DNA of 11,055 nucleotides. Origin: Candidatus Micrarchaeota archaeon. Lineage in GTDB: Archaea > Micrarchaeota > Micrarchaeia > Anstonellales > Bilamarchaeaceae. Of this stretch, positions 1-11,055 are shown one piece after another. A model generated the notes under the pieces. It made no database searches, was not told where the DNA came from, and saw nothing but the letters and a program-made list of their open reading frames with translations. The position numbers and the translations under genes were made by a program. The first letter of the stretch is position 1. Every line of letters starts with the position of its first letter. The DNA lies in contig JBBITJ010000022.1 of assembly GCA_037440825.1 (NCBI GenBank), positions 1 through 11,055 of the forward strand. Direction: 5' to 3'.

Positions 1-534
1 AGGAAGGAGATAGACTTCTGCCTCGCCAACGCGATAAAGCCGATGGAGCTCATAAAGCCCGATTGGGCGCAGAAAGGGAAGTTCCCGCAGTTCCCGCACT
101 GGACGATAAACCAGTGCAGGAAGAAGGAAAAGGCGTACGTGAGGTTCTGGATGAAGGAAATAGGGCTGGACACCATAATCGCATTCGCGAACTCCGCTGC
201 CGAGGTCTCGCCCAGGCAGGCGATCGAGGCTATCGAGAAATGCGCGCGCGAATACAAGCACGCAGGCGTGCAGGCGTTCTACTACATACCGGAATGCTAC
301 GTGCTGGCTGCGATGGCCCTTGCGTACAGGAGGTTCAAGGAGATGAAGCTCAGGAGCTTCGCAGGCAGGGCGCTCCACGCCATGGACCTGGCGCGATTCA
401 AGTCCGGGGATCCGCTGTACATCCCCGCATACAAGGAAGTGATGGAAAATGCCCCTGCTGCGAGAGAGAAAGCTGCCCGTGCGAAGACGCTCTATTTCTC
501 CGAAGTGGTGAGGGATGCGGAAAGCTCGGTTTGA
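1..534 (+). CDS. Hypothetical protein, probably 5'-truncated by the window edge
   Basis: Frame is open from base 1 (RKEIDFCLANAIKP-MELIKPDW...) to TGA at 532-534. Codon usage resembles the housekeeping genes. Ala-rich, helical-looking, no recognised motif. Confidence 0.7.
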   Translation, partial: RKEIDFCLANAIKPMELIKPDWAQKGKFPQFPHWTINQCRKKEKAYVRFWMKEIGLDTIIAFANSAAEVSPRQAIEAIEKCAREYKHAGVQAFYYIPECYVLAAMALAYRRFKEMKLRSFAGRALHAMDLARFKSGDPLYIPAYKEVMENAPAAREKAARAKTLYFSEVVRDAESSV

Positions 535-540
535 TATAGA

Positions 541-613
541 TAGCCCCAACCGGATTCGAACCGGTGTCACAAGGTCCAAAGCCTCGTATCCTTGACCGCT
601 AGACGATAGGGCT
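541..613 (-). tRNA. tRNA-Gln (anticodon TTG), 73 nt, no intron, CCA not encoded
   Basis: Minus strand AGCCCTA...TGGGGCT-A acceptor stem (A1-T72, typical of archaeal Gln). Anticodon arm CGAGG-CTTTGGA-CCTTG; T arm ACCGG-TTCGAAT-CCGGT. Confidence 0.95.
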
Positions 614-647
614 AGCTCACGCTATTCTTTCTTTTTCCAATTTTTAA

Positions 648-2117
648 TTAGTATTGCCTCGCAGCGTAAACATGCACTTTCGCGGGCTTGCCGCAGTTCA
701 CGCACTTCTCGCCATGCGGAACATCGGAGCTCTCGAATTCGCATTTTTCCGAATTGAAGAACGTGAAGACCGTTCCGCGGATGTCGCACGCGTGCTTCTC
801 CTTGAGCTCTTTCGCGCACTTCTCTCCGTCCATCCTTTCGCTGCAGAACGGTATCTTGACTATCTTCCCTTCATCTATCTTCTTCGCCATGTCCTCGCAG
901 GTCTTGGCAGAGTCCAGGCTCTTGAGGAACCTCTCCGATGCCTTCGCAGCGAGCCGCGCGCCCAGTTTTACTCCTGCATCCGCAATTGCCTTCTCCACGT
1001 CCGCGAGCTTCACGTTCTCCTTCTTCCCTTCGTCGCGCACAGCTAGCACCACGCTTCCTGAATCCATATCCCTTTCCCCTATTTCTATCCTTACCGGAAC
1101 GCCGCGCTGCTCCCAGTGGTTGAACTTGAATCCAGGGCTCACGTCCCGCGTATCGAGGTGCACGCGCGCTATTTTCCCGATTCTCTTCTCCAGCTCCTTC
1201 GCAGCTGAAAGCACCTTCTCCTCATTCCCTTTCCTGGTTATGGGTATTATCACGACCTGGATGGGCGCAGCTTCATATGGAATCACCATCCCCTTGTTGT
1301 CTCCGTGCACTGCCACCATCGCCGCATAAATCCTGTTCACTCCCGGGCCGTAGCACGTCTGCCACGCGAGCCGGGATTCGTTCTTCGCGTCCGTGTATTT
1401 TATCCCGTACGCCTTGGAGAAATGCTGGCCGAGGAGGTGCGTGCTCGCGACCTGCAGTACCCTTCCGTCAGGCATCAGAGTGTCGGCTGCAAACGTGTTG
1501 TCAGCGCCGGCGAACTTGTCCCATTGCGGCCTCTTGAACATAATGAAAGGCACTCCGAGCTTTTCCCAAATCACCTTCTTCGCCATCGAAGCGTCCTCCT
1601 CCACCTGCTTCTCAGCCTCCTTCGGAGTGGCGAAAACGTCGTGCGCCTCTATCCACAAAAACTCGCGCCCGCGTATGAACGGCTTCGTGGCCTTGGTCTC
1701 GTGCCTCCATACCCACCCCTTCTGGTATATCTTTATGGGAAGGTCGGAAAGCCCGTTCACCCACAGTGCGTACATCGGGTAAATGCTCGCTTCTCCTGTG
1801 GGCTTGAGCGCGTACCTCTCCTCCAGCTTCTTGTCCCCTGCCTCGGTCACCCAGAGCACTTCAGGAATGAACCCTTCCACATGCTCCTTCTCCGCGCCGA
1901 AAGATTTTTCATGGATGAGCGAAGGGAAGAAAGCGGGCTGGTGCGCCGTCTTTTCCATTTCAATATCGTAAAACTTGTAAATCTGGTCTATGCTCTTCAT
2001 GGCCCAGGGCATTATCACTATGAAGCCCTTGATGTTGTATCGGAGGTCGCACAGCTCCGCCTCCTTTATTATCCTATTATACCACTCAGAGAAGTTCCCG
2101 TATTTGTCTATGTTCAT
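648..2117 (-). CDS. proS: Proline--tRNA ligase, archaeal/eukaryote-like type
   Basis: N-terminal FSEWY, LKPTGE, motif 2 WRHETKATKPFIRGREFLWIEAH, motif 3 QTCYG...R, anticodon-binding domain (PGFKFNHWEQRGVPVRIEIG), C-terminal CVNC Zn site and terminal Tyr (ARQY). Confidence 0.97.
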   Translation of the reverse strand: MNIDKYGNFSEWYNRIIKEAELCDLRYNIKGFIVIMPWAMKSIDQIYKFYDIEMEKTAHQPAFFPSLIHEKSFGAEKEHVEGFIPEVLWVTEAGDKKLEERYALKPTGEASIYPMYALWVNGLSDLPIKIYQKGWVWRHETKATKPFIRGREFLWIEAHDVFATPKEAEKQVEEDASMAKKVIWEKLGVPFIMFKRPQWDKFAGADNTFAADTLMPDGRVLQVASTHLLGQHFSKAYGIKYTDAKNESRLAWQTCYGPGVNRIYAAMVAVHGDNKGMVIPYEAAPIQVVIIPITRKGNEEKVLSAAKELEKRIGKIARVHLDTRDVSPGFKFNHWEQRGVPVRIEIGERDMDSGSVVLAVRDEGKKENVKLADVEKAIADAGVKLGARLAAKASERFLKSLDSAKTCEDMAKKIDEGKIVKIPFCSERMDGEKCAKELKEKHACDIRGTVFTFFNSEKCEFESSDVPHGEKCVNCGKPAKVHVYAARQY

Positions 2118-2217
2118 AAGCGAAACCCAAGCATAGGATGTGGAAAAATGAATAAAAACAGAGTGGGAGCCGCCTGAGCCCGGAATCCGAAACCCAAGAC
2201 TGGAAACCGGCGGTCGG

Positions 2218-2748
2218 CTAGAGCCCGAGCGCGCCCAAGATGTCTACCACATCCAGGTTATGGAGCACCCCTCCTATCGCGCCCTTTATCACGAACGAGA
2301 CCGCCACCACCACTCCTGCCATCATGAGTGCGACAGCCACGTTGCCTTTCCTCAGCTCCTGCATCTCGCTCACGCCCATAGTCATGAAGTCCAGCACCCT
2401 TACGGATATCGCTATTGCTATCATGGAAACTATGACGCTTATGAGCAGGTTCAGCACGCCGACAACGAGCGCTATGAAGATTATGGTGACGCTGGCATTG
2501 GGCGTCACGAGCCTCGTGACGCTCGCGACCCCGCTTTCCACCAGCAGGGCGAGTGACAGTATCACTCCAACCAAAAGTATGCCCACTGCAGCGTTGCCTG
2601 CGTTGAGCTCCTTCACGAGATCTATGTTATGGTAAGTAAGCCTCGCGAACATCTTGAACGCGACGAATATGGTGCCCATAGACAGGCCTATTCCGAGGAC
2701 AAGCTGCACCAGCGAAACCGCGAGCTGCATGCCCACGTCGGTTGCCAT
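2218..2748 (-). CDS. DUF350-like membrane protein with two tandem repeat units (4 predicted TM segments)
   Basis: Two copies of the EL..GN.AV motif (ELNAGNAAVGILL; ELRKGNVAVALMM), each between hydrophobic segments. GGTGA RBS upstream of ATG 2748. Confidence 0.75.
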   Translation of the reverse strand: MATDVGMQLAVSLVQLVLGIGLSMGTIFVAFKMFARLTYHNIDLVKELNAGNAAVGILLVGVILSLALLVESGVASVTRLVTPNASVTIIFIALVVGVLNLLISVIVSMIAIAISVRVLDFMTMGVSEMQELRKGNVAVALMMAGVVVAVSFVIKGAIGGVLHNLDVVDILGALGL

Positions 2749-2826
2749 CTCAAATCACCGCTCTTACTTCAAAAACCATTTATTTAAATTTATGTGCGCG
2801 TTCCCTTTCTCCGCCAGCCCCTCTTT

Positions 2827-2833
2827 TTTTAAA
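2827..2833 (+). promoter_or_regulatory. Putative TATA box of purM
   Basis: TTTTAAA ends 21 nt before ATG 2855, consistent with a leaderless archaeal transcript. Confidence 0.55.
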
Positions 2834-2854
2834 CGATTGGCGCCAATACCCCTC

Positions 2855-3829
2855 ATGGCAAAATCCTATTCCGAAGCAGGGGTGGACCTCACCAAAGTGA
2901 AGTCCATCCAGAATCACATAAACGCCGCGATCTTCGCAGGCAAGAAGGGCGCCCTGGTGGGGCACTACGCAGGCCTGGTGGATTTCGCAGGCAGGAAGCT
3001 GGCGATGCACACCGACGGCGTGGGCAGCAAGGTGCTCGTCGCGCAGGACATGGAAAAATACGACACCGTAGGCATCGACGCGATCGCCATGAACGTGAAC
3101 GACCTCGTGTGCGTTGGCGCGCTGCCTATCGCCGGAGTGGATTACATCGCGCTCGCGAAAGAGGATGATTTCCTCGTCGCCGAGCTCCTGAAGGGGCTCA
3201 TAGCTGGCGCGCAGGAAAGCGGAATAGACATCGTCGGAGGCGAGACCGCGATAATGCCAGACGTCATCAAAGGCGGCGCGAGGCCCTTCGATCTCGCATT
3301 TACGGTAATAGGGGAAGTCAAGGAGCTGGTGACCGGCGACGCGATAAAGCCCGGAGACACTATAATCGGGCTCGAAAGCTCAGGCCTGCACAGCAACGGC
3401 TTCACGCTCGCGAGGAAAGTGCTGGACGTGAAGAAGTGGGGCAGGGCGATGCTCGAGCCCACCCGCATCTACGTGAAGCCTGTGCTGGAGATGATAGGAA
3501 GCTGCCGCGTGAACGGCATAGCCCACATTACAGGCGGCGCGTTCTCCAAGCTCACGAGGCTCAGCAAAAAGCACGGCTTCCTCCTCAACCGCATGCCAGA
3601 GCCCTCGCCGCTATTCAAGGCGCTCTACGATGAGGTGAAGGACGACCGCGAGATGCACCGCACGTTCAACATGGGCGTGGGCATGTGCATAATCGCGGAC
3701 AGGAAATGCGAGGAGCGCATCCTCGACATGGCCAAGAGGCACAAGGTCAACGCCTCCATAATCGGGGAGATAACTCCGGAAGCAGGCGTGTGGCTCGAGA
3801 AGGACGGAAGGAAAATAAGGCTAGACTAA
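2855..3829 (+). CDS. purM: Phosphoribosylformylglycinamidine cyclo-ligase (AIR synthetase), 324 aa
   Basis: SYSEAGVD start, TDGVGSK, IAMNVND, GGETA, SSGLHSNG, LEPTRIYVKP, AHITGG, TFNMGVG. Start revised to ATG 2855 (MAKSYSEAGVD); the track's TTG 2654 extension overlaps the divergent gene. Confidence 0.96.
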   Translation: MAKSYSEAGVDLTKVKSIQNHINAAIFAGKKGALVGHYAGLVDFAGRKLAMHTDGVGSKVLVAQDMEKYDTVGIDAIAMNVNDLVCVGALPIAGVDYIALAKEDDFLVAELLKGLIAGAQESGIDIVGGETAIMPDVIKGGARPFDLAFTVIGEVKELVTGDAIKPGDTIIGLESSGLHSNGFTLARKVLDVKKWGRAMLEPTRIYVKPVLEMIGSCRVNGIAHITGGAFSKLTRLSKKHGFLLNRMPEPSPLFKALYDEVKDDREMHRTFNMGVGMCIIADRKCEERILDMAKRHKVNASIIGEITPEAGVWLEKDGRKIRLD

Positions 3830-3844
3830 TTCTTCATCCTCCTG

Positions 3845-3855
3845 TTTTTGTTTTT
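3845..3855 (+). terminator. Possible oligo-T terminator after purM
   Basis: TTTTTGTTTTT begins 16 nt after the purM stop. It could instead be the antisense of a Lys/Asn-rich minus-strand frame. Confidence 0.3.
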
Positions 3856-4047
3856 GCCGCGCGTCTGCCCGGATTTTGATTTTGCGGGGAAAGGCGCGAC
3901 CTGCCCCTTCTGCGTTTTGCTTTTCACGAAGTTCTCTATAGGGTTGTAGAACTCCTGAGCTGCCTGCTCATGCGGCCGAACAGCGCGAGCAGCCGGCTTC
4001 CTCGCGCTGAGGAACTCCGGCCATTGCAGCCCGCGTCAAAGGACCGC

Positions 4048-4326
4048 ATGAATTGCACGCTCGCCCTGATATTCGGCACGTATGCGATTATAGGCGGCTT
4101 CATAACATTCCCCATGGCAGGCATCCAGCCCCAGTTCCTGCGCATGCTCTGCGCCATGGTAGCGGCGTATTATGCATCCTGGTTCCTCGAACTGCTGCCT
4201 TCCAACCAGAAGCCGGAGGCACAAGCCAAGCAAGGGAAAATGGGAAGGAAGCCCGCGCCTGAAATCTTATCTAGAGTTTGTAGAGCCTCATCATCAGCGA
4301 GTTGCCTACTACGCTCACCGAGCTGA
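4048..4326 (+). CDS. Probable small two-TM membrane protein (alternative start 3970; 3' end uncertain)
   Basis: [23 protein letters not shown]...[20 protein letters not shown] has two hydrophobic segments and genome-like codons (ATA, TTC, GGC). The ORF overlaps the copA 3' end by 56 bp, so the end is doubtful. Confidence 0.45.
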
Positions 4327-6553
4327 ACGCCATCGCCGCCCCTGCGAGCACAGGATTTATCTCTATCCCGAAGCCGGCTAGCGCGCCCATCGCCACCGGA
4401 ATCCCGACCACGTTGTATATGAACGCCCAGAAAAGGTTCTGCCTTATCTTGTTCATCGTGTATTTTCCGAGCCGCACTGCCCTCGCCACGTCCCTGACGT
4501 CGCCCTTCACCAGCACCACGTCCCCGGTCTCTATCGCGACGTCCGTGCCGCTGCCTATCGCGATTCCGACATCAGCAGCCGCAAGCGCAGGCGCATCGTT
4601 TATGCCATCGCCTACGAACACGACCTTGCCTTTCTTCATGAGCTCTCGGACCTTCTCCTCCTTCTGGTGGGGCAGCACGTTCGCGATCACATTCACTATC
4701 CCTACTTCCTCGGCAACCGCCTTCGCGCTTCTCTCGTTATCCCCTGTTATCATGTAGGCTTCTATGCCCAGGGCCTTGAGCTTCGCCACCGCCTCCTTCG
4801 AGACGTCCTTTATCCTGTCTGAAATCGCCACGATTCCTATCGCTTCATCGCCTTTCGCGACTATCACCGTGGTCCTGCCCTTCGCCTCCAGGGCAGCCAG
4901 CTTCGCGCCTCCGGCAAACCGCACACCCTCCTTCCTCATGAATTTCTCATTCCCTACGCGCACAATGTCTTTTCCGGCAATCCCCTTCACCCCGAAACCC
5001 GGAATCGCGGAGAATTTCCCTACTTCGGAAAGCTTCAGCCTCTTAGCCTTCGCGTATTCAACTATCGCCTGCGCGAGTGGGTGCTCGCTCTTCCTTTCCA
5101 GGGAGGCTGCGAGGCGCATGACGCTCGAAGCCGTGCTTTTCCCTAGCGGCACGACCTCAGACACCGCAGGCTTCCCCTCGGTTATCGTCCCGGTCTTGTC
5201 GAAAACCGCGTATTTCGTGCTCTCGAGTACCTCAAGCGCCTCGGTCTTCTTCGCGAGTATGCCGTTCTTAGCGCCTATCCATGAGCTCATGACCACTGCA
5301 GTGGGCGTGGCGAGCCCGAGCGCGCACGGGCACGCGATCACGAGCACAGTTATGAAGTAAGTGAGTGATTTCTCGAATTCCGCGCCTGCGACGAAGTGCC
5401 AGTATGCGAACGAAAGCGCGGCAAGCAGCACGACAGCAGGCACGAAGTACGCCGAAATCGCGTCAGCGAGCTTCTGTATCTGCGGCTTGGAACCCTGTGC
5501 CTCCTCCACCAATTTTATTATCTGCGCGAGCATGGTGTCGCTTCCGACCTTCTCCGCCTTCATGCGGAAGCTTCCAGTCCTGTTTATCGTCGCTCCTATG
5601 GCCTTGTCCCCCTTCCCTTTCCTCACAGGTATCGGCTCCCCTGTTATCATGGATTCGTCTACGTGGCTCTCTCCTGAAACCACGATCCCGTCCACAGGTA
5701 TCTTCTCCCCGGGCCGGATTTCCAGCACGTCGCCCGGCTTCACATCGTCTATTGGGATTTCCAGCACCCTCCTGCCCTTCACTATTCGCGCTGTCTTGGG
5801 CGCGAGCGCTATGAGCGCCTTTATCGCCTCGCTCGTCTTTCCCTTAGTTATCGCCTCGAGCAGCTTGCCCAGCAGTATGAACGTGATCAGCAGGGCCGCA
5901 GTCTCGTAATACGTGTATCCTTTCACCCCGAAAAATGTGACCGCGACGCTGTACGCGTAAGCCGCCCCCACTCCTATCGTGACCAGCGAGTCCATGTTGG
6001 GCATGAGGTTGCGTATCGCCTTGGTGCCCTTCACGAAGAAATGCGAGCCCGCGAGCATCACGACGCTGGTGAGCACGAAGTGCGCATACATGCCGTACTG
6101 CTTGAGGATAGTTGGCGGCTCTATCCCGAGCATGTCCGGAAGCGCAAGGGCAAGCACGGGAATTGAGAACAGCAGCGCGGCGAGGAACCTCCTCTTGTAA
6201 TCCGCTATCTCCTTCTCGCGCTCCTCCTTCTCCCGGTCCGTCTTCGGGATGGAAATGCCGTGCTCATGGCCCATCGCCGCGTGCTCCTCGGCGGTCATCC
6301 CCATCATCCTGGTTCCGGGTTCCGCGCTCCGCGTTTCGCCGGCTTCCTTGATCACTTCGTACCCTATGTCCGAGATCTTCTTCTCGATTCCGTCCATCCC
6401 TATCTGCCCGGGCTCGAACTGGACGTACGCCTTGCCTGTAGCGTAATTCACGCTCGCCTCAGCGACGCCCTTTGTGCGCTTGAGGGCCTTCTCTATGCTG
6501 ATGGCGCAGCTCGCGCAGTCCATCCCCTTTATAATCAGAGTCTTCTTCTCCAT
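4271..6553 (-). CDS. copA: Cu(I)/Ag(I)-exporting P1B-1 ATPase, 760 aa
   Basis: N-terminal HMA GMDCASC, TGEP actuator loop, [30 protein letters not shown] and MAFSS transmembrane Cu(I) ligands. Start taken as ATG 6553, preceded by GGGTG. Confidence 0.95.
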
Positions 6554-6610
6554 CCGGCCCACCCTGTCCGCTCCGGGTTTCCCTCTTCAGGTTTCCTGTT
6601 CAGCATTGCG

Positions 6611-6739
6611 CTATTCGCAGCATTCGCCCTTCTCTTCATGGCCGCAGCAGCAACAGCAGCACTCCTCTTCCTTCTCCTTCTTCCGCATTTCCTTCTTCCC
6701 GGTTCCCTTCTTCTTTCCGCTTCCAATCTTTTTCGCCAT
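6611..6739 (-). CDS. 42-aa Lys-rich/poly-Cys microprotein MAKKIGSGKKKGTGKKEMRKKEKEEECCCCCCGHEEKGECCE, candidate metallothionein-like or metallochaperone
   Basis: Hand translation: ATG 6739-6737 to TAG 6613-6611. AGGTGA RBS 5 nt upstream, genome-typical AAG/GAG/TGC codons, position between regulator and copA. Not listed in the ORF track. Confidence 0.8.
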   Translation of the reverse strand: MAKKIGSGKKKGTGKKEMRKKEKEEECCCCCCGHEEKGECCE

Positions 6740-6755
6740 ATCAATCACCTGCATC

Positions 6756-7181
6756 CTATTCGCACTCCGAGTGCTCCGCGCAGCTTTCGCAGCAGAAATA
6801 ATGCCTCTTACCCCCGCACTCGCGCACGTACGGATTCGCGTACACCACGCAGTCGCAATGCTCGCACTCCTTCAGCTTGTTGGCGAGCACCGCCTCCACT
6901 ATCGAGTCGGCCTTCTCGAGCATGCGCCTCAGCGCCGTCCTGCCCTTCTCGGTGAGTGCGTATACCTTCTTGTCCCTCGCGCCCGTGGAGACGACCTTCA
7001 CGTGCCCCGCGTACCTCATCTTCGCCAAGAGCGGGTATATCTGACCCGCGCTCGGCTTTTTGCCGAGCATGAACCCTATCTCGTGAATTATCTCGTAGCC
7101 GCTCCTGCTCCTCTTGCTCAGAAGTATGAGCGCCTGCATCTTCGTGAATCCTCCGAATCCGTCCTCCGCCTTCTTTGCCAT
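6756..7181 (-). CDS. PadR-family winged-HTH regulator with C-terminal TRASH-type metal-binding domain, 141 aa
   Basis: PadR motifs SGYEII, SAGQIYPLL, KKVYALTEKG. C-terminus CEHC-x20-CCESC fits TRASH C-x(19-22)-C-x3-C. Start revised to ATG 7181 (TATA 21 nt upstream). Confidence 0.88.
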   Translation of the reverse strand: MAKKAEDGFGGFTKMQALILLSKRSRSGYEIIHEIGFMLGKKPSAGQIYPLLAKMRYAGHVKVVSTGARDKKVYALTEKGRTALRRMLEKADSIVEAVLANKLKECEHCDCVVYANPYVRECGGKRHYFCCESCAEHSECE

Positions 7182-7202
7182 GCGCACTAATCTCACAAAT
7201 CC

Positions 7203-7228
7203 TATATAAACATATCTTTTTTAGATAT
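7203..7228 (-). promoter_or_regulatory. TATA box (TTTATATA, 7210-7203) plus adjacent ATATCT-N5-AGATAT palindrome (7212-7228) of the copper operon
   Basis: Read directly from the 50-nt AT-rich spacer. The TATA ends 21 nt before the regulator ATG, and the inverted repeat covers the BRE position. Confidence 0.65.
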
Positions 7229-7231
7229 ATG

Positions 7232-7807
7232 CTAGATCAGCGTCCGCTCCAGCAGCGCCACCGCTATCACCGAGGGCAGTATCTCCTGCGGCTCCAGGTT
7301 TATCCAGTATACGTTCCAGCCGTTGACCCTGGCGGTCCACTGCGCGACCTGGCGGTACGCCTTGTTTATCTGGTTCTGCGGCGTGGCCCGCCACACCAGC
7401 TTGTAGTAGTAATCCACTATCTCCGCCATCATCGCCTTTCCCAGGCCGTTTCCCTGGTGCTCCTTGGCGACCACGAATTTGTCCAGGTACGGGATTCCGG
7501 CGATCTGCTTCATCACCGCGAGCCCCTCGTAATCCGGGTAATGGAATATCCCTATTATGTCGCCGTTGCCGAAATACCCGTCCACGAGCCGCTTCCCGAA
7601 CGCCTCCTCTATTATGGCCTTCATTCTTTCCTTGTCTGCGCCCTCCGCGTCCGCCTTGATTATCCGCTTGCCGTCCGCGTGCGCCGCGCCCATCAGCCCC
7701 TCGCCGAGGCATTTCTCGAATGCGAACCCGCCCCTCAGCACCTGCTCTGCCTTGGGCACGTATATCACGCCCTTCTTAGTGGCGGCATGGATCGCATTGG
7801 CCTGCAT
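7232..7807 (-). CDS. Stand-alone GNAT acetyltransferase resembling the NAT (DUF619) domain of vertebrate-like N-acetylglutamate synthase
   Basis: IEEAFGKRL..GYF, Y.GLAV, PYLDKFVV..EHQGNGLG (acetyl-CoA loop), LVWRATPQNQINKAY and W.VYW are colinear with vertebrate/Xanthomonas-type NAGS NAT-domain motifs. No amino-acid-kinase domain. Confidence 0.78.
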   Translation of the reverse strand: MQANAIHAATKKGVIYVPKAEQVLRGGFAFEKCLGEGLMGAAHADGKRIIKADAEGADKERMKAIIEEAFGKRLVDGYFGNGDIIGIFHYPDYEGLAVMKQIAGIPYLDKFVVAKEHQGNGLGKAMMAEIVDYYYKLVWRATPQNQINKAYRQVAQWTARVNGWNVYWINLEPQEILPSVIAVALLERTLI

Positions 7808-7830
7808 GATATTGTTGGAGCGGAAAACGC

Positions 7831-7838
7831 TATTTAAA
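7831..7838 (-). promoter_or_regulatory. Putative TATA box of the acetyltransferase gene
   Basis: TTTAAATA on the minus strand ends 23 nt before ATG 7807. Confidence 0.55.
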
Positions 7839-7889
7839 TTTGAAGCGCATTTGCATCAAAAATAGCAGATTTGTTTCAAATGGAATAAT

Positions 7890-7900
7890 AAGAAAAAATA
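7890..7900 (-). terminator. Oligo-T terminator after tRNA-Ser
   Basis: TATTTTTTCTT directly follows the discriminator base. Confidence 0.5.
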
Positions 7901-8000
7901 CGCCGAGGGCAGGATTTGAACCTGCAATCCCGTGAGGGATCAGTTTTCCCAGCTCGAGATTATTCGAGACTGACGCACTACCGGATTATGCGACCTCGGC
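7901..8000 (-). tRNA. tRNA-Ser (anticodon CGA) with a 17-nt intron at canonical position 37/38 (7962-7946)
   Basis: Acceptor GCCGAGG/CCTCGGC-G (G73). Anticodon stem TCAGT/ACTGA with loop CT-CGA-A[TAATCTCGAGCTGGGAA]A, long variable arm TCCC-TCAC-GGGA, T arm GCAGG-TTCAAAT-CCTGC. Confidence 0.92.
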
Positions 8001-8025
8001 ATGAGCATCGCGAATGCCGAGGGCC

Positions 8026-8047
8026 TTTTATCGAAGCGTCGATAAAA
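8026..8047. repeat. Perfect 9-bp inverted repeat TTTTATCGA-AGCG-TCGATAAAA in the divergent tRNA-Ser/tpiA spacer
   Basis: Read directly from the sequence; function unknown. Confidence 0.7.
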
Positions 8048-8076
8048 TGCGATCTCGACAAGTAGAGTTATTACTG

Positions 8077-8084
8077 TTTTATAT
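8077..8084 (+). promoter_or_regulatory. Putative TATA box of tpiA
   Basis: TTTTATAT ends 23 nt before ATG 8108. Confidence 0.55.
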
Positions 8085-8107
8085 TGCTTACTAACTTAAA
8101 TATTTTC

Positions 8108-8758
8108 ATGATAGTCCTGAACCTGAAAACGTACCCGGCGAGCCTTGAAAAGGCTCTGGATTTCGTCGAAATAGCCAAGGACGTCTCGAAAGAGACCGGG
8201 CTGCGCATCCCAGTTGCGGTGCCGTGCATCCACCTCAAGGACGCGGCCAAGCACCACAAGGACTCTTTCGCGCAACACGTGGATGACAGCAAACCCGGCG
8301 CGTTCACGGGCTCCATGCCCGCCGAGGCGCTCAAGGAAGCCAAGGCAGCGGGCTCCCTGCTCAACCATTCCGAAAAAAAGGTCCCGTTCGAGAGGATAAA
8401 GCTCGCAGTGGAAAGGATGAACGACCTCAAGCTGGAAACGATAATCTGCGCCGAAAGCCAGGAAGAGGTGCTCAAGATAGGGCGCCTGAACGCGAAATTC
8501 ATAGCGATAGAGCCCCCAGAGCTCATAGGCAGCGGCATCTCGGTCTCCAACGCCAAGCCCGAAGTGATACGGAACACCGTGGAGACGATAGCGACGATAA
8601 ACGGCGAGATGCAGGTGCTCTGCGGCGCAGGCATAGGGACGAAGGAGGACGTGAAAAAGAGCCTTGAGCTGGGCGCAAACGGAGTCCTGCTCGCCTCCGC
8701 ATTCGTGAATGCGAAGAGCCCCAAGGAGTTCCTGCGCTCGCTCGCATCCGCTTTCTAG
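8108..8758 (+). CDS. tpiA: Triosephosphate isomerase, archaeal type, 216 aa
   Basis: NLKTY, AQHVD, GAFTGS, LNHSE (catalytic His), AIEPPELIGSG (catalytic Glu), LCGAGI, GVLLAS. Start revised to ATG 8108. Confidence 0.97.
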   Translation: MIVLNLKTYPASLEKALDFVEIAKDVSKETGLRIPVAVPCIHLKDAAKHHKDSFAQHVDDSKPGAFTGSMPAEALKEAKAAGSLLNHSEKKVPFERIKLAVERMNDLKLETIICAESQEEVLKIGRLNAKFIAIEPPELIGSGISVSNAKPEVIRNTVETIATINGEMQVLCGAGIGTKEDVKKSLELGANGVLLASAFVNAKSPKEFLRSLASAF

Positions 8759-9903
8759 GGCTGCTTCCGGTTCTTGAGCACGGATTCGTAGAATGCGATC
8801 ATGTCCCTGGCGCATTCCGCCAATTCGTATTTCTTCACAGCCGCAACCGCGTTCTTCGAGAGCCGCTCCTTGTTCTCTATCGCAGCTATTATCTTCTCCG
8901 AGAAATCCCCTGCTTCGGAGAAATAGTACCCTGTCTCGCCGTCAGCCACGAACTCCGCCGGTGCGCTGTCCTTCGGAACCACGACCGGGGTGCCCGTTGC
9001 CATGGCCTCAAGCACCACGAGCCCCTGCGTGTCGAAGAAAGAAGGGAACGCGAACACGTCCGCCGCCTTGTACAGGGCGGGCAGCTCGGCGTCAGCCACG
9101 AATCCCGCGAACACGAAGCTGTCCGAAAGCCCGCGGCTTTTCACCATGTCCTTGTAATACTGTTCGGCAGGTCCCTTGCCTCCGATCACGAATTTGGCAT
9201 TCGGCATCTTGTTCACTACTTTCTGCGCAGCGTCTATGAGCAGGGCGAGGTTCTTCTCGACCACAAGCCTTCCGACGAAAAGCACCATCGGCCCCTCTAT
9301 GCCGTACTTCTTCCTCACGAATTCGCACTCCACCTTGGGATGGAAGTTCCTCAAATCCAGCCCTGCCGGCTTCACCACGATGTTCCTTATTCCCTGCTTC
9401 TCCAATATGGAGCTGGCGAAGTTGCTGGGCGCTATGACCTTGTCGAAATTCGAGTAGTACCAGCGCAGGTATTTCCAGGCCACCGACTCGAACAGTTTCT
9501 TCAAATCCTCCTTCTTGGTTATGTAGTGCATGCCTTCGGAAACCATGGTGTGGAACGAAGCTATCGCAGGCACGCCAATCCTCTTGGCCGACTGGAAAGC
9601 CGCTATCCCGGTTGTCGCTATTCCGTGCGAGTGCACTATGTCCGGCTTTATCTCCTTTATCATGTTCGTCGCAGATATGAAAGGGAAGAGCGCCACCCTG
9701 TAGTCCGGGTAGGGCTTGAATGCGGTGGAGCTGAAATAGTGCACGTGCTGGTCCTTGTTTTCGTCTTTCTGCTTCTTCGTGCCGGGAGCGAACACGTAGA
9801 CTTCGTGCCCCATCTCCTCGAACATGCGTTTGTAGTTTGTGATGTAGGTGACCACGCCGTCTGTGTTTGGCAGGTAAGTATCCGTAAAGAATGCGATTTT
9901 CAT
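8755..9903 (-). CDS. GT-B fold family 4 glycosyltransferase (resembles the lipid monoglycosyltransferase-like subgroup)
   Basis: MKIAFFTDTYLPNTDGV, DIVHSH, SFHT, FVGRLVVEKN, FAFPS..DTQGLVVLEAMATGTPVV. Stop overlaps the tpiA stop in CTAG. Confidence 0.9.
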   Translation of the reverse strand: MKIAFFTDTYLPNTDGVVTYITNYKRMFEEMGHEVYVFAPGTKKQKDENKDQHVHYFSSTAFKPYPDYRVALFPFISATNMIKEIKPDIVHSHGIATTGIAAFQSAKRIGVPAIASFHTMVSEGMHYITKKEDLKKLFESVAWKYLRWYYSNFDKVIAPSNFASSILEKQGIRNIVVKPAGLDLRNFHPKVECEFVRKKYGIEGPMVLFVGRLVVEKNLALLIDAAQKVVNKMPNAKFVIGGKGPAEQYYKDMVKSRGLSDSFVFAGFVADAELPALYKAADVFAFPSFFDTQGLVVLEAMATGTPVVVPKDSAPAEFVADGETGYYFSEAGDFSEKIIAAIENKERLSKNAVAAVKKYELAECARDMIAFYESVLKNRKQP

Positions 9904-9918
9904 TCAATTGCCTCGAAC

Positions 9919-10752
9919 CTAGTCCTTGAGCGCATCCATGAAATCCACTTCCGAAACCGAAGACGGTATTGTGTTGGACACGAATATGTAGTCGCTGAGC
10001 TGGCCCAGCCGCCTTAGCGAGTCCTTGAGGAAGAATCCGTGCGTAGCAGCAAGCGCTATCTTGCCCGCGCCGTTCTTCCTCAGGTTCTCTATCGCCTTCA
10101 CCATGGTCGAGCCCGTGGATATCATATCGTCTATTATCAGCATGTTCTTGCCCCCAACGTCGAAATTTATCTCCATTTTTTCTATATCTCTGTAAACTAT
10201 GTTTCCCTTCCCGTAGTCCCCGCGCACTTTCTTCATGGCCTTGCCTCCGCTCATGTAATTGGCACCTGCGTCCGGGCTTATTACCTCGAAATCATTTCCC
10301 AATCTCTTCCTCGCGTTCTCTATGAGCAGGTTGCTCAGGGTGATGTTCCGTATCTTCATACCTCCGTACTCGAATTCGCCTGCTTTCTTGAGGAAATGGC
10401 AGTCAAAAGTCGTGATGCGCGAGTAGCCCGCGTGCTTGAGCATGTCCATCACCACTTCCGCGCTCTTTACCTCACCTTCCAGCCAGGTCTTGTCCTGCCT
10501 GGAGTACGGGATGTAAGGCGCGACCAGTTCAACACTCCTTGCGCCCTTAATGGCCTTCGCAAGGAACACCGCCTGCATCAAAGAAGTATTTTGATTTGGG
10601 TAAAGCCTGTGGTAAACAACCACGTCTTTCCCTTCCAGCCGCCTGGCGTCAGGAACCCTTACGTAGCTGTCTCCGTCGGGAAACTCCTTCATTTCCACGT
10701 TCGGCGTGAGGATGTCGGAAAAATTAGGGGAAACTGCCCTTTCAGTTACCAT
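9919..10752 (-). CDS. prs: Ribose-phosphate pyrophosphokinase (PRPP synthetase), compact archaeal form, 277 aa
   Basis: FPDGD, PYIPYSRQDK, D-C-H, SPDAGA, IIDDMISTGSTM (PRPP-binding loop), ATHG, SNTIP. Start revised to ATG 10752 (TATA 20 nt upstream). Confidence 0.93.
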   Translation of the reverse strand: MVTERAVSPNFSDILTPNVEMKEFPDGDSYVRVPDARRLEGKDVVVYHRLYPNQNTSLMQAVFLAKAIKGARSVELVAPYIPYSRQDKTWLEGEVKSAEVVMDMLKHAGYSRITTFDCHFLKKAGEFEYGGMKIRNITLSNLLIENARKRLGNDFEVISPDAGANYMSGGKAMKKVRGDYGKGNIVYRDIEKMEINFDVGGKNMLIIDDMISTGSTMVKAIENLRKNGAGKIALAATHGFFLKDSLRRLGQLSDYIFVSNTIPSSVSEVDFMDALKD

Positions 10753-10772
10753 AAGAGCAATTCTCGCAAAAA

Positions 10773-10780
10773 TATTAAAA
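10773..10780 (-). promoter_or_regulatory. Putative TATA box of prs
   Basis: TTTTAATA on the minus strand ends 20 nt before ATG 10752. Confidence 0.5.
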
Positions 10781-10809
10781 GCGCAGCTTTCGCAGCGCAA
10801 TCCGCCGAT

Positions 10810-11022
10810 CTATGCGGTGGGAAGCTCGAACATGCTCTTGCTGTTCCTCTCCCCTTCGCCGCCGAGGTGGAGGATCTCTCCCTCTCCACTCCTCTTTATT
10901 TTGTCGCAGCGTTCCCCTACGCAGATATGCTCAGGCTCAGGCTTCTTCCCGCCAAGCTGGATCGGCTTAACTTCTTTGCATCCGCCTTTGCCGCACTCTT
11001 TCTTAACAGTCTTAGGATCCAC
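10810..11022 (-). CDS. 70-aa hypothetical protein with two C-x4-C motifs
   Basis: GTG start preceded by strong AAGGAGGGGTG RBS, TAG stop, K/E/G-rich. The frame is also open to the window edge, so a longer N-terminus cannot be excluded. Confidence 0.65.
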   Translation of the reverse strand: MDPKTVKKECGKGGCKEVKPIQLGGKKPEPEHICVGERCDKIKRSGEGEILHLGGEGERNSKSMFELPTA

Positions 11023-11055
11023 AGTTCCACCCCTCCTTGGTTTATTTGTGTTTTT

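Follow-up and report, generated by a model that had tools for sequence, protein, structure and literature searches.

A PadR-TRASH regulator and a poly-cysteine micropeptide beside CopA in a putative copper-efflux operon of Micrarchaeota

A family of archaeal regulators in which a PadR DNA-binding domain is joined to a TRASH-like cysteine tail is found beside genes for copper pumps. This PadR-TRASH family is real and, in the literature searched, has no published description. In the window analysed here (the whole stretch of 11,055 nucleotides from Candidatus Micrarchaeota archaeon, assembly GCA_037440825.1, contig JBBITJ010000022.1, positions 1 to 11,055), the regulator gene is followed by a micro-ORF for a poly-cysteine peptide and then by copA, and we infer that the three genes are co-transcribed as one copper-efflux operon. 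In the mechanism that we hold to be probable, a PadR-TRASH repressor released by Cu(I) would act together with a metallothionein-like buffer or chaperone peptide and the exporter CopA.

Gene layout and the palindromic promoter

The host is a tiny symbiotic archaeon with an 875-kb genome. On the minus strand, the locus reads palindrome, TATA box, PadR-TRASH gene, micropeptide gene and copA. The 17-bp palindrome ATATC-TAAAAAA-GATAT (7212-7228, without strand) stands beside the TATA box TTTATATA (7203-7210, minus strand), both being read directly from the nucleotides. The regulator (141 residues) is encoded at 6756-7181, the micro-ORF occupies 6611-6754 (42 residues from ATG 6739 or 47 from ATG 6754) and CopA (760 residues) is encoded at 4271-6553, all three on the minus strand. 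The spacers measure 16 nt (6740-6755) between regulator and micro-ORF, and 57 nt (6554-6610) between micro-ORF and copA. Shine-Dalgarno-like motifs precede the second and third genes on the same strand: AGGTGA (6745-6750) is found 5 nt ahead of the micro-ORF ATG 6739, and GGGTGGG (6558-6564) 4 nt ahead of the copA ATG. An earlier note on this DNA had described a single TATA promoter with an adjacent palindrome ahead of three co-oriented genes, their 16-nt and 57-nt spacing and the two ribosome-binding-site-like motifs; the coordinates hold to the base, the spacings are exact and both motifs were recovered. The GC-rich 57-nt spacer ahead of copA shows nothing that resembles a TATA box. A search of sequencing runs listed no RNA run containing this DNA and a single DNA run, which may be its source. 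A scan with sigma-70 and intrinsic-terminator models, which are not applicable to archaea, gave nothing useful.

The regulator most likely starts at ATG 7181. This codon is preferred over GTG 7196, the start chosen by the ORF finder, because of its distance to the TATA box and the alignment of homologues. The TATA box lies about 25 nt upstream of ATG 7181, which, under the TATA-to-start spacing rule for archaea, fits a leaderless operon mRNA. Between four genomes the promoter block hardly varies, the PadR proteins of the relatives being 58-61% identical to that of the window, and the three relatives have the TATA box as TTTAAATA. The right half of the palindrome overlaps the expected BRE position beside the TATA box, and the half-site centres are 12 bp apart. 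Upstream of the regulator gene, TATC-N7-GATA occurs in 47 of 62 distinct family loci, against a background of five matches in the 354,446 nt of remaining sequence of the same loci. In the whole 875-kb genome, the operator pattern has two copies, only one of them intergenic; the other lies inside a coding membrane-protein ORF and was rejected as a real site and put down to chance. Judged by sequence, the promoter/operator arrangement is beyond chance, given its rarity in the genome and its near-invariance across the four genomes. The palindrome is predicted to be the binding site of a PadR-TRASH dimer.

The position of the operator bears on the polarity of the regulator. It lies upstream of the TATA box in the clade of the window and in divergent loci, whereas in the large Micrarchaeota clade L086-L111 the palindrome starts inside or directly after the TATA box and spans the start site, which precedes the ATG by a few bases. 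A site just upstream of the TATA box can be used by archaeal activators, so that PadR-TRASH might be a copper-dependent activator or dual regulator staying on the DNA, like the CopR proteins of Saccharolobus and Pyrococcus. We consider this rather unlikely. The palindrome over the start site in the L086-L111 clade is a repressor position, and members of the PadR family such as PadR and LmrR are repressors released by their ligand. The characterised TRASH regulators themselves differ in polarity: according to PMC7830388, CopR is a repressor in T. onnurineus and an activator in two species, S. solfataricus and P. furiosus. Because of this variation, repression is here a guess from operator position.

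A PadR domain with a TRASH-like cysteine tail

In the regulator, a PadR winged helix covers about residues 15-90, residues 78-99 form a helix of the dimerisation type, and a cysteine domain makes up the C-terminus. Pfam PF03551 (PadR) matches residues 23-90 of the 146-residue form with 46.8 bits against a cut-off of 27 (E 2.9e-12), and the same model matches 13 of 13 family members. PadR is the only DNA-binding domain matched, no Lrp/AsnC domain being found in the regulator by Pfam at E<=0.01. When the family profile was compared with solved structures, 30 chains were retrieved at E<=0.01, nearly all from the PadR family. In the AF2 model (pLDDT 84.6), the regulator adopts the PadR fold, its C-terminal helix at residues 78-99 being of the kind through which the small subfamily dimerises, and the best Foldseek matches of this model are RosR, TA0346, LmrR and Rv3488 (E 8e-6 to 3e-4). 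The proposal that the DNA-binding part is of the PadR type is thus borne out by Pfam and Foldseek.

The winged helix and C-terminal helix of the small PadR regulators (LmrR, RosR/VNG0258, TA0346, Rv3488) match those of the regulator, and the predicted palindromic operator would be a further common feature; the PadR operator ATGT-N8-ACAT can be compared with the 12-bp half-site spacing seen here. PadR proteins respond to phenolic acids or drugs, and RosR to oxidative stress. Unlike PadR-TRASH, none of the solved PadR members among the matches has a Cys-rich metal domain.

The tail carries the motif C106-x2-C109-x-C111 ... C130-C131-x2-C134. It contains the TRASH-type spacing C106-x2-C109-x20-C130-x3-C134, the TRASH motif being reportedly C-X2-C-X19-22-C-X3-C, as Ettema et al. 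are said to have defined it in 2003. The six cysteines (C6, C9, C11, C30, C31 and C34 in the domain alignment) are invariant in 47 aligned sequences. The tail of the window protein scores under the Pfam cut-offs, with 19.0 bits for Arc_trans_TRASH and 14.5 bits for TRASH_HVO_1752_C (PF24273), both against 27. Among the relatives, 8 of 13 family members match the latter model at E<=0.01 (best 4.1e-6), and two homologues are annotated with PadR plus PF24273 in precomputed annotation. The model is named after Haloferax volcanii HVO_1752, an uncharacterised protein whose locus is described as having 'no obvious functional role' in PMC8223754. The isolated 41-residue tail domain was modelled by AF2 with a pLDDT of 82.0. 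Foldseek placed the TRASH domain of MYM5 in the top row, with numerous L24e/Rlp24 chains below it (TMq 0.6-0.7, rmsd about 1.6), all at E >= 0.28. The tail profile retrieved from the PDB Ta0938 (0.004), MYM5 (0.15) and L24e (0.9), and hhalign to bona fide YHS domains reached a probability of 20.6% only. The sequence features point to a TRASH-like metal sensor.

Linkage to copper pumps accompanies this architecture. A copA homologue lies within the retrieved flank of 57 of 62 distinct full-length PadR-TRASH loci, the regulator adjoining copA in a co-oriented or divergent arrangement. By source, the count is 16 of 16 for loci on genome contigs and 25 of 30 and 16 of 18 for the phylum search, with two more gained with longer flanks. 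Of the five loci without copA, two end about 450 nt and one about 2.1 kb past the regulator gene; in the other two, none is found within about 3.5 and 6.8 kb downstream. The loci come from Micrarchaeota, Hadarchaeota, Aenigmatarchaeota and Hydrothermarchaeales, i.e. from at least four archaeal phyla. Absence of such linkage had been named in the earlier note as an observation that would speak against a copper module; the counts obtained here favour the module instead. A scan of metagenome contigs with the close subfamily yielded partial PadR relatives only and no new full-length locus. In a literature search, no description was found of PadR paired with a TRASH or YHS domain, nor of this operon architecture, in agreement with the suggestion that it had not been characterised before.

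Characterised archaeal cop clusters, as presented in PMC7830388, have much in common with the present locus. They combine CopR/CopT, a regulator with a C-terminal TRASH domain, with an optional small metal-binding protein (CopM/CopZ) and the P1B ATPase CopA; the gene order is shared, and the regulator adjoins copA and controls a shared promoter region. The regulators of these clusters include SSO2652 of Saccharolobus solfataricus, PF0739 of Pyrococcus furiosus and TON_0836 of Thermococcus onnurineus (PMC7830388). As the earlier note had stated, the known CopR regulators are Lrp/AsnC plus TRASH proteins in that source, whereas the DNA-binding domain is PadR here; this contrast is drawn from Pfam and from the CopR description. 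CopR is a DNA-wrapping octamer, whereas a dimer on one short palindrome is expected for PadR-TRASH. Moreover, compared with the CopR tail, the PadR-TRASH tail (CxxCxC...CCxxC) has two extra invariant cysteines. The idea of an independently assembled module stands only in part: the PadR domain and the poly-cysteine peptide are indeed different parts, but the TRASH sensor is shared. A domain swap that keeps this sensor describes the module better than a wholly independent invention would.

A poly-cysteine micropeptide in the chaperone slot

The peptide reads MAKKIGSGKKKGT...CCCCCCGHEEKGECCE, with a Lys-rich N-terminus. The window version has 42 residues, including 8 Cys (19%) and 1 His, and is devoid of F, W and Y; the L003 copy contains two Tyr. 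All 8 Cys, six of them consecutive, and the His fall within the last 16 residues, flanked by acidic residues. Slot, start and frame are kept in three genomes, those of the window, of L003 (G031) and of L004 (G420), and the indels in their alignment are multiples of 3. Differences at third codon positions exceed those at the other positions (22 vs 12/13, 17 vs 9/8 and 25 vs 16/13). The pN/pS ratio is 0.26-0.52 in the micropeptide frame versus 0.65-1.43 in the other two, on three sequences and with a codon alignment that was derived from the protein alignment of the micropeptide frame and is biased toward it. As T is scarce in the stretch, the other two frames are open as well; an alternative Arg/Ala-rich frame, open in the three genomes, was rejected on its pN/pS (0.65-1.43) and its lack of a conserved start codon. 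Synonymous changes (ACC/ACT/ACG, GGA/GGG, TGC/TGT) leave the N-terminal M-x-x-K-x-G-x-GKKKGT and the Cys run intact, and the stop codon comes at most two residues past the last Cys in all three genomes. By these sequence comparisons, the micropeptide is a conserved coding gene whose frame is under purifying selection, and the small poly-Cys ORF pointed out earlier appears to be real.

The in-frame ATG 6754 precedes ATG 6739 and lies 1 nt after the PadR stop. Both relatives have an equivalent early ATG, in an ATGA overlap with the PadR stop in L003 and at +2 nt in L004; L004 also has GGTGG at the place of AGGTGA in the window. As the early ATG abuts the PadR stop in the three loci, the peptide may be 47 residues long and translationally coupled to the regulator. 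Of the 4 same-genus genomes with the operon, 3 have the micropeptide; among 91 other genomes of the family, none has it. The fourth same-genus genome, G282 (83% complete), carries the operon without the peptide, and its copA start aligns with the start position of the micro-ORF. The micropeptide is therefore dispensable.

This distribution, together with an abutting first ATG in 3 of 3 genomes, would also suit a micro-ORF translated only for coupling or spacing, or acting as a regulatory upstream ORF that sets ribosome flow to copA, the peptide being functionless. The simple AAG and TGC runs, for which an origin by slippage is possible, the restriction to one genus and the copA start in G282 agree with such a role. 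We nevertheless judge it unlikely, because pN/pS in the peptide frame contrasts with about 1 in the others, the N-terminal motif and the Cys run persist through synonymous changes, the stop stays next to the last Cys, and sister lineages have true metal-binding proteins in the same slot.

Searches for relatives of the peptide gave no match in Pfam (E<=10) or NCBIfam (E<=1), no usable match in the ESM Atlas and no candidate in a word-index search of 5.8 billion protein clusters, which did not return the peptide of the window either. A six-frame HMM search of 401 genomes of the phylum gave 15 weak matches (E 0.001-0.09) besides G000 and G031. These were rejected as noise, since, in the 10 examined as loci, neither copA nor PadR lay within about 1.5 kb and the conserved N-terminus was absent. 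Most relatives have an ordinary YHS/TRASH chaperone in the middle slot, and other Micrarchaeota a YHS-domain protein (3.2e-17); the poly-Cys peptide is confined to the genus of the window. In the archaeal cop clusters known so far, the chaperone gene has this same place (PMC7830388). The peptide here is neither TRASH nor HMA, and the earlier view that both accessory slots hold different parts, PadR in place of Lrp/AsnC and a poly-Cys peptide in the chaperone slot, is upheld for the genus of the window.

In composition, the peptide fits metallothioneins, being small, Cys-rich and poor in aromatic residues, with no match to a described metallothionein family. It is as tiny, Cys-rich and exporter-linked as the Cu(I) buffers and metallothioneins SmtA/BmtA (bacterial) and MymT (mycobacterial). 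It differs from them by its six consecutive Cys, its long poly-lysine-like N-terminus and its restriction to one archaeal genus, and resembles no Pfam or NCBIfam family in sequence. By analogy, it is probably a metallothionein-like buffer or chaperone of copper, and it is probably disordered without metal.

Copper as the metal, and a proposed mechanism

CopA matches NCBIfam TIGR01511 with 620.7 bits against a cut-off of 397 (2.6e-186), as well as the Pfam models E1-E2_ATPase, Hydrolase and HMA (HMA 51.2 bits vs 24.8). Its N-terminus consists of one HMA domain (CASC) followed by a His/Met-rich linker. The transmembrane motifs ACPCALG (CPC), IYN (YN) and MAFSS (MxxSS) are found in the translation, and we take CPC, YN and MxxSS to be the signature of Cu(I)/Ag(I) specificity. 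By its motifs and model scores, the pump is a P1B-1 Cu(I)/Ag(I)-exporting ATPase. It could be argued that the operon answers to a soft metal other than copper (Ag, Cd, Zn, Hg) or to thiol/redox stress, since several thiophilic metals can bind to TRASH, HMA and poly-Cys sites; the regulator tail weakly matches Metallothio_Pro (0.03) and Ta0938, and the NCBIfam Cd/Zn models also score the pump. This appears quite improbable: the best pump model is the Cu-specific one (TIGR01511, 620.7 vs 414.8 bits for IB2_Cd), the three motifs are those of Cu(I)/Ag(I) pumps, and the partner genes in relatives encode YHS proteins and YHS-fronted CopA.

With copper as the metal, the following scheme can be proposed. 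At low copper, a PadR-TRASH dimer would occupy ATATC-N7-GATAT and block TBP/TFB at the sole promoter. Cu(I), and possibly Ag(I), would bind the six-Cys TRASH-like tail and loosen the dimer from DNA, and the released promoter would give a leaderless padR-micropeptide-copA mRNA. The micropeptide would be made together with the sensor, as its start lies at or next to the regulator stop codon. Its 8 Cys and 1 His might then bind Cu(I) as a thiolate cluster, so as to buffer it or deliver it to CopA, at the HMA domain or the entry site, for export. Of this scheme, the analysis establishes the gene identities, the conserved linkage of the regulator to copA, the conserved operator and purifying selection in the micropeptide frame; which metal is sensed, whether the regulator represses, co-transcription and what the peptide does are inferred.

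To our knowledge, archaeal copper control has so far been studied only via Lrp-type CopR regulators. In PadR-TRASH, a different DNA-binding scaffold bears the same kind of metal sensor, beside copper pumps in at least four phyla. Because the operator is short and well defined, the regulon can be predicted from the sequence of organisms that are beyond cultivation, and operator plus sensor could make a compact copper-responsive switch. Unannotated genes of about 40 codons, missed by gene callers, can fill the chaperone slot of metal operons. A bolder proposal, which we put forward tentatively and with less than even confidence, is that the micropeptide gene is young and was born in the spacer between regulator and pump within one Micrarchaeota genus, possibly through AAG/TGC repeat expansion, to become a metallothionein or chaperone for Cu(I) whose production keeps pace with that of its sensor, and that archaea have in PadR-TRASH a second class of copper sensors, one that spans phyla and has a defined 17-bp operator. 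The micropeptide would offer a tractable case of recent gene origin and, if the proposal is true, the rare birth of a metal-binding protein would be traceable between close genomes.

Operon layout and the CopA pump

The window, which belongs to an 875-kb genome (95.6% complete) whose closest public relatives bear the label Candidatus Micrarchaeota, is a housekeeping stretch encoding ProRS, PurM, TIM, a glycosyltransferase, PRPP synthase and tRNA-Gln. On its minus strand, an N-acetyltransferase gene (7232-7807) ends directly ahead of the palindrome ATATC-TAAAAAA-GATAT (7212-7228, minus-strand reading), which is followed by the TATA box TTTATATA (7203-7210). Next come a 141-aa PadR-TRASH regulator (ATG at 7181, stop at 6756-6758), a micro-ORF of 42 aa from the ATG at 6739 or 47 aa from the ATG at 6754 (stop at 6611-6613), and a 760-aa CopA (ATG at 6553, end at 4271). 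These coordinates confirm one TATA promoter with an adjacent palindrome ahead of three co-oriented genes, as described in the earlier note. The intergenic spacers of 16 and 57 nt that it reported are exact on the sequence, and its AGGTGA and GGGTG motifs are present as given, the second reading GGGTG(GG).

The pump scores 620.7 bits with TIGR01511 (cut-off 397), Pfam identifies an E1-E2_ATPase, a hydrolase domain and one HMA domain, and the CPC, YN and MxxSS motifs are readable in the translation. By its sequence, it is a P1B-1 copper ATPase. No TATA-like sequence was seen in the GC-rich 57-nt spacer ahead of copA. Thus, copA expression most likely depends on the promoter upstream of the regulator.

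Three further genes or ORFs of the window may be mentioned. A putative gene on the plus strand (3970-4326; 118 aa, hydrophobic middle, no Pfam match) is convergent with copA, sharing the final 56 nt of that gene. Between proS and purM, a gene on the minus strand (2218-2748) encodes a DUF350 membrane protein with two repeats, and a small Lys/Gly/Cys-rich ORF (10810-11055, minus strand; ...ECGKGGCKEVKP...HICVGERCDK...), without Pfam match, runs past the window end.

A PadR regulator with a cysteine-rich tail

The N-terminal two-thirds of the regulator correspond to PadR (46.8 bits against 27 in Pfam), and no other HTH family was found by Pfam at E<=0.01. At E<=0.01, the hits of a profile of the regulator family comprise 30 chains of known structure, almost all from the PadR family, and the AF2 model (pLDDT 84.6) has RosR, TA0346, LmrR and Rv3488 as best structural matches. 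The PadR DNA-binding domain proposed in the earlier note is therefore borne out by all three approaches.

The assignment of the last 40 residues is less direct. They carry C106-x2-C109-x-C111 ... C130-C131-x2-C134, in which the TRASH spacing C-X2-C-X20-C-X3-C is contained, and these six cysteines are invariant in 13 homologues (37-65% identity) retrieved by word-index search. The TRASH sensor claimed earlier is favoured by this spacing and by the family, 8/13 members of which match TRASH_HVO_1752_C at E<=0.01, whereas the window's own tail stays below the Pfam cut-offs (Arc_trans_TRASH, 19.0 bits; TRASH_HVO_1752_C, 14.5 bits; each against 27). HVO_1752, the namesake of the nearest Pfam tail model, was found in a single paper, which presents it as a locus without obvious function (PMC8223754). 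Against the PDB, a tail-domain profile (47 sequences) retrieves Ta0938 (0.004), the MYM5 TRASH finger (0.15) and L24e/Rlp24 (0.9). With the isolated tail-domain model (pLDDT 82.0), Foldseek ranks the MYM5 TRASH domain first and, after it, many L24e/Rlp24 chains in succession, all at E >= 0.28. In hhalign, the cysteines are in register with those of bona fide YHS domains of sister operons, with a probability of only 20.6%. On this mixed evidence, we take the tail to be a divergent subtype of TRASH-like domain; at the fold level, the proof is still weak. A single family member, L017 (the same locus as L209, on G136:C103), has Ala as the third Cys of CxxCxC (CAHCGA), so that the extra Cys is not strictly essential.

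The regulator family itself is solid. An exhaustive profile search among 1.84 billion representatives returned 47 clusters (50% identity) at E<=1e-30, and roughly 60-70 of the matches listed span the profile from end to end. In the Atlas, clusters of PadR proteins of 136-142 aa come almost entirely from archaea. The earlier note had suggested scoring the co-location of such proteins with P1B-1 ATPases. copA accompanies all 16 full-length loci of the genome_contigs set (L003-L018; Micrarchaeota, Hadarchaeota, Aenigmatarchaeota, Hydrothermarchaeales and two unclassified archaea); as in the window, the genes are co-oriented in 2 of these, and they are divergent in the other 14. It is also present in 25 of the best 30 loci of a search of 401 phylum genomes (1.5-kb flanks; the window itself and one duplicate included) and in 16 of 18 further loci from that search. 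With longer flanks, two loci first scored without copA proved to have it further downstream, at 1.6 and 2.1 kb. After removal of two duplicates, 57/62 distinct regulator loci carry copA. Among the other five, the contigs of L087 and L091 end ~450 nt past the gene and that of L202 ~2.1 kb past it; copA was not found within 6.8 kb downstream at L112, nor within about 3.5 kb at L201.

In a PadR tree whose deep forks are unresolved, the regulators of the window's genus clade (window, L003, L004, L085) fall beside those of Aenigmatarchaeota and Hadarchaeota, apart from those of their own family (g4, g14; L195-L198). At most, this hints at a lateral move of the operon.

The micropeptide and its counterparts in relatives

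The product of the micro-ORF has no match in Pfam, NCBIfam, the word-index search or the ESM Atlas. It is kept at the equivalent place in two other genomes of the genus, G031 (locus L003; MTKKSGTGKKKGTEKK...CCCCDGNDCECEYHGKKNGCCCCE) and G420 (locus L004; MAQKTGTGKKKGTSAK...CCCCCCGHEEEKKDDGCCKGGKCDC). In all three, an ATG lies at or <=2 nt from the regulator stop, and a second ATG, where the conserved sequence starts, 3-5 codons further. Indels between genomes measure 9 and 36 nt, and third codon positions hold an excess of the differences (22 versus 12 and 13; 17 versus 9 and 8; 25 versus 16 and 13). By the Nei-Gojobori method, pN/pS amounts to 0.37, 0.26 and 0.52 in the micro-ORF frame and 0.65-1.43 in the two shifted frames, for three sequences only and with a codon alignment built on the protein alignment of that frame. 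Both other frames are also open because the stretch is purine-rich.

Six-frame HMM searches found the micropeptide in 3/8 genomes of the genus and 0/91 of the family's other genera, and only in the window's genome and G031 among the 401 phylum genomes. Four genus genomes carry the operon and three of them the micropeptide. In the fourth, G282 (83% complete), copA starts ~30 nt past the regulator stop, aligned with the micro-ORF start. In the PadR tree, G282 and G420 form one pair and the window and G031 another, each moderately supported (89/86 and 85/82, respectively); if this is right, the micropeptide would have been lost once, in G282. As the regulator abuts or overlaps copA in the same-family relatives L195-L198, the micropeptide appears to have been inserted in the common ancestor of the genus-level clade. 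It is the unusual part of the operon, known from three genomes and of putative function.

In other Micrarchaeota, the slot between regulator and pump holds a 46-60 aa YHS protein (YHS 3.2e-17), and CopA has an N-terminal YHS domain in place of HMA. In many Micrarchaeota cop operons, the gene directly after the regulator encodes a predicted membrane protein of 100-130 aa, rich in Gly, Tyr and Met (L089:1934-2308, plus strand; also L091, L092, L101-L105, L202), whose sole Pfam match is a chance-level DUF3561 (E 0.07). Many other Micrarchaeota also encode, between regulator and copA, a 46-50 aa Cys protein of the MTEYKCxICGLHY...C..WCS.H..C type (L089:2456-2599, plus strand; also L090, L092, L095, L098, L102, L104, L207 and others). 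This Cys protein matches nothing in Pfam at E<=0.1. It may represent another unannotated family of small metal proteins. In a Hadarchaeota MAG, a 73-aa Cys-rich protein containing ...CCVIC... (L011:5737-5958, plus strand), with only chance-level zinc-ribbon matches in Pfam, is encoded downstream of the PadR-TRASH gene.

Predicted operator, proposed mechanism and known cop systems

Four genomes share an almost unchanged promoter block, ACATATCTAAAAAAGATATGTTTA(A/T)ATA; identity of their PadR proteins to that of the window is 58-61%. In the 120 nt ahead of the regulator start, TATC-N7-GATA occurs in 47/62 distinct loci and the longer ATATC-N7-GATAT in 41/62, against 5 and 2 occurrences, respectively, in the rest of these loci (354,446 nt); several of the 15 loci without the exact pattern have one-mismatch versions. 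In divergent loci, as in the window's clade, the palindrome lies shortly before TATA, whereas one large clade of Micrarchaeota has it beginning inside or right after TATA and stopping a few bases ahead of the ATG. A distance of 12 bp separates the centres of its half-sites, the same as in the PadR site ATGT-N8-ACAT. The window's genome contains one other ATATC-N7-GATAT (G000:C3:13016-13032; L226 1501-1517), inside a 336-aa membrane-protein ORF and taken as chance, so that the predicted regulon is this operon alone.

It can be proposed that a PadR-TRASH dimer occludes the promoter, that Cu(I) binding to the Cys tail would release it, and that a leaderless tricistronic mRNA would then be made. 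The Glu-flanked Cys/His cluster of the micropeptide would serve to bind Cu(I), either buffering it or passing it on; one may speculate that the Lys-rich half might hold the peptide at an anionic membrane or nucleic acid.

By its predicted function, the operon is an archaeal cop operon. The regulator-chaperone-pump order described for the known archaeal cluster is shared by the YHS-bearing Micrarchaeota operons (PMC7830388). In P. furiosus, the most copper-induced gene (290-fold) is reported to be pf0738.1n, a small lineage-restricted hypothetical beside the cop locus (PMC7830388). The window's regulator has only a TRASH-type sensor in common with CopR and is not a member of that family, since the defining Lrp/AsnC DNA-binding domain is replaced by PadR. 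Full-text searches of the literature outside subscription journals found no description of PadR linked with a TRASH or YHS domain and no paper joining PadR, copA and archaeal metal-sensing; judged by titles and abstracts, none of the listed papers mentioning PadR, TRASH and copper together concerns gene regulation. The earlier note had allowed that the architecture might already be described, and no description emerged from this literature. Its observation of the operon is confirmed, and its reading as a non-canonical copper module is supported. The PadR-TRASH regulators constitute a testable family.

Follow-up and report, generated by a model that had tools for sequence, protein, structure and literature searches.

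A short gene that had escaped calling lies between the gene for a PadR-TRASH regulator and that for the copper exporter CopA in a Candidatus Micrarchaeota archaeon (GCA_037440825.1 JBBITJ010000022.1:1-11055), and its product is most likely a metallothionein-like peptide that binds copper, a kind of protein not previously described in archaea. We refer to the whole stretch of DNA that was analyzed, 11,055 nucleotides in length, as the window. Judged from its own sequence and from those of its relatives, this mini-ORF is a real gene, previously uncalled, rather than a shadow frame. The original prediction had described a 42-residue ORF with six consecutive cysteines, and translation of the minus strand over 6611-6739 confirmed it, together with the basic segment that precedes 8 Cys and 1 His in the final 16 residues and the clean AGGTGA ribosome-binding site 5 nt from the ATG. 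The gene and its elements are as follows.

6611 to 6739, minus strand: mini-protein gene, 42 codons plus a TAG stop (6611-6613), identified from its translation, its orthologues, codon-position bias and a second allele.
6745-6750, minus strand: Shine-Dalgarno-like AGGTGA, 5 nt 5′ of the mini-ORF ATG.
6644-6661, minus strand: run of cysteine codons TGC TGC TGT TGC TGC TGC, unique in the genome and with an identical codon string in the related genome G004.

The start ATG occupies 6739-6737, and the peptide read from the minus strand is MAKKIGSGKKKGTGKKEMRKKEKEEECCCCCCGHEEKGECCE, followed by TAG; a further in-frame ATG at 6754 would, if used, add MQVID. The N-terminal half of the peptide is rich in Lys and Gly and the C-terminal half is acidic and rich in Cys, with a net charge of +6 over residues 1-26 and of -3 over the final 16, which hold 8 Cys and 1 His. 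With a mass of 4.7 kDa, the peptide is 19% Cys and has 3 hydrophobic residues in total; the genome background is 1.24% Cys (701 ORFs of at least 200 aa). The host genome (G000) comprises 875 kb in 45 contigs, is 95.6% complete and has 54% G+C. Six-frame translation of this genome gives 21,107 stop-to-stop segments of 20 aa or more; among them the six-Cys run is the sole run of five or more Cys, and the four runs of 4 Cys found elsewhere all lie in frames without a coding look. AlphaFold2 returned no confident fold for the peptide (mean pLDDT of 55, pTM of 0.13). The statement that the gene had been overlooked agrees with the absence of the peptide from the protein collections, and long plus-strand frames do cover the locus. 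These shadow frames (6260-6955 and 6474-7190, 231 and 238 aa) run antisense to the regulator gene and the mini-ORF, and they defeat small-gene filters of the "no overlap with a long ORF" type, by which true orthologues are masked.

We found orthologues of the mini-ORF at the same operon position in two of the three other operon-bearing members of the genus, G004 and G005. The G004 orthologue (63 aa) runs from MAQKTGTGKKKGTSAK to KEEECCCCCCGHEEEKKDDGCCKGGKCDC and the G005 orthologue (50 aa) from MTKKSGTGKKKGTEKK to KYCCCCDGNDCECEYHGKKNGCCCCE, so that the lengths in G000, G004 and G005 are 42, 63 and 50 aa, and all indels preserve the frame. All three peptides carry the motif G-[ST]-G-K-K-K-G-T at the N terminus and a Cys-rich tail with 8-10 Cys, and 19 columns of the three-orthologue alignment are invariant, including M1, G6, G8, K9-K11, G12, T13 and 7 Cys. 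Past the first run the Cys positions vary between the species in this alignment; those of G005 are spread as CCCC..C.C..CCCC and include CCCCDGNDC. The respective masses are 4.7, 6.6 and 5.6 kDa, with 16-20% Cys and 0, 0 and 2 aromatic residues. In the three pairwise comparisons, nucleotide differences at first, second and third codon positions number 9/8/17, 12/13/22 and 16/13/25, the third position being the most frequent in each, and near the Cys run G000 and G004 differ by synonymous changes only (GAG/GAA, GGC/GGG, CAT/CAC, GAA/GAG). The G004 start is preceded by GGTGG. In G005 an in-frame ATG three codons 5′ of the aligned Met, which would add MRK-, overlaps the TGA stop of the regulator gene as ATGA. 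Since the flanking regulators are merely 57-58% identical in alignment (58-60% by genome search), the conservation of the mini-ORF reflects more than recency.

A second allele offered a further comparison. One public sequencing run, a DNA run of a subsurface metagenome that may be the source sample, was found to contain the stretch; this DNA match was the sole one, and no RNA run containing the stretch was listed among the public runs. In the Logan contigs of this run a bubble spans exactly 6608-6734, one path being identical to the window (depth 6.5) and the other having a depth of 4.0. The second path carries 10 substitutions within 6638-6704 and no indels, which amount to four synonymous codon changes (G12, T13, R19, H34) and four residue changes (G14A, M18V, E24G, E26G), and it keeps all 8 Cys and the stop. 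Of the six frames, that of the mini-ORF has the fewest residue changes between the alleles (4 vs 5-7). The flanks in the run contigs show one difference on the copA side (6200-6637) and none on the regulator side (6705-7400). Two co-existing alleles thus respect the mini-ORF frame; because the run may be the source sample, they are not independent proof of the sequence. The packing of the variation into 67 nt (6638-6704) may reflect recombination or selection on the linker. Loss of the ORF or of its Cys frame in relatives, or variation of the TGC repeat number at the cost of the frame, had been named in the original prediction as grounds for abandoning it; the ORF and Cys frame are in fact kept in two other species and in the second allele, and no frame-breaking change was seen in species or alleles.

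The mini-ORF is the second gene of a minus-strand array with the order PadR-TRASH regulator, mini-ORF, copA. The neighboring features are the following.

6756 to 7181, minus strand: PadR-TRASH regulator gene, encoding 141 residues with a PadR winged helix and a C-terminal C-x2-C-x20-C-x3-C.
6554 to 6610, minus strand: spacer from the mini-ORF stop to the copA ATG (6553), 57 nt, in a frame common to both ORFs.
4271 to 6553, minus strand: copA, encoding a Cu(I)-exporting P1B-1 ATPase with a single N-terminal HMA domain (GMDCASC) and with CPC, YN and MxxSS.
7203 to 7228, minus strand: candidate promoter/operator, the palindrome ATATCT-N5-AGATAT (7212-7228) adjoining TTTATATA (7203-7210).
L002 ~2115-2145, L006 ~2050-2085 and L012 ~670-700: the palindrome in relatives.

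CopA matched the Pfam models E1-E2_ATPase, Hydrolase and HMA and scored 620.7 bits against TIGR01511 (cut-off, 397); its GMDCASC, CPC, YN and MxxSS motifs were read from the translation. The regulator matched Pfam PadR with E = 2.9e-12, has the TRASH spacing, and its residues C106, H108, C109, C111, C130, C131 and C134 are invariant in nine aligned sequences. A single regulator query gave no match in the search for regulator loci, and a query with a four-row alignment gave relatives. From the regulator stop (TAG, 6756-6758) to the mini-ORF ATG there are 16 nt, and the 57-nt spacer between the mini-ORF and copA is interrupted by a further in-frame stop (TGA, 6587-6589). Neither 5′ of the mini-ORF nor 5′ of copA did we see a TATA-like stretch, so a single transcript for the three genes is likely. 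The palindrome and TATA box stand ~22 nt 5′ of the regulator ATG, and the same palindrome with TTTAAATA precedes the regulator in G004, G005 and G001, i.e., in all four genus members with the regulator. Positions 7203-7228 are likely the promoter and operator of the three-gene operon, and the palindrome is probably the operator of the sensor on a leaderless transcript. The wider neighbors are genes for an acetyltransferase, a glycosyltransferase, a PRPP synthetase, an AIR-synthase-like protein and ProRS.

The link to copper that had been proposed for the mini-ORF agrees with its setting, in an operon shared with the genes for a PadR-TRASH regulator and for CopA, a pump of the Cu(I) P1B-1 type. 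Available excerpts of PMC7830388 and PMC3595675 describe the TRASH motif as carried by archaeal CopR copper sensors, and archaeal cop clusters as comprising a regulator, an optional small chaperone (TRASH-type CopM of 56-71 aa, or HMA-type CopZ) and CopA; the mini-ORF occupies the chaperone slot of this layout. At position 6533 the only contig of the metagenome run has C and the window A (plus strand), so that codon 7 of copA becomes ATG (Met) in place of ATT (Ile); G004 has Met there too. The same genome holds a second copper-type module (contig C7, ~84-1530; L042), in which a gene for a 91-aa HMA protein is followed by one for a DsbD_2 membrane protein of 387 aa that has a weak cupredoxin-like match. 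At L015, L016 and L018, in other genera, an HMA-fused membrane protein is encoded immediately 5′ of the PadR-TRASH regulator.

A point missed in the original prediction is that copA continues the reading frame of the mini-ORF in each of the three species, the two being parted by stop codons alone (TAG and TGA in G000, TGA in G004 and TAA in G005). The spacers of 57, 27 and 54 nt in G000, G004 and G005 are all multiples of three. The junction reads ...KCDC-stop-TRKEIAADG-MEKKTL... in G004 and ...CCCCE-stop-LWCRVRNETENWKPQDDE-MERKTI... in G005. Read by eye, the G000 and G005 spacers look partly related, with the second stop of G000 aligned to an apparent sense codon of G005 (E-T-stop-R-G-K-P vs E-T-E-N-W-K-P). 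The copA start of G001, GGTGATTTTGATGGAGAAAAAA, is similar over only ~20 nt to the sequence that holds the ribosome-binding site and first codons of the mini-ORF, GGTGATTGATATGGCGAAAAAG. Because the species are related, the shared frame is partly inherited, and its occurrence in three of three species is weak as statistics. On these sequences, the mini-ORF probably derives from the 5′ end of copA, by detachment of an N-terminal extension or by in-frame duplication.

We next turn to distribution. A CopA match was present in six of the eight genus genomes, and the PadR-TRASH operon with a 71-73% identical CopA in G000, G001, G004 and G005, three of which carry the mini-ORF. In G001 the regulator stop is followed by 26 nt and then by copA, and the existence of this operon without the mini-ORF indicates that the latter is dispensable. 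CopA of G002 and G007 is 48-49% identical and belongs to a different operon, which has no mini-ORF; this operon (L055 in G002, L056 in G007) leads from a membrane protein through a 165-189-aa cupredoxin-like protein with a Cys-Gly end to CopA, and in L055 a short PadR-like ORF without TRASH follows CopA. Five further genomes of the family have a regulator of this type directly adjoining copA. Across 176 genomes of the order, a profile search yielded three true members (G000, G004, G005); weak matches in six further genomes (E of 0.008-0.09) were rejected as frames with stops, frames within longer frames or frames without a coding look.

We also surveyed the 2.3 kb 5′ of 100 further TIGR01511 matches of the order, 97 of which were long enough (220,843 nt). 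These represent the upper, mostly full-length part of the TIGR01511 table, from which loci already seen, a few at contig starts and most of the lower, largely partial matches were omitted. All six frames were filtered for a run of at least 4 Cys or at least 6 Cys per 20 aa, and the three controls were recovered, with 8, 8 and 7 Cys in total and with runs of 6, 6 and 4. The original prediction had recommended a pattern search for Cys runs near copA; in this order-level survey a comparable Lys/Glu-rich poly-Cys ORF was found in none of the 97 other copA upstream regions. Some surveyed loci, in other genera, encode larger cop-linked proteins with low-complexity Gly-Cys tails or linkers. In coordinates that place copA on the plus strand, at L071 (G085; 166-1764), 5′ of copA, a 532-aa HMA-bearing frame has the tail ...CGGSCGGTCGGGCSGTCGG, and at L083 (G129; 1024-1791), also 5′ of copA, GGGCGMGSGGGCGGGCG forms a linker in a cupredoxin-like secreted protein.

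Searches with the single protein and with a three-sequence profile against a set of 5.8 billion proteins, at near and longer lengths, found no relatives, and the peptide had no match in a representative set of 1.84 billion proteins. At E <= 10 the three peptides matched no family of Pfam or NCBIfam, and there were no matches among PDB sequences; the ESM Atlas gave no usable match. The claim that the peptide fits no HMA, TRASH, metallothionein or other family was thereby sustained, with Pfam, NCBIfam and PDB all negative. Because all three orthologues are missing from both huge protein libraries, they have been skipped by gene callers. The known family is small, comprising three species of one DPANN genus. 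Profile scans of a genome contig collection (188 pattern matches) and of a metagenome contig collection (at least 596 pattern matches) each gave one confirmed match, in both cases a transporter tail. The DUF7128 (PF23447) Cys-rich mini-protein was also considered, with no Pfam match at E <= 10. A SCIFF/RiPP precursor was rejected, there being no NCBIfam match and no radical SAM maturase nearby, as was a secreted or membrane protein, each peptide having merely 2-3 hydrophobic residues.

Several known systems resemble the mini-protein in part. MymT, according to a portion of PMC7558416 that refers to Gold et al. 2008, is a Cys-rich 4.9-kDa ORF that had likewise escaped annotation; it is required for Cu resistance, and a capacity of up to 6 Cu(I) is predicted for it. 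The two share the character of an unannotated ~5-kDa Cys-rich ORF tied to copper, with a Cu(I)-thiolate core predicted for MymT in that same portion; however, they have no sequence relation, the Cys of MymT are dispersed whereas six are adjacent here, and the mini-protein differs in its Lys/Gly arm, its location in a pump operon and its archaeal host. CopM and CopT (TRASH) and CopZ (HMA) are, in excerpts of PMC3595675 and PMC7830388, likewise small proteins encoded between or beside a TRASH regulator and CopA and co-transcribed with copA. Unlike them, the mini-protein has no TRASH spacing, HMA fold or model match, its Cys region covers 16-25 residues, and no fold is predicted for it. The Cys-bearing part in G000, at 16 residues, is too short for the TRASH pattern C-x2-C-x19-22-C-x3-C, and the HMA signature (GMxCxxC, PF00403) is absent from the mini-protein; the same model matches the CopA N terminus and the separate 91-aa protein.

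In the N-terminal domain of E. coli ZntA, the sequence CCCDGAC is needed for Pb binding, as stated in an excerpt of PMC10800456. The likeness lies in a Cys run just 5′ of the HMA domain of a pump, in the CCCCDGNDC of G005 and in the frame common with copA in all three species, whereas the mini-ORF is separate, with one or two stops and its own ribosome-binding site, and the adjoining pump is of the Cu(I) type. SmtB-SmtA pairs (excerpts of PMC7558416 and PMC8790569) similarly place a metal sensor side by side with a Cys-rich buffer, presumably under sensor control; the sensor here is PadR-TRASH and not ArsR/SmtB, the SmtA zinc-finger fold is lacking, and a pump lies within the operon. The two confirmed transporter tails belong to Cation_efflux proteins, one at L024 2428-3063 (Bacteroidales-labelled, 211-aa ORF) and one at L035 506-1261 (metagenome contig, 251-aa ORF), with the C-terminal tails KGKECCCCGHDNC and KGKECCCCHCSNE (fuller ends, ...EKAKGKECCCCGHDNC and ...EKAKGKECCCCHCSNE). 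Both have a near-identical K-E-C-C-C-C-(G)-H tract (KGKECCCC(GH/HC)) tied to a metal exporter, fused in this case to the C terminus of a transporter of another class, with a run of 4 Cys vs 6. Its presence on two Cation_efflux proteins means that the tract recurs as a transporter-linked module, and the likeness, being short, is probably convergent. A possible analogue, likened to the mini-protein by description only, is PF0738.1n of Pyrococcus, which an excerpt of PMC7830388 presents as a small hypothetical gene beside copR that is induced 290-fold by copper.

Taken together, these data incline us, by a modest balance of judgment, to the reading that the mini-ORF is translated as part of a copper operon of three genes, that its product, expressed together with CopA, buffers Cu(I) or hands it on in the manner of a metallothionein, and that the gene probably derives from the 5′ end of copA. 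We infer translation, metal binding, the identity of the metal as copper, the stoichiometry, the buffering or hand-off role and the evolutionary origin from these comparisons, and they would fit together in the following way. One promoter 5′ of the sensor gene would drive the sensor, the mini-protein and CopA, such that the Cu(I) that releases the sensor would also induce the peptide. Having no hydrophobic core, the peptide is probably disordered when metal-free; its acidic tail, which has 8-10 Cys and 1 His, would bind several Cu(I) as a thiolate cluster that might span two peptides, and would keep copper safe while the co-expressed pump removes it. The peptide might also deliver Cu(I) to CopA, at the HMA domain or the entry site, or to the TRASH site of the sensor. 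The conserved Lys/Gly arm would be a second functional part, to which we assign no partner.

A working definition of metallothioneins by a mass below ~10 kDa, high Cys content and few or no aromatic residues describes all three peptides (4.7, 6.6 and 5.6 kDa; 16-20% Cys vs 1.24% in the proteome). Metallothioneins fold upon metal binding (excerpt of PMC7558416), and folding only with metal fits the fold-less AlphaFold2 model. A complex prediction for CopA and the peptide gave a score of 0.00 (mark, 0.32). Several observations count against a buffer. The best-conserved part is the Lys/Gly arm, which metal buffering does not explain. Six adjacent Cys cannot all bind one ion, the adjacent-Cys pattern is unlike that of known metallothioneins, and the later Cys positions differ between species. 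The gene was found in 3 of 176 genomes of the order and in 0 of 97 other copA upstream regions, and the separate 91-aa HMA protein in the genome could be the usual chaperone. The absence of the mini-ORF from G001 and the fold-less AlphaFold2 model also weigh on this side. Of the earlier proposal of a new Cu(I)-thiolate binder whose basic arm docks on CopA, membrane or nucleic acid, what stands is that the gene is real, conserved, part of a copper operon and outside any known family; metal binding and docking we continue to infer.

The shared reading frame admits another interpretation, that the product is a detached N-terminal metal-binding domain of CopA, which would act in trans as a sensor or antenna or, by read-through, would yield a minor CopA with a poly-Cys N terminus. 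There is a precedent in E. coli copA, from which single gene both pump and chaperone are reportedly produced, as Meydan and Drees are each said to have found in 2017. The frame common to mini-ORF and copA in three of three species, the second stop of G000 at a position where G005 apparently has a sense codon, and the likeness of the mini-ORF ribosome-binding site and start to the copA start of G001 all agree with such a descent, and the order of Cys-rich motif, HMA domain and pump mirrors the ZntA N-terminal domain (excerpt of PMC10800456). The frame sharing is statistically weak given the kinship of the species, however, and the start-region likeness spans ~20 nt only. The continuous frame with the pump that marks an extension of a P1B ATPase is interrupted by 2, 1 and 1 stops in G000, G004 and G005, and the use of three different stop codons, with two stops in G000, argues against programmed read-through. 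A fused form was found neither in the search at longer lengths, where none of 1,759 candidates reached E <= 1, nor at the 97 copA loci. We regard a detached domain as unlikely.

It is less likely still that the mini-ORF is a regulatory uORF or leader, in which ribosomes would slow on the Cys codons when copper drains cysteine or thiol pools and so tune copA translation, the peptide itself being irrelevant. Amino-acid attenuator leader peptides contain runs of codons for one amino acid before the regulated gene, and six same-residue codons 5′ of a regulated gene, in a short ORF on the same transcript as copA, recall them. The alternative RNA structures that would link such an ORF to the downstream gene were not apparent, since the predicted RNA fold of positions 6530-6700, between the Cys run and the start of copA, has -35.5 kcal/mol and is matched or exceeded in stability by 147 of 200 shuffled sequences (z = +0.65). 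Moreover, neither the best conservation at the peptide N terminus nor the spread-out Cys of G005 is required of a leader, and copA of G001 has its own ribosome-binding site without any leader. We give similarly little weight to a thiol-rich peptide with a non-copper role, whether for Zn, Cd, Pb, Hg, Ag or an iron-sulfur cluster or as a sacrificial redox buffer. The look-alike tails do belong to Cation_efflux (CDF) proteins, a family made up mostly of divalent-cation exporters; P1B-1 pumps also export Ag(I); and Cys-run motifs of ZntA bind Zn, Cd and Pb (excerpt of PMC10800456). The adjoining pump, however, is of the Cu(I) subtype by score and by its CPC/YN/MxxSS signature, and the TRASH type, to which the regulator belongs, is known from archaeal copper sensors. 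Least probable of all, to the point that we consider it largely refuted, is a nonfunctional trinucleotide-repeat stretch that is open by chance. The mini-ORF is indeed very short and of low complexity, one congener has the operon without it, and none of the databases contains it, but the frame, start context, N-terminal motif and Cys are kept across species with 57-58% identical regulators, frame and Cys are kept across the two alleles, and third codon positions change most.

We therefore return to the metallothionein-like copper-binding peptide as the preferred reading. The family is new; its theme, that of a metal pump accompanied by a Cys-rich peptide for metal binding, is known. In the portion available, a 2013 review (PMC3600143) gives metallothioneins as absent from archaea, and the phrase "archaeal metallothionein" did not occur in the literature searched, where a search for consecutive- or poly-cysteine copper peptides gave nothing similar to the mini-protein. 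Tentatively, and with considerable doubt, one may go further and see in the peptide the first protein of metallothionein type from archaea and, after HMA (CopZ) and TRASH (CopM), a third class of copper carrier in cop clusters, one that would be disordered, born from the 5′ end of copA and in frame with it, with a lysine arm directed to the pump, the membrane or operator DNA.

The distribution of the gene is narrow and its hosts are uncultivated. With 42 residues the peptide is easily synthesized and would make a minimal, tractable model of adjacent-Cys Cu(I) clusters. Genes of this sort are missed by gene callers, for none of the 3 orthologues is present in protein libraries with billions of entries. 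Sharing a frame with copA, the gene offers a possible case of interconversion between the metal-binding extension of a pump and a free carrier, and a conserved, operon-embedded poly-Cys peptide would fill the metallothionein gap in archaea.
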